Of a stretch of 64,000 bases of DNA, positions 1 through 64,000 are shown one piece after another. Made by a program: the position numbers and the translations under genes. Origin of the DNA: Promethearchaeota archaeon (lineage in GTDB: Archaea > Asgardarchaeota > Lokiarchaeia > Sigyniarchaeales > SOKP01); NCBI GenBank assembly GCA_016839765.1, contig JAEOTP010000043.1:4345-68344 (forward strand). The letters are read 5' to 3'. The notes under the pieces were generated by a model, which searched no databases, was not told where the DNA came from, and saw only the letters and a list, made by a program, of their open reading frames with translations. Position 1 is the stretch's first letter, and every line of letters starts with the position of its first letter.

Positions 1-363
1 ACTTAAAACAATCGTATAGAGTATAAGGACATCAAACTCAGTACCATGTAATGCAGTTAACCTTATTTGAATTTCTTGATATAATTCTTGTAAATGGTTC
101 TCATCTAAACCCTTTATATCCTTGAAAGGCTTAAAGAATTTTAAATATTTTTGCTCTAAAAATAGATCTATATTTTTGATGAATAAATCTTTAAACCTTT
201 TAACAATTAAACCAGAATTTCTTATTTTTAATGATACCTCAGGAGTTCTTCCAATAATGGTATCACTACCACTTAAATAAAATTGTTGCTCAATAAGGTT
301 ATCCGTAGCGTTATAGAGTTTTTTTAATTTCATATTTTTTTTTAGAACACTCAAATATCTCAT
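1..363 (-). CDS. Hypothetical protein, partial (runs off the window start)
   Basis: Manual translation from ATG at 363 (MRYLSVLKKNMKLKKLYNATDNLIEQQFYLSGSDTIIGRTPEV...) is open to base 1; alternative ATG at 333. Confidence 0.6.
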   Translation of the reverse strand, partial: MRYLSVLKKNMKLKKLYNATDNLIEQQFYLSGSDTIIGRTPEVSLKIRNSGLIVKRFKDLFIKNIDLFLEQKYLKFFKPFKDIKGLDENHLQELYQEIQIRLTALHGTEFDVLILYTIVLS

Positions 364-576
364 TTCCAGTTTTTTCGGATATATTTACTAAAATATTAAT
401 CTTAATTCACTGATTTAATTTTTTTGATAGCGATAAGATCTAATATTTCTATTGGTTATAATTCTCTACGATAATATTAATTAGAAAATGATACATGTAT
501 ATCATTAATAAATTATTTCCAAAAAAAACAAATCTAATCCAAGTTTAATTGTAAAAAAAATATTAACAAAAATTAA

Positions 577-2307
577 GTGAAAAAAATGGGATTGAAATTA
601 GCTTCTACAATGGCTATACTTTTCTTGTTTGCAATTATGTATGCTGTAGTATTTGCGATTGGGATTTGGTTCTTACCTTCAGACTGGACTGGATTATTAT
701 TAATGGTCGGTTTTACTATCTTGATTGTACTCTTTCAATATGGGGTATCACCATATATTATACAGTGGATTTATCGAATAGATTGGATTCCATACGAAAA
801 ATTTATTTCAATGTATCCTCATTTAGGTACTGCTGTGGAGAAAGTAGTTGCAATTCAAGGAATTAAATATCCAAGAATGGGGATTATTCATGATTTAAAT
901 CCAAACGCATTCACATTTGGTCACACAAAAAACAACGCAAGATTAGTAATTACTGATGGCATCTTACATTTTCTTGACGAGGATGAACAGACAGCAGTAG
1001 TAGCACACGAATTAGGTCACATAGTACATAGTGATTTTATATTAATGACAATCGTTTTTGCTATTCCATTAATTCTATTAACAATTGCAAGATGGTCTTA
1101 TTATGCTGCACGCTTTTCTGGTAGAGGTTCAAGCAAAAAAGACGAAGGAAGTTATATATTTTTGGCCCTAATTGTTATTGCGGTGTTATCATATATAGCA
1201 TACTATATAGGCTATTTGGTTTCTTTAGTAGTAAGTCGAATTAGAGAATATTATGCGGATCAACATTCTGCAGAACTCACAGAGGATCCTAATACCTTAT
1301 CTACAGCATTGGTAAAAATAGCTTATGGATTATTAATAGGTGAATCAAAGGAAGAAGTTATTGAGAAAAAAAAATCCAGAGTATGGGCACTTCGGGGATT
1401 AGGTATCTTTGATCCTAAAAAAGCACATCATTTTGCAGCTCAAGGTATTGGTCCTTCAGGAAAGTATTCTAAGAATGCAATTCAAGCTGTGGCAGCTTGG
1501 GATTTATTTAATCCTTGGGCTAAATATTTTCAACTATATAGCACACATCCCTTACCAGCAAAAAGAATCCAAAGATTAAATGATCAATGTGCGATCTATG
1601 GAAAATCTGTGGAAATAGATTTTTCTGAAGCTAGAAAAATTAAAGAGGAACAAGTAGGCAAATCTCTGATTGGTGAGTTTCTTACAGATATATTTATTAA
1701 ATCCTTACCCACAATCGTTTTCATAGTTCTAATCGCATTAAGTGCGGTTTGGTTATTTGCATACCTAGGATGGCTAAATATTGGAACATTAGCATCTCTT
1801 AGTAATCTAACTCTTATGTGGGCTACCGGATTCTTTGTAATGGGGATTAGTTCCATATTGAGAACTGCATTTATGTATAGAAAGGGTTTTGAACCTGCTA
1901 CTACGCTTGATCTAAAAACTGTGATTAATGTTTCACCTGTACGCCCTATTCCTGCCATTATTGAAGGAACTATCATTGGAAAAGGGGTACCGGGGTATTT
2001 CCTTAGCGATGATTTATATTTTCAAGACGATACTGGATTACTGTATATCGATTATAGATTTGGTTTAAGCATTGTCGATTTCTTCTGGGCAATTACAAAA
2101 GTTAATAGATTAATAGGACAACGAGTTAGAATTAAAGGATGGTATCGAAGAGGTCCTGCCCCCTATCTGCAGATTGATACACTAGAAACTGAAACTGGTA
2201 AACGTCATCGAAATTATTCAAAACATATGACATATATCCTTGCTGTTGTATTTTTTATCATAAGTGCATTAATCTTCTACTACTGGTTTACCACTTTCTT
2301 CTTTTAA
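577..2307 (+). CDS. htpX: HtpX-like M48 zinc metalloprotease with C-terminal membrane/OB-fold-like extension
   Basis: PNAFTFG, HELGH zincin motif, SRIREYYAD, STHP motifs; several TM helices; likely ATG start at 586. Confidence 0.85.
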   Translation: MKKMGLKLASTMAILFLFAIMYAVVFAIGIWFLPSDWTGLLLMVGFTILIVLFQYGVSPYIIQWIYRIDWIPYEKFISMYPHLGTAVEKVVAIQGIKYPRMGIIHDLNPNAFTFGHTKNNARLVITDGILHFLDEDEQTAVVAHELGHIVHSDFILMTIVFAIPLILLTIARWSYYAARFSGRGSSKKDEGSYIFLALIVIAVLSYIAYYIGYLVSLVVSRIREYYADQHSAELTEDPNTLSTALVKIAYGLLIGESKEEVIEKKKSRVWALRGLGIFDPKKAHHFAAQGIGPSGKYSKNAIQAVAAWDLFNPWAKYFQLYSTHPLPAKRIQRLNDQCAIYGKSVEIDFSEARKIKEEQVGKSLIGEFLTDIFIKSLPTIVFIVLIALSAVWLFAYLGWLNIGTLASLSNLTLMWATGFFVMGISSILRTAFMYRKGFEPATTLDLKTVINVSPVRPIPAIIEGTIIGKGVPGYFLSDDLYFQDDTGLLYIDYRFGLSIVDFFWAITKVNRLIGQRVRIKGWYRRGPAPYLQIDTLETETGKRHRNYSKHMTYILAVVFFIISALIFYYWFTTFFF

Positions 2308-2405
2308 ATTAATCCAAATTTTTTTATTCTTTTTTATTTTTAAAAATTTAAATAATTCATTACAACAAGTCTTAAATTATTAAATAGAATTAATCAATAT
2401 TAAGA

Positions 2406-3650
2406 ATGACAGTTTCTAATAATAAGGATGTTGAGTTAATGGCACCACTAAAGAATTTCAAGTCTTTAAATGCTGTAATTGGAAAAGCTGATGCTGTTTA
2501 TTTTGGTGTTGAATCCTTTAATATGAGAATGTTCAGTGATAATTTCAAATTAGAAGACCTAAAGAAAATTGTAAGAGTTTGTCATGATAATCATATTAAT
2601 GCTTATCTAACTACTAATGTAATAATCTATGAAAATGAGATTGAAATATTAGATTCAATTTTAGATAAAGCAGTAGACGCCAATATTGACGCAGTTATCG
2701 TTCATGATATTGGAGCAATTCAATTAGTTAAAGAAAAAGGACTTGAATTCCATATTTCTACGCAAGCTAGCATTTCTAATTCTTACTCAGCAAGATTTTA
2801 CGAATCCCTAGGGGCAAAAAGATTAATTTTAGCACGAGAGTTGTCCTTAGAGCAAATTAGAGAGATAAAAAATGAACTACAGGTCGCTGAAATAGAAACC
2901 TTTATTCATGGAGCTCAATGTACTTCGATTTCTGGTAGATGCTATTTTTCTGCAGAATTATGTCAATCTCAAGATTACTCAGCTAATCGCGGTAGATGTG
3001 TCCAACCCTGTCGAAGAAAGTGGCGTGTTATTGACGATCAGAATAATGAATTGCTCTACGATGGCGTTTTCTTTATCAATACTAAAGATCTTTGTATGAT
3101 TGAGCATATACCTAAATTAATCGAAGCTAAGATTGATGCTTTTAAAATTGAGGGAAGAATGAGAGATCCAATCTATATTGAAGAAACTACATCATGTTAC
3201 CGAGAAGCCATTAACGCTTACTATGAAAATACACTTACTCATGAAAAAATCAAAAATTGGTTAAAAAGACTGATTAAAGTATACCATAGGGGTTTTTCAA
3301 CAGGCTTTTACTTTGGTTTACCTACCGGCACTGAAATTCAAAGAGATTTTGATGGTAACGTCTCTCAATACAAGAAAATTGAAATTGGTAAAGTTTTAAA
3401 TTATTATCCAGAAAAAAAGGCGGCAAAAATCCTCTTAACCGCTGATAAATTAAAATTAAATGATGAAATTTTCATTATTGGTACCCATACTGAAACGTAT
3501 ATCAGGCAAAAAATCAAATCTATCCAAATCAAACAGAAAAAAAATTTAACTGAAACACCTTCAATGTCAACTAATAAAGACCGAATTACTGTTGGGATCA
3601 CTGTTGACAAACCAGTAAAGAAAAATGATAAAATATTCAAGCTGATTTAA
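2406..3650 (+). CDS. Peptidase U32 family Fe-S hydroxylase (TrhP/RlhA/UbiU-like)
   Basis: ELMAP, ADAVYFG, HISTQAS, ILARELSL, HGAQC-SISGRC...NRGRCVQPCR cysteine motif, FKIEGR. Confidence 0.85.
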   Translation: MTVSNNKDVELMAPLKNFKSLNAVIGKADAVYFGVESFNMRMFSDNFKLEDLKKIVRVCHDNHINAYLTTNVIIYENEIEILDSILDKAVDANIDAVIVHDIGAIQLVKEKGLEFHISTQASISNSYSARFYESLGAKRLILARELSLEQIREIKNELQVAEIETFIHGAQCTSISGRCYFSAELCQSQDYSANRGRCVQPCRRKWRVIDDQNNELLYDGVFFINTKDLCMIEHIPKLIEAKIDAFKIEGRMRDPIYIEETTSCYREAINAYYENTLTHEKIKNWLKRLIKVYHRGFSTGFYFGLPTGTEIQRDFDGNVSQYKKIEIGKVLNYYPEKKAAKILLTADKLKLNDEIFIIGTHTETYIRQKIKSIQIKQKKNLTETPSMSTNKDRITVGITVDKPVKKNDKIFKLI

Positions 3651-3807
3651 TTATTTTGGATATTAAAAGCTTCTCTTTTGTCAAATAATTTATGGACGAC
3701 TTTAGAACGTACAAAATTGATTAATAATAAATTTAAAAAGAATTAAAAAAAATTAGTATTAGAGAGATATTGTAGAATCTTGGAACCAAATCAACAATTG
3801 AGTGATT

Positions 3808-4236
3808 CTATTCAAGTAAATCTTCATATGCTTCTAAGGCGAGCTCAATAATTTCTTGAAAGGCCATAGCATCTTGAAGATTTCCTTCTACGGTAATATC
3901 TCCAGCCATATAAGCGCTAGTGGCATCTACTTCACCAAAAAGCATACCTGCACCTACTTCTTTAGCGGCTGAGAAAGTAAAGGATGGATTATCGACTTCA
4001 CCCTCCCCAAATTCGAGAGTTCCATCATGTGCTTTTAACCAGAATTTTGCATCAGCATCAGTAATGTTCATCTGGATTGCAATATCCATGTCTTCTAATT
4101 CTTCTTTAAGATCCTCATTCTCTTCAGCAATCTGCTTAAAGAGTTCGAACATTTTAAGAGTATCTTTAACATCAGCCGCCGCTGCACCGGCGTCGATTTT
4201 TCCTTTAATTTCATTTAATAATGCATCATCAACCAT
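3808..4236 (-). CDS. SCP2 sterol/lipid-binding domain protein (acidic, paralog 1)
   Basis: GEVDATSAYMAGDITVEGNLQDAM matches the SCP2 C-terminal signature; SD-like AGGTTGA upstream. Confidence 0.85.
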   Translation of the reverse strand: MVDDALLNEIKGKIDAGAAAADVKDTLKMFELFKQIAEENEDLKEELEDMDIAIQMNITDADAKFWLKAHDGTLEFGEGEVDNPSFTFSAAKEVGAGMLFGEVDATSAYMAGDITVEGNLQDAMAFQEIIELALEAYEDLLE

Positions 4237-4540
4237 TTTAATTTATCAACCTTTCCTTTTAATTTCGTATTTAATTCAATTTGTAGTATAAAGAAATACT
4301 ATTAATTATAACTTTTTACTACATAAAAAGGTTTTATTTCTTCTAATATATAAATCTTTAAACATTGAAATTTTAACTTATTCTCAATTTTTGTTAAAAA
4401 TGTAAATTAATTTAGAGTAAGTTTTCATAATTTATTTAAGATGGTCAAGTAAGTATCTTAAATTGTACAAAAAAAATGTAAAATATAAAATAAAAAATGT
4501 TTTAGTTAATTTTTAATATGGGTATTGAGGTACGCTTATT

Positions 4541-4969
4541 CTAATCTGTAAGATCTTCAAAAGCTTCAATAGCTAATTCAATAATTTCTTGAAAAGCCAT
4601 AGCATCTTGAAGATTTCCTTCTACGGTAATATCTCCAGCCATGTAAGCGCTAGTAGCATCAACTTCTCCAAATAATAATCCTAAAGCAACCTCTTTATTA
4701 GCAGAAAATGTGAAGGATGGATTATCCGTTTCACCCTCCCCATACTCAAGGATGCCGTCGTGAGCCTTCATCCAGGCTTTTGAGTCCACATCAGTGACAA
4801 TCATTTGGACAGTTATATCCATGTCCTCTAGTTCTTCTTTTAAGTCCTCATTTTCTTCCGCAACTTGCTTGAAGAGTTCGTACATTTTCAAGGCAAAGCT
4901 AATATCAGTCGCAGCAGCTCCTGCGTCTAATTTTTCCTTAACTTCCTTAATTAATGCTTCATCTACCAT
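4541..4969 (-). CDS. SCP2 sterol/lipid-binding domain protein (acidic, paralog 2)
   Basis: Same length as and highly similar to 3808..4236; SD-like GAGGTTGA upstream. Confidence 0.85.
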   Translation of the reverse strand: MVDEALIKEVKEKLDAGAAATDISFALKMYELFKQVAEENEDLKEELEDMDITVQMIVTDVDSKAWMKAHDGILEYGEGETDNPSFTFSANKEVALGLLFGEVDATSAYMAGDITVEGNLQDAMAFQEIIELAIEAFEDLTD

Positions 4970-5161
4970 TTTGGTTTTTCAACCTCTTTTGTGTGTTAAC
5001 CCTTTTTAATCTTGAATTTTATGTTTTGAATTTTATTAAATATGGTGATTTAAATAATGCGTTTTGATTTAAAAAACTTTGAACTTTTAATGAAGTTTTA
5101 GCAAAAAGTTTTAATTGATAATTTTCAATAGATTGGATAAAGTATAGAATAAAAATTAAAA

Positions 5162-5239
5162 TGGCGCCCACAGCGGGATTTGAACCCGCGTCGCAGGAGT
5201 GACAGTCCCGAATGCTAGACCGGGCTACACTATGTGGGC
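5162..5239 (-). tRNA. tRNA-Asp(GTC), CCA encoded
   Basis: Reverse complement GCCCACATAGTGTAGCCCGGTCTAGCATTCGGGACTGTCACTCCTGCGACGCGGGTTCAAATCCCGCTGTGGGCGCCA forms a cloverleaf with anticodon GTC. Confidence 0.95.
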
Positions 5240-5485
5240 TTAATTTATAATGCTATATCAGAAGAAATAAAGAAAACTATAAAAATTTTATTCTCGTATT
5301 TTGCTGTTAGGTAGATGAATAAAAAAAGTTAATAAAGATGATGATTAATTTTTCTTAAAAAATTTGACAGTTTAATTATAGAAGAAACAAAAATATTTAG
5401 AGAAGAACAAATAATTAAGTGTTTAAAGATAATCAATTATAGGTATAAGAAATTTTGATATAACAATAATAACTTTCATAGAATA

Positions 5486-5920
5486 ATGGCTAATCACGAT
5501 CCTATTAATTCTTTATTGGATATTTTAGAAAAAGATGCGTCTCAATTTGTAAGAGTATTAGATAGAATTATAAAGATTGGGGTAAAAATCTTCAATTCAA
5601 CTGAAGAACTCCAAGAAGAATTGCTAGGATTTGATGATATTTACCAAACATACATTACAGATATGGATTTCAATTACTGGCTCAAAGTTACTAATGGGAA
5701 AATTGAATATAAAAGGGGTGTCAATCCAGATGCTCCATTTAAGATGAATTATACAAAGGATATGATAATTAAGATTCTTAAAAGAGAAATTAGTGGAACT
5801 GATGCATTCATGAGAGGAGAGATTAATGTCGAAGGAAGCCTAACTCAAGGTTTAAGGTATATAAAACTATTTCGTACTTTTTTTAAATATGTACAAAATA
5901 GGAATAATTCTAGTAGTTAA
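5486..5920 (+). CDS. SCP2 sterol/lipid-binding domain protein
   Basis: REISGTDAFMRGEINVEGSL SCP2 signature; ELQEEL..D..YQ segment parallels the two upstream paralogs. Confidence 0.8.
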   Translation: MANHDPINSLLDILEKDASQFVRVLDRIIKIGVKIFNSTEELQEELLGFDDIYQTYITDMDFNYWLKVTNGKIEYKRGVNPDAPFKMNYTKDMIIKILKREISGTDAFMRGEINVEGSLTQGLRYIKLFRTFFKYVQNRNNSSS

Positions 5921-6040
5921 AAGATTCTTATCATCGCTATATTATATCGTAATATATAGAACGAATTTTTAAATGATCATAAGTTAAATGATATTACAAT
6001 CCCTAATATTAAAATTTAATCTGGAAGTTGACTTTAAGAT

Positions 6041-6481
6041 ATGACAACTGACACGAAAGTACTTTATTCAATGTTGCATACACTTGAATTAGCTGATGAT
6101 GCATTTAAGACGAATATTGATAAATTAATTAACATAGGTATAAAGATCGCTAATAAATCAAGAGATTTTCAGGATGAATTAAGATTATTTGGTGATATTC
6201 TTTTCCACCTTTATTTAAAAGATATCGATTTTAATATTTGGATTAATAATTCAGATGGAAGTTTAGCATATAATACTAGTTTTTATGAGCCCGAATCTGA
6301 AAATACGAGGACAATTCATTTTATTCTTACTAAAAATATATTAAAAAAAATATTCACTAAAGATTTGGATGCCGCAGAGGCTTATATGAAAGGTTTAATT
6401 GAATTTGAAGGAAGATTCTCGGATGCAATGATAGCAAAAAACATATTAAAGACTTATTTTTACTATCTGGAACATATTTAA
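6041..6481 (+). CDS. SCP2 sterol/lipid-binding domain protein (divergent)
   Basis: KDLDAAEAYMKGLIEFEGRFSDAM SCP2 signature. Confidence 0.75.
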   Translation: MTTDTKVLYSMLHTLELADDAFKTNIDKLINIGIKIANKSRDFQDELRLFGDILFHLYLKDIDFNIWINNSDGSLAYNTSFYEPESENTRTIHFILTKNILKKIFTKDLDAAEAYMKGLIEFEGRFSDAMIAKNILKTYFYYLEHI

Positions 6482-6554
6482 TCAGTTTATTTCTGATTAT
6501 AAAAAAATTTTTTAGAGATAGTATATGATAATATTCATAGATTCTTAATTTTTA

Positions 6555-6659
6555 GGGCCTATAATCTAGTCTGGATTTGATTTTCCATTCATGAAAATTG
6601 ACAGAAAGGGTGCCCGGCTTCGGACTGGGATGTCGCAGGTTCAAATCCTGCTAGGCCCG
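6555..6659 (+). tRNA. tRNA-Arg(TCG) with a ~32-nt D-loop intron (about 6576..6607)
   Basis: Acceptor GGGCCTA/TAGGCCC, anticodon arm CCCGG-CTTCGGA-CTGGG, T arm GCAGG-TTCAAAT-CCTGC; extra hairpin in the D-loop. Confidence 0.85.
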
Positions 6660-6675
6660 CTCTTTTATTACTCTT

Positions 6676-6783
6676 TTAAAAGGAAAGTACAATAAATATG
6701 TAAGCTAAATAAATATCTATAATTGAAACTATTAGACTAATTATACCGGCAATTAAAGCTATTATACCAAGTGTTTTACCCAT
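6676..6783 (-). CDS. Small hydrophobic peptide (35 aa), possibly a truncated paralog of 38244..38537
   Basis: MGKTLGIIALIAGIISLIVSIIDIYLAYIFIVLSF; N-terminus and upstream DNA resemble the gene at 38244 (MGKALGVVALI). Confidence 0.5.
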   Translation of the reverse strand: MGKTLGIIALIAGIISLIVSIIDIYLAYIFIVLSF

Positions 6784-6933
6784 ATTTATTTCTCTATGGA
6801 TTTCTTTTTTTTTTAATTTAATAATTTATAGTGTTAGTAATAGAACTACTAATTTTCTTTTGAATCTAATAATCTATAAGGATTATACTTAAATGTTAAG
6901 CTGATCCAAAAAGTTATAAAAAAGATATGAAAA

Positions 6934-7113
6934 ATGCGTGTAATTATCGTTTATAAATCTTCCAGCTCTTTTTTATGGTTGGTGTTCCGGAAAAAAGGGG
7001 TTCTAATCAATAATTTTCGATTAGATACAGGTAAAGAATCAGTTTTTCTATCATATCCTGATTTTGAACCATATAGAAAAATTCTACTAAAAAACAAAAA
7101 GAGTAAGAGATAA
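6934..7113 (+). CDS. Possible small hypothetical protein (59 aa)
   Basis: Manual ORF MRVIIVYKSSSSFLWLVFRKKGVLINNFRLDTGKESVFLSYPDFEPYRKILLKNKKSKR; TATA-like TTATAAA just upstream; no homology recognised. Confidence 0.35.
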   Translation: MRVIIVYKSSSSFLWLVFRKKGVLINNFRLDTGKESVFLSYPDFEPYRKILLKNKKSKR

Positions 7114-7177
7114 TTTATGAAACTCAACTACTAATTCTTATAAAATAATAGGAAAAAAAGTTTATAACAAAAGAAAT

Positions 7178-7201
7178 ATTGAGATTTTCTAAAATCTCAA
7201 T
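7178..7201. repeat. Perfect 11-bp inverted repeat
   Basis: ATTGAGATTTT-CT-AAAATCTCAAT. Confidence 0.6.
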
Positions 7202-7487
7202 TTTATTTCCAAATGAGATTTGAACTTACTATTTAAATCCTTTCCTAACAATAATTCCCAAAATTGCTCAATTATTTCTCCAACGTCAGAATAATATTGG
7301 AGATTTAGCCTCTCTTCTGAATTGTGAGACTTTGAATTATAAAAATTATAAAGATTTTCAATAAAATCAGAATATTCTTTTGAATTGAGTAGGTTATTTA
7401 TAAAATCTATAGAATTTAATTGAATTTTTTCTTTTTTCTAAATTGGCTTATATAATGTTCTAAATTGAAATCTATCATTTGTTCCAT
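7189..7487 (-). pseudogene. Frameshifted hypothetical gene (~100 aa if shifted -1 at A_AAA_AAG)
   Basis: SD AGGGGA + ATG at 7487 stops after 23 codons; the -1 frame is open from 7437 to TAG at 7189 with no early start codon of its own. Confidence 0.4.
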
Positions 7488-7811
7488 ATAAATATCCCCT
7501 GTTTTAGATTATTTTTAATTAATGAGTTTTTTATAACAAATAATGAAAAATAAGAAAATTATATAAAATTAATTTTCCTTTAAATATACGATTTCCTATT
7601 ATGTACGGGTGAAACAGAATAGAAATAATATTTAAATATTTAAATTCAATTAAAATTTTAAACAATTAATAAAAAGTGATTAACACAAATCATTTTGATT
7701 TTTTGTACACAAATAGATATTATTAACACAAAAGTTTATAAATATGAATATGATATTTATTTGTTAGCAAACAAAAAAAATTATTTACACAATAATAATC
7801 CTTAAAAAATT

Positions 7812-8612
7812 ATGATTGTTGTAGAAAGCTCCATTCCCGAAATAATTGAGAGTTATCATCCTCTAGAAATGTTGGGGTTAGGCTTGGTATCTATAAAATT
7901 GAGAAATCATAATGTAATTTTTCGCAAAGGGATTGGAACCCCTCTCCTAAATAAATTGATTAAAGTTTATAAAAAACAGATCATTGAAATAAAAGAAGGT
8001 AAAATTATCGAATTGGTAGGTAGTTTTACTGTTTATATTCACTTTTATGAATTAGAAAGAGAAATTGTTGCCATTTTCTATGTGAACGAAAAGGATAAAT
8101 TAATAAAATATGAGGAGTTATGTTCAATTTCTAATATATTGTTGAGATGTTATTGTTCTAATGTTTCAGATTTAGAACTGAATCGTATTTGTAATAAAAT
8201 AATCCCCTGTGTTAAAGGAATTTCTGCTCTATTTATTGTTTATAGTTCTGGACACGCTTTATTTGCAAAAGTTAATAAAGACAAGAAGTTCCTAGCAAAA
8301 AATTATATCCAAGTTAGTGGATTTATTTCAGCAATTTTAGCATTCTCGAAAGAAGTAATAGGAAAAGAATCAGGAGAAAGTCTACAAGCAATTAATTTTG
8401 AAAATGAAAAGTTTTTTGTCCACTTAAGAGGTGATATTATATTTGCATATCTTATTGATAAAAAAAATGAGCCAAAAAATCTTGAAAGATTCATACATTT
8501 AATCGCAGATGAATTTATAGAAAGATTTGATGATAATTTAAAAGATTTTCATGGTGATGTTACCCCTTTTAGTGAGTTCGAAAGAATTGTTGATAACTAC
8601 TTATTAATTTAA
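7812..8612 (+). CDS. Longin/Roadblock-like domain protein
   Basis: C-terminal LFIVYSSGHALF...VSGFISAILAFSKEVIG...LQAINFENEKFFV...IADEFIERF pattern resembles longin-type domains common in Asgard archaea. Confidence 0.55.
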   Translation: MIVVESSIPEIIESYHPLEMLGLGLVSIKLRNHNVIFRKGIGTPLLNKLIKVYKKQIIEIKEGKIIELVGSFTVYIHFYELEREIVAIFYVNEKDKLIKYEELCSISNILLRCYCSNVSDLELNRICNKIIPCVKGISALFIVYSSGHALFAKVNKDKKFLAKNYIQVSGFISAILAFSKEVIGKESGESLQAINFENEKFFVHLRGDIIFAYLIDKKNEPKNLERFIHLIADEFIERFDDNLKDFHGDVTPFSEFERIVDNYLLI

Positions 8613-8732
8613 AAGTATTTCATTTCCAAAGCTCAAATTAAAATGATATAGTTTAACCTATGTATAGATTTTATTGCTTAGATGTTTTTTTAGCAAAAAT
8701 ATATAAGGTTCTGAGATATAAATTATATAGTT

Positions 8733-9089
8733 ATGACGGTTTTAATAGATTTGGACTTAATTTTAAAGAATCTAATAAGTGAGTTAGGATCGTCAGTCTA
8801 TTTTATTCTAATCTCCTCAGAAAATGGAGCTGTTATAAAATCGTATATAAATGAGGAAGAATTCAATAAAGCTTCAATATCACTGAATATATCACAACTT
8901 TATGAGCTAGCTGAAGAGACCGCTGAATCAATCGGCTTACACAATCCAGATTTTAATATTATTCACTCAGATAATTATTACATTTTATCAATTAAAATTC
9001 TTGAAAAATTAATAATACTCTTAACTGTAGATCAAATAAGAGTTAAAGAAGTGTTTAGGATAATTAATAATTCGATAAATCCTCCATAA
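8733..9089 (+). CDS. Roadblock/LC7 (MglB-like) domain protein
   Basis: 118 aa; helix, FILISSENGAVIKS strand pair, long helix, then three strands: typical Roadblock layout. Confidence 0.6.
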   Translation: MTVLIDLDLILKNLISELGSSVYFILISSENGAVIKSYINEEEFNKASISLNISQLYELAEETAESIGLHNPDFNIIHSDNYYILSIKILEKLIILLTVDQIRVKEVFRIINNSINPP

Positions 9090-9372
9090 CGAGCTTTCTC
9101 TTTTCCTTTCATGAGTAAGATAAAAAAGTAGAAAAAAATATGAATATTTATTACAAATAAGTTTTTGGTATAGGGATTTATTATAATGGCGGAGTAAAAA
9201 AGTTTCACAACTTGTATACCTGTCGCATTAATAATTTAATTATCTTTATTTATATTTTAATCTTCATGGATTATTTTTTCTTTTTTTCTTAATCAATAAT
9301 GCAAAAATTGGACTCTTGAAAAAATATATACTTTTGAACTTTTTATAAATCAAAACAATTATAAAAACTATA

Positions 9373-9873
9373 ATGAAGTATTCTCAAAACCAATATAATC
9401 AAGGATTTTCAATTTGTGCCTTAATAATCGCAGGAGTGTTTTTTTATTGGGGAATTAGTGCATTTCTTAATATTGTCTGGCATTTTGGATTCAATTGGAT
9501 GGGTTTTGTTTGGTTTGGTCTTGGAGCAGCAATTCTGGGCAGCCAAATAGCAGCATTAGTTAATAGAAGTAAATTAAGAAATATAGTATTACAGGAACAT
9601 CGTCATAATCCAAATATCTCTGTTGAGGAGATTAGTGCTAATACTGGAATATCAGTTAGAGATGTGAGAGCGATAATTTTAGATTTAAAAGCTAATGGAA
9701 TGTTAAGAGGTCAATTTTCATCTTCCACTGGAGAAGCTAAATCAATGGAAGTAGTTCCAAAATTAGACAAAGAACTGGTTACTCAAGAAAAAAGTAGGTA
9801 TTGCTCAAATTGTGGTACTCCGATTGAAAGTGAAAACGCAGCATTCTGTGCCTATTGTGGCTCTAAATTATAA
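9373..9873 (+). CDS. Membrane protein with wHTH and C-terminal zinc ribbon
   Basis: Two TM helices, ISVEEISANTGISVRDVRAIILDL HTH, CSNCG...CAYCG. Confidence 0.7.
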   Translation: MKYSQNQYNQGFSICALIIAGVFFYWGISAFLNIVWHFGFNWMGFVWFGLGAAILGSQIAALVNRSKLRNIVLQEHRHNPNISVEEISANTGISVRDVRAIILDLKANGMLRGQFSSSTGEAKSMEVVPKLDKELVTQEKSRYCSNCGTPIESENAAFCAYCGSKL

Positions 9874-10047
9874 TTTTTTTATGAGTTTTTTTTATTTTCT
9901 ATTATATGTGAAAGCTGCGGGTTATACTAGATTTACATACTCGTAAATATCATTAGAGATTAAATAAAACTTTGCTAATTGAATTTTTGATATAGTGTTT
10001 TAAATTTTAAAATGAAAATATATAAAAAAAGAATTATAATTTATTTT

Positions 10048-11451
10048 TTATATGGAGCCTAGCTTCTTTTTATGCAACTCAGTCAACTTCTTTCGATTTT
10101 CAGCCAATTTTGCCCCTTTAATTGGATAAAAGTATAAACCGATAAAGGAAAGTACTAAAACTATTGCAGGATATATACCCATAAGTACTCTTAGGCCCAC
10201 GATAACATCAACTCCCGGATTTGGTGTATAATTATACCAATCAGTTGATGTAAATACAATCCCAATAATAACGAAATTTAGAATCATTGATAACCTAATT
10301 AGGAAGTTAAGAACTGCATAATAAATACCAGATCGTCGCACTCCGTATGTGATTTCATCCTCATCGATTATTTCTGCAATACACTGATCATAAAAATATA
10401 AACCACCCCCTAAACCGAATCCCATAAATATCATAAAAATTAGTGCCATTGGAAAAGTATTTGAAAAAGCAAAAAATAATACTGTTACTATCCATACGGC
10501 AGTTCCTATCAACCCACTCATTCTAGCTCCTTTCTTAACTCTAATAATTTCCCATAATGGTGTAGATAAAGCAGCAACAAGAAGATTAACTAATAGCAGT
10601 ATCCCAATTAATTCAGCATCTGTAATACCAACTGCATAAGTAAAAAATAGTGGTGCTAATGTTGGTAGAATATTAATTACAAGCCAGGTACCTAAAGCTG
10701 GGAATAAAAACCACTGAAAAGATTTGTGCTTGAGTGTAAATTTTAGGGTTTTTATGAAAGGCATAGCAGTTTCTGCATCTTTTGAAATATGTTTGGGGTC
10801 CTTGACACCCCATTTCAATATTAGAAAGTAAAAAATAAATATGATGATTGCTGCTACAATTCCAACAATTAGATATTGAGTTAATGTTGTGTTAACGTTT
10901 GCAGGATTACTATTTGTTATATCTTCAATAATAAATGTGGGAAATGCCAAAGCAAACGCTGTAGCAATTAAAACAAACATGATACGAATTCTACCAGTTG
11001 AACTACGTACTTTCATATCAACAAACATTTCAGAAAAAAGAGCGTTATAATTCAAGTTGAATGCTGTATATACAATATCAAAAAGGATGAGGATTATCAT
11101 AAAGTAGATGAAAACTGATTGATTCACATTATAAGTAGATGGGGGAGTAAATAGTAGGATCATTAAAATTCCAAGTGGTATAGTAGCACCTATCATCCAT
11201 GGAATCCGACGTCCCCACCTGCTTTTAGTCCTATCAGAAAGATATCCGATTAAAGGATCATTAATAGCATTCCATAATGCCCAGAATATAAAACCTAGTG
11301 TCATTATGGGGGTAGGTATTCCCACAACAGCAAAATAAAAAGTAAAAATTAGAAAAGTAAATGTGTTTAACGCCATATTATCTCCAACTTCGCCGCATGC
11401 AAACGCAAGTCTCCTACCTAAAGACATTTTTCGAGGTTTTTCCTCATTCAT
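10048..11451 (-). CDS. MFS transporter, glycoside-pentoside-hexuronide (MelB-like) family
   Basis: WNAINDPLIGYLSDRTKSRWGRRIPW and DEDEITYGVRRSGIYY motifs; about 12 TM helices. Confidence 0.9.
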   Translation of the reverse strand: MNEEKPRKMSLGRRLAFACGEVGDNMALNTFTFLIFTFYFAVVGIPTPIMTLGFIFWALWNAINDPLIGYLSDRTKSRWGRRIPWMIGATIPLGILMILLFTPPSTYNVNQSVFIYFMIILILFDIVYTAFNLNYNALFSEMFVDMKVRSSTGRIRIMFVLIATAFALAFPTFIIEDITNSNPANVNTTLTQYLIVGIVAAIIIFIFYFLILKWGVKDPKHISKDAETAMPFIKTLKFTLKHKSFQWFLFPALGTWLVINILPTLAPLFFTYAVGITDAELIGILLLVNLLVAALSTPLWEIIRVKKGARMSGLIGTAVWIVTVLFFAFSNTFPMALIFMIFMGFGLGGGLYFYDQCIAEIIDEDEITYGVRRSGIYYAVLNFLIRLSMILNFVIIGIVFTSTDWYNYTPNPGVDVIVGLRVLMGIYPAIVLVLSFIGLYFYPIKGAKLAENRKKLTELHKKKLGSI

Positions 11452-11612
11452 ATAATCAACTTTTTTTAAAATTTTTATCTATTAAAACAGATTGTTTTTT
11501 TAGTTTTAAAAATTAAAAACAAATGTGATTTACTATTTGTTATTCCACTTTAAAAAACTTTCTAAAAATAAAAATTTGGCAATAATGCTAATTTTAACAG
11601 AGAGGTGAATAA

Positions 11613-12662
11613 ATGGAAAAAATGCTAGCAGCTGTATTTCATGAAAATGAAAGTGGCGGTGGTGAAGTCAAGTTAGAAGAAGTAGTTATACCAATAATTA
11701 TGAAAAATGATCAGATTCTTATTGAAGTAAAAGCATGTGGTATCTGTGGTACTGATTTAAAGATTATTGAGGGCGGACATCCTGCTAATGATAATACTAT
11801 TATAGGACATGAATTCGGTGGAGTAATCAAAGAAATAGGTAAAGATGTAAAAGATTTAGAAATTGGTGATAATGTAGTAATTGATCCGAATGAAAAATGT
11901 GGTTATTGCATTAATTGTAGAAGAGGTTTTTCAAATCTTTGTGATTTTATGGCTTTAGGTACGACCTTCGGTATTTTTCAGAATGGTGGATTCGCAAAAT
12001 ATTGTATTATCCCAAAGAGTGCGGCCTTTAAACTTCCTGATAATATAGACATGAATGCTGCTGCATTAATAGAACCATTATCTTGCGCGGTGCACTGTCA
12101 TAATATAGCCAATGTTAGAGAATCTGATAATGTGGTAATAATTGGAGCTGGACCTATGGGATTGATTATAGAATCTGTAATTAGAAAACATCCAATAAAG
12201 AATTTAATTTGCGTTGAATTAAATGATTGGCGTAGAGAAAAAGCTATGGACCTAGGTGCCGATTTTGTAATAAATCCTAACTCTCAAAATGTCAAAAAGG
12301 AAATTATGAGAATTACTAATGAAAACGGAGCAGATGTTATTATCGACGCAGTTGGGCTTTCAGAAACTTTCGAAATGGGATTAAGTATGTGGGCTCCAGG
12401 CGCTAGATTAGTATGTTTTGGACAGGATTATCGTGCTGAAGCTAAAATAAAACCTAATGATATTGTAAGATATCAAAGAAAAATTTTAGGCTCTTATATA
12501 GGTTATGCTGAGGATTTTTTAGATGCTATTGAATTAATCAATAATAAAGTTATTGAGATTGAAAAATTAATAACTAAAATAATACCCCTAAACCAATTGA
12601 TTACAACTGGTTTTCATCTAATGAAAGAGCGAAAATGTGTTAAAATAATCGTCAATCCTTAA
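11613..12662 (+). CDS. Zinc-dependent medium-chain alcohol/polyol dehydrogenase
   Basis: CGICGTD, GHEFGG, CGYCINCRRGFSNLC structural Zn site, GAGPMG NAD motif; SD GAGGTGA. Confidence 0.9.
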   Translation: MEKMLAAVFHENESGGGEVKLEEVVIPIIMKNDQILIEVKACGICGTDLKIIEGGHPANDNTIIGHEFGGVIKEIGKDVKDLEIGDNVVIDPNEKCGYCINCRRGFSNLCDFMALGTTFGIFQNGGFAKYCIIPKSAAFKLPDNIDMNAAALIEPLSCAVHCHNIANVRESDNVVIIGAGPMGLIIESVIRKHPIKNLICVELNDWRREKAMDLGADFVINPNSQNVKKEIMRITNENGADVIIDAVGLSETFEMGLSMWAPGARLVCFGQDYRAEAKIKPNDIVRYQRKILGSYIGYAEDFLDAIELINNKVIEIEKLITKIIPLNQLITTGFHLMKERKCVKIIVNP

Positions 12663-12749
12663 TATAGTTCTAAATTTAAACTTTTTATTGAAACAAGAAT
12701 TATTAAAAAACAAGAAGTTAATATTTTAAAATCCTTAGTTTGAATTTTT

Positions 12750-13295
12750 ATGTCTTATGATATTTCTGCTTTGAAAGTTTTAATCAAAAAAATTTTTCCA
12801 CCTAAAGAATCCGTATATATAGTTGATTCTAATGGCGATGGAATCATGGATTCTATTGTTATAAAAGCATTAAATGTATTTATGCCAATTGAAATCCCAG
12901 AAAAAATTGAGATCGGAGGCTTTAATACTGAAAATTTTGATCTCTCTAATTTTGATTTATCTGAATACGGAAAGCTTTATCTCGATGATAATCCTATCCA
13001 TATTTCGAAAAAAGATTTTGATATTGAAAAATTAAAAGAACGCTTTTTAATATATCATAAAGGTGAAAAATTCAGAATAGATGATTTAATAAGTGGGAAA
13101 TTAGCAGGAAGATTGATTGCATTAGGAGATAGCATAAATATTCTTATAAAAATAGATAAAGACGCAATAAAAAAATTTTCAGAAGGTAAACATAAACTTA
13201 CAATTGAATCGGAATTAATACCAAAATTAGAATTTTATTTTGAATTAACCAAAAAGAATCTGGATAAAAAATTAGAAGATATTATTTCTTTCTGA
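12750..13295 (+). CDS. Hypothetical protein
   Basis: 181-aa ORF; DSNGDGIMD resembles a calcium-binding loop; no family recognised. Confidence 0.6.
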   Translation: MSYDISALKVLIKKIFPPKESVYIVDSNGDGIMDSIVIKALNVFMPIEIPEKIEIGGFNTENFDLSNFDLSEYGKLYLDDNPIHISKKDFDIEKLKERFLIYHKGEKFRIDDLISGKLAGRLIALGDSINILIKIDKDAIKKFSEGKHKLTIESELIPKLEFYFELTKKNLDKKLEDIISF

Positions 13296-13387
13296 TTAAT
13301 TAAGATTTTGGATTTTGTTTTTATTTCGCACTATTCAAATTTTTCTATTTATTAAAGGAGTTTTTATTTCTCAATCTAAAATATTTA

Positions 13388-14017
13388 TTGAGGAGATATA
13401 AAGTGGAAGTTATTGAAGAGAAAATTCAAGCACAAAAGAGTGAATCAACTGAATTTATACAAATTATGATAAAATGTCCAGTATGCAAATTAAAAAAAAA
13501 GTTAAAATTTCCTAAATCAGTTATCAATTATACGAAGCAGCTTACAACTATATCTATTCCAAAAGGCTTAGTATGTGAACATCATTTTCAAGCGTTTGTA
13601 GATAAAAATTTCATGGTACGCGGATATCAAAAAGTAGATTTTGAATATGCTTCTGAGTTAGTTAAATCCAAAAAATTAACCCAGAAAGACGGTAATGGTA
13701 AAGATAAAGAATTTTCTGAGTATATAATCATTGAAGAAAATTACCTTGCGTATAAACCAAAAGAAAATCAAATTATAATCGAAAGAAAGTATAATAACAA
13801 TGACCTAAAGAAGGCAATCGAGAATAAAGCAAATTCAGTAGATATAAAAAGTACATTATTAAAAAGAAATACTAAAAAACTTATTGATAAGAAATCAAAA
13901 ATGAAACTTGAAGATATTTACGATGAGTTTTGGGATTTTATTGACGAGAATAATAAAGATTTTCAAAAACTTATCCAGGATGATCACAGACGTGAAACTT
14001 TAACAAATAATTTTTAA
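13388..14017 (+). CDS. Hypothetical zinc-finger-like protein
   Basis: CPVC...CEHHFQAFVDKNFMVRGYQKVD; exact start uncertain. Confidence 0.6.
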   Translation: MRRYKVEVIEEKIQAQKSESTEFIQIMIKCPVCKLKKKLKFPKSVINYTKQLTTISIPKGLVCEHHFQAFVDKNFMVRGYQKVDFEYASELVKSKKLTQKDGNGKDKEFSEYIIIEENYLAYKPKENQIIIERKYNNNDLKKAIENKANSVDIKSTLLKRNTKKLIDKKSKMKLEDIYDEFWDFIDENNKDFQKLIQDDHRRETLTNNF

Positions 14018-14255
14018 ACGAATCAAATTATTTTTTTTCTCTTTAAATCTTCTTATTGATGTGAAATAATCTTTATTAAACAATTATATTTTGTAATTAT
14101 TAAAAGCAATTATTAAAAAAATTGAAGAAGCCCTCACTTATAATCTAAATTATACGGGACTTAAGCGTGAGAAAATGAAAGAATTAAATATTTATGGCAA
14201 TAAATTAGTAAACGATTTAAGGAATTATTTAAGTTAACTATTGAGAAGTAATAAG

Positions 14256-14393
14256 TGCCAAGGGCGAGATTTGAATTCGCGATTCATCGCAAATCGCGAT
14301 GAAATTCTCGCGATACCCAGATCTTCAGTCTGGTGCGTTCCTACCCAAAATGGAGGGTAAAGCTCCCATGATTCCGGGCTACGCCACCTTGGC
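14256..14393 (-). tRNA. tRNA-Phe(GAA) with two introns: 33 nt in the D-loop (14341..14373) and 31 nt at 53/54 (14276..14306)
   Basis: Removing both inserts gives the 74-nt GCCAAGGTGGCGTAGCCCGG|GAACGCACCAGACTGAAGATCTGGGTATCGCGAG|TTCAAATCTCGCCCTTGGCA cloverleaf. Confidence 0.9.
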
Positions 14394-14476
14394 TCTTTTG
14401 GAATTTTAAAATTTTTGGGGTTTCAAAATTCGTAATTTAAAAAGTATAAAATATCATATAAAGTTTTTTAGAACAT

Positions 14477-15220
14477 CTATTTTTTTAATATTTCTGCCCT
14501 CTTTTCCATCACAAGTTTTTCGCTAGCATATCTGAGGATTAAACGAGTAAATCTATACTTATTTTCCATTAGATATTCATAGATTAATTCGGGTTTATAC
14601 TTTGAGCATGTTTTAAGAAGCCAGCCTATACCCTTCTCAATATAATTTTCATTAGAAAATTCTAGCATTTTTTGCACAAGGTTATATACATAATCCTTGT
14701 CAAATTCCTTTCTTACCATGATAATTTTAAGTAAAAGAACCATAGAACCCCGTTTTATCCAAAAATTTTTAGAATTAGCCCATTCATTAATGGTTCGCTT
14801 AGCTAATTCTTCATTTCCTTTTTTAGCTAAAAATGGACCTAAAACTCTTATACAAGAACTATCTAAAACGCTCCAGGTATGGCAATTTTCTAAAAGTTCA
14901 TCATGAAAAAGTTTAATTGTATTTTGAGTAAAAAATTTCTTAAATCGATTTAGAAAAAGAAATCCTGCTAATTTTTCTTCCTCGATGTTAGATCTTATTA
15001 ACTCTTTATAAATCTCAGCGGCATCATTGTAAGTACAGTCAAAGTTATCTGAAACTGTTTTAACAATCTTATCAATTGTAGCAACTCTGATGCCATATAT
15101 TTCATAATTATCATTATCAGGGTTTATTATTTTATACATTCGATTCATTTGTTCTTCCGTTAAATTAGATTTATTCTGTAATAATAACTTTCTTATTTCT
15201 TTAACGGCTTTTTGTATCAT
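14477..15220 (-). CDS. DNA alkylation repair protein (AlkD-like HEAT-repeat family)
   Basis: YGIRV, W..LD, WANSKNFWIKR, YIEKGIGWLLK, LRYASEKL motifs. Confidence 0.8.
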   Translation of the reverse strand: MIQKAVKEIRKLLLQNKSNLTEEQMNRMYKIINPDNDNYEIYGIRVATIDKIVKTVSDNFDCTYNDAAEIYKELIRSNIEEEKLAGFLFLNRFKKFFTQNTIKLFHDELLENCHTWSVLDSSCIRVLGPFLAKKGNEELAKRTINEWANSKNFWIKRGSMVLLLKIIMVRKEFDKDYVYNLVQKMLEFSNENYIEKGIGWLLKTCSKYKPELIYEYLMENKYRFTRLILRYASEKLVMEKRAEILKK

Positions 15221-15279
15221 CGAAATTTCATAATCTCTTATTTTAATAAAATAATAAATGAAATAATAAATCGGTTTAA

Positions 15280-16431
15280 TTAATTAATAAATCTTTCTAA
15301 AGTCGTTTTTTCGTGTGTCAATTTAAGCTTTTCTAAATAGGGCTTTACAAATTCAATGATTTCCTTTGAAAAATTTTTTAACTTAGATAACTCATCTCGT
15401 TTATATACATCAATAATTGACACATCAAGATTATTGAGGTTTAGACCTGCCCATTTCATATTATTATTTGATTTTCCTGTAGTTATTGCGTCAATGTACT
15501 CCTTATTTAGTAGTAGTTCAGCTATTTTATAATTCCATTTTCTATAATCATTTGGAATCCAACGTTTAACGCGAACTGCTAACTTATATTCCTGGCATAA
15601 GTTATATAACTTTGAATTTAATTTTCGAACATAATTTGCTGGAGGATTCGTTAGCCCTTTATATAGCTCTAAAAGTGGTTTGACAATATAGTTATATTTA
15701 CTATTCTTTAATTTTTTAATAAAGAATTGAGCTTGGGCATCTCTTAAAGTTAATCCTGGAGCAAATAATACAAATTCTGCACCAGCCTTTTTTGATTGTT
15801 TAATAACATCTTCGAGACTTGCGTCGTCATCCTCTAAAAAAGGAATAATAGGCATAAAATATATACCTACTTGTATTTCTGGAGCTTTTATTTTGATAGT
15901 ATGCAATGCTTTTAAACGTTCAGAAGGGTTTGATGAATTTGGTTCTAATAAATTTGCTAATTCTTCATTTACTGTAGAAATAGAGAAACCAACTGTACTC
16001 CAAGTCTCCTTAGCTATTTCTTTTAAAATATCAACATCTCTCGTAATTAAACTTGATTTGGTTGCGATATTAACTGGAAATTCATGTTTTTTTAATACTT
16101 CTAATATTTTTCTTGTATTTTTTTGAGTTTTTTCTACGGGTTGATATGCATCGCATACGCCTCCCGGTCCTATAACATCTGGTAAGAGTGTTCGTGCTCG
16201 TTGTATTCTTTGTTCTAATTTTTTATCAGTATTTATCTTTACTACAATTTCATTTTCAAAATCTTGTTCTAAATAATATCTTTCACTTCTTGCATCGCAA
16301 TAAATACAAGTATGAGCACAACCAGAATAAGGATTAATTGTGTATCGTGCCCAGAACCATGAATCAGGATACTTTAATTTGTTTAATGCTGATTTAAATT
16401 CCTTATGAATTATTTTAAAACTGTTTCGCAT
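15280..16431 (-). CDS. Radical SAM protein, SplB/Rv2578c-like DNA repair family
   Basis: INPYSGCAHTCIYCDAR CxxxCxxC, DAYQPVE, TKS, LEP, MPIIPFLED. Confidence 0.8.
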   Translation of the reverse strand: MRNSFKIIHKEFKSALNKLKYPDSWFWARYTINPYSGCAHTCIYCDARSERYYLEQDFENEIVVKINTDKKLEQRIQRARTLLPDVIGPGGVCDAYQPVEKTQKNTRKILEVLKKHEFPVNIATKSSLITRDVDILKEIAKETWSTVGFSISTVNEELANLLEPNSSNPSERLKALHTIKIKAPEIQVGIYFMPIIPFLEDDDASLEDVIKQSKKAGAEFVLFAPGLTLRDAQAQFFIKKLKNSKYNYIVKPLLELYKGLTNPPANYVRKLNSKLYNLCQEYKLAVRVKRWIPNDYRKWNYKIAELLLNKEYIDAITTGKSNNNMKWAGLNLNNLDVSIIDVYKRDELSKLKNFSKEIIEFVKPYLEKLKLTHEKTTLERFIN

Positions 16432-16512
16432 TTTTCATACAAAGATTTTGATATTGCTAAATAATAATTAAAAGAATTTAAGATTATCCTTCAAATATTC
16501 CATTAAATTTAA

Positions 16513-16596
16513 GAAAAAACGCCCTTTTCATATAAATATTGAAGTGATGAAAATATGGAAATGGAAAAGATATTCTTATATCAAGGGCGTCTTTTC
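16513..16596. repeat. Hairpin element copy 1 (terminal inverted repeats), candidate sRNA
   Basis: GAAAAAACGCCCTT...AAGGGCGTCTTTTC enclosing TATTGAAGTGATGAAAATATGGAAATGGAAAA; related copy at 17591. Confidence 0.7.
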
Positions 16597-16674
16597 AACT
16601 AATGCATAAATATTTTTTGTTTTTTTTACAAATAATGAGCAAAAATTATACGTAAATAAATCTTAAAAAAAAAA

Positions 16675-17412
16675 TTACTCAAATTTGCCGGTATACTCAG
16701 GAAAACTTTCTGGTGGCCATGCTTTAGGAGTATTACCAATTCGAGAGTAGCGGTGATCACAACCAGGAGCCCCATTTGCAAGGGATTGAGTACGCGATAG
16801 ACCAAATCCAAGGACATGTGCTTGAGCAAAATCAATAAGACATGCGAATGGAGCATATTTTTCTGCTCCTAATTTTTTATATGCTTTATGAATCGCACAT
16901 TCAGATACATTCAAGCCGTAATCGAAATCTTCATTTTTACCATCCACGAATTCCATAACCCAATTATCAGGATATTTCCTCTTCAATGTATCATTACAAT
17001 GTGTCTTTGCAGAATTAATAAAAACATCATCAAAGTAAAGATCTAATAGATTCATCCCTTTCTTTTCTGCTCGTTCTATAGCATTTTTTATTTCTATCTC
17101 AGTAAATTTATTAGCAAAATCCCCAATTTCTCGATATGTATATCCTTCCTTTTCAAGTATAAAAAACATTGCTAATAATGATACTTTATCTGTAATTATT
17201 GAGATAAAGAGGTTCCTTTTTCCTCCGACATCGATCATTTTGGTTAAAATGTCTTCATATTCCTTTCGCATTTGAGTGATTAGATCCTCTGATTTAGATT
17301 CATCAAATCTCTCCATTAAGAGATCCTTAGCAATTTTTAGAGAATATCCAAACCTTTTCATCAATTTTGATTTATTTTTTACATAATAATCTTTAACACT
17401 TTTATTTGACAT
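16675..17412 (-). CDS. L-2-amino-thiazoline-4-carboxylic acid hydrolase-like protein
   Basis: FDYGLNVSECAI...FACLIDF...LSRTQSLANGAPGCDHR three-cysteine pattern. Confidence 0.75.
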   Translation of the reverse strand: MSNKSVKDYYVKNKSKLMKRFGYSLKIAKDLLMERFDESKSEDLITQMRKEYEDILTKMIDVGGKRNLFISIITDKVSLLAMFFILEKEGYTYREIGDFANKFTEIEIKNAIERAEKKGMNLLDLYFDDVFINSAKTHCNDTLKRKYPDNWVMEFVDGKNEDFDYGLNVSECAIHKAYKKLGAEKYAPFACLIDFAQAHVLGFGLSRTQSLANGAPGCDHRYSRIGNTPKAWPPESFPEYTGKFE

Positions 17413-17590
17413 TTAATATCACTTTTAATGAGATTAGGTTTATTTATTGATTAATTCAAAAGAAAGAAAACTAATTTTTAAATTTAGACTAAAATATTGT
17501 TAACAAGCCACTGAGATTATTCAAAAATCGTATAAAGCTTATATTAATCCTTTTAAATCTTGAAATATATTAAAAAAATCATGAATAAAG

Positions 17591-17661
17591 GAAAAAACGC
17601 CCTTTTATTGAAGTGATTAAAATATGGAAATGGAAAAATATATTCTCAAGGGCGCTTTTTC
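17591..17661. repeat. Hairpin element copy 2 (terminal inverted repeats), candidate sRNA
   Basis: GAAAAAACGCCCTT...AAGGGCGCTTTTTC enclosing TATTGAAGTGATTAAAATATGGAAATGGAAAA. Confidence 0.7.
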
Positions 17662-17839
17662 AATACATTCATACAAATATGTACATATAACTCTTTGCAT
17701 TTTTATGCCCGTTTTTTATTAAAAAATCGAAATATTTTTAATAATTCTCATAATAAAAACGAAGAAAGAAGCAGATTTACTTACAATCTCTAAAATTATG
17801 ACTTATTACTTGATTAAATCAACCTTATTTAATGTTGTA

Positions 17840-17867
17840 ATTTCGTGAAATCATCGTTTCACGAAAT
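17840..17867. repeat. Perfect 11-bp inverted repeat downstream of tRNA-Gly
   Basis: ATTTCGTGAAA-TCATCG-TTTCACGAAAT. Confidence 0.6.
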
Positions 17868-17908
17868 GTTTACCTGAGATTTTTTATTTAACATTGATAG
17901 AATTAGAA

Positions 17909-17979
17909 TGCGTCGTCCGGGGATCGAACCCGGGTCACTGGCTTGGAAGGCCAGAATCCTACCGCTAGACTAACGACGC
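17909..17979 (-). tRNA. tRNA-Gly(TCC)
   Basis: Reverse complement GCGTCGTTAGTCTAGCGGTAGGATTCTGGCCTTCCAAGCCAGTGACCCGGGTTCGATCCCCGGACGACGCA. Confidence 0.95.
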
Positions 17980-18033
17980 TATGGTATGATCAAAAAGAAA
18001 ACATTTCTTATAACTTTACTGCTTTCTCGGCTT

Positions 18034-18708
18034 TTATTTGATATCATTTATTATTTCATAAAAACTAATAATTTTACCCACAACAATCCAAGCATCTAAA
18101 GAATATTGGGAAATTGAAATAATTCTATTACTCAATTCCAAGGTTTCTTTTGAAAAAGTGCCTTTTTGGAAACCACCTATTATTATAATATAATTTTTAG
18201 AAGTATCTTTTTGGAAGATATCTAAATGATGTTGGATTAAACCTCCCCTGCTTGAAAATAGTAATACTTCTTTCTTTTTAATTATTTTTATTAATTCTCT
18301 GAGATTTTCCTTGAGTTCTTTAATTAAATAGCTTTTTTCGAATTCAATCTTACCATCTATTAGGAGTTTTGCAATCAAACCTTTAAATCTGTTGTAATTT
18401 CGGGTGATTCTTATTTCAGGATTTAATTCAAAGATACGATTATTTACGGTATGAAAATAAATTTTGAGTTGTTTATTTTTATTTAATGGAGAGCCTAATG
18501 CATTAAGTAGACAATTATGAAGAATATCAGGACGCCCTCTTTTTTCGAAATTATTTAGCTTTACCATAGCAGAGTGGTGTAGAGCATTATCTAAAAGTTG
18601 GGATGAATAATTCTTACTTCTGATATTTTTCTTTACAGAAGGATGATCTCTAATTTCTTTTGGAATGAGTTCTAATCCACACTCTGCTATAATTAAGGTT
18701 AGAGCCAT
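18034..18708 (-). CDS. nep1: 16S rRNA pseudouridine N1-methyltransferase Nep1/Emg1
   Basis: LLD..LH, RGRPDILH, SPLNK, RI.RNYNRFKGL, IGGFQKG. Confidence 0.92.
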   Translation of the reverse strand: MALTLIIAECGLELIPKEIRDHPSVKKNIRSKNYSSQLLDNALHHSAMVKLNNFEKRGRPDILHNCLLNALGSPLNKNKQLKIYFHTVNNRIFELNPEIRITRNYNRFKGLIAKLLIDGKIEFEKSYLIKELKENLRELIKIIKKKEVLLFSSRGGLIQHHLDIFQKDTSKNYIIIIGGFQKGTFSKETLELSNRIISISQYSLDAWIVVGKIISFYEIINDIK

Positions 18709-18759
18709 AATCTTAAATTAAATTTATGTAATTTTTAAAAGGAAATTAAATTCTTTTAA

Positions 18760-19092
18760 TTATATACTTTTTGTTTTAATATAATAGCGTGTAATTTTAT
18801 TGCAATCCAGACATATCATTGATATATGAGTTGCTTTTCCAAGTGAATGTAATCTTATTCTACAGTTTAACCCTGGATAAAGAAAATTCTTACATTTATG
18901 ACATATTCTTTTCTTCCAAATTGGAGGAATCTTAATTTTTGCTCTTTGAGCATATTTCCTTGCTAAAGATATGTATCGGTTCGCTAAATCTTTTTGACTG
19001 GGAAAAATTTCATGAGCTCGCTTAAATAGAAAGTTTATCCTTGTTTTTGCTATTTGTTTAATAATTCCTTTATTAATTTTCTTTTTAGGCAT
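18760..19092 (-). CDS. rnp4: Ribonuclease P protein component 4 (Rpp21)
   Basis: IAKTRINFLF...LANRYISLARK...KRICHKC...PG..CRIR...CLDC. Confidence 0.92.
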   Translation of the reverse strand: MPKKKINKGIIKQIAKTRINFLFKRAHEIFPSQKDLANRYISLARKYAQRAKIKIPPIWKKRICHKCKNFLYPGLNCRIRLHSLGKATHISMICLDCNKITRYYIKTKSI

Positions 19093-19099
19093 AATTTGT

Positions 19100-19390
19100 T
19101 CATTTATTAGAACTTTTCAATTCTTTTTTATTAATGGGAAATTTTGATAATATAATTTGTTTCCCTCGTAAATCTAAAACATTTGAATTCGTTAATTTTG
19201 AAATTTTTTCTGATAAAGCTGCGATATTTGATTTAGTTGCTACTGATCTCAATGCCTTAATTTTAATGAATTTATATCTTTTTAATAAACTAGCTACATG
19301 CGTTATAAAGTCATCAGTAATACCATTTTTTCCCAAAATACAATGCGGTCTTGATAATAATACTTTTTTATATTCTTCTCGGTAATCCAT
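19100..19390 (-). CDS. yhbY: YhbY/CRM RNA-binding protein
   Basis: ILGKNGITDDFI...FIKIKAL...LDLRGKQIIL; usual neighbour of rnp4. Confidence 0.85.
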   Translation of the reverse strand: MDYREEYKKVLLSRPHCILGKNGITDDFITHVASLLKRYKFIKIKALRSVATKSNIAALSEKISKLTNSNVLDLRGKQIILSKFPINKKELKSSNK

Positions 19391-19487
19391 TATCCCAAAA
19401 TACTTAAAATACCAAAAAATTTTTAATTTATTTAATCTTTTTACATCTATTATAATATATTAAAGAATAATTGAATTAAAGATTAGC

Positions 19488-19907
19488 ATGTCTATATACA
19501 TCGTTGAACCGGCAAAACTCATTAAAACTATTGCAGATAAATTAAAGGAATACCCTGAAATTAACCCTCCAGAAGGAAGTCAATATTGGAAAACGGCATT
19601 TTTTAAAGAATTAGCCCCTTTAGATTCAGAAAATTTTTGGTATATTCGTTGTGCTTCAATATTGCGAAAAGTAAGAAAGTTTGGGCCTATAGGAGTTAAT
19701 AGACTTAGAAAACATTATGGAGGGAAAAATAGAAAAGGCTCTGGATTAAATCATAGTGGAAGAGGAGGCGGAAAAATTATTAGACTAGCGTTGCAGCAAT
19801 TAGAGGATGCTAACTTACTAATGAAGAAAGAAAAAACAGGAAGAATAGTCTCACCCGAAGGAATTAGCCTTTTAGAAAGAACTGCTCATAGTATTTTGAG
19901 AAAATAA
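19488..19907 (+). CDS. rps19e: 30S ribosomal protein eS19
   Basis: KELAP...WYIRCASILRK...GPIGVNRLRKHYGG...IIRLALQQLE. Confidence 0.95.
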   Translation: MSIYIVEPAKLIKTIADKLKEYPEINPPEGSQYWKTAFFKELAPLDSENFWYIRCASILRKVRKFGPIGVNRLRKHYGGKNRKGSGLNHSGRGGGKIIRLALQQLEDANLLMKKEKTGRIVSPEGISLLERTAHSILRK

Positions 19908-19945
19908 TAATTATATGTATATTAAGTTTTATTTAGGGATTTTAA

Positions 19946-20284
19946 TTGAGTGATGAAGAAGAACTGGAAACCATTAGGAAAAGAAAATTAGAACAGTTAA
20001 AGCAACAAGCAATTCAACAACAATTAGCAGAACAACAACAAAAAGATTTTGAAAATAAAAAATATCAATTAATGAGGTTAATTTTGAGCCAAGAGGGAAG
20101 ACAAAGATTAGAAAATATCAGAATGGTAAAACCCCAATTTGCTGAACAAATAGAAATACAATTAATTCAGTTATTTCAGGCAGGACGATTAAAGGGAGCT
20201 GCTCCATTATCAGATAATGCATTTAAGAAATTATTAACACAAATATCCTCTAGAGGAAAAAAAGAATTTAATATTAAAAAGTAA
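19946..20284 (+). CDS. PDCD5-family DNA-binding protein
   Basis: DEEELETIRKRKLEQL...ILSQEGRQRLENIRMVKPQFAEQIE; conserved position after rps19e. Confidence 0.92.
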   Translation: MSDEEELETIRKRKLEQLKQQAIQQQLAEQQQKDFENKKYQLMRLILSQEGRQRLENIRMVKPQFAEQIEIQLIQLFQAGRLKGAAPLSDNAFKKLLTQISSRGKKEFNIKK

Positions 20285-20301
20285 ATCTTTGGTGAAGAAG
20301 T

Positions 20302-20463
20302 ATGGCAAGAAATAAAGACTTACCTTCGAAATTGAGAAGGGCTAAAAATTCGAAACAAAATAGGTCTGTACCTAATTGGGTTATAAGAAGAACGAAGGGC
20401 AGTATAAGAAATAGTCCATATTCTAGAAGAGAATGGCGAAATAGTCGTTTAAAGAGAGATTAA
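20302..20463 (+). CDS. rpl39e: 50S ribosomal protein eL39 (not in the ORF track)
   Basis: Manual translation MARNKDLPSKLRRAKNSKQNRSVPNWVIRRTKGSIRNSPYSRREWRNSRLKRD; SD GGTGA; lies between PDCD5 and eL31. Confidence 0.93.
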   Translation: MARNKDLPSKLRRAKNSKQNRSVPNWVIRRTKGSIRNSPYSRREWRNSRLKRD

Positions 20464-20465
20464 AT

Positions 20466-20927
20466 ATGGCAAAAAAGAAAGGTAAAGAAGTAAGCTTAGA
20501 TGATTTAGAAAAGGAACTCTCAGAAGATGAATTGGAAGAAATAGCAGAACCAATAGAAGAAAACATTGAAGAAATTGAAGAATTTAGCTTAGACGAAATC
20601 GCTGAAGAAGAAGAAGTTAGTGAAGTTTTTGAAGAAGCAGTAGAAGAAATTGAAGAAGAGGCTCCCAAAGAAGAAATAATTGATGAAAGAATATATATAA
20701 TACCTTTAGCAAAAGCACGAAAGGGTCCACGTACAAAATGGGCTAAAAAAAGTGTGAGATATCTCAAGGAATTTATGGAGCGCCATTTTAAACCAGAATC
20801 TTTAATTATTTCACAAGAAGTCAATGAACAAATATGGTCACGTGGAATTCAAAAGCCTCCAAGAAAGTTAAAAGTAAGAGCTACCAAAAATATTGATGGC
20901 TTAGTAGTGGTTTATCTCCAGAAATAG
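20466..20927 (+). CDS. rpl31e: 50S ribosomal protein eL31 with long acidic N-terminal extension
   Basis: ERIYIIPL...AKKSVRYLKEFMERH...VNEQIWSRGIQKPPRKLKVR. Confidence 0.93.
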   Translation: MAKKKGKEVSLDDLEKELSEDELEEIAEPIEENIEEIEEFSLDEIAEEEEVSEVFEEAVEEIEEEAPKEEIIDERIYIIPLAKARKGPRTKWAKKSVRYLKEFMERHFKPESLIISQEVNEQIWSRGIQKPPRKLKVRATKNIDGLVVVYLQK

Positions 20928-20984
20928 GTATATTAGATTTATAAATTAATCAAAAAGCTTTTTCTTATAGTTTTTAAAAAAAAA

Positions 20985-23231
20985 TTAAAAAAGTGTGTGA
21001 GTAGTACTCACGTTTACTAATCTCGGCAGTATAATACTTGAATTATATTTAGGCCCTACAAGTAAAGTATTATTTGCAATATTGTAATTTAAATAACTCT
21101 GGGCTAATGGAACACCTGTATTTGGATTAATAGCAAAACGAGGATAATTAGAACTTGAAATTGCTATGCGTATTCTATGCCCTGGTGCAAAATAGTAAGC
21201 ACTTGACCAGCAATCTACCATTAATTCATATACATCTAGGTGGTTACCTGACATAAAAACATCTGTTGTATAATTATATCGGCTCCTAACTGTTAAGGAA
21301 CCATCAGTTACCAACATTGAACGGTTATCTGGGTATACATCTGTTAATTTTAATGTGAAATCTGTATCTGTACAGTTAGAAGATACAAATAAATGCCCCC
21401 AAATCCTTCCAACTGTTATTACTGGTTCGGTTAGGATTGGTGTTTCGAATACCAAAACGTCACTTCTATTTTCAATACTTCGTTGGTCCATTGGTCCTGC
21501 TAAATCAAATGGTTGGTTTTGTCCTCCAAGATTTGGAATAGGATTGCGAGGATCAAATAGGTAAGAAAAGTTTTTATTAATTAAACCAGCTGATACATTA
21601 CTTAATCTTCCATCTGCTGTGAAGTACCATTCATCATTCACATGATCAAGAGGCCAATCATATGCGTAACGCCAATAATTCCACTTATCTGAGGTTTCTA
21701 TCGTAGAGCCCATTAAATAATAGGCAACTCTAGCACCATCCCAACTTGTTGGATTATTAAGTAAAGCCTCATCAAAAACTTCATATTCCCAATTTAATAT
21801 CAAATCAAAACCGTTCGAATTATCTGGATATAATAATTCTCCTTGTTTACCCCCATAAATTGATCCGTGTGTCCATGGTCCCATTATTAATTTTTGATGT
21901 TCTTGAGCTCTTGTTGTTCCATAATCATCATATCCTATGTAACCATCTATAGTACCTTGAAGAAAGTGGTCATACCACCCTCCAACATGAATTCCATAAA
22001 CTGAAATTTTAGAATAATTTGGTCCGGTGGGATTAGATAAGGAAGTAGAATTATACATTAATTCATCTTTAGGCATGTATTTAAAAATAGTTTCAAGTTG
22101 ATAGTGCCAGTTATTTGGGGATGTACTTTTTACCCATGTCTCAACTGATGACTTATGGTACGATCCTTGATAAATAGCGTGATCATATAATTCAGGAGTT
22201 CCAAACCAAAGTTGTTGAGCCATTAATCCTTCAGGGTTCATTCCAGCATAAAAGTATTGATTAATACAGAGTGCAGAAACTCCTGCACTGGCGATTTTTC
22301 CGTTAGACCACTGTTGATCAAGTATCCAATTTATAGTATCAACACCATCATGATAAGATTCGATAAAAAGTAAAGATTTATCCCCTCCTTCAGAATTATG
22401 AGTTCCTCTTAAATCTTGTATAACTACGTGATAATCTTGAATTAAATAGTAAGGGAGATATAAATCATCTGCCCAACCTGATTTACCATATGGGGTTCTT
22501 ATTAAAATCACGGGTTTTGGCCTACCAAAAGATCCAGGAGCAAAATATACATCTGTAGCTAAATGAATTCCATCTCGCATAGGAACCATATATGTAATTT
22601 TATCTGGAACGTTGTATATAGCAGTACTACCAATTATAAATATAGGTAAAGTAATCATAAAAATTAGACCTACGTATTGTAATTCTTTTGGAAGTTGATT
22701 GATCTTTCGCTTTTTGTATTTCTGTAATAATGAAGAAAGAGAGAGTGATGAAATTTTTATTCCATAATATAAAATCATAATGATACTTAATCCTATTGCA
22801 GCTAAAGCATAATAATTCGGATTGATAAAAGTGTACCAGATAATACCCATAATTGGTACTATTATACTAATAAGAATACCAGTAATTTTTAATGAGGTAA
22901 TATTCTTCTTTCTGCTTAATTCTTTAAAGTAATTTCCAGCCATCATTAGAGAATAAAATGAAATAAATAAGGCAATAGGAAAGTACAGTATCCCTAATAA
23001 AATTAAAATTAATTGCTTCATACTGAAATAGAGGGTTTCAGTTTTATTGAATAATTGTTCTTTTTTTAGAAGTTCATTATTGTAACCTTTAATGTAATTA
23101 AGAACATAGCTGGAAATATATAATCCTCTACAAATTAGTAATAGCGGTAAATTGAAAGTTAACATTTGTTCTAGACTTAAAATACCATATGAGTCAAGAA
23201 AATAGAAAAAGGCGAGTATCCAATTAATCAT
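20985..23231 (-). CDS. CocE/NonD (peptidase S15) alpha/beta hydrolase with N-terminal multi-TM region
   Basis: MVPMRDGIHLATDVY, ILIRTPYGK, QDLRG...SEG, WSNGKI, GVSA nucleophile, GGWYD, GPWTH, PGHRIRIAISSSNYPRF. Confidence 0.88.
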   Translation of the reverse strand: MINWILAFFYFLDSYGILSLEQMLTFNLPLLLICRGLYISSYVLNYIKGYNNELLKKEQLFNKTETLYFSMKQLILILLGILYFPIALFISFYSLMMAGNYFKELSRKKNITSLKITGILISIIVPIMGIIWYTFINPNYYALAAIGLSIIMILYYGIKISSLSLSSLLQKYKKRKINQLPKELQYVGLIFMITLPIFIIGSTAIYNVPDKITYMVPMRDGIHLATDVYFAPGSFGRPKPVILIRTPYGKSGWADDLYLPYYLIQDYHVVIQDLRGTHNSEGGDKSLLFIESYHDGVDTINWILDQQWSNGKIASAGVSALCINQYFYAGMNPEGLMAQQLWFGTPELYDHAIYQGSYHKSSVETWVKSTSPNNWHYQLETIFKYMPKDELMYNSTSLSNPTGPNYSKISVYGIHVGGWYDHFLQGTIDGYIGYDDYGTTRAQEHQKLIMGPWTHGSIYGGKQGELLYPDNSNGFDLILNWEYEVFDEALLNNPTSWDGARVAYYLMGSTIETSDKWNYWRYAYDWPLDHVNDEWYFTADGRLSNVSAGLINKNFSYLFDPRNPIPNLGGQNQPFDLAGPMDQRSIENRSDVLVFETPILTEPVITVGRIWGHLFVSSNCTDTDFTLKLTDVYPDNRSMLVTDGSLTVRSRYNYTTDVFMSGNHLDVYELMVDCWSSAYYFAPGHRIRIAISSSNYPRFAINPNTGVPLAQSYLNYNIANNTLLVGPKYNSSIILPRLVNVSTTHTLF

Positions 23232-23377
23232 GATTAATTATTAGATTGTCTATATTTATAAAGATTATTTATTAGAAAAAATACACTATAAGCAAAAGCC
23301 TTTTAGGAATTCTATGAAAAAATATTTATGGTTTGTAAGTTTATTTTACCAAACAGTATTTTATTTACTTCTTATAA

Positions 23378-24058
23378 ATGTCAATTCTCAAGTATCAACT
23401 TTACGGAAAAAACTCTGTTGGAGTCTATCTTACTGTTAATAATTCATTTGGTCTCTATCCAACTACATTATTAAACTTTGCAATAAAAAAAATAAAAAGT
23501 ACATTTAAAGAACCTTTTTTTCCGTTATCTATTAACAACTCAACTCTTTTAGGAGTGTATGCTGCCAGTAATAGGTATGGAATTATTGTACCACATATTA
23601 TAAGAGATGATGAGCTCAATATTTTAACCGATTATACTAAAAGTATTAATGATAATTATCAAATCGGAGTAATTAAATCTATAGATAATGCTTATGGAAA
23701 TTTGATTTTATGTAATGATAAGGGAGCTATTATTAGTTCTTTATTAAAGGATTTCAAACATGAAATTGAGAATATTTTGAATGTAGAAACCGAAATTTTT
23801 GAGTTTGCGGAAAATTATTTACCGGGATCTATTGGATTAGTAAATAATTGTGGTTGTGTTGTCCATCCACTAACTACTGACGAAGAAATAGAGCATGTTT
23901 CTTCATTTTTAAAGATTGATGAAATAGATGTATCAACTGTCAATAGAGGAATTCCATATCTCTCCTCAGGAGCTATCGTGAATGATAATAGTGGTATTTT
24001 TGGATTAGCTTGCACTGGACCCGAAATGATGCGAATGACAGATATCCTTGGGCTTTAA
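23378..24058 (+). CDS. eif6: Translation initiation factor 6 (aIF6)
   Basis: VGVY, GNLILCNDKGAIIS, VHP, TVNRGIPYLSSGAIVND, TGPE. Confidence 0.93.
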   Translation: MSILKYQLYGKNSVGVYLTVNNSFGLYPTTLLNFAIKKIKSTFKEPFFPLSINNSTLLGVYAASNRYGIIVPHIIRDDELNILTDYTKSINDNYQIGVIKSIDNAYGNLILCNDKGAIISSLLKDFKHEIENILNVETEIFEFAENYLPGSIGLVNNCGCVVHPLTTDEEIEHVSSFLKIDEIDVSTVNRGIPYLSSGAIVNDNSGIFGLACTGPEMMRMTDILGL

Positions 24059-24220
24059 GGCAATTTCTTAGAGTATCGTTAGAAATTTTTTACGATTTTT
24101 TTATTTAATTAGGCTTTTGAAAGAGTATAATTTCATGAAGTTTAAAATTAAAAAGAAAAATTTAATATTTTTAAAATATTATCAACTTTAAGCTCGCTGA
24201 TACAAGGGATTTGATATATT

Positions 24221-24448
24221 ATGTCAGAGATAAAAATTTATCGCATTATTGGTATTTATTATAAGAATCATAAGAAATATTTATTTCGAAAAGAAGAACG
24301 CGCATTAAAAAGAGAAGACGCATTAGAAAAAGCCTTAAGTCAAATAACTTCTATTGGTATTCTTAGGAGACAGATAAAGATTCAAGAAATAAAGGAAATA
24401 TCTCCAGAAGAAGCTCAAGATTACCTCATTCGTGAATTATCGCAATAA
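24221..24448 (+). CDS. rpl18a: 50S ribosomal protein eL20 (L18Ae/LX)
   Basis: KIYRIIG...FRKEERALKREDALEKALS...RRQIKIQEIKEISPEE; between eif6 and pfdA. Confidence 0.9.
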   Translation: MSEIKIYRIIGIYYKNHKKYLFRKEERALKREDALEKALSQITSIGILRRQIKIQEIKEISPEEAQDYLIRELSQ

Positions 24449-24480
24449 ATCTTATATATATTTTTTTATGGTTAATAAAA

Positions 24481-24903
24481 ATGGAAAAGAATCAAAATCT
24501 TCAAAACCAGCTATATCAACTAAGGATTCTTAGGGAACAATATGATATGTATCAAGGGCAACTAGAAATAATAAATGCCTCACTTGGAAACTATCTTAAT
24601 ACAAAATATACACTCCAAAATTTAAAAGGGGGAGTCAAAGAGGATGATGAAATCTTAATTCCTATTGGAGGTATAGTAGGAGTTAAAGCCTCAATTCAAG
24701 ATACTCAAAAGTTTTTATTATTTATCGGAAAAGATACTGTAATTGAAAAAAGCGTTGATGAATCCATTGAATATATTGAGAAACTTATTCAACAACATAA
24801 AGAGCAAATAAAATCCATCTCTGAAATTGTTCAGAAATTGGATTTGAACATTCAAGGAATGTCTCAATCAATTCAGAATAGCTATTCAGAAAAACCACCT
24901 TAA
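24481..24903 (+). CDS. pfdA: Prefoldin alpha subunit
   Basis: Coiled coils flanking EILIPIGG...LLFIGKDTVIEKS. Confidence 0.9.
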   Translation: MEKNQNLQNQLYQLRILREQYDMYQGQLEIINASLGNYLNTKYTLQNLKGGVKEDDEILIPIGGIVGVKASIQDTQKFLLFIGKDTVIEKSVDESIEYIEKLIQQHKEQIKSISEIVQKLDLNIQGMSQSIQNSYSEKPP

Positions 24904-24944
24904 GAAAGCTACTTTTATAGAGAAAGGTTTTGTTAATATATTAG

Positions 24945-25862
24945 GTGAATCTATTCATGCTCGAAAAATTAAAGGATGTATTTTCTAGTTTTGTAAAAAA
25001 GACGTTATCTGATGATAAGATTGATAAAGCCTTGCATGAATTAAATCTGCTTTTAATAAGTAATGATGTTGCGGCAGAAACTGCTGATGTGCTATGTAAT
25101 AGTATTAAGGATTGCTTAAGGGGTGAACAAATTGGGAGACTATCATCAAAACAGAAGTATTTATTTGAAATTTTAAAAGAAACAATTACTGATATTTTGA
25201 CACCCGATCAAGAAATAAGTCTATTAGATGAAATAAAGAAAAAAAAAGCTAATAACTTACCATATATAATGGTATTTCTTGGAGTCAATGGAACCGGGAA
25301 AACAACTACTATTGCAAAAATAGCATATTATTTAAAAAAAAATAATATTAGCTCTGTTGCTGCAGCCTCAGATACTTTTCGAGCAGCTGCTATAGAGCAA
25401 TTAACCTATCATATGGAAAGGGTCGGGATAAGAGTAATTAAGCATAGCTATAATTCAGATCCTGCGAGCGTTGCATATGACGCAATTCAGCATGCCACAG
25501 CAAAAGGAATTGATGTAGTATTAGTTGATACTGCCGGTAGACAAGTTAGTAATAAAAATTTAATAATAGAGCTGCAAAAAATTGTTAGAATTGCCGAACC
25601 AGATTTAATTGTTTTTGTTGGTGATAGCCTTGCTGGTAACGATGCTTTAATTCAAGCTAAAGAATTTAAAAATAATGTTGGAATAGATGCTAATATTTTA
25701 ACCAAACTTGATGCAGATGCTAAGGGAGGAGCTGCTTTATCGATTTCTTTCGAAACAAAAAAGCCAATACTATTTGTAGGAACAGGACAAAATTATGATG
25801 ATCTAAAACCTTTTGATAAAAATTATTTCATTTCAAATATACTAGAGTTGAATGAAAGCTAA
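24945..25862 (+). CDS. ftsY: SRP receptor FtsY
   Basis: GVNGTGKTTTIAK, DTFRAAAIEQL, DTAGR, TKLDADAKGG; probable ATG start at 24957. Confidence 0.95.
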   Translation: MNLFMLEKLKDVFSSFVKKTLSDDKIDKALHELNLLLISNDVAAETADVLCNSIKDCLRGEQIGRLSSKQKYLFEILKETITDILTPDQEISLLDEIKKKKANNLPYIMVFLGVNGTGKTTTIAKIAYYLKKNNISSVAAASDTFRAAAIEQLTYHMERVGIRVIKHSYNSDPASVAYDAIQHATAKGIDVVLVDTAGRQVSNKNLIIELQKIVRIAEPDLIVFVGDSLAGNDALIQAKEFKNNVGIDANILTKLDADAKGGAALSISFETKKPILFVGTGQNYDDLKPFDKNYFISNILELNES

Positions 25863-25918
25863 ATAAAATTGTTCTTGATATTAGTTAACTTTTTTAAATA
25901 TTCAGTTTTAACTTATTT

Positions 25919-26170
25919 GTGTCAAAACAATACCCAAAATATGATAAATACGAAAAATTCGATAAAAAGAAAAAACCAAGTTTATATGAAAGGATTGGAA
26001 TTTTTTTTCGGAACACTAAGCGTATATTAAAAATTGCCAATAAACCTGGAAGAAAAGATTATTTTCTTGTTTTTAAGATATGTACCATTGGATTAGTAAT
26101 TCTAGGTGCTGTGTCTTACGTAATTCAATTAATTTTTACGATTATAAATGATGCTTTAGGTATAAGGTAA
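25919..26170 (+). CDS. secE: Protein translocase subunit SecE/Sec61-gamma
   Basis: RILKIANKPGRKDY...IGLVILGAVSYVI; follows ftsY. Confidence 0.9.
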   Translation: MSKQYPKYDKYEKFDKKKKPSLYERIGIFFRNTKRILKIANKPGRKDYFLVFKICTIGLVILGAVSYVIQLIFTIINDALGIR

Positions 26171-26218
26171 AAAGTTACTTATTTATATTAATTAATTTTT
26201 TAAACTCTCTTAATAATT

Positions 26219-26641
26219 ATGCAAGTAAATTTAAATCATCTTAAAGATCTACATTTTAAAGCATCTGCTAGAAACTTTAAGAGTATTGATCTAGATGAAC
26301 CTGAATCATTTCACGGAACAAATTTAGGACCAAGTCCAGTTGAATATTTGCTGATAGGAATAGGCGGGTGTTTGGGAAGTTCTTTTATGTTTTGTTTAGT
26401 TAAGCATGGTATAGAAATCGAAAATTTAGAAATTATAGTAGATGGAAAGATACATCATAAACCTCCAACGATGAGATTAAAGTTAGCGCAAGTTGATGTT
26501 AAGATTATGTATCTGTTAAAGGATCTATCTCAAGCTGAGAAAATTGAACAATGTAGAAGTAAATTTATGAAATATTGTGTAGTCTCAGATACATTAATCA
26601 ATGGGATTCCAATTAATGTTGAATTTCAAAAAACAGACTAA
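26219..26641 (+). CDS. OsmC/Ohr family protein
   Basis: DEP...GPSPVEYLLIGIGGC...KYCVVSDTL. Confidence 0.85.
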   Translation: MQVNLNHLKDLHFKASARNFKSIDLDEPESFHGTNLGPSPVEYLLIGIGGCLGSSFMFCLVKHGIEIENLEIIVDGKIHHKPPTMRLKLAQVDVKIMYLLKDLSQAEKIEQCRSKFMKYCVVSDTLINGIPINVEFQKTD

Positions 26642-26661
26642 AAAAAAGTAAAAAAGAAGTT

Positions 26662-27886
26662 TTAGAAATAATAAACGTTAATTTGTTCTGGAATGGTTAA
26701 TTCTTCTTCTTTATTTTTACATGCTATGAATTTGATTTTCATATTCATTACCAGTGTTAGAAGACGTTTAGACAGAATTCCATCAATAATTATAAATTCA
26801 GTTTGGTTGTATTTTGATATCTCCTCAAATAATTTGCCTGCAGTTAAATCAAATAATTTCTCAAGTTTATTATTAAATCCGATACTATGGCCTGATGGAA
26901 TTGTCTTTAATGCTTGTGTTATGATTGATTGATTTTTCACTTTAAGTTTTCTTAGTAACTTACTAAGCTTTGTTTCTGTAACTTTTTTCTCCATAACAGA
27001 AGATGTTTCTCCTGGTTTTTCTAAAGATTCTGTTGTAGATCTCTTATTCTGGAGAGATTTTATCATCTGTTTCCTGGTTAATTCTTCTACTTCATATCCA
27101 TCAGGAGCGTGAGCAATAAAGTCTACATTAATTAACTGCATTAACTCTTTTGTAATTAATTCTCCGCCCCTATCTCCATCGCAGAATATTGTTACTCTCT
27201 CTTTTTTTTTCGCTAAATCTATAACTGATTTAGGAATATGGGTTCCTTGGACGGCTACAGTATTTTTTATCCCTATTCTAAGTAGGTTTAAAACATCAGC
27301 TCGCCCCTCGACAATGATTAAATCATCATCACTTTCAACGTTTGGTCCAGCTGGTAATCCTTCAGGACCCCATTTTATAATTTCACCAAGTTTAATATCT
27401 GTATCTATTTTTTCTTCAATTTCACTAGGTTCAAGAGATTTTTGATCCCATTCTTTTAATAATTCTGCTGCACGTTCAATGATTTTTTTGCGCTTTCTTT
27501 CCCTTACATCTCTAATCTCAATGAGACGGATTTTAGCTTCACAAGGTCCAACACGGGTAACAGTTTCAATAGTTGCCGCCAATAATGCAGTCTCCTTTCT
27601 AGTTAAAGAAGATGGAATTTTAATAATACCAGTAGAAACACCCTCCTTAGATTCGTTTTCTACTTCAATTCTTCCGATTCGTCCTGACTTTTGAAGATCT
27701 CTTAAATCGAGATCTAAAAGGAGACCCTCAGTTTAGCCGATTTAGCCGAAATGGCTTTAAAATTTACCTTTGACCAAATATGGCGCCAACTATATCGCTT
27801 TTTTCAACCACTCCCTTAATTTCAAATTTTGTTTCAATAATATATTTTGTAGTAAAATCTACCTGATTATTTGTAATCTTGATCAC
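26662..27886 (-). CDS. dnaG: Archaeal DnaG (TOPRIM primase-like protein, exosome-associated); two exons 27886..27770 and 27732..26662
   Basis: Exon 1 reads ...TKYIIETKFEIKGVVEKSDIVGAIFGQ; exon 2 continues TEGLLLDLDLRDLQKSGRIGRIEV...IIVEGRADV...DGDRGG; joined product about 395 aa; the ORF track captures only the C-terminal part. Confidence 0.92.
27733..27769 (-). other. Candidate 37-nt bulge-helix-bulge/loop pre-mRNA intron in dnaG
   Basis: Insert AGGTAAATTTTAAAGCCATTTCGGCTAAATCGGCTAA; central helix GGTC/GGCT flanked by two AAA bulges; cutting AA|A at both gives GGT CAA ACT GAG. Confidence 0.75.
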
Positions 27887-28163
27887 TTCCGTATTACTTA
27901 ATTAAAATTTATTTCTTTATTTTTATGAGATAATTATAATCTTAAATGATTTCAAACATTTTAAATTGAAAATATGATTTTTAGTTCAGTTTTTTTTGTG
28001 TATTTTAATTTTAAATGCTTTTAAGTCATCAATAAATAGATGATCAATTTAAATAAATAATTCTTTCCATTTATTTTTTGCTGAATAAAAAGGCAAACAA
28101 AATTGTTTGCAGCCATAACATCTCCATAGGATATTTATTTTTAAAGAAAATATTTAATAGATA

Positions 28164-28358
28164 TTGATGAGTCTTTATTGGAATAATATGCTATTAAGAA
28201 GGTTTTCAAATTTAAATAAAAAGAAAATCAAATTCAAATTGAGTACTAATATAGGGCGATTTTATTTTTACTTTGAAAAAGAAAATAATGAAAATTCTTC
28301 TGTTAATGGTAAAATCATATTTTTCCCTAAAGATGTCGAAATTACTCAACAGTTATAA
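28164..28358 (+). CDS. Possible small hypothetical protein
   Basis: 64-aa ORF in an otherwise empty intergenic region; no homology recognised. Confidence 0.25.
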   Translation: MMSLYWNNMLLRRFSNLNKKKIKFKLSTNIGRFYFYFEKENNENSSVNGKIIFFPKDVEITQQL

Positions 28359-28458
28359 TATAATTTGAAATGATTAAAATTCAAATAATTATATTATTAT
28401 AATAGAACTTAATTCTCTTCTATGTTTTAATTCATCTTAAGATTATCAAGTTAATACA

Positions 28459-29514
28459 ATGATTGATAAAATAGTTGTGTTTGGAGGCAAAGGCGGTGTT
28501 GGAAAAAGCTCAATTAGTGCTGCAACAGCCGTAAAGCTTTCGGAATTAGTTCCCACTAAAAAAATTCTATTAATTTCATTTGATATTGCACATAATTTAA
28601 CTGACATTTTTGGAATCACTATAAACAGTAAAATAACTCCTATTACGGATAACTTATGGGCAATTGAACCTGATCCAAATCTTTATGCTGAAAAATATAC
28701 AAAAGATTTAGTGGAAAAAATGAAAACTCTTATAAAACAAATGCCTATCATTGGAAATTTACCTCAAATCGAGAAGTTTATTAATACGACATTCACAGCA
28801 GATTCTATCCCATTGGCTTTAAAAAATGCGATGTTTTTCCAAAAATTACTAGATGCAGAAGATCTTGATACTCAAGAAATTCAATTTGATATCATCGTAG
28901 CAGATTTTCCTCCCACAGGAAATATGGTGGCTCTTTTCGAAATTCCCGAAGATCAAGTTAAAGTTGTTTTGAAATATTCTTTAAATTTTTATAATTCAAT
29001 TAGAGGGGCAATTAGAAATTTCTCTAAAATGTTTAGACAGCTAATTAAACCTTTTGATGATGGAAGCTATGAAAAAAGAAGAGAATTAGGAAATGAAATT
29101 TTTAACATGGTAGTAGAACTTGAAAAACGTGGAGAAAGAATAAGCGAATTAATTCATAGTGTAGGATCCTTACGATTGGTCACTATCGCTGAAAGACCTA
29201 GTTTTGAAGAAATAAAAAGAGCACGAGATTTAACTAAAAGATATATTTCCCTTCATGCTGTTCATATAAACATGTTAACTCCCGAAGTAAAAAAATGCGA
29301 ATACTGTAAAAAGATGAGATCTAACCAATTAAAATTTACATCAGAAATTAAAAACGAGTTTAAAAAATTAAGAATTTGGGAATCAGATCGCCTTATTGAT
29401 GAACCAATTGGATTAGACGGGATAAAAAAACTCGCCACGGAAGTGTATGGAAATGTTACTGCAAATGAAATTTTGAATCCTCTAGTTAAGATGAAAAAAA
29501 TGAATAAAATTTAG
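28459..29514 (+). CDS. ArsA/GET3-family ATPase
   Basis: GGKGGVGKSS deviant Walker A, SFDIAHNL, DFPPTG, C-terminal CEYC, EPIGLDGI. Confidence 0.85.
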   Translation: MIDKIVVFGGKGGVGKSSISAATAVKLSELVPTKKILLISFDIAHNLTDIFGITINSKITPITDNLWAIEPDPNLYAEKYTKDLVEKMKTLIKQMPIIGNLPQIEKFINTTFTADSIPLALKNAMFFQKLLDAEDLDTQEIQFDIIVADFPPTGNMVALFEIPEDQVKVVLKYSLNFYNSIRGAIRNFSKMFRQLIKPFDDGSYEKRRELGNEIFNMVVELEKRGERISELIHSVGSLRLVTIAERPSFEEIKRARDLTKRYISLHAVHINMLTPEVKKCEYCKKMRSNQLKFTSEIKNEFKKLRIWESDRLIDEPIGLDGIKKLATEVYGNVTANEILNPLVKMKKMNKI

Positions 29515-30779
29515 GTCCCTTCAAGGTATCCATGGATATAATTGTATTGTTCCCCAGTCAGTTCATCAATTTCAATGCCCATTGATTGTAATTTTAAATA
29601 TCCTACTTTATTATCTATTTCTGTTGGAATCTCGATTATACCAGGTTTGAAGGACCCTTTATTTTTAACAATATACTCAGATATTAATGATTGTAAAGCA
29701 AAAGACATGTCCATTACTTCACTTGGATGACCTTCAGATAATACTAAATTAGCTAATCTTCCTTTAGCAAGTAAATAAATCTTTTTACCACCTGGCAGAG
29801 TCAATTCTTCTACATGTTTTCGTATTGGTTTTACTTCTTTAGCATAGTCATATAATTGTTTAGTTGGAATTTCAATATCAAAATGACCTAAATTCCCAAG
29901 AATGACACCATCCTTGAATGTGTCAAATATTTCAGGTTTAGGTGGAATAACATGCTTACATCCTGTAGCTGTTAGAATTACATCTGCCTCTGGAAGAGTT
30001 TTAAGAATAGGTTTTACATCAAATCCTGCAAATTTGGCTTGTAAGGCTTTTATTGGATCCACCTCTGTTACAGTCACATTTGCACCTAAACCTTTTGCTC
30101 GTAATGCCATCCCTGAAGAACAATGACCATATCCTGCAATAACAACATCCTTTCCAGCAAATAGTATATGCATTCCATATATTGCTGAAATGACCCCTTG
30201 TCCTGTGCCTAGCTCATTATCAAATTGATTTTTGCATCGCGCATCATTGACTGGAAATAATGGTACTTTTAATACACCCTGTTTATCCATAGCTCTGAAG
30301 CGTTTTACTCCGGTTGTAGTTTCCTCTTGACATCCAATTATAATACCTTCTTCAATTAATTCAGGAAATTCTTTATGTGCCGTTACAATCATATCTGCTC
30401 CATCATCTATCAAAATATTTGGTTTTGCTTTCAAGCATTGTCGTATACACCAGTAAAACTCTTCATCAGTATTTCCATGCCAAGCAAATACATTAACTCC
30501 CTCTTCAACTAAAGCTGCAGCTACATCGTCTTGGGTTGATAATGGATTGCTGCCACATAAATAAACCTCTGCTCCTCCTGCTTTAAGTGTACGTGCGAGA
30601 TTTCCAGTTTCTTTAGTAATGTGTAGGCATCCCGCGATGACCACACCCTTCAATGGTTTTTCTTTTGTAAATCTTTCACGAATAATTTTAACCGTTACTG
30701 GCATTTTTCTTTCTGCGATATATAATGCTTCTTTTCCCTTTTCAGCTAATGATTCATCAGCAACTTTATAATTTACCAT
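29511..30779 (-). CDS. ahcY: S-adenosylhomocysteine hydrolase
   Basis: CLHITKET, SNPLSTQDDVAAAL, DDGAD, EETTTG, VNDA..K..FDN, GHFD.EI, GRLANL, GHPSEVMDMSF. Confidence 0.96.
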   Translation of the reverse strand: MVNYKVADESLAEKGKEALYIAERKMPVTVKIIRERFTKEKPLKGVVIAGCLHITKETGNLARTLKAGGAEVYLCGSNPLSTQDDVAAALVEEGVNVFAWHGNTDEEFYWCIRQCLKAKPNILIDDGADMIVTAHKEFPELIEEGIIIGCQEETTTGVKRFRAMDKQGVLKVPLFPVNDARCKNQFDNELGTGQGVISAIYGMHILFAGKDVVIAGYGHCSSGMALRAKGLGANVTVTEVDPIKALQAKFAGFDVKPILKTLPEADVILTATGCKHVIPPKPEIFDTFKDGVILGNLGHFDIEIPTKQLYDYAKEVKPIRKHVEELTLPGGKKIYLLAKGRLANLVLSEGHPSEVMDMSFALQSLISEYIVKNKGSFKPGIIEIPTEIDNKVGYLKLQSMGIEIDELTGEQYNYIHGYLEGT

Positions 30780-30850
30780 TTAAAGTTCACTTTCAAAGTT
30801 TTACTTTTAATAATTTTAATTAACTAATAAAGATATTTTTGGTTAAATGC

Positions 30851-30866
30851 AAATATTTATATATTT
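30851..30866. promoter_or_regulatory. Palindromic TATA-like element in the divergent ahcY/regulator promoter
   Basis: AAATAT-TTAT-ATATTT in the 120-nt gap between divergent genes. Confidence 0.4.
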
Positions 30867-30899
30867 AATTTGACAATTAATTAATAATATACAAGAAAA

Positions 30900-32150
30900 A
30901 TGCAAAATTGTAATATTATGAGTAGTAGTAAAGATCGAGTGGAAGCCCAACACTTTATAAAGAATTTAAGTGGAAAAACCAAATTTGTTATATCAAAAAA
31001 TTCACGTGCGATAGGACTCTCTAGACAAACATATCAAAACAAACTTGATAATTTGAGATACCAAAAAATAATTACCAATTTTACAATTAATATTAATCCA
31101 AATATTCGCCCAAATAATTTGAAATATGTAATGATTGAAATAAAAACTAACCCTAAAGAACCTGAATTAGTCGAAGAACTCTTAAAAATTCCGCAATTAA
31201 GAATGTTAGATGGAATATTTGGAGATTTTTCTCTGTTTGCATTATTTATTTTTAAATCTCCCGAGGAATATTATCAGATATTGAATAACATTGATAAAAC
31301 TATGTCAAAATCATATTTTAAGAAATATCAGATAATCGAAACTATTAAGGTGTTTAAAACAAATGGAATTAGCTTGAGAGACTCAAAAATCTCATTTACT
31401 CTTGGAAAAAAAATCAATTTAAAAGAAATTGCTAAAAATTCTGCGAATATCGAATATAACCCACAGAAATTTCCGGGCGTTGTTATGAAGATAGAAGATC
31501 CAAATGCTACAATTTTGATTTTCTCAACTGGTAAAATAGTAGTAACTGAATTTAGAAAAGAAATAGGAGCTAAACAATTAATAGATAAAGTTGCCCAAGA
31601 GATAAGAAAAACAGGAATTCAACTAGAGAAGAAGATTAGTCAAAATTTTTATATTGATGAGATAGATTACCTTATTTTAAAAATATTACAAGATGACCAA
31701 GGATTAAGACCAATTTCTACATATGAAATCAAAGATTTGCTAAATGAAAAGTATAGAATGACTTTAAAGTCTCTGAACAAAGACGATATTTCACAATCAA
31801 CTATTCATAACAGAATTAAAAAACTCGAACAACAAGGTGCTATCTTAAATTATACAGTGAATTTTTGTCCAAAAAAAATAGGCTTTAAAGGCAAATATCT
31901 CCTTCGTATTAAACCAAAAGATCCATCAAAATATAATGAACTTGCTCTTAAACTGGATATGCACAAAAATATTACTGATTTATTTCGAATAGGCGAACAA
32001 TATGGATTATTTGCGATTGTTAGAGTGGAAAAAATTGAAGATTTTGCCTCTTTTATCAAGGATCTATATAGTTCAGAAGAAATTGAAGATACATACACAA
32101 GCTTTGTTTTAGATGAGTTGAAACCTTATACTAATTTTATCCTTTTTTGA
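30900..32150 (+). CDS. Tandem Lrp/AsnC transcriptional regulator with an inserted single TBP-like repeat
   Basis: Two HTH+RAM units (GLSRQTYQNKLDNLRYQKII; IDEIDYLILKIL...ISQSTIHNRIKKLEQQGAI) separated by INLKEIA...EYNPQKFPGVVMKIEDPNATILIFSTGKIVVT. Confidence 0.85.
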   Translation: MQNCNIMSSSKDRVEAQHFIKNLSGKTKFVISKNSRAIGLSRQTYQNKLDNLRYQKIITNFTININPNIRPNNLKYVMIEIKTNPKEPELVEELLKIPQLRMLDGIFGDFSLFALFIFKSPEEYYQILNNIDKTMSKSYFKKYQIIETIKVFKTNGISLRDSKISFTLGKKINLKEIAKNSANIEYNPQKFPGVVMKIEDPNATILIFSTGKIVVTEFRKEIGAKQLIDKVAQEIRKTGIQLEKKISQNFYIDEIDYLILKILQDDQGLRPISTYEIKDLLNEKYRMTLKSLNKDDISQSTIHNRIKKLEQQGAILNYTVNFCPKKIGFKGKYLLRIKPKDPSKYNELALKLDMHKNITDLFRIGEQYGLFAIVRVEKIEDFASFIKDLYSSEEIEDTYTSFVLDELKPYTNFILF

Positions 32151-32238
32151 AATTCAAATGATTTTAAATTAGTTTTCCAGAGAGTTTTTAAAAAATTTAA
32201 AGAATATTAATTTATTTACTTTAGAATCATTTTTTTAT

Positions 32239-34329
32239 TTGTATATTATGAATTATTTTTATGAAATCTTAAATAAACGGATAGGTTATTCTAGAGTCGG
32301 GAGAATCAAATTATCGAAGGAACCTAAGAAATATGTAAAGACTCCTAACGTTATTCTCCCTATGCGAAATTTTCTATTGAAAAATGTTAACTTCTTAGAA
32401 GAGTTTGAAGACCATGAAATTTTTTTAATATCAAAAGAAGTTTTCCTAAAAATAGGTTTTTTGCGCGATAAGTTTAGAAATACAGCTTTTATTTTCACCC
32501 ATACAGGTACACTACAAACATTTATAGAAATTTTAGAGAATAATATTGACATCTTCTCGGAAGATAATATTATTCTTCTAATCCCTTTCAATATCCCAAC
32601 GACAATTCTTGATGAAAATTTTGCTAAAAATGAAATCTTATATCATCTTAATTCAGTAAAAAAACTCTTAGAAAATTTTCCAAATCTTAATTTTGGGTTA
32701 AGTATTAAAATATTTGAACATCCACAATTCCTTGATCTATATAGTCCATTAATAAAAGAAAATAAAAATATTAAAATATTAAATTTAATTGACTTTTTCA
32801 CTGCTAATACTAATTTTAGAAATGTCTTGGATTTAATTATTAGCATTAAACAAAACTTTGATAATAATTTAGTTTTAATGGCTTCAGGACGGATTATCCC
32901 AAAGTATTTTCCAATTTTAATTTACTTAGGTATCGATCTTATTGATAGCTCATATTTACTTTATTTAACTTCAGAGAATTTCTATGATACAATAGAATTT
33001 TTACTTCCAATTTATAAAGTAAAGTATTTTCCTTGTTCATGTGTAGCTTGTCAAACAAAATTAAAGAACTTCCAAAGTATGAAATATTCAGATGAAATAT
33101 TTGAATATTTGTGTCTACATAATCTAATAACAGCAAAAACTTATATGAATAAAATAAAACAATATTTAAGGACAGAGGATTTCCGAGCATTTGTAGAAAA
33201 GACCTCATTTGATGATGTTCTAATCGTTTCAATATTAAAAGTATTAGATAGACAATATTTTGATTTAATAAAGTATGAGACTCCGATAACAGATTCTTTC
33301 TCGACAGTTAAATGCTTTGGTCCATCTTCTTACTATAGGCCAGACTTTCATCAATTTAGGGAGAGGTTAATAAAATATTTTTTACCTGAACCGTGGACAA
33401 AATTGATTATAATTTTTCCTTGCTCTGCAAGAAAGCCATATTCAGCATCAAAATCTCATAAGAAATTTCACAGTGTTTTAAGGAAATTTCCGGATTTCCC
33501 GGATTTTCAAGAAATTATTCTTACTTCCCCTCTTGGAGCTATACCACGACAGTTAGAAAATGTCTATCCTGTAAATTCATATGATATATCTGTAACTGGA
33601 TTTTGGGATAATGAGGAGATTGATTTAGCTTCTCAAATGTTGGTTGAACTACTTAAGAAGTATAATACAAAAATCCCTATTATATGTCATGTAAGTGATA
33701 AAGGATACAAGGAAATTGTTTTAAGAGCACAAAAACAACTGTCTAACCAATTTTATTTTACAGAGGTCTACAAAAATCTTACAACTTCTGATTCATTGAA
33801 GTCGCTGGAGAACATCGTAAATAATTTAAAAGATATTTTTATTTTAAAGGAAAATATACCAAAGTCGAAGTATTATTCAAAATCGTGGGTTCGAAAATTA
33901 GTTAAAATTGCTGATTATCAGTTTGGTTCTAATATTGGTATGAAAATCTTTTCAAAAGGAATAAGAGTCAAGAAAAATAATGTGAGTAAAAATTTAGATA
34001 TTATTGATATTGAAAACAAAAAATTATTAGGAAAATTTTTGGTTAAGACGGGTCAAATTGAATTAACATTAATTGGAGCAGAAATTTTATCAGCCATTGA
34101 CAAAGAATTTAATATTTTGGTCTTTGATGGAGATTTAATAAAGGGAAATACTCTTTTTAGACCAGGAATTGTTGAATTTAGTCAGAATCTTATCCCAAAT
34201 AATTATGTTATTATTTTGGATAAAAGTAAAAAAAGTGTGATTGGACTTGCCAAATTAATTGTTGGTTCAAATTATATAAAAAACTCAAGTAATGGAAGGA
34301 TTGCTAAAGTTTATGAAAAAATCAGTTAA
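32239..34329 (+). CDS. arcS: Archaeosine synthase alpha subunit ArcS (TGT paralog with PUA domain)
   Basis: SRVGRI...KTP N-terminus, CSCVAC...HNL Zn site, PCSARKPYSASKSH, TSPLGAIPRQLE.VYP..SYDISVTGFW, C-terminal PUA. Confidence 0.88.
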   Translation: MYIMNYFYEILNKRIGYSRVGRIKLSKEPKKYVKTPNVILPMRNFLLKNVNFLEEFEDHEIFLISKEVFLKIGFLRDKFRNTAFIFTHTGTLQTFIEILENNIDIFSEDNIILLIPFNIPTTILDENFAKNEILYHLNSVKKLLENFPNLNFGLSIKIFEHPQFLDLYSPLIKENKNIKILNLIDFFTANTNFRNVLDLIISIKQNFDNNLVLMASGRIIPKYFPILIYLGIDLIDSSYLLYLTSENFYDTIEFLLPIYKVKYFPCSCVACQTKLKNFQSMKYSDEIFEYLCLHNLITAKTYMNKIKQYLRTEDFRAFVEKTSFDDVLIVSILKVLDRQYFDLIKYETPITDSFSTVKCFGPSSYYRPDFHQFRERLIKYFLPEPWTKLIIIFPCSARKPYSASKSHKKFHSVLRKFPDFPDFQEIILTSPLGAIPRQLENVYPVNSYDISVTGFWDNEEIDLASQMLVELLKKYNTKIPIICHVSDKGYKEIVLRAQKQLSNQFYFTEVYKNLTTSDSLKSLENIVNNLKDIFILKENIPKSKYYSKSWVRKLVKIADYQFGSNIGMKIFSKGIRVKKNNVSKNLDIIDIENKKLLGKFLVKTGQIELTLIGAEILSAIDKEFNILVFDGDLIKGNTLFRPGIVEFSQNLIPNNYVIILDKSKKSVIGLAKLIVGSNYIKNSSNGRIAKVYEKIS

Positions 34330-35410
34330 GTCTAGTTCAATTGTCGAAAATATTAAAGAAATTAGAGACAAAACAATTTTAAAGAGGAAAAATTTTACAA
34401 GCGATCAATTAAATAAACCAGTTAGTTTTTGGATAAAGGATGATCGCCTTTTAAATGAAAAAGGAAAGGAATTTACTATTATCTTAAGAACTAAAGGGTG
34501 CAGCTGGGCATTAAGCGATAGTGGGGGATGTTCAATGTGTGGATATATAAATGATTCCAGTATTGAAAGTATAGACGATAAACATATTATCAATCAAGTA
34601 AATCATGCTTTTCAATCAAAATTGGAAGAAATTAGAATTGAAAGAAAGAATTTTATATTTAAGATTTTTAATTCTGGGAGTTTTTTCGATGAGAGTGAAA
34701 TCTCTGAAGAAGTAAGGAACCATATTTATCAGAAAGTATATGAGAGTGATAGGATACAAGAATTTGTTATTGAATCTCGCTTAGAATATATTTCAAAAAT
34801 GAAATTAATAGATTTAAAAAACCAACTAAATGATAAATATATTGAATTAGCGATTGGCCTTGAAACGGTTAATGATTATATTAGAAACACTTATATAAAT
34901 AAATCAATGTCTTATGATGATTTTATAAAAGTTTTTCGCATTTGCAAAGAAATTGGAATCGGAGTGAGGGTATATTTACTATTTAAACCCCCCTTTTTAA
35001 ATGAACAAGGTGCTATAGACGATTGCGTCAGATCTATTATAAATCTAATTAATTTAGGAGTAGAAACGGTATCAATAAATCCTATAAATATTCAAAAAGG
35101 TACATTATTAGAATATTTATGGTATCAAAATCGTTATAGACCTCCATGGTTTTATTCTCTTTTTAAAAGTTTACGCAAAATCCATGAATTAAAAAAAGAT
35201 TCAACATTTCCTCGTCTAATTTCAGATCCATCTGGAGCTGGAACGAAACGAGGGATTCACAATTGCCTAAAAAGAGAATGTAATCAAAAAATGATAAGCA
35301 TTCTTCGAAATTTTGTATTATCACAAGATTTTAACTATTTAAATAAAAAAGATGCATATTATGATTGTGATTGTTTGACAAGATACCGTCTTCAAAAGAA
35401 TTTCCATTAA
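34292..35410 (+). CDS. raSEA: Archaeosine biosynthesis radical SAM protein RaSEA
   Basis: ILRTKGCSW...GGCSMCGY, KIFNSGSFFD, ESR, AIGLET, YRPPW, RGIHNC; directly after arcS; probable ATG at 34313. Confidence 0.88.
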   Translation: MEGLLKFMKKSVKSSSIVENIKEIRDKTILKRKNFTSDQLNKPVSFWIKDDRLLNEKGKEFTIILRTKGCSWALSDSGGCSMCGYINDSSIESIDDKHIINQVNHAFQSKLEEIRIERKNFIFKIFNSGSFFDESEISEEVRNHIYQKVYESDRIQEFVIESRLEYISKMKLIDLKNQLNDKYIELAIGLETVNDYIRNTYINKSMSYDDFIKVFRICKEIGIGVRVYLLFKPPFLNEQGAIDDCVRSIINLINLGVETVSINPINIQKGTLLEYLWYQNRYRPPWFYSLFKSLRKIHELKKDSTFPRLISDPSGAGTKRGIHNCLKRECNQKMISILRNFVLSQDFNYLNKKDAYYDCDCLTRYRLQKNFH

Positions 35411-35642
35411 ATATTAGTAATAGTTTATCCAAAGATCGGGATAAATTATTAATTTTCGAAAAACAAACAATTTTATAGTTTTCCTTAAAAAAAAAATTTA
35501 TTTTCATTTTCAATAATTTTTTCAAGAGAAATTAATGAAAATATTCATACCATTTTTGTAAAAATTCACCCCAAAAAGGTTATATTTAAATATTGCCTTT
35601 CAATTTTCTACTCTATATTTTATTAGTTAAGTAGGGTTATTC

Positions 35643-35891
35643 TTGAAAAACTGGATTAAGCTAAACCTATTCTATCTCGGAAAATCTAAGAAGCATTATA
35701 TTTTCAGAGCTAAAAGATGGAATAAAAATTTTGAGACTATATCACATAAATCAGTTTTCAATGAGAATTATGAAGAGGTTGGTAACATCAAAGAAATATT
35801 TGGTCCTATCAATATGCCATTTGTCTCTATAAAATCTTTACCAGATATGCAGTTTGGTTTAGAAAATAAGTTTTATATTAAAAATCGTTAG
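35643..35891 (+). CDS. gar1: H/ACA RNP component Gar1/Naf1
   Basis: VGNIKEIFGPINMPFVSIK; conserved position before tfb. Confidence 0.8.
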   Translation: MKNWIKLNLFYLGKSKKHYIFRAKRWNKNFETISHKSVFNENYEEVGNIKEIFGPINMPFVSIKSLPDMQFGLENKFYIKNR

Positions 35892-35939
35892 CAAACTTAT
35901 AGAATTTTTAGCAATTCACAATTTTAAAAGGTGTAAAGT

Positions 35940-36899
35940 ATTTCGAGTTGGAATTATATAGAAGTTCTACCAAAAAAAGAAATTTCTATTGAAGATGATA
36001 ATTGTACCGAATGTGGTAAAAAAATCATAAAAAATTCTGATTCACTTTTGGTTTGTGAAGAGTGTGGCTTAGTCCATTCGGGAAATCATATTGATCGTGG
36101 TCCTGAATGGAGAGCATTTGATGCTGATCAGAAGAAAAAGAGAACTCGAACTGGAGCGCCAATGACTTATATGATTCATGATAAAGGTTTAAGCACAATG
36201 ATTGATTGGAAAAACAGAGACATTTTTGGCAAGGAAATTCCCGCAAAATCAAGGGGACAAATCTATAGATTACGCAAATGGCAAAGTAGAATAAGGGTAT
36301 CCGATGCAACAGAGAGAAATCTGACTTTTGCACTAAGTGAATTAGATCGCATGGCTTCAAATTTAGATCTCCCTAAAAATCTTCGTGAGTGTTCCGCAAA
36401 AATATATAGGGATGCGGTCGATGCTCACCTCATAAGAGGACGAAGTATTGAGGGTGTAGCTGCAGCAAGTTTATATGCCGCTTGCAGAATGTATAAAATA
36501 CCTAGAACATTGAATGAAATTGCCGAAGTTGCTCGGGTGGATAAAAAGGAGATAGGAAGATCTTTCCGTTTTATATCCAATGAATTGGTCCTTAATTTGA
36601 ATCCAACTAAACCCCTCGATTTCCTTACCAGATTTATTTCTGAGCTAGAACTAACACATGATTGTCAAAAAGCAGCTAAAATAATTATTAAAATAGCAGA
36701 AACTCGTGGGTTGACGTCAGGAAGAGGACCGACAGGAGTTTGTGCAGCAGCCATTTATGCTGCAAGTATTTTGACCAAAGAAAGAAGGACACAAAGAAAA
36801 ATTGCTAAGATTAGTCAGGTAACTGAAGTTACTGTCCGTAATCGATTCACAGAGCTTATAGAGAATTTAGATTTGGGCATCTCATTAAAAAAGAAATAA
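35940..36899 (+). CDS. tfb: Transcription initiation factor IIB (TFB); true start lies upstream of the ORF-track start
   Basis: In-frame upstream extension supplies the first half of the Zn ribbon (CTECG...VCEECG); GPEWRAF, RTGAP, HDKGLST, RLRKWQ, two cyclin repeats; start ATT at 35940 is inferred. Confidence 0.93.
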
Positions 36900-37034
36900 A
36901 TTTCTATTTTTAATTTTCTTTTTTATTTTTCCACTTTAATAATAAAAAAAATGTTATCCTAATAATACAACATTTAAAGATTCATTTCTATCACTTCTAT
37001 CATATCAGTATGCATTATTGATAGGTCAGATTTT

Positions 37035-37385
37035 ATGAAGATGGAAAAGACAAAGTTAATAAACCAAACTGAAGTCAATTATTTTTTACATCGAGTAAAA
37101 AAACACTTTCCCAATTTTGTCGCCGGAGTTATTACAGACCGTAATGGTTTTCCAATTGGTTCAAGTATCTCAAGTAGATTATGGGTACATGAAAATACAT
37201 TAGCTTTAGGTGCAATATCAAAACATAAAGAAAAAATAATAAAAGATCCAAACCTAGTCCAATTAAAATTTGATATTGATAAGAATAAGAGATATAAACT
37301 ATTTATATTATTAGAGAAAACTAAGAGCTATAAAGATGGAATTAAACCATTAAAAGAAATTATTAGATCGCAAGAATTATTCTAA
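37035..37385 (+). CDS. Roadblock/LC7-like protein (divergent)
   Basis: FVAGVITDRNGFPIGS Roadblock-like strand-turn-strand. Confidence 0.55.
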   Translation: MKMEKTKLINQTEVNYFLHRVKKHFPNFVAGVITDRNGFPIGSSISSRLWVHENTLALGAISKHKEKIIKDPNLVQLKFDIDKNKRYKLFILLEKTKSYKDGIKPLKEIIRSQELF

Positions 37386-37548
37386 TGCATTTAAGCCATT
37401 CTTGTTTTACTTTTTAGATTTTATTCGTAGCGTAAGACAGACCATTAATATGCGAATTAAATTTTTATAGATGAAGCTATACTTAGTAAGTAAGAAAGAT
37501 TGAATTTTATGTGATTTTTAAATAAATTCTTTATAATATATTCTGAGG

Positions 37549-38028
37549 TTGAGGCTATTGAGTTATTCTCAAGATGAGGCATTATTAAAGAAAATAGTAC
37601 ATGATCTAATCAATAGCACGCCTGGATTAAAAAATGTTATTCTTATTGATGATACTGGAATAACAATAATGAGTGAGGCTAAATTTACGTTTTTAAATGA
37701 AGATGATATTTCTGTTGAGAAAATTGGGGCAATAGGAGGAGCAGTCTTTACAGCAGGAGAAGAACAAGGGCATATTTTAGGATATGGAGAGATAGACCTC
37801 CAATTTACGGAATATTACAAGGGTATGATATTCTCAGTTAAAGTTGGTAAAGGAATTCTCTGTATCGCAACAGATAAAAATGTACAAATAGGATTTGTAC
37901 GTGCAATTATGAAAAAATATGCTCCAAGAATAACAACAATTTTAAACCACTATCTTCAAGCAGATCAGGGTGAAATTAATAAAGAGTTAAAAGAATTATT
38001 TAGCTCAGATACCCTCGGTTTATTATAA
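37549..38028 (+). CDS. Roadblock/LC7 (MglB-like) domain protein
   Basis: PGLKNVILIDDTGITI...EKIGAIGGAVF..GE...LGYGEI...GILCIAT..NVQIGFV; probable TTG start at 37558 after SD GAGGTTGA. Confidence 0.8.
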   Translation: MRLLSYSQDEALLKKIVHDLINSTPGLKNVILIDDTGITIMSEAKFTFLNEDDISVEKIGAIGGAVFTAGEEQGHILGYGEIDLQFTEYYKGMIFSVKVGKGILCIATDKNVQIGFVRAIMKKYAPRITTILNHYLQADQGEINKELKELFSSDTLGLL

Positions 38029-38243
38029 TATAATTTTGTTGCTTAAAACACTAACTCTTTTTTATCACGTAATGGATAACCCATAAAATCAAAAACCATT
38101 CTCGTGTTAGGCGAATCCTTAGCTCTCTAAAAATGAAATTTCCAATTATGATCTAGAAAAAAATTTATACAATCATGTCAATACTATAATTTGCAATAAA
38201 AAGTGTTAAAAAATTAGAAAAAGAAATCTATGGTGAGAAAAAT

Positions 38244-38537
38244 TTGGGCAAAGCGCTTGGTGTTGTGGCTTTAATTTGTAGTTTATCTGGAATATTTATT
38301 TTATATCTATTTTATATTGTATGTTATGGTTATTCTTCTGGTCCGACACAACAACAAATGATTATAATCTATATAGTACCCCCGCTTCCAATCGTAGCGA
38401 TAATTTGTGGGGCAATTCAAATGTTGATAAAGGATGTGCCTGGCGACAGAAGCAAAACTGCAATAGCAGGAATAGTGATTGGAACTGGAGCAATATTATT
38501 TTATGTATATCTTCTTTTAGTAATAATAACTACATAA
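38244..38537 (+). CDS. Small membrane protein (DUF4190-like, three hydrophobic helices)
   Basis: ALGVVALIC...IVAIICG...AIAGIVIG; SD GGTGA. Confidence 0.65.
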   Translation: MGKALGVVALICSLSGIFILYLFYIVCYGYSSGPTQQQMIIIYIVPPLPIVAIICGAIQMLIKDVPGDRSKTAIAGIVIGTGAILFYVYLLLVIITT

Positions 38538-39015
38538 ACAACATCATTAAAGCGTAAAGGATCCTCACTCGTTATGTTTCTATAATTTTAATTTTGAATC
38601 CAAAAAAAAGTAAGAGTAAGCATAGAATGTCGCCTGATACACTAACTCTTTTTTATCATTTAATGGAAACACCATGAAAATCAAAAAAGCTCTCTCGTGA
38701 AAGGCAGTAATCTCTATGCCGTTTTGGGACATAATCATATCTGCAATTAGGGTTGCTGACTCGAACCTCATCGCATTGGAGTATACCTTTGCTTGGTTAA
38801 GAGCCCGTATTTTTTGCAGTTTAAATTATTGATTATTAAATTCAGGATGTTCGCATTTTTTTGCACATATAATCATCATAGTCATATATGTCCTCGATAA
38901 TGCAATTACTCCATCATTATTTTCCCAATAATATAATAAAACAATATAGCTAAAAAGTTTATATATTTTTTTTGATAAGGCTCAATATTTCATCATAAGA
39001 ACCAAGAATTTGTTG

Positions 39016-39055
39016 AACCTTAGGAAGGATTTAATAACCTTAGGAAGGATTTAAT
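39016..39055. repeat. Perfect 20-bp tandem duplication
   Basis: AACCTTAGGAAGGATTTAAT x2. Confidence 0.85.
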
Positions 39056-39073
39056 AATATTAAAATTTAATTT

Positions 39074-42000
39074 TTATTGATAAATTGTTTCAACCCAATT
39101 TTCTAACTCTAAATATAATTTTTTTAACTTATTGATCTGTTCTTCTGTTGCATCCCAGTAATTTCTATTTTCTGCTTGTAACATATTTCTAATTATATCC
39201 ATCATTGCAAATCTATTATTTTCAATAAGTGCCTCTCGAATTTCCTCATTTTCTACATATTGTTGATAGCTTTTATCCCAAATCCAATTATCTACAGCAT
39301 GAGCTGTTGCTGCGAGTCCTAAAACATTCTCAACACGTTCAGCGACTTTTTGACCACCATGATATTTATGCTTCAGCAAGGATTTTATCCATTGAGGATT
39401 CAAGTTACGCGTAATTGCTCCTTCTTTTATACTTTTTTCCAGACGATCTACTTGAATTTTTTTTCTTGAGGTGTCAGCAATATATACATTTGCTTTTTCA
39501 CCACTAAGGTGTTCATGAGTTCTGGCTAAACCTCCTGTAAATTCATAATAATGGTCTAAATCTGTAATATGATATTCGCTTGAGTCTCTAATCTGACTCA
39601 TTAAATTGATTTTACTTACTGTTTGAGAAAATGTTTTTGGGCTCTTTTTAACATTTTGATTTTTCATGTATGCAAAACTCATATTATTAATATAATCATC
39701 AACGAGTTCTTGTTCTTCTTTCCATTTTCCAGCAGAGATTATATTAGTAAGATTAGTATTGTATTTTCCTGGAGGAGGACCAAACACCCTTGCATTGGGA
39801 ACCTCAACTTCCTGATTTTTAAGTTCTATATACGTTTTTTTAACAAAATTCTTGTCTAGAGGCTCATCTAATTCTGCTACAGTCTCAATTACGTGATTAA
39901 TCAACTCTAATAAAAAAGGAAAAGTATCTCTAAATATTCCGCAAATTGTAATAAGAACATTAATTCTTGGATGAGTCATTTCTTCTAAAGGAATTACTTC
40001 AAATTCAGTAGTCCAAATAGATTTATTTTTTATTGCTCTTACACCTAAATAATTAAAAATTTGACCTATTGTTTCGCCACCAGTTTTCATAGTCTCAAAT
40101 GCCCATAAAACCACGCTAACTGTTTCAGGATATTTATTATTTTCATTATAATATTTTTTTAATAGTCTCTCTGCGATTATTGATCCTCTTTTATAAGCAG
40201 TGGTATTAGGGATTAATCTGGGATCAAAACCATAAGAATTTCTACCTGTTGGGAAGATATGAGGTGAACGGATGGTATCTCCACCCAATCCTGGTTCAAT
40301 ATACCCTCCTTCTAACGCATGGACCAAATTTTCCATTTCCATAGAGTTATCCATTCTGTATATAAGATCAATGATCCAATTCACGAAAAATTTCTTTTCT
40401 TGATCGGTAATTTGAAAACTTAATACAAGAGAACTTGATATTCTATCTATATTAAAATTATTTATGTTCGCGGAGGCGTTAATTTGATTTAATATTTGGT
40501 TAATAATACCATTAAGTTCATCTGACGCATTTTTTTTTTCTTTGAATAATTTTGATATAAATGTGTCGATTTCCTCTGGTTTTTCTACAGAATTTAATAG
40601 TATCATATTAATAATATCTTTTTTCTCCTGATCATTGTATTTTTTACCCAATATGTGTAAACCCATAGGAATTATCGATGTTTTATACCGATATAATATA
40701 TCCTCTAATTCGGAAACACTATTATACTCTAATTCTAACTTTTCTGCTAAGTCTTTTATTTCTTTTTCTAAATCTTCAATTCTTTCGGATTTTACATGAT
40801 CAGAAGAATTTTTAAGATTAAAATCGAATTCAGATTGGTATTCCTTTATCAATGTTTCTAAATTTTCTAATTCTTCATATAAATCAGAATTTTTGAATGA
40901 TGGACCAGCATGATTAATAATTAATGCATTTCCCCTCCTTTTAGCAATTGCAGATTCACTGGTATTAGTAATATGATAATAATAGAGATTTGGAATATCC
41001 CCTAATAAATTCATAGGGTAATCCCATAAACCACCAGCACATTCCTTACCTGGTAAAAATTCTTCAGTTCCATGTGTTCCAATGTTTATAACAGCATCTA
41101 CATCTAGTATTTTTTCAAGATATCTATAAAAGGCTATATATTGATGATGTGGTGGCAAATTTTTATCATGATATTCATTCGGATCTCCAGTAACAGTACT
41201 TCGGGATGGTTGTAAGCATAAATACAAATTATTTAACTTTATAATTGGTAGTTTTATGTTTGAATTTTCGGTCATGATTTTACCAATGGGAGTACCCCAG
41301 AATTTATACGTATCATGCTTTAATTGCTCTGGCAAATCGGAAATTAAATTTAAATAGTTCTCTTTATCTAAGATAATTCCATTGAAGTTTGGAGCCTTAA
41401 TGTGTTTTACTTTATTTACTGAGCCTCCTTCAATAAAAATATCAGCAAGGTTTTTATCCTCAGGGATATTTTTTACATTATATCCTTCATTAGCGAATTG
41501 ATTAATTAGATTGCGAACTGATTCAGATACATCTAAATAGGCTGCGTTTCCAATCTTATCTTCGCCAGGAGGATAATTATAAATAATTAGAGCAATAATT
41601 TTTTCTGAATTTAATTTAATTCTTAATTTTAACCACTTTCTAATTCTATTACATACTAAAGATATATTTTCAGTTATAGGAGCAACTTCTAGTACATCTG
41701 AATGAATTTTTTCAGAATATCCCAGGTTTTTGATACATCCAACAGTGATCATCTCAAATCTACCATCAAGTTCAGGCATTACAATAGCAATAATTTGATT
41801 GATGGGGATAATTCCTTCTTTGGATTCTACATATTTTTCTAAAGGCATATCAAATTGAATAATTGGATTGAAATGAGGAACATCCATTTTTTTAAAAAGA
41901 TCTAATGTAACAGAACCGTCTCCGCCAAAAGGACCTCCATTTAGTTGAAAATATTGAAGATTTATTACACCACTTACAATGCTTTTATTATTTTGCAAGA

Positions 42001-42883
42001 AAAACTTTTGATAGGCTTCCAAATTCGTTAATACATCTGAAAATACAGGAATAACATTAAAATCTGTTAAATTCTTAATAAACTCTTCTACTATAGGGAG
42101 TGATTGCTCAAAATACAATCCGCCATAAAAAAATAAGCCAAGTGTTTGTTTTTGTAAATTAATAGGTTTAACTTTAAAATAATCTTCTAAATTACCAAAG
42201 TATCGATTCAAATTGATATCATAAATTCCAAATGAAGGAATTTTGAGAGGCTTTTGGACTTTTAGGTCTTTATACCCCATGTAATGTTTTAGTAAAAAAA
42301 GTATCATATTTTTATGATTTTCGGCCAAACCACCAAGACCGTAAACCCAATAATCCATCATTAAACCCCAATATCTAGCATGTCTCAATACTTTAATAGG
42401 AAAAATTTTACCCATCGTTTTCATTAAATTAGTCATTTTTTGCCCGAATCTTACACCATTAGTTATATCAGGGATTTCATCTATTCCGTATTCTGTTTGT
42501 TGAGGTGAAGGGATTCTTCGTGCAAAGAATGGGCCCATTTTGGTTAACCTCCTGATTTCACTATTTCCTCCTACTAAAGCTATGATGGTTTTTGAGTTAA
42601 ACAATTTAGGATTTTCATTTTCCATTTTTTTATAAGTATCCACTAATAGCTCAACTGTTGGACAATTCCCTCTAATATCAATCAGCATAATTCGTGATTC
42701 GTAAATTTCTTTTATGAATTCATCTTTAGTTGTTTTACCAGAATCAACATCATTTAAAAAATATACTTTAAAATCAAATTGCTTTCCAATTTCTCTATAA
42801 ATCTGAGAAATACACTCTGTTAACCATTTTGTAAATACACTAGCTGAAATTAGTGTAATTTTAGGAATTTTTTTACTAATCAT
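39074..42883 (-). CDS. Class I chelatase large subunit (ChlH/BchH/CobN family)
   Basis: PELDG, YNYPPG, PPHHQYIAFY, GTHGTEEFLPGK, SESAIAKRR, PTGRN, YPETVSVVLW, CGIFRD, DLDHYYEF.GG, LNPQW. Confidence 0.9.
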   Translation of the reverse strand: MISKKIPKITLISASVFTKWLTECISQIYREIGKQFDFKVYFLNDVDSGKTTKDEFIKEIYESRIMLIDIRGNCPTVELLVDTYKKMENENPKLFNSKTIIALVGGNSEIRRLTKMGPFFARRIPSPQQTEYGIDEIPDITNGVRFGQKMTNLMKTMGKIFPIKVLRHARYWGLMMDYWVYGLGGLAENHKNMILFLLKHYMGYKDLKVQKPLKIPSFGIYDINLNRYFGNLEDYFKVKPINLQKQTLGLFFYGGLYFEQSLPIVEEFIKNLTDFNVIPVFSDVLTNLEAYQKFFLQNNKSIVSGVINLQYFQLNGGPFGGDGSVTLDLFKKMDVPHFNPIIQFDMPLEKYVESKEGIIPINQIIAIVMPELDGRFEMITVGCIKNLGYSEKIHSDVLEVAPITENISLVCNRIRKWLKLRIKLNSEKIIALIIYNYPPGEDKIGNAAYLDVSESVRNLINQFANEGYNVKNIPEDKNLADIFIEGGSVNKVKHIKAPNFNGIILDKENYLNLISDLPEQLKHDTYKFWGTPIGKIMTENSNIKLPIIKLNNLYLCLQPSRSTVTGDPNEYHDKNLPPHHQYIAFYRYLEKILDVDAVINIGTHGTEEFLPGKECAGGLWDYPMNLLGDIPNLYYYHITNTSESAIAKRRGNALIINHAGPSFKNSDLYEELENLETLIKEYQSEFDFNLKNSSDHVKSERIEDLEKEIKDLAEKLELEYNSVSELEDILYRYKTSIIPMGLHILGKKYNDQEKKDIINMILLNSVEKPEEIDTFISKLFKEKKNASDELNGIINQILNQINASANINNFNIDRISSSLVLSFQITDQEKKFFVNWIIDLIYRMDNSMEMENLVHALEGGYIEPGLGGDTIRSPHIFPTGRNSYGFDPRLIPNTTAYKRGSIIAERLLKKYYNENNKYPETVSVVLWAFETMKTGGETIGQIFNYLGVRAIKNKSIWTTEFEVIPLEEMTHPRINVLITICGIFRDTFPFLLELINHVIETVAELDEPLDKNFVKKTYIELKNQEVEVPNARVFGPPPGKYNTNLTNIISAGKWKEEQELVDDYINNMSFAYMKNQNVKKSPKTFSQTVSKINLMSQIRDSSEYHITDLDHYYEFTGGLARTHEHLSGEKANVYIADTSRKKIQVDRLEKSIKEGAITRNLNPQWIKSLLKHKYHGGQKVAERVENVLGLAATAHAVDNWIWDKSYQQYVENEEIREALIENNRFAMMDIIRNMLQAENRNYWDATEEQINKLKKLYLELENWVETIYQ

Positions 42884-42907
42884 TTTTTTAAAATAAGAAA
42901 TGTGATT

Positions 42908-44884
42908 TTATGATAAATCTTTAAGAATTCCTTCTATTGATAAAACTTGATTTAGATTTCTTTCATTTAAATGATCTAGATGATGATAAATAGCATTAGC
43001 AGCTTCTGAAAGTTTTTTATTAATTTCTAATTTAACATCTGAATTTTCAGTATCTATAATAATTATATTTATTTCATTATTTGCAATATATTCTCCAGTT
43101 TTAATAATATCTTCAATAGGATCATTGAAATATACATTACCTCTCGCATCAGTTAAAAGAATGATTAATGGTATATATCCAGTATTTTTACGATTTTCTT
43201 CGAGAGCAATATCTACTGCCTTCATTAATCCTGCAACCAATGGAGTTGTTCCTCCAGTTGGAACATCTTTTAATAACTTATATGCTAAATCCGTGCTCCT
43301 TGTCGGAGGTAATATGACTTCAGCTTTATCTTTTCTAAAGACTATAAGAGATACTTTATCCCTATAGACATAATTACTTTTTAGAATTGAAAATATTGTA
43401 CCTTTAACAGATTTCATTCGCTCATTAGCCCCCATAGAGCCAGATGCGTCAACACAGAAAATAACTAAATAGCTAGATTTTCCTCTCCTTTTTTTAATAT
43501 GAATATGATCTTCCTTAATTAGGAGATGCTCTCCATTTTGTACCAATAATTGATTTTCTGAGTCTAAGGCAGCACTATTTATAGTTTCATTAATGGCAAT
43601 ATCACTAGCTTTTGAAAAATCAAACTTACGAGGTTTTCTACCGCCTAAATATTTAGCTTTTGAATCTCTGGTAGGGTGAGTAACTCTCTGGCCTGAGACA
43701 TTCAATAATGCCCTCCTTTTTTGATCTTTTATCAAATCTCCTGTTTTAATAGAGGTATCTATCTCAAAAATTTCTTCCTGATTGTTGAAAATTTGTTTAT
43801 CCTTAAGGGAATCTTCAAATGGTCCTTGATTTTCAGTGAAATCAGAAGTTTCCCGTTCATTGAATAAATCTTCAATATCTTCTTCATTTAAGGTTTGTTC
43901 TTCGAATGGAAGTCTTCTTAGCCTATGATTGAGGGCGAGTTTAGCTGCTTTTTTTATGTCTTCTTCAATTACCTCATCTCTTCCTTCAAATGCTGCTAAA
44001 GTTTTAGCTGTACGAGTAATTGTTATATCTGCTCTATGACCATCTACTTGAAAGGCAATACAGATTTTTGCAATTTTTTTTAAAAAATTTTCAGAAATAA
44101 CAACTTGATTTAAAAGCTTTTTAGCATTAATAATCTTGCTTCTTAATTTCTTTTGTTCTTTTTCAAACTTTTTTAAGAAATTATGAGGATTATTTTGAAA
44201 TTCCTCAACATGTTTAACAATCTGAACACGCTTGTCAATATCTTTAATTCTTTCTACATCAACACTTAATCCAAATCGGTCTAGTAACTGAGGTCTTAGA
44301 TTTCCCTCTTCAGGATTCATTGTTCCAACTAAAATAAAATTAGAAGGATGATGAAAACTAAGACCTTCACGCTCAATTATATTTAATCCCATAGCAGCAC
44401 TATCTAAAAGAATATCAGCAACATTATCCGCTAAGAGGTTAACTTCATCAATATAAAGAATATTTCTATGAGCTTCAGCTAAAATTCCTGGTTCTAAAGA
44501 TTTTAATCCCTCCTTTAATGCTCTCTTAATATCGATTGTACCTACAACCCTATCTTCAGTAGCATTTATAGGAAGAGTAATAACCCTCATCTTTTTACTA
44601 TCGATATCATTTTGATTAATTTGATTGTTTTGGTATTTTTCTAGGCAAGAATGACACATTTCTTTTTGATCGTAAGGATTGCAATTAAAAGTACAAGATT
44701 TGATATATTCTATTTCTGGTAATATATCAGCCAAAGCTCTAACTGCTGTTGATTTAGCTGTTCCTTTCATTCCACGTATCAATACTCCTCCAATTTTTGG
44801 ATTTACCGCATTTAAAGTTAGTGTTAATTTCATTAAATCTTGACCAATTATCGCGGTAAAAGGATAAACAATTTTATGAGTCAT
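42908..44884 (-). CDS. Chelatase ATPase subunit, ChlI/ChlD-type (AAA+ fused to vWA)
   Basis: [54 protein letters not shown]; vWA DASGSM, GGTTPL, LLTD. Confidence 0.9.
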
Positions 44885-45072
44885 ATTAAAAATTAATTTA
44901 ATTATTTTTAGAATTCATACTAAATTATAATTTTTTCATATCGAATAAGTTTTTAAAAAATTTAAGAATTTCTTTTTTAAATTATATAGAAGTAGGTGCG
45001 AATATTTTTCAAATAAATCTTAAGCGAGGCTGGAAAAAATATCAAAAGTAAGAGAGAAAAAAAATAAATTTT

Positions 45073-46617
45073 CTACTTTTTAAATTTATTAAAAGCTTTT
45101 ATACCTATTACGAGTATTATAGTAGAATATAGCGTTAATAGACCCAGATTCAATAATGTATCTGGATGACTTAAAGGAAGCCCATTCAGCAGTAGATTTT
45201 GTAAAGCAACAACAGCAAATCTAGTGGGAAGCCAAGCAGCTATAGCCTTCATAGTTTCGCCAAAAAGCTCAATAGGTACGAAAATACCACTAACCATTGC
45301 TAATGGAATTATAATTATCCATACGCCTCCACCTGCAGAATCAGGATCTTTAAATACAGGTGCTAATGCTAAAGCTAGAGCCAATAATAAGAAGGAAAAT
45401 AAGAACATAGTTAAAATAATCCCTAAGATACCGTCAAGCAACGAATACATGATAGGACTCCACCCAAATAAACCCAGGATTAAGGCTCCAATTCCAAATT
45501 GCATAAAAATCAGAATAATATTTGAAGCAATATTTGAAATTATTATTTCCCAGTTAGTCACTTCTGTTGAGGCAAGACGCTTATATATCCCATCTTTTTT
45601 TTCTCCAGTAAGAATCACAAGTGCAAATGAAAGAATTGTCATTGGACCATAAAGTAGATATCCTGGAGCTGAAAACGTGATGTTATTTACAACTTGTCCA
45701 ACAGTGCTTTTTTTCCCATGTGGCAATTCAATTTCTAATGGATTATTGTTAATGATGCTTGATAACACTTGTACGAAAATATTTTCGATTGTAGCTTGTA
45801 CAGCTGGAGATACTGTTTGAAGAAAATAGATTTCAAAACTTAGCGTGGAAAAAGGAGTTGAATTAGGAATCATGTAATTATATTTTAAAGGGATAGTAAT
45901 GTTTGAAGTGGCGTTTAATATATGAAAATAATTATTTGCTAATGACAGAAACGTACCAATTATGTAATAATTTTTTGAGAGTGAGGTACCATTACGGAAT
46001 AAATAACTCATATTAACGTCCCACGAACCATCTAAGCCTTTTAAGAAATTTTGGTTAATTATTAGCATTCCATCGTAGTTATAATTGTTAAAGTCCGATA
46101 AAATGTTATTTCCTTCAGTTTTATTATAGTATGTGAATTTAAATAAATGGGAAGTAGTTGAAACTAAAGATATGTAAAAATCCAATATTGAAAAATTTGC
46201 TGAGGTAGATGTATCATTGTTCCAAAAAGCTATATTCACAAAAGATCGATTTTCAAGATATGATTCGTAACCTTCAGGAAAATAAAGATATGCTGTAATA
46301 GTTCCTTCTAAAGCTGCTTGTTTGGCTTCTTCTAAAGATGAATAATTAACTAAATTTATTCCGTTTATCTCATCAGTAACTTCATAGATATAACTCAAAT
46401 TAAATTGTGGGTGTATGCCATAATTTGCATTAGTAGTATCATCATCAATCCAACCAATATTATAGGTTGTAGTTGTATCACTGAAATCTATGCCTCCAAA
46501 AATCAATCCTAATAATAAATAATATATAACGGGTATTAATATTAAAAATCCAAGAGTTTTTGGATTTCTAATAAATCTCATAAGATTTTTTTTAATAAGT
46601 ACTATTAATCTTGACAT
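45073..46617 (-). CDS. ABC-2 type exporter permease with large extracellular domain
   Basis: N-terminal TM, N-x-S/T-rich loop, EKKDGIYKRL, SGIFVPIE, LPTRFAV. Confidence 0.85.
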   Translation of the reverse strand: MSRLIVLIKKNLMRFIRNPKTLGFLILIPVIYYLLLGLIFGGIDFSDTTTTYNIGWIDDDTTNANYGIHPQFNLSYIYEVTDEINGINLVNYSSLEEAKQAALEGTITAYLYFPEGYESYLENRSFVNIAFWNNDTSTSANFSILDFYISLVSTTSHLFKFTYYNKTEGNNILSDFNNYNYDGMLIINQNFLKGLDGSWDVNMSYLFRNGTSLSKNYYIIGTFLSLANNYFHILNATSNITIPLKYNYMIPNSTPFSTLSFEIYFLQTVSPAVQATIENIFVQVLSSIINNNPLEIELPHGKKSTVGQVVNNITFSAPGYLLYGPMTILSFALVILTGEKKDGIYKRLASTEVTNWEIIISNIASNIILIFMQFGIGALILGLFGWSPIMYSLLDGILGIILTMFLFSFLLLALALALAPVFKDPDSAGGGVWIIIIPLAMVSGIFVPIELFGETMKAIAAWLPTRFAVVALQNLLLNGLPLSHPDTLLNLGLLTLYSTIILVIGIKAFNKFKK

Positions 46618-46633
46618 TTCTTGATCCCTCCCG

Positions 46634-47620
46634 TTACTCCCTTAAAGATCTTCCTGTTAATGCTAAAAATACATTTTCTAGACTATTTCTCTGAATACCA
46701 ACATCAACAACTTGTAATCCGTTATGCGTAAAATTTTTTATAATTTTACCTATTTTTCCAACTCCGTCCATTGCACTTACTCTTGTCTCCATTTCTTCTT
46801 CAAGGTAAAATGCATCTAGGACATACTCATTATTCTTTACTTCTTCAATGGATTTTAGAAGCTTTTCTCTTGTTCCTTCAATTTTTAGAAATAACATATC
46901 CCCTTTACCTATTGTCTCTTTTAAGTGTTCTGGGGTACCCTCAGCAATGATCTTTCCATAATCAATTATCGCTAATCTATCTGAAAGTATATCTGCTTCG
47001 TCCATATAGTGAGTCGTTAAAAATATTGTCTTATCACGTTTTTTCAATTCAAAGATATAATCCCACATTAACCTTCTCGTTTGAGGATCTAATCCTGCTG
47101 TAGGTTCATCAAGAAATAGGATGCTAGGATCATGAACTAATCCAATAATTAAATTTAACCTTCTTTTCATGCCACCACTTAATTTTCGAGCTTTAGTTTT
47201 ACGTTTTTCCTCCAATCCAACTTTATTAATTAGATTATTGGCTCTTTGCTTAAGAATTGACGAATTAACCGTATACATTTTTCCGAAGAACATTAGATTT
47301 TCATATACAGTAAGTTCTTCATAAAAAATGTTTTCTTGTGGTGCTATTCCTATAAGTTTTTTTACTTCTGTTGCTTCTTTTACAACGTCAAAATTATTTA
47401 CTCTACCTTCTCCGCTTGTCGGTTTTAGGTAACAAGAAAGAATATTAATAGTTGTTGTTTTTCCGGCACCATTAGGTCCTAAGAATCCAAAGCATTCTCC
47501 CCTGTTTATTTTAAAAGAAATCTCATCTACTGCCTTTACATCTCCAAAATATTTCTTTAAGTCTTTAACCTCAATTGCAACATCATTGTTATTTACTTTT
47601 TCAAGTTTTGCAGATTCCAT
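46634..47620 (-). CDS. ABC exporter ATP-binding subunit
   Basis: GPNGAGKTT, LSGGMKRR, LFLDEPTAGLD, TTHYMDEA. Confidence 0.93.
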   Translation of the reverse strand: MESAKLEKVNNNDVAIEVKDLKKYFGDVKAVDEISFKINRGECFGFLGPNGAGKTTTINILSCYLKPTSGEGRVNNFDVVKEATEVKKLIGIAPQENIFYEELTVYENLMFFGKMYTVNSSILKQRANNLINKVGLEEKRKTKARKLSGGMKRRLNLIIGLVHDPSILFLDEPTAGLDPQTRRLMWDYIFELKKRDKTIFLTTHYMDEADILSDRLAIIDYGKIIAEGTPEHLKETIGKGDMLFLKIEGTREKLLKSIEEVKNNEYVLDAFYLEEEMETRVSAMDGVGKIGKIIKNFTHNGLQVVDVGIQRNSLENVFLALTGRSLRE

Positions 47621-47811
47621 TTTTTATATCTCTTTTTTTTAGATTTTTTTTGGTTTCATCTTTGAGTAACCCATATTCTTTATTAAAAGGTTTTTTAGAC
47701 CAATTTTTAGTTAATATAGTAAAAGTATTTAGATATTTATAACAGAAAGTTAGAACTTTTTTAGTTAAGAAATTTTTACTATATTTTTTTTAAAGGAATC
47801 ATTTTTAATTT

Positions 47812-48414
47812 TTGATGGAAGTACTTTTCTTCATTAAATCTAGCAGTGTAGACATTACAAATTATACAATTAAAGATATTCCTGGTTCATCCGGAAGATT
47901 AGATGTAATTTCTAGATGTATTCTTGCTGCCTTATTGAACCTAAAAGGATTTAATAATAATATCCAAATTTGGGTATTTTTAGAAAAATATGGTACTTTT
48001 ATATTTAACCCTGAATCATTTGATGAGGAGGTATTTCCAAAAAATGAAATTCTACTTACAGAATATTTTGTAGATTTAATCCTAAATAGAGCAGGTCAGC
48101 TAAGGTATAGTAAAAACCCTTTAAAAAGGATTAAATACATTAATCAAGATATCTTTAATACATTGAAAGCCTATAAAAAGCAAAAATATTCTATATATGT
48201 TCTAGACGAGAGTGGACAAGATTTCTTTAAATACATAAAAGAGATATCATCACAAGAGCACATTATTTTCGTTATTGGCAGTCAAACAGGTGAAATATTA
48301 AAATCAATAGAATTGATTGAGTTAAATCTACCAAATTTAAGTTTAGGAACTCAATCATATTTAGCTTCTTCCGTAATTCGATTAATAAGATTAAATTTAA
48401 AGTTATTAATATGA
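47812..48414 (+). CDS. trmY: tRNA pseudouridine-54 N1-methyltransferase TrmY (SPOUT)
   Basis: KDIPGSSGRLDVISRCI, LDESG, FVIG, LSLG..SYLAS. Confidence 0.8.
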   Translation: MMEVLFFIKSSSVDITNYTIKDIPGSSGRLDVISRCILAALLNLKGFNNNIQIWVFLEKYGTFIFNPESFDEEVFPKNEILLTEYFVDLILNRAGQLRYSKNPLKRIKYINQDIFNTLKAYKKQKYSIYVLDESGQDFFKYIKEISSQEHIIFVIGSQTGEILKSIELIELNLPNLSLGTQSYLASSVIRLIRLNLKLLI

Positions 48415-48430
48415 AAAATTTTTTATTTTA

Positions 48431-49162
48431 ATGAATGTTAAAATTATAATATCTCTAAATTCGAAAGCGGCAATAAAAGTGAGTGAAAAAGAAAAAGCGA
48501 ATATCAAGAGACAAAATCAAAGAAAGCTACTTGATAAATTTATTGATCATCCAGTGAGGCTTTTAATTAAGCATAATGTCTCTCCTAATTCTCTTTCTTT
48601 TATTGGTTTTATATTTTCTATTGCTGCTGCTTTTTTTATTTCAATTGGGGGGCTCCACTTTCCAATATGGTCGGCTTGGATTGTACCTTTTCTAATGTTT
48701 TGGGCTGGAGCTTTTGATGTTTTTGATGGGGAAGTTGCTAGAAGAACTGGTCATAATTCAAGAGCCGGAGCATTCCTAGATTCAAATTTAGATAGATTAT
48801 CTGATGCTGTAATTATTTTAGGTTTGATATTTGGAAATTTAATCGATTATCTATGGGGTTATATCCTTCTCTTTTTAGTAATAATGATTTCTTATATAAG
48901 AGCGCGCGCTGAAAATATGGGAATTGAAATGGAAGGGGTAGGATTTATGGAAAGAGCTGAAAGACTTATAATTTTGTGGTTCGCTTTTATTACTGAGTTT
49001 TGGATCTTTTATTTATCTAATCTTATATATGGCTCTCATTTCAAAGAATTTTTTCCTATTTTCATTATAATATATACAGGATTACTTGTTTTTACCATCC
49101 TCCAGAGGCTTTTATATTCATTTAAATCGTTGCATGAAATTGATAAAGAAAAATTGAAATAA
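48431..49162 (+). CDS. pgsA: CDP-alcohol phosphatidyltransferase (archaetidylinositol phosphate synthase-like)
   Basis: SPN..S, DVFDGEVARRTG..SRAGAFLDSNLDRLSD, ISYIRARAE, GFMERAER; start possibly GTG 48479. Confidence 0.88.
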   Translation: MNVKIIISLNSKAAIKVSEKEKANIKRQNQRKLLDKFIDHPVRLLIKHNVSPNSLSFIGFIFSIAAAFFISIGGLHFPIWSAWIVPFLMFWAGAFDVFDGEVARRTGHNSRAGAFLDSNLDRLSDAVIILGLIFGNLIDYLWGYILLFLVIMISYIRARAENMGIEMEGVGFMERAERLIILWFAFITEFWIFYLSNLIYGSHFKEFFPIFIIIYTGLLVFTILQRLLYSFKSLHEIDKEKLK

Positions 49163-49302
49163 AGAAGTTCTTCTAAAACAATACATTAAAATCACTCGAT
49201 ATTGTTGAAAATTTGAGAGAAAGAATAAATTTTTTAAGCTTTATCTTATTCAAATAATTAGAACTAATTTCATCTAAAACGATACTAAAAAGGCTGATTT
49301 TA

Positions 49303-49575
49303 ATTCCTAAAAAGAGAAAAAGTGGCGGTAAAAGCGGTTCAAGTAAAGGTCAACACTCAAAAGTTCAGTGTGCTAAATGTGGGCGCTTTGTTGCTCGAAG
49401 TAAAGCTAAAGCTGTGACAAGAAGAGTACCATTAGTAGATGGAAGAATGTATACAGAGCTTAAAAAATCTGGAACAATTATTCAAGCTCCCACTAAAACG
49501 AAATACTATTGTATTAGCTGTGCTATTCATTCTCATCAGATAAGTCAACGAGATAAGAGTTTAAGGAAAGATTAA
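49303..49575 (+). CDS. rps26e: 30S ribosomal protein eS26 (not in the ORF track; ATT start)
   Basis: Manual translation (M)PKKRKSGGKSGSSKGQHSKVQCAKCGRFVARSKAKAVTRRVPLVD...YYCISCAIHSH; lies after pgsA. Confidence 0.92.
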   Translation: MPKKRKSGGKSGSSKGQHSKVQCAKCGRFVARSKAKAVTRRVPLVDGRMYTELKKSGTIIQAPTKTKYYCISCAIHSHQISQRDKSLRKD

Positions 49576-49576
49576 G

Positions 49577-51571
49577 CTATAAATTAAGTGCTTTAAAGAA
49601 CGAGGGTAAGGAGTATATTATTTCACAACCATTTTTACCTAAAACTTCAATTATCGCACGTATTAAGAAACTATCTTTTAACTCATCTGTGGGATTATAT
49701 ATTTTGACTTTTGCATTTGATTTTAATTTTAAAGAATAATTTTCGGCAATTCCAGTAAGATTATCATCAGTTCTTACAATTATCCCTAATAACCCTAACT
49801 CATAATGAGATACAATGAATAAATATTGAATCTCCTTTTCAGTATCTAGTTTTTCAAAATGAACAACTTCCAAATAATCTTCTTGAAGCTCTTTAGGTAA
49901 TTTAAGGAATTGTATATGTGTTTTTTTTCCAGATATGTATGGAAAGGGAGTGTAGAATAAAATGTTAAAGCTTGAAATTTTTTTAATCTGTTCATTATAC
50001 TTCTCAATGTTTTTCACGGAATAAGCTTTGTCTAATAATAAATCCAATTTATCAACCATCATGTCTTCTGCTGAATATCCGTTCACTACGGTTGCAATAT
50101 ATGCTCTTTTTAATTTTTCAATCAGAATGTCACTTCTAACTTTCAGTTTATAATCAATACTAATTTCTAAAGCTTCATTATAAAGGTTTGCAGCAAGTTG
50201 CGAATGACCCAGGGCTAGGAAATAATCTCCCAATTCACCAAAAACGATTATTGCATCTAAAAAGTTTTTTTCAAAATCCATATTTGAAACTTCTTCCATT
50301 ATTCCCATCGCAGTTTTAGTCTCCTTTCCTTGAATATATAATGCAATAGCTTTACCTATTAGACATTTCAATTTTAGTTTATCATCCTTATAAATATCTG
50401 CTAGTTCTTCAGTAAAATTATAAGCCATAATTGCATTATCGTAAAGTCCATGAAACAGTAGGATAAGTGCTTTAACATAATTTAGAGTTAAGCATGTTTG
50501 GTGATTATGTATTATGGTTGAGAATAATGCAGCTCTTTCAAGTGAATCTATAGCCGTGTTAACTCTTCCTAAGGAGACTAAAATAAAAGCCCGTAAAAAC
50601 TCCATCTTAGATATCTCAGAGCAAATGAGAGATTCTACAATCTCATAACTTCTTAGTTTAGTTAATTCCCCCGCTGCTAACTGTAATAATGAAATTAAAA
50701 ATCTATTACCTTTTTTTAAAAGCTTAGCAGCCTCATTAGATTCATTTTTAACAATAGATTCACGCGCTCTCTTAAGATATTCTCTTGAAATCTTTAAATT
50801 TTCTAAAAAATTTTGAATTTCATGAATTTTTTCTTCCTCACTCAAAGGTAATTTTTGATCTTCAATAAATTTTTCTGCAATAGCGATTTCTTGAGGATAT
50901 TTGCTAACTCCGATTTCAAATTTCATTTGTTCCTCTCTTTTATCAAGAGAATGAACGTCTTGAGTTAATATAGAGTCTTGAGTAACATTTATAGCTTTTT
51001 CGATTAACCATTGTATTTTCTGTTCAGCAGGGTAAACATGGGCTCGTTCTATCATATAATGTAAAGTATAATTCAAACTTTTTCTCCATAAAGTCTTAAA
51101 ATAATTTCTCATTTGTTTATTCGGTATTGTCCTATTGATTTTAAGGAGAAAGCTTGAAAGAGATAAAATATTGACTTTATTTTTCAAGATAGATGCCGTA
51201 TTTTTTGCTAATTTAAAATCATCTGTAACTATATGTATAGTCGAATCGTCATCCATCAATCTTTCACTCAAAGCTATTAATGACAAATCAGGATCTTGAG
51301 CAGGGAACTTGATGTTCGATTTGTTTAACTCGTCCTTTATCATCTGAATTTCGGATCGCAAAATTTTTTCAATATTTATAAAAGCTTTAAATCTTTCTTT
51401 AAAAGTATGAGGTGCTTTAATCTCGTTAAATACCCTTTCGGAAATATAATAATCAAGTCCTAATTCCTTTCCTGCATGGTCTAAATTTTTCAAAAAGTTC
51501 TTAGCTCTGATTGAGATGGCACAAATAAAAAAATTAGCATCGAAGACGATCCTTTCTTTTGTTTCAACCAT
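49577..51571 (-). CDS. PIN-domain ribonuclease fused to TPR-like repeats
   Basis: IVFDANFFI, ISERVFNEI, DPDLSLIAL, IVTDDFKL acidic PIN tetrad; helical repeats such as ELGDYFLALGHSQLAANLYNEALEI. Confidence 0.75.
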   Translation of the reverse strand: MVETKERIVFDANFFICAISIRAKNFLKNLDHAGKELGLDYYISERVFNEIKAPHTFKERFKAFINIEKILRSEIQMIKDELNKSNIKFPAQDPDLSLIALSERLMDDDSTIHIVTDDFKLAKNTASILKNKVNILSLSSFLLKINRTIPNKQMRNYFKTLWRKSLNYTLHYMIERAHVYPAEQKIQWLIEKAINVTQDSILTQDVHSLDKREEQMKFEIGVSKYPQEIAIAEKFIEDQKLPLSEEEKIHEIQNFLENLKISREYLKRARESIVKNESNEAAKLLKKGNRFLISLLQLAAGELTKLRSYEIVESLICSEISKMEFLRAFILVSLGRVNTAIDSLERAALFSTIIHNHQTCLTLNYVKALILLFHGLYDNAIMAYNFTEELADIYKDDKLKLKCLIGKAIALYIQGKETKTAMGIMEEVSNMDFEKNFLDAIIVFGELGDYFLALGHSQLAANLYNEALEISIDYKLKVRSDILIEKLKRAYIATVVNGYSAEDMMVDKLDLLLDKAYSVKNIEKYNEQIKKISSFNILFYTPFPYISGKKTHIQFLKLPKELQEDYLEVVHFEKLDTEKEIQYLFIVSHYELGLLGIIVRTDDNLTGIAENYSLKLKSNAKVKIYNPTDELKDSFLIRAIIEVLGKNGCEIIYSLPSFFKALNL

Positions 51572-51765
51572 AATTTAAAATTTTCAACAAATAATTTTTA
51601 CTAAATTCATGAAAAAAAATTTTAACAATTATATTATAGATTAATTGTTTATATTGTTTTATTATGATTATTGAGGCTTCAATTTTTTTAGAACTGGAAA
51701 ATTAAAAAATGAGAATTAATTGAATGGATTATCTTTTGATACTTAATATAATTATGTGAATTTTA

Positions 51766-52269
51766 ATGAAAATTATAAGTGTTATTGGTTATTCTGGAAC
51801 TGGCAAAACTTTCTTAATAGTAAAGGCCATTATTTTATTAAAGCAACAGTTAAACTATAACTGTTCAGTAATTAAAAATATTCATGAGCATAGAATAGAT
51901 ACACAGGGAAAAGATTCATATAAATTTACCGATGTTGGTGCTCAATATTCTATATCTAGAAATAAATTCAATGAAAATGTTATCTTCATTAAAAAGGATA
52001 TTGAAATTCATAATATAATTGAATGGGTTGATGATGGTCCGTTAAAAACAGATGTATTATTCATTGAAGGATTTAGAAATTTATCTTTTCCAACAATACT
52101 TTGTATAAATGATTTATCAGAAATCAAACCTCAGTTAACTAATCAGGTTAAAATGATATCTGGTTTAATTACAACTAAACCAAGCGAACTTCAGGAAGAA
52201 AAAGGGATTCCAATAATAGATATTCATAAGGAATTTGACAAATTTCTGAATATTTTTAAATTAATATAG
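51766..52269 (+). CDS. mobB: Molybdopterin-guanine dinucleotide biosynthesis protein B
   Basis: IISVIGYSGTGKT, IKNIH, DTQGKDSYKF..GA, DVLFIEGFR. Confidence 0.88.
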   Translation: MKIISVIGYSGTGKTFLIVKAIILLKQQLNYNCSVIKNIHEHRIDTQGKDSYKFTDVGAQYSISRNKFNENVIFIKKDIEIHNIIEWVDDGPLKTDVLFIEGFRNLSFPTILCINDLSEIKPQLTNQVKMISGLITTKPSELQEEKGIPIIDIHKEFDKFLNIFKLI

Positions 52270-52293
52270 TATTGTAAAAGGTAAAGGGAAGAT

Positions 52294-54231
52294 CTAGGAT
52301 TTATGCCAATAAGGTGTAAGTTGTTGACACATTAGTTTGAAGTTTTCTTTTACATCCTTATTCTTATTAGAAATTTGGTCTAAAAAATATTTGTTTAATT
52401 TAGAATAAATCTCATTTTTATCTTTTGGATTTTTAATTAATAATCTAATTTCAGATATAAAGTCATTTAATGGGGAAATAAGCTCATTTATTAACCATTC
52501 TTCAAATGTAATTTGATCTTTGTAGGATATGAAATTGTAAGTTATAACAAATCTAGCGATATCCGTAAAATTATAAAATTTTTCGTCGAATTTTGATGAA
52601 TGAACTTCAACTTTATATGACTTTAAATCTTCCATTAAGTAATTTCTATTCATACTAATAATATAATCTGGCCAAACATCATCTGATACGTTTAGATCCT
52701 GGAAAATGAATAATTCTAATACTCTTAAAGCGATATTTTTACCAATATATCTACTTCGAGGGTCAATAAAATTTTTAGATGCTTGGTTTGGATTAGTTTT
52801 AATGAATATTTTATCAATTAATGTATATAACATACGACAAACGTGATCTATTATAATTGTGAATGAAAAAGGTTTATTTCCAGGATTTTCTGCTATTGAT
52901 TTATTTTCTTGATCGATTAATGATAAAATCCTCAAATTTAAACTCCTAAGGAAGGTTTTAAAAAACTCATAATTTAAATGATTAATTTGTTTATGGAAAA
53001 TTTTCTCAAAAAGTAGATCAAAATTATCAAAATTAGAAATGATTGAAAAGTAATCTAGAAAAACTTCAATGTCTTTAATAGCAGATGCATTAATTAGGTT
53101 TTTTAATTTTTTATTGCTTTGATTCAATTTTGATTTAAATTCTTTGGGTAAAAATAGCAAATCACCAACTTCAAACGCTTCTAAACTTCCACTACCAAAA
53201 TAATACTTCATATATAGTAAGAATAAATTAAATTGCGATTTCACCGATGGTAAATTATTCGCTTGAAAGGTGGAATATAAAGTGGATTTTTTATCAATAA
53301 AGTCGAATATTTTAATAAGAGCATTCTTCTTTTCTTCTGTGTAATTAAAATTCGCTAAAAAATCTCTTTTTATAACATCAATTTTTGAAAAAACTGAATC
53401 TTCAACACGCGCACAAACGAAATTTAAGAAATCTAATAATGGAGAAAAATTTTGTAATAAATTACATTTTTTATAAAAATAATATAATAAATCTACCAAT
53501 TTCTCTTTAGCAAATGGATATTCTTCCAAAGCAATTTGATATAGTCTTTCTCTTCCTTGTAATAATCTCTCATAATATTCATCTGGGATCCCTTTAAAAT
53601 GTTTTAGAAAGTAATAAAGAAACATATAGTAATAACTTTCGAACATTTCATCATGGCTGTTCTTAATCACAATTAAAAAGTTGATAGTATTATTAACTTC
53701 ACCATTTTTTATTACAGCCCCATCCAGGATTATATGAAACTTTTCTTGGAGTAGTTTTCTTAAAACAACTCCTAGTATTGAAACAATCAAATAAATATAT
53801 CCGAAAGGTGAGGTTATACCATTGATATTGTTATTAGTTTTTCTCTTGAATTCATTAAAGTATTCTAGTTCTTCATTTGACAAAGAATAATTATATTCCA
53901 GAAATACAGTATCTTCTGATATTTTTTCTTTAATTACTAAATCTAAAGAATTGATATTAAAACCACAAAAATTTAGTAAAAAATACTTAAAATACTCATG
54001 AAACTTTTGATAAAAAAATGAACTATATGTTTTGGTAATAATTCTTCTCTGATTCTTTATTCTAAACTCGTCCCATTCCGATTTGATTTCTTGTTTAAAT
54101 TTGTTAAATTTATCTTCATTTTGGTTTAAAATGTCAAAAAAAATGTTTGAAGTGAGTTTAAGAGTAAATCTATCTCCCTTAAAATTTTCCCTTATTAATT
54201 CTAAAATATTACTTAATTCTATATTTTCCAA
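52294..54231 (-). CDS. Hypothetical protein (645 aa, helical)
   Basis: Long ORF; no family recognised. Confidence 0.7.
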   Translation of the reverse strand: MENIELSNILELIRENFKGDRFTLKLTSNIFFDILNQNEDKFNKFKQEIKSEWDEFRIKNQRRIITKTYSSFFYQKFHEYFKYFLLNFCGFNINSLDLVIKEKISEDTVFLEYNYSLSNEELEYFNEFKRKTNNNINGITSPFGYIYLIVSILGVVLRKLLQEKFHIILDGAVIKNGEVNNTINFLIVIKNSHDEMFESYYYMFLYYFLKHFKGIPDEYYERLLQGRERLYQIALEEYPFAKEKLVDLLYYFYKKCNLLQNFSPLLDFLNFVCARVEDSVFSKIDVIKRDFLANFNYTEEKKNALIKIFDFIDKKSTLYSTFQANNLPSVKSQFNLFLLYMKYYFGSGSLEAFEVGDLLFLPKEFKSKLNQSNKKLKNLINASAIKDIEVFLDYFSIISNFDNFDLLFEKIFHKQINHLNYEFFKTFLRSLNLRILSLIDQENKSIAENPGNKPFSFTIIIDHVCRMLYTLIDKIFIKTNPNQASKNFIDPRSRYIGKNIALRVLELFIFQDLNVSDDVWPDYIISMNRNYLMEDLKSYKVEVHSSKFDEKFYNFTDIARFVITYNFISYKDQITFEEWLINELISPLNDFISEIRLLIKNPKDKNEIYSKLNKYFLDQISNKNKDVKENFKLMCQQLTPYWHKS

Positions 54232-54510
54232 ATTTACCCCAATTCAAACTTAAAATAATAACGCTATTATCTAATAACCCTTAATAATATACCAAAGGTA
54301 TATAAATACAATGAAAATTAGGAAATAAAAATGTTAACTTCGTAATTAAAGTTTCACGAAATTTCTATTTAGAGGTGTTTTTTAGGCGATTTATACTAAT
54401 AACATAAGTGGTGCATTGTTTAATTACAGAAGGAGTGAACATTTAATTAATTTTAATTATTACTTCATAGAAATAGATAGATCATTAAAGAAATAAACGG
54501 ATACTTGTTT

Positions 54511-55551
54511 TTAATTAAAGATTTTTGTTATTTCATCAATTTCAGAATAAGTAAAGGGTTTTTTGATCCCTTCTTTATCTATAATTACGTTTTTTTGATT
54601 CTCAGTGGTAAATTTGCCAATAATTTCAGCCGTTACCTTTTTTTTTTTTAAAAATTCAACTAAATCCAATGCATATTCATTTTTAATTGAAATAAGTAGT
54701 GATCCAGAAGATATAGTACCCATTGGGTTTAAATTAAATACTTTACTTAACTCTAATGGCTCTGGTAAAATTAATATTTTTTCTTTTTCCACTAAAACTC
54801 CTTTATTTGATGCAATAGTCAGTTCGGCAATACCTGTAGAAAGACCTCCTTCTGTAGGATCGTGCATTGCATTTATTTTAAAGTTTTTATTAGCTAAAAG
54901 GGCTTCATTAAAAATACTAATACCAGGATTAAATAGGTAATTTTTGCATTTATCTATGAAATTTTTATTATATCCCTTCTGTAATAAAAGATCTTCTTTT
55001 TCTCTCCCAATGATCGAAGTTCCTTCAATAAAAATGCCTTTTGTTAAAATTAGTGAATCATTTGGTAATACACCAGAAGATTTTACTAATTTTTCTTTTT
55101 CAACCTCTCCCAACAAGGATCCTATTACAATTGGCCTGTCAATTCCAACGGTCACCTCAGTATGGCCTCCTATCACTGATATATCTAATGAATCACATGT
55201 ATCATGAATACTTTTGAAAATTTCCTCTATTAATTCTTCGTTAGTTCTTTTTTCTGGTAATAAAATAGTTGATTGAAACCATTTGGGGGTAGCTCCAGTG
55301 CATACTACATCATTAACATTAATAATTACAGAATAATAACCTATCTCGTCTGTAGCAAAAGTAATAGGATCAGTTTTTGCAACTAGATATATATCTCCCA
55401 TATCAATAACAGCTGCGTCTTCACCAATTTTAGAGCCTAAAATTATCCTTTTATCTTTATTTTCAAAATCTGTAACAAAATCCTTAAGGATATTATTCAA
55501 GAATTTATGTTTTATTTTTCCAATGCTAAAAAATCTATTAGTTTTTTCCAT
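54511..55551 (-). CDS. AIR synthase-related protein (HypE/ThiL/PurM superfamily)
   Basis: GEDAAVID, KTDPIT, NVNDV...GATP, IGGHTEVT, MHDPTEGGL, ISSGSLLI. Confidence 0.85.
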   Translation of the reverse strand: MEKTNRFFSIGKIKHKFLNNILKDFVTDFENKDKRIILGSKIGEDAAVIDMGDIYLVAKTDPITFATDEIGYYSVIINVNDVVCTGATPKWFQSTILLPEKRTNEELIEEIFKSIHDTCDSLDISVIGGHTEVTVGIDRPIVIGSLLGEVEKEKLVKSSGVLPNDSLILTKGIFIEGTSIIGREKEDLLLQKGYNKNFIDKCKNYLFNPGISIFNEALLANKNFKINAMHDPTEGGLSTGIAELTIASNKGVLVEKEKILILPEPLELSKVFNLNPMGTISSGSLLISIKNEYALDLVEFLKKKKVTAEIIGKFTTENQKNVIIDKEGIKKPFTYSEIDEITKIFN

Positions 55552-55695
55552 TTATTTACAACTCTTATAAGAAGGGAAGGAGAGTTTTTTTATTGAATAG
55601 GTTTAAATTATTATTCTAATCAAACAGTTAGATACAATATTTAGAATTAAGTAAAAACAATATTTGGTCTTAAATAAATTTAAATACTTATAAAA

Positions 55696-56265
55696 TTGTA
55701 TTTATACATAAATTCATTTATAAAGCTTATAAAGAGACTGACAAAAATGGGTTTTGGTAAAGCATTCGGATTTAGTTTACTAGCATATATAGGTTTAAAT
55801 TTTCTATTTTTAATAATTGCTTATACTATAAGTGGAGAGCTAAATTTACTTTTTCAAGCTATTTCAAATCAACCACTAATACTTTTTGGATTGTTTTTAG
55901 GACCAATATATTTTTTCCCAGGATTAAATATATTGGGAATTTATTCATCAATCGCAATAGGATCAACACCAGACGTACTAATCCTTGCTATTGGATCTGT
56001 GGTTTCTCCTTTTGTAGCATCGCTTATTGCCGGTAAAATGGGAGAAAATAAAGTTGGAAGTTTTGGAGGTTGGTTCGCCACAAGTATTCTCTGTTCAATA
56101 ATTCTTGGAATATTTGCCTTTGTAGAACCGTTAGTATTAATCTCTTATGGCATCCCCTTTATAGATCCAACATCAACTTTTATAATATCTATAATGAGCG
56201 GAGCTGTAAGTGGAGTATTTTATGGCGCTTTTGCATTATTATTTACAAAAACAGAATATTTTTAA
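55696..56265 (+). CDS. Hypothetical multi-pass membrane protein
   Basis: About five hydrophobic helices; true start probably the internal MGFGKAF. Confidence 0.65.
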   Translation: MYLYINSFIKLIKRLTKMGFGKAFGFSLLAYIGLNFLFLIIAYTISGELNLLFQAISNQPLILFGLFLGPIYFFPGLNILGIYSSIAIGSTPDVLILAIGSVVSPFVASLIAGKMGENKVGSFGGWFATSILCSIILGIFAFVEPLVLISYGIPFIDPTSTFIISIMSGAVSGVFYGAFALLFTKTEYF

Positions 56266-56668
56266 TTTTTTTTAATTCTTATTATTTTTTCTTTTTCTAG
56301 AAGTCTGAAAAATATTCAATAAATTAGTACTTTTTAGTAAATTGCTAAAAATTTCTTTTAAATTTCTCTATTTTAAAAAATTATGCTAGTTTTTATAGAG
56401 ATTTTTAAGAGTATAAGAAATACCACGAATCTATTATTTTAAATATTATTATATCAAATGATATTAACTGGTTAACATTCATTACGTTGTGAAATTAATA
56501 TAAGATTAACAATAGTATATGTAAAATTCGACTAATTTACTTTGAAATACAATGATTTTGAGAAAAATAATTGATAATTTATGCGACAAAATTTCAGAAA
56601 TCATTTTTTACATTATAAAAGTCTACTAAAGGCAATTTTTATATGATAATAATAAGTGATAAAAAGAT

Positions 56669-56947
56669 ATGAGCTCAGGGAAAATTCTCAATACTTACCA
56701 ATTTAAAGTGAGTAATAAATTTGACTTAAGTTCAGATTTTATTTATAAGGAAGAAAATTTGATTAGTAATCCTCTGGTTCTTGAACCATACATTAATAGT
56801 CTGGAGAATATTCTTTATAGAATAATTGAGATTCACTTTTTATTAAAGACTAATCCAAACTTATCTAATAATCAAAGATTAGATTATTGTAAAGCTGAAA
56901 GGAACTTAATGATCCAATATTTAAAAGAAGTTGTAAAAAAGGTTTAA
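56669..56947 (+). CDS. Hypothetical protein
   Basis: 92-aa ORF preceded by SD-like AAGTGA. Confidence 0.5.
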   Translation: MSSGKILNTYQFKVSNKFDLSSDFIYKEENLISNPLVLEPYINSLENILYRIIEIHFLLKTNPNLSNNQRLDYCKAERNLMIQYLKEVVKKV

Positions 56948-56951
56948 ATAC

Positions 56952-58394
56952 CTAATCAATTTCAAAATTATGAAATTTTAAATAGTCTATATAGTTACAA
57001 TATAAAGATAAACTAATGGCAGCATCTCTTAAAGAAAAGTAATAAAGAATTCGTTCCTCATGTAATACTTTTTTAGTGGATGAAAATCTTTGTGACAATT
57101 CAAGGGAATCTGCTATGCTTGGTAAACATATTGCAAAAGGTTTATCTGTTGTTTTTTTTACCTTCACCAATCTTTTAAACACATGATTATAGATAAAATG
57201 TTGCCATAAAGGTATTATTAAAATATCAATATTAGGATCCGCTTTAACTATTTCAATACATTCTATAAATACTTCCACTACGAAACCAAGAGCTCCTAAA
57301 TCTACTGGATTTCTTATGTTTACATTCTCATATGGAAGTATATTACTGAGTTTTTCTTGCGAAGTTTGAGTTAATTCGGGCACTCTTAAATTATGGGATG
57401 AAAATAAATCTGTGGAATTTACTGAATTGCCTCCACCAGGAGTAATAATTCCAATATTTCTCCCATTAGGAATGTGTTTGTGATATAATAATTCAAAAGT
57501 TTTTATTGCATTCCAAAATTGTTCATTATCCTTAACTAAAGTCGCACCTGTCTGTTTAGCCATTGAATTCCAAAATCTCAAATCGCTTGCAATCGCACCT
57601 GTATGGGAAAAAGTTGCACGAGAACCATCTTTCGTATATCCTCCTTTCCATATAATTACAGGTTTTTTTATTGTTGTTTTTTTTAATTCTTCAAAAAAAA
57701 TGTGCCCGTTACCTGAACCAAAAGACTCTAAGTATGCAGCTATGACTTTAGTTTTAATATCTGAACTATAATGTTTAATGAAATCAATACAATTCAAATC
57801 TATTTGATTGCCGAATGAAACCCCATATCTAAGTCTCATATCTCTTTTAGAACTAGCTTCTATTAATTGATTTAAATGACCTCCCGATTGAGACATAAAT
57901 GATATAGATCCAGGAACTACAAAAGGAGTGCTAAATGAGAATGCCATTCCTGTATCTGCGTTATAAGGCCCTAAACAATTAGGGCCAATAATCCGGGTTT
58001 CAGATCCATTAATTATATCTTTTATTTCTTGTTCTAATTGTAACCCTTCAAAATCACCTGTTTCTGAAAATCCTGATGAAAAGATAATTACCCATGCAAC
58101 TTTTTTCTCAACACATTCTTTTAAAACCTTAGGGATGATTTTTGTTTTTACAGAAATATATACGGTATCAATGGGATAAGGTATATCTAATATTGAAGCA
58201 TAACATTTCCAATCTAGAATTTTATCATACTTTGGATTAACTGGGTAAAAGGTTGTCGTCCATTTTGATTCTTTAAAAACACTTAAATACAACATTGAAC
58301 CAAATTTGGAGTTTTCAGAGGCTCCAATAAAGGCTATATGCTTTGGGTAAAATAAGGTGTTAAATTTTTCAAAGTTGTATTCTGTTGAAACCAT
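56952..58394 (-). CDS. Acyl-CoA synthetase (NDP-forming) alpha subunit
   Basis: PKHIAFIGAS, YPVNP, SSGFSETG, RIIGPNCLG, SQSG, FGNQID, SHTGAIA phospho-His, NPVDL. Confidence 0.88.
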   Translation of the reverse strand: MVSTEYNFEKFNTLFYPKHIAFIGASENSKFGSMLYLSVFKESKWTTTFYPVNPKYDKILDWKCYASILDIPYPIDTVYISVKTKIIPKVLKECVEKKVAWVIIFSSGFSETGDFEGLQLEQEIKDIINGSETRIIGPNCLGPYNADTGMAFSFSTPFVVPGSISFMSQSGGHLNQLIEASSKRDMRLRYGVSFGNQIDLNCIDFIKHYSSDIKTKVIAAYLESFGSGNGHIFFEELKKTTIKKPVIIWKGGYTKDGSRATFSHTGAIASDLRFWNSMAKQTGATLVKDNEQFWNAIKTFELLYHKHIPNGRNIGIITPGGGNSVNSTDLFSSHNLRVPELTQTSQEKLSNILPYENVNIRNPVDLGALGFVVEVFIECIEIVKADPNIDILIIPLWQHFIYNHVFKRLVKVKKTTDKPFAICLPSIADSLELSQRFSSTKKVLHEERILYYFSLRDAAISLSLYCNYIDYLKFHNFEID

Positions 58395-58619
58395 TTAACT
58401 AGAAAAAATATCGAATAGTTAAATTCTTTTTGATAGAATTCAGATACAAGTTAAAATTCATCAATAGGAGGTTTTACTTTTCGAGTTAGTTTAATATTTT
58501 AACTTAATACTATTTAGGTTTTACATATTTATGTAAAAAACCAAATTTTTAATGTTAAATATAATTAGAGTACACATAATATTTCAAAATACAATAATTA
58601 AAAATAGTGAAGTTATAGA

Positions 58620-60077
58620 ATGGCAAGACCAAGCCCATTAGAAGTTTATGCCCTTCTTGATAAATCAAACTGTAAGGATTGCGGATACGATACTTGTATG
58701 GCATTTGCTACAGATTTACTCGAAAGAAAGATTAGGGTAAAAGATTGTACTCATTTAATTCAAGATCCTAAACAAGCAAAAAATCTTAATAAATTGATAA
58801 AAGTAGTAACTCCTCCTCAAAAACCCGTAATAATTGGTACAGGAGAGAGACAATGTGAGATTGGAGGTGAAGAAGTGTTAATGCGTCATCAACTCACATA
58901 TTATAATCCCACTGCCCTATTTTTAGAAATAGCTGATGAGGATCCTAATATAGAAGACACAGCAAAATATTTAACAGATTTAAAGATTGAAAGAATTGGT
59001 GATGTTTTAACTCTTGATGGTATTGCATTAAGATGTGTATCCGGGGATTCAGAACAATTTAAACTAGCTGCTAAAAAATTAACAGAAGCTTCAAACCTTC
59101 CAATTATGTTATGTTGCTTAGATCCGGATTTATTATTAGCAGCAGCTGGAGAAATTAAAGAAAAAAAACCTTTGTTATATGCTATTACAAAAGATTCTTG
59201 GGAAAAAATAGGAACTTTTGCAGTTCAAAATGGTTTGCCTGTAGTAGCAGTCTCAAATAATTTGGATGAATTAATATCTATCAGCGCTACATTGAAAAAA
59301 TTAGGGGTTAAGGAAATAGTTTTAGATCCTGGTACTTTTTACGGCCCAGGTAAATTAGCTTACACCTATGATAAAATAATGCAAATTAGAAAAGCAGCGA
59401 TAGATAATGAAGATGTTAATGCGGGATGGCCAGTAATGGGAGTACCTGCTGCATATTGGAGTCAAGTTAAAGTAGAAAGCGATAAAGACCTTTGGTTACA
59501 TCAATATCAAGAAGTAATTATGGGTGCAATCATGGAATCAATCGATACATCTTTAATCGTACTACATACAGGCCAGAAAAAAGAGGAAATCTGGGCTTTA
59601 TTAGCTCTGATGACTTTAAGACAATCTGTTTTCAGCGATCCTCGTGTGTATCCTGCTGTAGATCCGGGATTATATAAAATTGGAGAACCTGATGATATGG
59701 CACCTATTTTTGTCACTAGTAACTATCGGATGACGAAAATTCCTGTCGAACAAGATTTACAAGGCGCAAATCTCAATTGTTGGTTGCTAGTAGCTGATAC
59801 AGAAGGTATAGGAATTGAGAGTGCTGTAGCAGGAGGTCAATTTAACGCTGGTGGTATAGCAGAAGCTGTAAAGGAGTTTAAAGCCTTTGATAATGTAAAA
59901 CATAGAATATTAGTTCTTCCTGGTATGGCTGCAAGGTTAAGTGGAGCTTTAGAGGACGAAGCAGACGCTTTTGTCGTTGTGGGTCCAAGAGATTCGAGTG
60001 GTATACCAAAATTTATGGAAATTCAATGGAAACCCGAAGAATTCATGAAAGAATACGAATCCTGGTCAAAAGAATAA
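58620..60077 (+). CDS. cdhE: Acetyl-CoA decarbonylase/synthase gamma subunit (corrinoid Fe-S protein large subunit)
   Basis: NCKDCGYDTCMAFA...C Fe-S motif, IGGEEVLMRH, LRQSVFSDPR, P.FVTSNY, PGMAARLSG, VVGPRDSSGIP. Confidence 0.93.
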   Translation: MARPSPLEVYALLDKSNCKDCGYDTCMAFATDLLERKIRVKDCTHLIQDPKQAKNLNKLIKVVTPPQKPVIIGTGERQCEIGGEEVLMRHQLTYYNPTALFLEIADEDPNIEDTAKYLTDLKIERIGDVLTLDGIALRCVSGDSEQFKLAAKKLTEASNLPIMLCCLDPDLLLAAAGEIKEKKPLLYAITKDSWEKIGTFAVQNGLPVVAVSNNLDELISISATLKKLGVKEIVLDPGTFYGPGKLAYTYDKIMQIRKAAIDNEDVNAGWPVMGVPAAYWSQVKVESDKDLWLHQYQEVIMGAIMESIDTSLIVLHTGQKKEEIWALLALMTLRQSVFSDPRVYPAVDPGLYKIGEPDDMAPIFVTSNYRMTKIPVEQDLQGANLNCWLLVADTEGIGIESAVAGGQFNAGGIAEAVKEFKAFDNVKHRILVLPGMAARLSGALEDEADAFVVVGPRDSSGIPKFMEIQWKPEEFMKEYESWSKE

Positions 60078-60115
60078 AAATCTTTTTCCTTTTTTTATAT
60101 TTTTAAAAATTATAT

Positions 60116-60781
60116 TTATTCTAAAAGTGAATAAATCTTTTTCAGAGTTATTTCTCCTATACTATTTAGAACTAGTCCCTTTCCCTCCTTTAGTTCCTTT
60201 AATTGATTAGCTGAATGATGTCCCGTCAATACACCAATAAAGGGACAATTGAGGTTATTAGACAATAGCACATCCTTAGGGTGATCTCCAATAACAATAA
60301 TGTTATATCCTGAGTATTTATCTTGTAAAATCGTTTTCAATTTTGGATCTAATTTTCCTAACTCCTTTCTTTCCTCAGTTTCTCCTAAAATATAGTTAAA
60401 AAATTTCTTAATCTTTAGTATTTCAAGAATTCTTTCTGCCAATTCCTGTTTTTTAGAGGTAATTATGCCCATAATAAAGTTATTTTTCTTAAGCTCCCTT
60501 AATTTCTTCTTTACACCTGGTAGAAGATGCGATTGATAAATTCCTTTAGAACCATAATATTCTCTAAAAGCAGATGATAATAGTGAGGGATCTAAGTTTG
60601 TTACCTTAGCAAACATTTCATTCAATGGTATTCCAATCATAATTTCTATTTTGGATCGTTCTATTTCTGAAAAATTAAATTTTCTTAAAGCATAATTAAA
60701 AGAATTGGTTATACCTTCCTTATTGTTAATGAGAGTATTGTCTAAATCAAAACTTAAAATAATTTTTTCTCTTTCAATCAT
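60116..60781 (-). CDS. HAD-superfamily hydrolase (phosphoglycolate phosphatase-like)
   Basis: FDLDNTL, GIITSK, IGDHPKDV, GVLTG. Confidence 0.85.
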   Translation of the reverse strand: MIEREKIILSFDLDNTLINNKEGITNSFNYALRKFNFSEIERSKIEIMIGIPLNEMFAKVTNLDPSLLSSAFREYYGSKGIYQSHLLPGVKKKLRELKKNNFIMGIITSKKQELAERILEILKIKKFFNYILGETEERKELGKLDPKLKTILQDKYSGYNIIVIGDHPKDVLLSNNLNCPFIGVLTGHHSANQLKELKEGKGLVLNSIGEITLKKIYSLLE

Positions 60782-60887
60782 AAAGATCTAAAGATCTCAG
60801 GTAGTATTTTTAATATTTAATAAAAAGTAAAAATTTAAAAAAAAGATATTTTAATAATTTCAATAAACCAACGTAATTACATTGTGT

Positions 60888-62117
60888 TTATGTCATATAT
60901 ATTGTTAATAGCGGGTCTCCAAATATTTTCATTCCATATACTTCTTCCCAATGATGAAGTGGGATAATTTCTGGTCCATAAAACCAATCTTTAAAGGCTT
61001 CTCCGAAAATTTTTCCATTTTTAAGAGAATCATAGAATGGTTGATAGAGACTCATTCCTCCTGATCTAGCACATCCTATTACATTTAGCGCTTGACCACT
61101 AAAAAGATAATGCGTGGCGATATTATTTTGTATCATCAGATTAGCTGAAAAGCAGGAATATAAATTAAAGAATAGAGGTTGCGGTGCAGCATTATAGATA
61201 TCATTATATGTTAATATACCATCATCAGCACTAGGAGAACCCCCTTGGTAAACGTTAATACCAAATTGTTGTTCAGTACCATTACAGTGAGCCATTACAT
61301 GTACTAGTTCATAATTCGTAAAATTTGGATGTGTAGTGTCTGATATATTTGAAAGGAAATTTGCTGCATTGGTAGCATCATTACTAAAATAATTATAGTC
61401 AGACTCACAGGTAAGATTAGTTAATGTATACGCTGTGAAATTACTAATCCATTCATCTCTATAACTTGCCCATTCATCATCGATATAAAGTAATGCTTTA
61501 TGAGAACGGTTTGTAAGACCAATCCTTAAATTATGATCTCGAGAAAAGAAATTACTTAATGAAGTAATAGGATTAAACCCAATCTTAGATATTGTATATG
61601 GACTAATACGAGCAACCCAGATTTCTGGAAGTGCATCTGCAGTGCCGTTATTATGTTCTACATTATTGTCTGCGGCTCCAACATCGTAAAAACTATTTCC
61701 ATTTACATCAGTCCAATTACCATCTAAATCCATCAAATAATAATCGCATGAGAAATTGCGATACATAGACCAGGCCGAGTCCCAATACCTTGCTTTTGCA
61801 AATGGAAGCTTTCCTATTAAAATCGCACCTGTTAACCCATTTGTATAAGCTGTAGTTATATTATTCTTAAGTTGGCTAACATCATTAATTGACCAATTAA
61901 TTACATCTGCATTATATCCTTGAGCTATAATATCTTGTTTATATTGATTGATTTCTACAGATAAACTAGAATAAATTGTGGAATTGACATAAATATTAAC
62001 TTTTAATCGAGTTTGACTTGGTTCTTCTTTAAAATATGGTAAGATAAGTGCTAAAGATATGGCAGTGCCAAATAAGATTATTGTGGTGAGTATAATGGCT
62101 TTAACATTTTTTCTCAT
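60888..62117 (-). CDS. Membrane-anchored/secreted peptidase C25 (gingipain)-like protein
   Basis: N-terminal signal/anchor, GAILIG, DYYLMDLDG, PEIWVARI, MAH, YSC, FGDP pattern of C25-like proteins. Confidence 0.6.
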   Translation of the reverse strand: MRKNVKAIILTTIILFGTAISLALILPYFKEEPSQTRLKVNIYVNSTIYSSLSVEINQYKQDIIAQGYNADVINWSINDVSQLKNNITTAYTNGLTGAILIGKLPFAKARYWDSAWSMYRNFSCDYYLMDLDGNWTDVNGNSFYDVGAADNNVEHNNGTADALPEIWVARISPYTISKIGFNPITSLSNFFSRDHNLRIGLTNRSHKALLYIDDEWASYRDEWISNFTAYTLTNLTCESDYNYFSNDATNAANFLSNISDTTHPNFTNYELVHVMAHCNGTEQQFGINVYQGGSPSADDGILTYNDIYNAAPQPLFFNLYSCFSANLMIQNNIATHYLFSGQALNVIGCARSGGMSLYQPFYDSLKNGKIFGEAFKDWFYGPEIIPLHHWEEVYGMKIFGDPLLTIYMT

Positions 62118-62249
62118 ATTTTAAACCCTTAATTATTTTTAGATTAAAAAATCTTAATCAAATCTAAAATTGATCTTTATAATTACATAAAGTTTGAAAT
62201 ATATATTTATATGGTTAAGTGATCTGTAGGTGTTAAATTTAGAATGTTG

Positions 62250-63857
62250 TTAGGTGGCAATTTTAAAACCTTTAAACAACCGTAACAAGTACATTATTTC
62301 TTCACTACCTTGAATGATTCTTTGTATTCCATATGGAAAGTCTTGGAATTCAACTTGTTTCCCTTGAGAAACCCATCCTATAATTAACTGTACCATTTCC
62401 TTATATTTTTTTACCGTATGCCCTTTGGATTCAATTTCTGAAATAATTTTTTGAGCTTTCTTTATTTTACCATTTAAAATTGAAGATATTGCTGCTAAAA
62501 CGTAAGATTGTACGATATGAGAATACCTTATTTTTTTTAGATTGGCTGCCTTGTAATAATATTTATAAAGATTATTAATCATTTCATTAAGTAAAAAATC
62601 TTTTGCTGTATCAAGTTGCTGGTAAAATTTAATGGATTCTAAAATGAGTGTAGCTGCTGTATAAAATTCTTTATTCTTTAATCCTTCTTTCGCAATTATA
62701 TATAATCCCCTAACTATTTGGTTAAAAATGCCAAATCTATTAAATTCTAATCGTCCTTCGATAGCAATGTCATAAGCATAAAGATAACTCTCAGTTGAAT
62801 CATTTACATTTTCTGTTTTCCAATAATCGTCACCAGCTTTAACATAATGCTTATAGGCCATTTCTAAATTATTTAGTTCTTTAAATGTTACCGCTGCATT
62901 GAAAAAATTTGTAGCTGCATCTTCATATTCTTCAATTTTTTCTAAGTAATTACCAGCTAATACAAAGCATGATGCTGATTCAATGAGATTATTATTAATT
63001 TCTTGATAACATAAAGCAGCTCCACGATAAAATCGTGCAATTTTTTGAAAATTTTCCTTACTTTTTTCTAAGTTTTCTGCAAGGTTTATATAGGCTCCAG
63101 CTTCCTTTTTTGAGTAATGAATAAATTGATCCTCATCTTCGATTGATTCATATAATTTCTTCAAGACTTGACAAATTTGAGCTATTATAAGATTATCATT
63201 TTCTCCTTCAATACTTTCATATAATCCATTAAAATACTCAACTGCTTCTTGAAGAATATTTTTAGATTTACCTATTTCATCCAATTCTTCATAGCAAAAA
63301 GAGATTTGTTGGTAAGAATATGATGATAAATCATAATACTGATATTCTTTTGATATATCTATAGCAGAATCATAATATTTTATAGCTCTCTTAAAGTCAT
63401 TAATTTTAAGATATAATTCAGCAATATTCTGATAATTTTGAGCAAACTTTCTAGTTTCATCAAACTCCTTTAAAAGCTTACTTTCTTGTTTAAGAAAATC
63501 TATACTATTAATTATGTTCTTTCTTTCTAATTTAGAATCACGCAATTTTTCTGCATATATATCTGCTATTCTTAAATAAATTTCCGCAATTTCATGCAAC
63601 CTTGCCTGTAATTTGTATGTAATTATTTGATTTTCCCATAGTTTAATTGAAAATTTATACAGTTTATTTGAATGATTGTTATTAAAATCTTCCAATAATT
63701 CAGCTGCGGTGTATAAAAATTCACCGGCTTCAAAGTAATCTCCAGATCCAACTATTTCATTAGCATACTCAATAGAATCTTCAATTAATTCTTGAATTTT
63801 TCTATCTCTCTCTTTTTGGACTTTTAAAGACTTGATACTTGTTACAAGCTCACTCAA
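62250..63857 (-). CDS. TPR / alpha-SNAP-like helical repeat protein
   Basis: Repeats such as AQNYQNIAELYLKINDFKRAIKYY and AATNFFNAAVTFKELNNLEMAYKHYVKAG; frame open 16 codons further upstream to ATC at 63905. Confidence 0.65.
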   Translation of the reverse strand: MSELVTSIKSLKVQKERDRKIQELIEDSIEYANEIVGSGDYFEAGEFLYTAAELLEDFNNNHSNKLYKFSIKLWENQIITYKLQARLHEIAEIYLRIADIYAEKLRDSKLERKNIINSIDFLKQESKLLKEFDETRKFAQNYQNIAELYLKINDFKRAIKYYDSAIDISKEYQYYDLSSYSYQQISFCYEELDEIGKSKNILQEAVEYFNGLYESIEGENDNLIIAQICQVLKKLYESIEDEDQFIHYSKKEAGAYINLAENLEKSKENFQKIARFYRGAALCYQEINNNLIESASCFVLAGNYLEKIEEYEDAATNFFNAAVTFKELNNLEMAYKHYVKAGDDYWKTENVNDSTESYLYAYDIAIEGRLEFNRFGIFNQIVRGLYIIAKEGLKNKEFYTAATLILESIKFYQQLDTAKDFLLNEMINNLYKYYYKAANLKKIRYSHIVQSYVLAAISSILNGKIKKAQKIISEIESKGHTVKKYKEMVQLIIGWVSQGKQVEFQDFPYGIQRIIQGSEEIMYLLRLFKGFKIAT

Positions 63858-64000
63858 CTTTTCTAAGTAATCTCCATAATCTATATAGCTATCTTCTCGG
63901 AGGATCTATAATCAACCCTTTAGTTTATGCCAAATTCTATGTATAAAAATTAATATACACATAAAAAATACATGGTTTTTTAGAAAAATTTTAAAAGACA

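Follow-up and report, generated by a model that had tools for sequence, protein, structure and literature searches.

The dnaG gene carried by the window, by which we mean the whole 64,000-nucleotide stretch of Promethearchaeota DNA analysed here, is broken by 37 nt, and we consider it very likely (probability of roughly 0.85) that these nucleotides form a relaxed, HBh’-type bulge-helix-bulge (BHB) intron that is spliced out of the dnaG pre-mRNA by EndA and RtcB. A preliminary description of this DNA, made from the letters alone, had proposed that an mRNA is spliced here by the tRNA-splicing machinery, and this proposal is now supported by an exon junction in RNA contigs, by covariation among relatives and by the two EndA paralogues and the RtcB that the genome encodes. 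The parts of the gene are as follows.

26662..27886, minus strand: the whole dnaG gene, broken by 37 nt.
27770..27886, minus strand: exon 1, with 39 codons, a GTG start at 27886 and a C-terminal GAIFGQ, taken from the list of open reading frames and their translation.
27733..27769, minus strand: the putative 37-nt intron, read from the sequence and skipped in RNA contigs of the runs X17 and X18.
26662..27732, minus strand: exon 2, with 356 codons and a stop, beginning TEGLL and holding the Toprim domain, taken from translation, Pfam and NF003108.

On the minus strand, exon 1 ends in GGT CAA and its unspliced frame continues AGG TAA, which places an in-frame stop codon one codon past the exon; a 40-residue peptide is therefore all that the start codon could yield without splicing. 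Exon 2 starts at 27732 with ACT GAG GGT CTC, in a frame different from that of exon 1, ends with a stop codon at 26662..26664, and contains no start codon in its first 50 codons. When compared with NF003108, the NCBIfam profile of archaeal DnaG, exon 1 covers profile positions 1-26 and exon 2 positions 27-282. Since the two segments abut at 26/27, the interruption is a clean insertion between adjacent profile positions, and the insert that had been described as splitting dnaG is indeed present exactly there. Exon 2 by itself scores 362 bits, where the cut-off of the profile is 300, and is matched by the Toprim families of Pfam, which identifies the gene as an archaeal dnaG. A search of the whole host genome (3.32 Mb in 96 contigs, 95.9% complete) returned a single dnaG, the interrupted gene, in keeping with the expectation that there is no second copy. 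Neither did the intron sequence have further copies in this genome, as among four loose matches only the one in dnaG is real.

Inserts at the same site are widespread among related archaea. A first set, made up of 37 dnaG loci found in the window and in 40 relatives, contains an insert of 29-39 nt at the identical codon boundary in 12 loci and none in the other 25. A second set, drawn from a species-representative genome collection, added 80 further loci, 76 of them with a complete junction, and 28 of these 76 are interrupted. Pooled, and with the two sets overlapping in genomes, 40 out of 113 loci carry an insert, amounting to 30 distinct junction sequences of 29-43 nt. The presence of such inserts in many independent assemblies bears out that the window’s insert is real in DNA, and relatives with same-site inserts and covarying helix pairs, which had been suggested as a check, are thus at hand. 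An order-wide search with the profile gave a match in 146 of 154 genomes. By our row count, the best match in about 49 of the 146 does not begin at profile position 1 but somewhere in 19-27. In seven further genomes, the match does run from position 1 but includes internal stops, and one of these, G003, was checked at the base level. Its insert (locus L028) is 39 nt long, a length divisible by three, and contains in-frame stops, so that the profile match runs on across it; the other six genomes with such stops are G072, G098, G117, G128, G131 and G150. Altogether, interrupted dnaG genes are spread over at least nine genera in two families, while in family f2 (12 matched genomes) and family f4 (4), some of whose genomes are single contigs, dnaG is uninterrupted.

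Two of the sampled genomes deserve separate mention. Locus L008 (genome G026), which belongs to a different family, has a 29-nt intron of different sequence at exactly the same codon boundary, with compensatory changes to G-C in the third pair of the central helix and to C-G in the third pair of the inner helix (both described below). This intron may share its origin with the others, or it may have been gained separately at a site that favours insertion. The bin G023, on the other hand, contains two dnaG genes on its contigs C40 and C91 (L022 and L038), one intronless and the other with a 38-nt intron. Given its 6% contamination, this bin probably combines two populations and does not carry a true paralogue pair.

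The structural motif that had been read in the window, GGUC-AAA-GGU...AUC-GGCU-AAA, could be confirmed on the minus strand, and it recurs in the relatives. Its elements are the following.

27772..27775, minus strand: 5’ strand of the central helix H, GGUC, formed by the Gly codon and the first base of the Gln codon of exon 1, with 27735..27738 as partner.
27735..27738, minus strand: 3’ strand of the central helix H, GGCU, near the 3’ end of the intron and part of the RNAalifold consensus helix.
27769..27771, minus strand: bulge 1 (AAA), the predicted 5’ splice site, A[A/G]N in 30/30 sequences, with the RNA junction inside.
27732..27734, minus strand: bulge 2 (AAA), the predicted 3’ splice site, AAA in 30/30 sequences, with the RNA junction inside.
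27766..27768, minus strand: 5’ strand of the inner helix h’, GGU, GAU in most relatives, with 27739..27741 as partner.
27739..27741, minus strand: 3’ strand of the inner helix h’, AUC, with 27766..27768 as partner.
27744..27756, minus strand: hairpin internal to the intron, AGCC-AUUUC-GGCU, its 3’ arm being copy 1 (the ‘decoy’) of a direct repeat.

Covariation was assessed on a MAFFT alignment of the 30 distinct junction sequences. In helix H, every sequence forms all four pairs (120 of 120 cells), and the third pair varies between C-G (17 sequences), U-G (5), A-U (5), G-U (2) and G-C (1). This varying pair involves the third position of the Gly codon, where changes are synonymous, so that the exon-1 side reads GGNC, and in 30/30 sequences GGNC pairs with the last four intron bases preceding the terminal AA. 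For the inner helix h’, 91% of the cells are paired; the 3-bp pairings encountered across the sequences are GGU/AUC, GAU/AUC and GAC/GUC, with one two-sided change from UA to CG. The internal hairpin helix is paired in 93% of the cells among those sequences that have its columns. The short introns of 29-32 nt are without the AGCC/GGCU hairpin and have a different one instead. The interiors of the introns are divergent, with at least two types of hairpin, and their ends are conserved. Taken as a whole, the named structure is paired in 95.3% of its cells versus 90.3% after shuffling, with a covariation score of 0.159 versus 0.077, and for both measures none of the 500 shuffles reached the observed value. 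Sliding the partners by 1-3 columns reduced pairing to 10-48% of the cells, compared to the 95.3% at slide 0. When no structure was supplied, RNAalifold returned a consensus consisting of helix H and nothing more.

A 4-bp helix H between two 3-nt bulges is accordingly present, as is the inner helix h’, but the outer helix h of a strict hBHBh’ motif is lacking, in that no pairing directly follows bulge 2. The weakness of this outer helix had been recognized in the preliminary description, and we find that the exons pair here only if two additional bases on the 3’ side are left unpaired. Because the outer helix is non-canonical, the motif falls into the relaxed HBh’/BHL class and not the strict form; because the bases concerned are coding-invariant, covariation cannot test this helix. 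The minimum-free-energy fold of the isolated window fragment is not a BHB (z-score -0.79). Over the 30 sequences, folds constrained to the BHB have energies between -8.8 and +8.5 kcal/mol, and the minimum free energies lie between -9.0 and -20.9 kcal/mol. These nearest-neighbour energies would count against a strongly pre-formed BHB, at least in isolated fragments.

The GGCU in the arm of the internal hairpin (27744..27756) duplicates the 3’ strand of helix H (27735..27738). AGCC and GGUC thereby each have two potential partners, which makes mutually exclusive folds possible, and the window’s minimum-energy fold employs one such alternative pairing. The duplication is part of a 9-nt direct repeat, TCGGCTAAA, present at 27749..27741 and 27740..27732 on the minus strand, to which a decoy 3’ site had been attributed. 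The repeat itself stands, being perfect in the window, but it is confined to the small clade of the window, relatives having it in part, and the ‘decoy’ is best regarded as a hypothesis.

How would such an intron be removed? In the mechanism that we propose, the end of exon 1 (GGUC) would pair with the end of the intron (GGCU) to form the 4-bp central helix with a 3-nt AAA bulge on each side. The 3-bp helix within the intron, GGU/AUC, would close the 5’ bulge, while the 3’ bulge would open into a loosely paired region of the exon. A two-subunit EndA would cut once in each bulge, after which RtcB would join the exons to GGU CAA/ACU GAG, restoring the GAIFGQ-TEGLL motif; the intron would presumably be released, probably as a circle. 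We infer both the identity of the enzymes as EndA and RtcB and the exact positions of the cuts. The boundaries can in fact slide by up to 3 nt inside the AAA bulges with the product unaltered.

The candidate enzymes are encoded in the same genome. There are two proteins of the EndA family, of 201 and 205 residues and 26% identical to each other, each with both EndA domains. Paralogue 1 has the catalytic Tyr, His and Lys positions and is most similar to the catalytic chain of the crenarchaeal heterotetrameric enzyme. Its alignment to the crenarchaeal alpha subunit is gapless across the loop region, which we take to be the Crenarchaea-specific loop. In paralogue 2, the His position is replaced in a pairwise alignment, as would be expected of a structural subunit, and the two may form an alpha/beta-like pair. 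RtcB is encoded as well, and uninterrupted. The genome would therefore provide both a splicing endonuclease and an RNA ligase, with the broad specificity of the former taken from PMC5829648, in which the Asgard EndA is reported as an (alpha-beta)2 enzyme with an L1 loop insert linked to a broad substrate range. A preprint counts 44 of 60 Asgard genomes with two EndA paralogues and describes the tRNA genes of the group as heavily interrupted (bioRxiv 10.64898/2026.10.13.758758). In the present genome, ARAGORN found 15 tRNAs when introns were disallowed and 19 when they were allowed, with an intron in 11 of the 19; some of the calls (Pyl, SeC) are doubtful. Since so few were found although the genome is 96% complete, many of its tRNA genes are probably interrupted in ways that ARAGORN misses.

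Removal at the RNA level might also be the work of something other than EndA and RtcB, be it another endonuclease and ligase or an unrecognised self-processing element. The thermodynamic weakness of the BHB, its want of a proper outer helix and the fact that the role of EndA is predicted from sequence speak for this possibility. We nevertheless deem it quite unlikely, because the part of the structure that is conserved and covaries is the very geometry recognized by EndA, with two 3-nt bulges 4 bp apart and an inner helix, and because the observed RNA junction falls within both bulges. Moreover, Rfam gave no match over 27500..28100, inserts of 29-43 nt are too short for group I or group II introns, and the spliceosomal-like GU at the 5’ end is not conserved, the relatives having GAU. 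In the window’s clade, the 5’ end of the intron does read CAAAG/GUAAAU (27763..27772, minus strand), resembling a eukaryotic 5’ splice site. This likeness is probably coincidental, as most relatives have GAUAA there.

Splicing by EndA and RtcB predicts an RNA in which the exons are directly joined, and the junction GGT CAA ACT GAG had been derived beforehand from the bulges. Contigs of four metatranscriptome runs that have sequence words in common with the gene were compared with 26662..27900. One contig of run X17 (151 nt) joins 27731 to 27769, skipping 37 nt and otherwise differing in 3 letters, and one of run X18 (340 nt) contains the same 27731-27769 join, again skipping 37 nt with 3 other letters. 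These contigs stem from two different studies, are 98-99% identical to the window, and both carry the predicted junction; 3 nt at the joint fit either side, and its position is the predicted one, inside the AAA bulges. Excision thus restores the product, with profile positions 26 and 27 contiguous and the junction present in RNA contigs. It should be noted that this RNA support consists of assembled contigs with a depth of 2.6-3.2 and not of raw reads, and that the libraries may hold DNA. The X19 contig ends at 27719, short of the intron. One contig of run X20 is about 86% alike and comes from a more distant relative; its loose end reads as a direct join of exon 1 to exon 2, but was not counted, since this is our own reading of a loose end with no listed joint. 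Neither an unspliced transcript nor the intron as a circle turned up among the metatranscriptome contigs. The X18 contig reaches 116 nt past 27900 (to about 28016), at least 130 nt beyond the GTG, into AT-rich and apparently intergenic sequence; this extension may stem from a long leader, from transcriptional read-through or from carried-over DNA.

Could the two contigs instead derive from an intronless allele, as a transcript or as carried-over DNA? The insert would then be left unspliced, and the gene expressed through translational bypass or as two polypeptides. The premises are real enough, in that RNA runs can contain DNA, the junction occurs in just two contigs of low depth, intronless dnaG is found in many related species, and one bin holds both forms. 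However, the contigs hardly differ from the window, and one of their variants, the T>A at 27812 found in both X17 and X18, is also the state of the closest intron-bearing genomes. Over 27641..27900, the six other sampled loci with an identity of 97.7% or higher all carry the insert, and no sampled locus without an intron exceeds an identity of about 75%. The DNA control points the same way. A direct exon junction was matched neither in the JGI metagenome contigs nor in the genome collection (0 each), as opposed to nine insert-bearing contigs in which the same exon flanks are separated by a gap of 30-40 nt (3 from the JGI metagenomes, all holding the expected intron, and 6 from the genome collection). 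Bypass would have to do with unmatched take-off and landing codons (CAA versus UAA/ACU) and would be unnecessary if the RNA is without the gap, and for two polypeptides exon 2 offers no start codon for 50 codons. We therefore regard an origin from an intronless allele as very unlikely, and return to splicing of the dnaG mRNA.

The coding sequence behaves as that of a working gene. In every one of the 113 loci, exon 2 has an open frame of no fewer than 321 codons. Its dN/dS is 0.07-0.19 in ten pairs of intron-bearing genes, an eleventh pair having a saturated dS, and 0.10-0.23 in three intronless pairs. These values indicate that dnaG with the insert is under purifying selection, in line with the claim that selection on it is not relaxed. 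That dnaG became a pseudogene through a small insertion, or that the insert is an assembly artefact, would account for a frameshift with an immediate stop in the unspliced gene but is extremely improbable, given that this dnaG is the sole copy in its genome, that the insert recurs in dozens of independent assemblies from different species with its ends conserved and its interior divergent, and that exon 2 is intact everywhere with a dN/dS as low as in intronless genes. With regard to the history of the spliced intron, a tree of exon 2 of DnaG (113 rows, obtained by a quick search, with the root and the direction of change assumed) places the intron-bearing rows as a basal grade of the window’s 99-row clade, with the intronless groups nested within. 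At least six changes of state are needed, three of them forced by starred branches, and one same-site intron occurs in an outgroup family. As far as such a tree can suggest, this pattern fits an old intron with several losses.

Are there more genes like this one? A loose scan of the genome, for a 4-bp H with one 3-bp helix, introns of 16-120 nt and filters on the joining of open reading frames, gave 7465 matches. The 14 matches to the full strict motif were rejected, since all resemble AT-rich intergenic spacers. Among 2593 long open frames, 108 are without an early start codon, and some BHB-like join is possible in 69 of these 108, with no dnaG-like case among the 69. With a dnaG-like filter (A-rich bulges, at least two GC pairs in H and an intron of at most 70 nt), dnaG is the sole remaining match, although a filter derived from dnaG says little on the absence of other split genes. 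The cbf5 gene of this genome is uninterrupted.

Several consequences follow if the dnaG intron is what we think it is. In the prokaryotes most closely related to eukaryotes, the tRNA-splicing machinery would then also mature at least one mRNA, that of an essential single-copy gene. The intron is conserved in no fewer than nine genera, where compensatory changes have arisen naturally, and has transcript support. In about one third of these genomes, dnaG will be mis-annotated by standard gene callers, either as a truncated gene or as a pseudogene. The intron region moreover represents a compact natural substrate (about 75 nt) for studying the specificity of the Asgard EndA. In the openly searchable full-text literature, we found no report of an intron in dnaG or of any BHB intron in an Asgard mRNA, and within that literature dnaG is the second archaeal coding gene with a tRNA-type intron after cbf5, and the first in Asgard. 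A coupling of RNA decay to EndA/RtcB activity through this splicing, as had been put forward, is speculation. Likewise unlikely, if somewhat less so than the alternatives to splicing weighed above, is that dnaG is the visible tip of a larger group of Asgard mRNAs spliced by EndA and RtcB, its intron acting as a switch by means of the duplicated GGCU, with the output of DnaG set by RNA folding or by the availability of EndA and RtcB. If it were true, use of the upstream GGCU copy would excise 28 nt and lead to a premature stop in DnaG, a protein of exosome and primase, and the closest archaeal relatives of eukaryotes would possess regulated splicing of an mRNA by protein enzymes.

In gene 60 of phage T4, a short untranslated gap is kept in the mRNA and is bypassed by the ribosome, for which matching take-off and landing codons are needed; the dnaG case is unlike this one, its RNA contigs being without the gap and its codons unmatched. 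In eukaryotes, HAC1/XBP1 mRNA loses a short intron in a non-spliceosomal manner, through excision at stem-loops by the protein endonuclease IRE1. Ligation is of the RtcB type in animals, the change of frame controls the product, and the process is stress-regulated. IRE1 is not a Sen/EndA enzyme, however, and we claim no homology to dnaG. The geometry of the dnaG motif and its presumed enzymes are rather those of the non-canonical (HBh’/BHL) archaeal tRNA introns, from which dnaG differs in that its intron sits in an mRNA, where recognition cannot draw on a tRNA body.

Two archaeal mRNAs come closer. HVO_1309 of Haloferax volcanii has a BHB intron in its 5’ UTR that is a substrate of the tRNA splicing endonuclease, and according to that report, cbf5 was as of 2020 the only other archaeal mRNA with a reported BHB intron (PMC7714728). 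Both HVO_1309 and, by prediction, dnaG would thus be mRNA substrates of this endonuclease; the HVO_1309 intron is untranslated, so that no reading frame depends on it, and its EndA is homodimeric, in both of which dnaG differs. The cbf5 pre-mRNA intron is known from Crenarchaeota of the Desulfurococcales and Sulfolobales (Watanabe 2002; Yokobori 2009; PMC2738675). The last of these describes an unconventional BHB, predicted to be cut between bulge residues 2 and 3, together with a hetero-oligomeric EndA of broad specificity and a patchy gain and loss among relatives. Compared with this crenarchaeal intron, ours resides in a different host gene, dnaG, and in a different phylum, Promethearchaeota (Asgard), from sediment and wetland samples. 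It also lies between codons, whereas the cbf5 intron lies inside the codon for the catalytic Asp, and it is supported by metatranscriptome contigs and covariation where cbf5 has cDNA cloning and enzyme assays. In its essentials, the dnaG intron nonetheless resembles that of cbf5, being short, located inside a coding region, built on a relaxed BHB with the same predicted cut sites in the bulges, associated with a putative hetero-oligomeric EndA, and distributed in a patchy way across relatives.

Follow-up and report, generated by a model that had tools for sequence, protein, structure and literature searches.

A fused tandem Lrp/AsnC-type regulator carrying one true TBP repeat between its two units is encoded at positions 30900..32150 (+ strand) of the window, that is, the whole stretch of 64,000 nt analyzed here, as delimited by profile and phmmer matches. 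The way in which regulators of bacterial type communicate with the eukaryote-like basal machinery of archaea is not settled, and TBP-contacting Lrp activators are its best-studied case; here, half a TBP has been joined by evolution to an Lrp regulator, a case that bears on how Asgard archaea control transcription. Ouhammouch et al. reportedly dealt in 2009 with Ptr2 and the symmetry of the TBP domain. The original prediction, made from the sequence alone, knew of no described regulator with this architecture, and likewise we found no description of an Lrp plus TBP-repeat combination in the literature, supplementary domain-architecture tables of Asgard comparative genomics aside.

Two Lrp/AsnC units in one chain

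Pfam domains are ordered HTH-RAM, single TBP repeat, HTH-RAM along the chain. Counted from 30900 the ORF has 416 aa; comparison across 39 close orthologs indicates that translation probably starts at ATG 30918, rather than at the first ATG (30900), giving 410 aa. HTH 1 (30927..31064, + strand, residues ~10-55, from HTH_24 and AF2) is modeled with helices at residues 10-23, 31-38 and 42-54 at pLDDT above 90, and S41, R42 and T44 of its recognition helix LSRQTYQNKLDNL are near-invariant in alignment A1, where 94 of 122 rows carry the insert. The first ligand-binding RAM domain follows (31071..31361, + strand, residues ~58-154, from AsnC_trans_reg and AF2), with a beta-alpha-beta-beta-alpha-beta order over residues 58-154 and pLDDT ~90 in the AF2 model. 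Past the TBP repeat, a linker that pLDDT values suggest to be flexible (31629..31655, + strand, residues 244-252, with AF2 pLDDT below 50 at 244-249) leads to HTH 2 (31656..31832, + strand, residues ~253-311, from profiles, AF2 and a PH1519 match), whose recognition helix ISQSTIHNRIKKLE has near-invariant S298, Q299 and R305 in the same alignment, and then to RAM domain 2 (31842..32123, + strand, residues ~315-408, from AF2 and AsnC_trans_reg, whose best stretch is 338-405). Both tethers of the TBP insert have low AF2 pLDDT.

In Pfam, two stretches each are matched by AsnC_trans_reg (47.9 bits, cut-off 25) and by HTH_24 (26.1 bits, cut-off 21.9); HTH_AsnC-type, at 24.3 bits, stays under its cut-off of 27. 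Each half is built like the known Lrp/AsnC (FFRP) regulators FL11/PH1519, LysM, LrpA and Ptr2, with an AsnC-type winged HTH, seen in AF2 as three-helix bundles at residues 10-54 and 254-311, and a RAM effector domain whose fold matches PH1519 and ST1022 (TMt 0.8-0.87); unlike in those regulators, the two units share one chain and a TBP repeat lies in between. The C half resembles PH1519 (2cyy/2e1c) in sequence (2cyy, E 1.1e-11 by phmmer against PDB sequences) and in fold (TMt 0.81-0.86, rmsd ~2 Å), and the N and C halves are related to each other (BLASTP E 8e-06). Lrp regulator models of NCBIfam reach 60-65 bits over half the protein; all Lrp scores lie below the equivalog cut-offs and therefore the protein is an ortholog of no named regulator. 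A search of its own genome returned no paralog: besides this gene and the canonical TBP, there are only weak Lrp matches (E 3e-11 or worse).

The best whole-chain structural match, NirDL (4czc; E 3.9e-10, TMt 0.61 over 412 columns), joins two Lrp/AsnC-like modules in tandem into a pseudo-dimer, as NirDL/AhbAB does generally, and fits a model in which our chain would also be an intramolecular pseudo-dimer. The same match, together with weak NCBIfam matches to AhbB (E 7.8e-4) and AhbA (E 1.6e-3), could be taken to mean that the protein is no regulator but an AhbA/AhbB (NirDL)-type siroheme decarboxylase. This we find very unlikely, since sequence identity to NirDL is 10%, Lrp regulator models outscore AhbB on half the protein, both HTH recognition helices are conserved and the divergent gene arrangement is that of a regulator. 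Profile scores of 19.2 bits against a cut-off of 125 for AhbB and of 18.2 against 140 for AhbA led us to reject the enzyme reading; NirDL/AhbAB also has no TBP domain.

A single TBP repeat with its DNA face partly kept

The middle domain (31377..31628, + strand, residues ~160-243) was delimited by Pfam, PDB matches, AF2 and a tree of TBP repeats, and its identity as a TBP repeat is confirmed. TBP and AsnC/HTH profiles match as had been claimed, TBP (PF00352) in one stretch at residues 165-237 (E 1.3e-21, 76.6 bits, cut-off 22.9) that covers profile positions 10-84 of 85, and phmmer against PDB sequences returns the archaeal TBP 1pcz (E 7.9e-27). The topology is S1-H1-S2-S3-S4-S5-H2, in the same element order in both AF2 models, with secondary structure spanning residues 164-236 at moderate confidence (pLDDT 59-79). 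The peptide originally singled out is indeed part of the ORF translation (residues 165-240, nt 31392..31619); the end then given for it, 31625, corresponds to residue 242. Having a single Pfam TBP stretch, the insert does not contain the two repeats of a saddle, and a canonical two-repeat TBP is encoded elsewhere in the same genome.

The phenylalanine pair of TBP kinks DNA in TBP-DNA structures, the Asn and Val of S1 contact the central TATA base pairs, the S1 half at the saddle centre pairs with S1′, and the acidic C-repeat stirrup (YEPExF) binds TFB/TFIIB; in eukaryotic TBP, the stirrup and exposed phenylalanines are also contacted by proteins. Among 99 unique inserts, the phenylalanines of FPG and LIF, reported at the outset for this protein, are kept family-wide (F191 in 99, F208 in 89), along with P192 (99), G193 (94), K/R190 (95), K/R197 (80), G211 (99), K/R212 (94), Y186 (91) and P188 (93), so that the DNA face is retained, while exposed positions of helices H1 and H2 vary and are poorly conserved. 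The insert is therefore like TBP in being a full TBP-fold repeat with stirrup, Phe pair and basic S3-S5 residues, and unlike it in being single, embedded in another protein, devoid of the central S1 Asn/Val and equipped with an N-type stirrup only.

Alteration of the NIVAS-type S1 strand, noticed from the start, is borne out: ENVVAT of the own TBP is replaced by DSKIS in the window protein and by an acidic D/N/E linker in most orthologs. This linker has a median charge of -3, a Val of the concave face has become Glu, and the insert core carries less net charge than canonical repeats do (median +1 vs +5); we count all of this against the reading favored below. The stirrup, YNP[EQK][KR]F, is of the N-repeat type and not of the acidic C type (YEPEVF in the own TBP C-repeat). 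TGAKS does differ here, as had been said, but this is mostly inherited, the own TBP N-repeat already reading VVTGLRR and most inserts having G-L-K/R. Identity between insert and own TBP N-repeat is ~53%, and the insert evolves much faster than canonical TBP: in most family genomes, the best match to the TBP C-repeat is 90-100% identical.

One gain from the lineage's own TBP and repeated erosion

In comparison with the two repeats of the own TBP, the insert reaches 82 bits with the N-repeat and 36 bits with the C-repeat, and placing the half-domain in a tree of TBP repeats, as had been proposed, groups the inserts with the TBP N-repeats of the same family in one clade (support 98). At the sequence level, these comparisons show that the inserted piece was copied from the TBP of the lineage itself, from its N-terminal half: repeat 1 together with part of the acidic tail.

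Thirty-seven species genomes (36 full-length copies and one contig-cut) with five genus codes carry the insert with its reading frame intact, the architecture is also common to ~93 metagenome proteins, and contigs of other studies cross both junctions (X6 at 31008-31817, X5 at 31346-32300, X9 at 31494-32232); the architecture is therefore not an assembly artefact. A chimeric assembly was one of two objections anticipated with the original prediction, and the other, an insert that is strain-unique and neutral, fails on the 37 genomes and on dN/dS. Selection on the insert is purifying but relaxed, three to four times more than on the flanks (dN/dS 0.35-0.43 vs 0.08-0.14, the former well below 1 at all divergence levels), and mean pairwise identity is 48% in the insert and 77-82% in the flanks.

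Comparing orthologs with and without the insert, another step suggested earlier, reveals that most are TBP-less: 37 of 126 orthologs have it, 86 of the 122 full-length ones lack it, and truncated remnants of it are found. All 36 TBP rows fall within one 47-row clade (SH-aLRT 96), with TBP-less tandem Lrp proteins on deeper branches and in outgroups, a phylogenetic pattern showing a single insertion, in one allele clade, in the linker that joins RAM 1 to HTH 2. Grouping all TBP-bearing rows as one clade was not rejected by the AU test (p 0.245) and therefore the three complete losses in the free tree are not statistically forced; as judged from the alleles, loss is shown directly solely by the truncated remnants. 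These alleles also show the TBP insert to be dispensable, and because it is present in only 37/126 orthologs and is deletable, any role would be non-essential.

A fixed divergent partnership with ahcY

Exactly one match to the protein was found in 126 of 135 genomes of one Lokiarchaeial (Asgard) family, including 36 of 36 high-quality genomes. At 120 of the 126 orthologous loci ahcY is divergent upstream, and at the other six no more than 153 nt of sequence is available upstream, so that the proposed ahcY link holds at 120/120 loci with enough sequence. Divergence from a metabolic gene is common among Lrp regulators. The presumed target, ahcY (29511..30779, - strand; Pfam AdoHcyase E 2.1e-63), encodes S-adenosyl-L-homocysteine hydrolase, and gene order would point to SAM/SAH control as well as to the identity of the ligand.

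The divergent control region between both genes (30780..30917) was examined by per-column conservation in an alignment of 39 orthologous intergenic regions, which delimits blocks with putative functions. From the ahcY side these are an AT block (~30811-30832), TTTTTGGTTAAATGCAAAT (30836-30854), the TATA-like ATTTATATAT (30855-30864), AATTTGACAATTAATTAATAATA (30867-30889) and ATGCAAAATTGTAAT (30900-30914), which shortly precedes the likely start and is a candidate operator; the conserved TATA-like box and its flanking blocks lie within ~70 nt of the start. ATTTATATAT is inside the site at 30851..30866, AAATATTTATATATTT, which consists of two 6-nt inverted arms and a 4-nt spacer. Earlier described as palindromic and TATA-like, this site is TATA-like and kept in close orthologs but is not a perfect palindrome. 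Its pattern occurs twice in the window vs 0.30 expected, and two occurrences were reached by 3 of 100 shuffles. Nested TBP-less alleles have the same intergenic layout, so that no promoter change is seen to go with the insert, a point against our favored reading.

A search of the window for the candidate operator TTGCAAAATTGTAA (<=2 mismatches) returned 4 matches vs 3.88 expected, two of which (21074 and 21185) fall within a 748-aa ORF; the matches are those of chance and so no regulon is inferable. Scanning 30700-32400 with bacterial-type promoter and terminator models, which say little about an archaeon, returned 14 promoter-like sites vs 11.3 expected and 0 terminators.

Possible roles of the tethered half-TBP

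We tentatively favor, as a possible explanation, a local regulator of ahcY and of itself whose tethered half-TBP, a part it can do without, would act on the TATA-like DNA next to it. The fused, pseudo-dimeric Lrp/AsnC-type protein, encoded by one copy at a fixed position beside ahcY in one Lokiarchaeial family, most likely binds the predicted operators in the ~120-140 bp divergent control region and controls both genes in response to a small ligand. Relaxed selection on the insert, its absence from most orthologs and its moderate AF2 confidence weigh against this reading. The half-TBP may be an accessory module on TATA-like, AT-rich minor-groove DNA beside the operator, where its single Phe pair could serve as a half-saddle that strengthens or extends promoter occupancy, and it may compete with genuine TBP, tuning repression, without replacing TBP. 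Lrp regulators bind beside TATA/BRE and touch TBP according to PMC2995911, which also bears out the earlier mention of archaeal Lrp activators in contact with TBP.

Instead of DNA, the half-TBP might bind a protein, offering its stirrup and concave face to TFB, genuine TBP, RNAP or the regulator's own RAM surface, which would otherwise contact TBP, so that basal machinery would be titrated or recruited at the operator. The stirrup and exposed phenylalanines are the best-kept surface elements and the lowered positive charge and acidic linker suit a non-DNA partner, but the stirrup is of the N-repeat type (YNPxK/RF) and not of the acidic C-repeat type that binds TFB/TFIIB, and exposed H1/H2 positions are poorly conserved. 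Domain-fusion logic speaks for such a decoy, given that Lrp activators touch TBP via RAM-surface residues (PMC2995911); on balance we regard it as unlikely though not negligible. The insert could also be a passenger: a piece of TBP that entered the flexible inter-module linker by illegitimate recombination, has little specific function and at most alters the spacing of the two Lrp modules. One gain, absence from 86/122 full-length orthologs, the truncated remnants, low identity (48% vs 77-82%), dN/dS three to four times that of the flanks and low pLDDT in both tethers would suit it, and still we consider it unlikely, as dN/dS stays well below 1 at all divergence levels, the frame is intact in 37 species genomes and five genus codes, and solvent-exposed F191 (99/99), F208 (89/99), K/R190 and K/R212, needless for a mere spacer, are kept.

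Pairing of the half-TBPs of two protomers into a ligand-gated, site-specific TBP substitute or full TATA blocker, as originally proposed, would draw on the oligomerization of Lrp proteins (PMC2995911) and on the existence of stand-alone single TBP-domain proteins (PMC3597702). Each insert has a complete Phe pair and stirrup, and the conserved TATA-like box at 30851-30866 adjoins the gene. Against it, the S1 half that would meet S1′ in the middle of the saddle is lost or acidic, an N-type homodimer would be without the C-type stirrup for TFB, a normal two-repeat TBP is kept in the genome and most orthologs dispense with the domain; the model is somewhat disfavored. A complex prediction from alignment A1, in which residues 158-245 were entered twice and no controls were included, returned a score of 0.02 and a mark of 0.42, which count neither for nor against pairing. 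Improbable as it is that ligand-controlled oligomerization pairs neighboring half-TBPs into a saddle on the TATA-like box, giving a metabolite-gated stand-in for TBP, or a TATA blocker, specific to one promoter, this would be a gene-specific regulator naturally fused to half a general transcription factor, in the archaea closest to eukaryotes, and a living case of the functional half-TBP homodimer long postulated as the ancestor of TBP.

The case is unusually testable, with donor, insertion point and age of the insert clear, TBP-less and truncated natural alleles at the same locus as possible controls and a small target region (~140 bp). It would allow a direct test of whether a single TBP repeat can work on promoter DNA, a question relevant to how TBP arose from a monomeric domain; even an inert domain would be a clean case of gain and repeated erosion in a conserved regulator.

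Other single TBP domains

Stand-alone single TBP-domain proteins, namely haloarchaeal TbpA and ~95-aa Thermococcales proteins, are described by Brindefalk et al. 2013 (PMC3597702), in whose available text the terms Lrp and AsnC have 0 occurrences each. Like our insert, these proteins have one TBP domain that is not part of a two-repeat TBP, and the insert shares with TbpA a close relationship to the host's own TBP; they are free-standing, small euryarchaeal proteins, whereas here the domain is internal to a 416-aa Lrp regulator of Asgard archaea. TBP-fold domains at the N-terminus of RNase HIII and in DNA glycosylases, presented as accessory nucleic-acid-binding modules in PMC3597702 and PMC4132731, share with the insert the placement of a single TBP-fold domain within a multidomain protein. 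Such domains are ancient, very divergent and part of enzymes, while the insert found here was copied recently from a bona fide TBP repeat and is still recognized by the TBP profile.

Domain architecture and fold

The ORF at 30900..32150 (+) encodes 416 aa, and residues 165-240 carry the peptide on which the original prediction of a half-TBP embedded in an Lrp/AsnC regulator was built. The TBP profile (Pfam PF00352) matches significantly in one stretch, residues 165-237, at E 1.3e-21 and 76.6 bits (cut-off 22.9), covering profile positions 10-84 of 85, and AsnC_trans_reg (47.9 bits) and HTH_24 (26.1 bits) each match two stretches. NCBIfam TBP models match residues ~140-250 and Lrp-type regulator models residues 276-413, all below equivalog cut-offs. 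Among PDB sequences, the middle of the protein finds archaeal TBPs, aligning to either of their repeats (1pcz, E 7.9e-27), and the C half finds the Lrp PH1519 (E 1.1e-11); the N and C halves are themselves related (E 8e-06).

AF2 models of the window protein and of a long-linker ortholog, P0023 (mean pLDDT 85.8 and 86.8, respectively), both contain two HTH-RAM modules (pLDDT >90) and, between them, a domain S1-H1-S2-S3-S4-S5-H2 of moderate confidence (pLDDT 59-84), joined to them by tethers of low confidence. Over the whole chain, the closest fold match is NirDL, likewise a fused tandem Lrp-like chain (TMt 0.61, 412 columns), and half-chain comparison ranks Lrp regulators first (TMt 0.8-0.87); these matches suggest that the modelled protein is built as a covalent pseudo-dimer of Lrp units whose inter-module linker holds a TBP repeat. 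Since the Lrp/AsnC features considered are present (HTH and RAM domains, two of each) and three TBP-defining ones are absent (two repeats, S1 contact residues, C-type stirrup), it is a regulator with a TBP domain and not a TBP.

The single TBP-domain proteins already known are free-standing and euryarchaeal (PMC3597702), whereas the TBP repeat here lies inside an Lrp regulator. Lrp-TBP contact is known in trans (PMC2995911), and the "TBP domain" of PMC11188069 refers to adaptin-like folds only. A full-text literature search returned no description of an Lrp-TBP fusion in the text it covered, in line with the original note, which knew of no described regulator of such architecture.

Distribution of the insert

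A word-seeded search found 499 relatives; among the 120 listed, at least 93 of 400-443 aa carry precomputed PF00352, and their sources name them as Promethearchaeota or Lokiarchaeia MAG proteins. The Pfam pair (TBP plus Lrp-type domains) is already visible in automated annotation. In other studies, too, contigs run across both domain junctions (X6, 31008-31817; X5, 31346-32300; X9, 31494-32232), which argues against an assembly chimera.

Across 400 genomes of the phylum, only the window's own Lokiarchaeial family (f1) gave strong matches, those outside it (E 1e-21 to 1e-25) lying in the range expected of ordinary TBPs or Lrps. A query with the C half returned exactly one match in 126 of 135 family genomes, among them all 36 of high quality, and no second regulator copy was found in the window organism's genome. 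A MAFFT alignment of all 126 loci shows that 36 full-length orthologs carry the insert, as does one truncated at a contig end (G212), so that it is not confined to one strain. In the remaining 86 full-length orthologs a clean short linker takes its place, and three further loci are partial (two stop short of the insertion point, one also has a short linker). The TBP-bearing genomes fall under five genus codes: g12 (23, plus one partial), g1 (10) and g2, g5 and g9 (one each).

The ahcY locus and its control region

The predicted divergence from ahcY (AdoHcyase) is general: ahcY is the upstream neighbour at 118 loci by automatic flag and at two more where an open frame runs into it, and the other 6 of 126 have at most 153 nt of upstream sequence. 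Downstream, on the regulator's strand, 110 of 126 loci have a TGT/DUF5591 gene (window 32239-34329) that may be co-transcribed with the regulator; its 696-aa product, with TGT and DUF5591 domains, is probably a tRNA-modifying enzyme of the archaeosine pathway. Alleles with and without the TBP repeat sit at one and the same locus, which makes them positional orthologs.

Alignment of the control region in 39 close orthologs reveals a conserved AT block on the ahcY side, then TTTTTGGTTAAATGCAAAT and, next to it, the TATA-like ATTTATATAT (within 30851..30866, the site originally pointed out), a block TTTAACATTTAATTAATAA, and TTGCAAAATTGTAAT directly before the start. The layout is the same in the nested TBP-less alleles. 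The start itself is probably 30918 and not the first ATG, 30900, because the residue-7 codon is always ATG (34/39) or TTG (5/39), the residue-1 codon varies (TTG 21, ATG 11, CTG 3, something else 4) and in six of the 39 the frame between these codons is broken by a stop. Conservation at the DNA level is seen for the stretch TGCAAAATTGTAAT, and 30900-30914 probably acts as a cis element.

An ArsA/Get3-type ATPase gene (28459-29514, E 1.2e-50) converges on ahcY (29511-30779), the stop regions overlapping by 4 nt; many orthologous loci, though not all, have an arsA homolog close to ahcY. The regulator gene tree conflicts with genus codes (loci L004 and L010-L134), g1, g2, g5 and g12 each holding alleles of several well-separated clades at one locus, and the intergenic sequence type tracks the allele clade. 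Such a pattern points to inter-genus recombination that replaced alleles, or else to genus codes that are coarse.

Origin and loss of the half-TBP

Compared with the organism's own TBP, the insert aligns at 82 bits to the N-repeat and at 36 bits to the C-repeat (53% vs 32% identity). In a TBP repeat tree, 37 inserts and 30 family N-repeats form one clade (support 98), which also holds four other N-repeats, two single-domain fragments and one other C-repeat. These comparisons identify the N-terminal half of the lineage's TBP as the donor. The TGAKS motif, originally described as altered, does differ in the insert, but the own TBP N-repeat already ends in VVTGLRR, which explains the alteration; most inserts have G-L-K/R, and TEFRK is limited to the window's small subclade. 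An acidic, helical linker of ~22 aa ahead of S1 (65 of 99 unique inserts) is similarly explained by the long, strongly acidic N-terminal tail (E runs) ahead of repeat 1 in the own TBP (locus L001, G000:C67).

In a flank-only tree (122 orthologs, 6 distant tandem-Lrp outgroups; IQ-TREE quick search, LG+G4), 36/36 TBP rows fall in one 47-row clade (SH-aLRT 96) together with 11 nested TBP-less rows in three groups; every deeper branch is TBP-less, and the wider family at 50% clustering consists of tandem Lrps of ~310 aa without TBP. The minimum of four changes is interpreted as a single gain with three losses, the number of complete losses being insecure because a tree uniting all TBP rows is not rejected (AU test, p 0.245). 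Loss is seen directly in metagenome proteins with N-terminal pieces of the domain alone, at three end points: through KKIN in P0083 and P0094, SSNI in P0085 and IEYN in P0095 (2-6 member sequences per cluster).

Selection, retained residues and possible role

Among pairs of the 36 TBP-bearing orthologs (NG86; pairs non-independent), mean identity is 48% for the insert, 82% for Lrp module 1 and 77% for module 2, and median dN/dS across divergence bins is 0.35-0.43, 0.08-0.12 and 0.09-0.14, respectively. The insert, judged by these ratios, is not neutral, yet clearly more relaxed than its flanks; one alternative is that it is a tolerated passenger. Its best-kept positions are stirrup and concave-face residues of S3-S5, the counterparts of the residues with which TBP contacts and kinks DNA: of 99 unique inserts, Y186 is kept in 91, N187 in 79, P188 in 93, K/R190 in 95, F191 in 99, P192 in 99, G193 in 94, K/R197 in 80, F208 in 89, G211 in 99 and K/R212 in 94. 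Both phenylalanines reported as retained (F191, F208) are thus among them. Exposed positions of H1 and H2 are variable. A protein-contact or decoy module is a further alternative.

The S1 strand, at the centre of the TBP saddle, is altered as first noted, its ENVVAT part being DSKIS in the window protein and D/N/E-rich in most orthologs. Of about 70 long forms, 48 have Glu in place of a concave-face Val, the stirrup is of the N type (TFB/TFIIB is bound by the acidic C-stirrup of TBP) and median core charge is +1 vs +5 in canonical N-repeats. All four features count against a TBP-like saddle. The dimeric saddle of half-TBPs originally proposed is a third alternative, and a less likely one. These comparisons establish a conserved tandem Lrp adjoining ahcY, with a half-TBP that is lineage-specific, selected, dispensable and retains one Phe pair. 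We infer that the protein is the local regulator of ahcY and of its own gene, in which the tethered half-TBP would act on the TATA-like DNA lying only a few turns from the candidate operators; its most likely effect would be an additional minor-groove contact or a bend, in competition with TBP.

TBP complement of the family

Most f1 genomes have a canonical TBP C-repeat at 90-100% identity in the best match, and the 2-4 TBP-repeat matches present in many genomes point to TBP paralogs; the window organism's genome has one normal two-repeat TBP. In a small, non-independent g1 sample, TBP-insert genomes all had one TBP match and TBP-less ones 1-3. Two short database proteins, P0258 (140 aa) and P0254 (174 aa), have a single TBP repeat by domain search (two Pfam stretches in P0254) and may be contig-end TBP fragments or free half-TBPs; both belong to the insert/N-repeat clade, and P0258 shares 53% identity with the insert.
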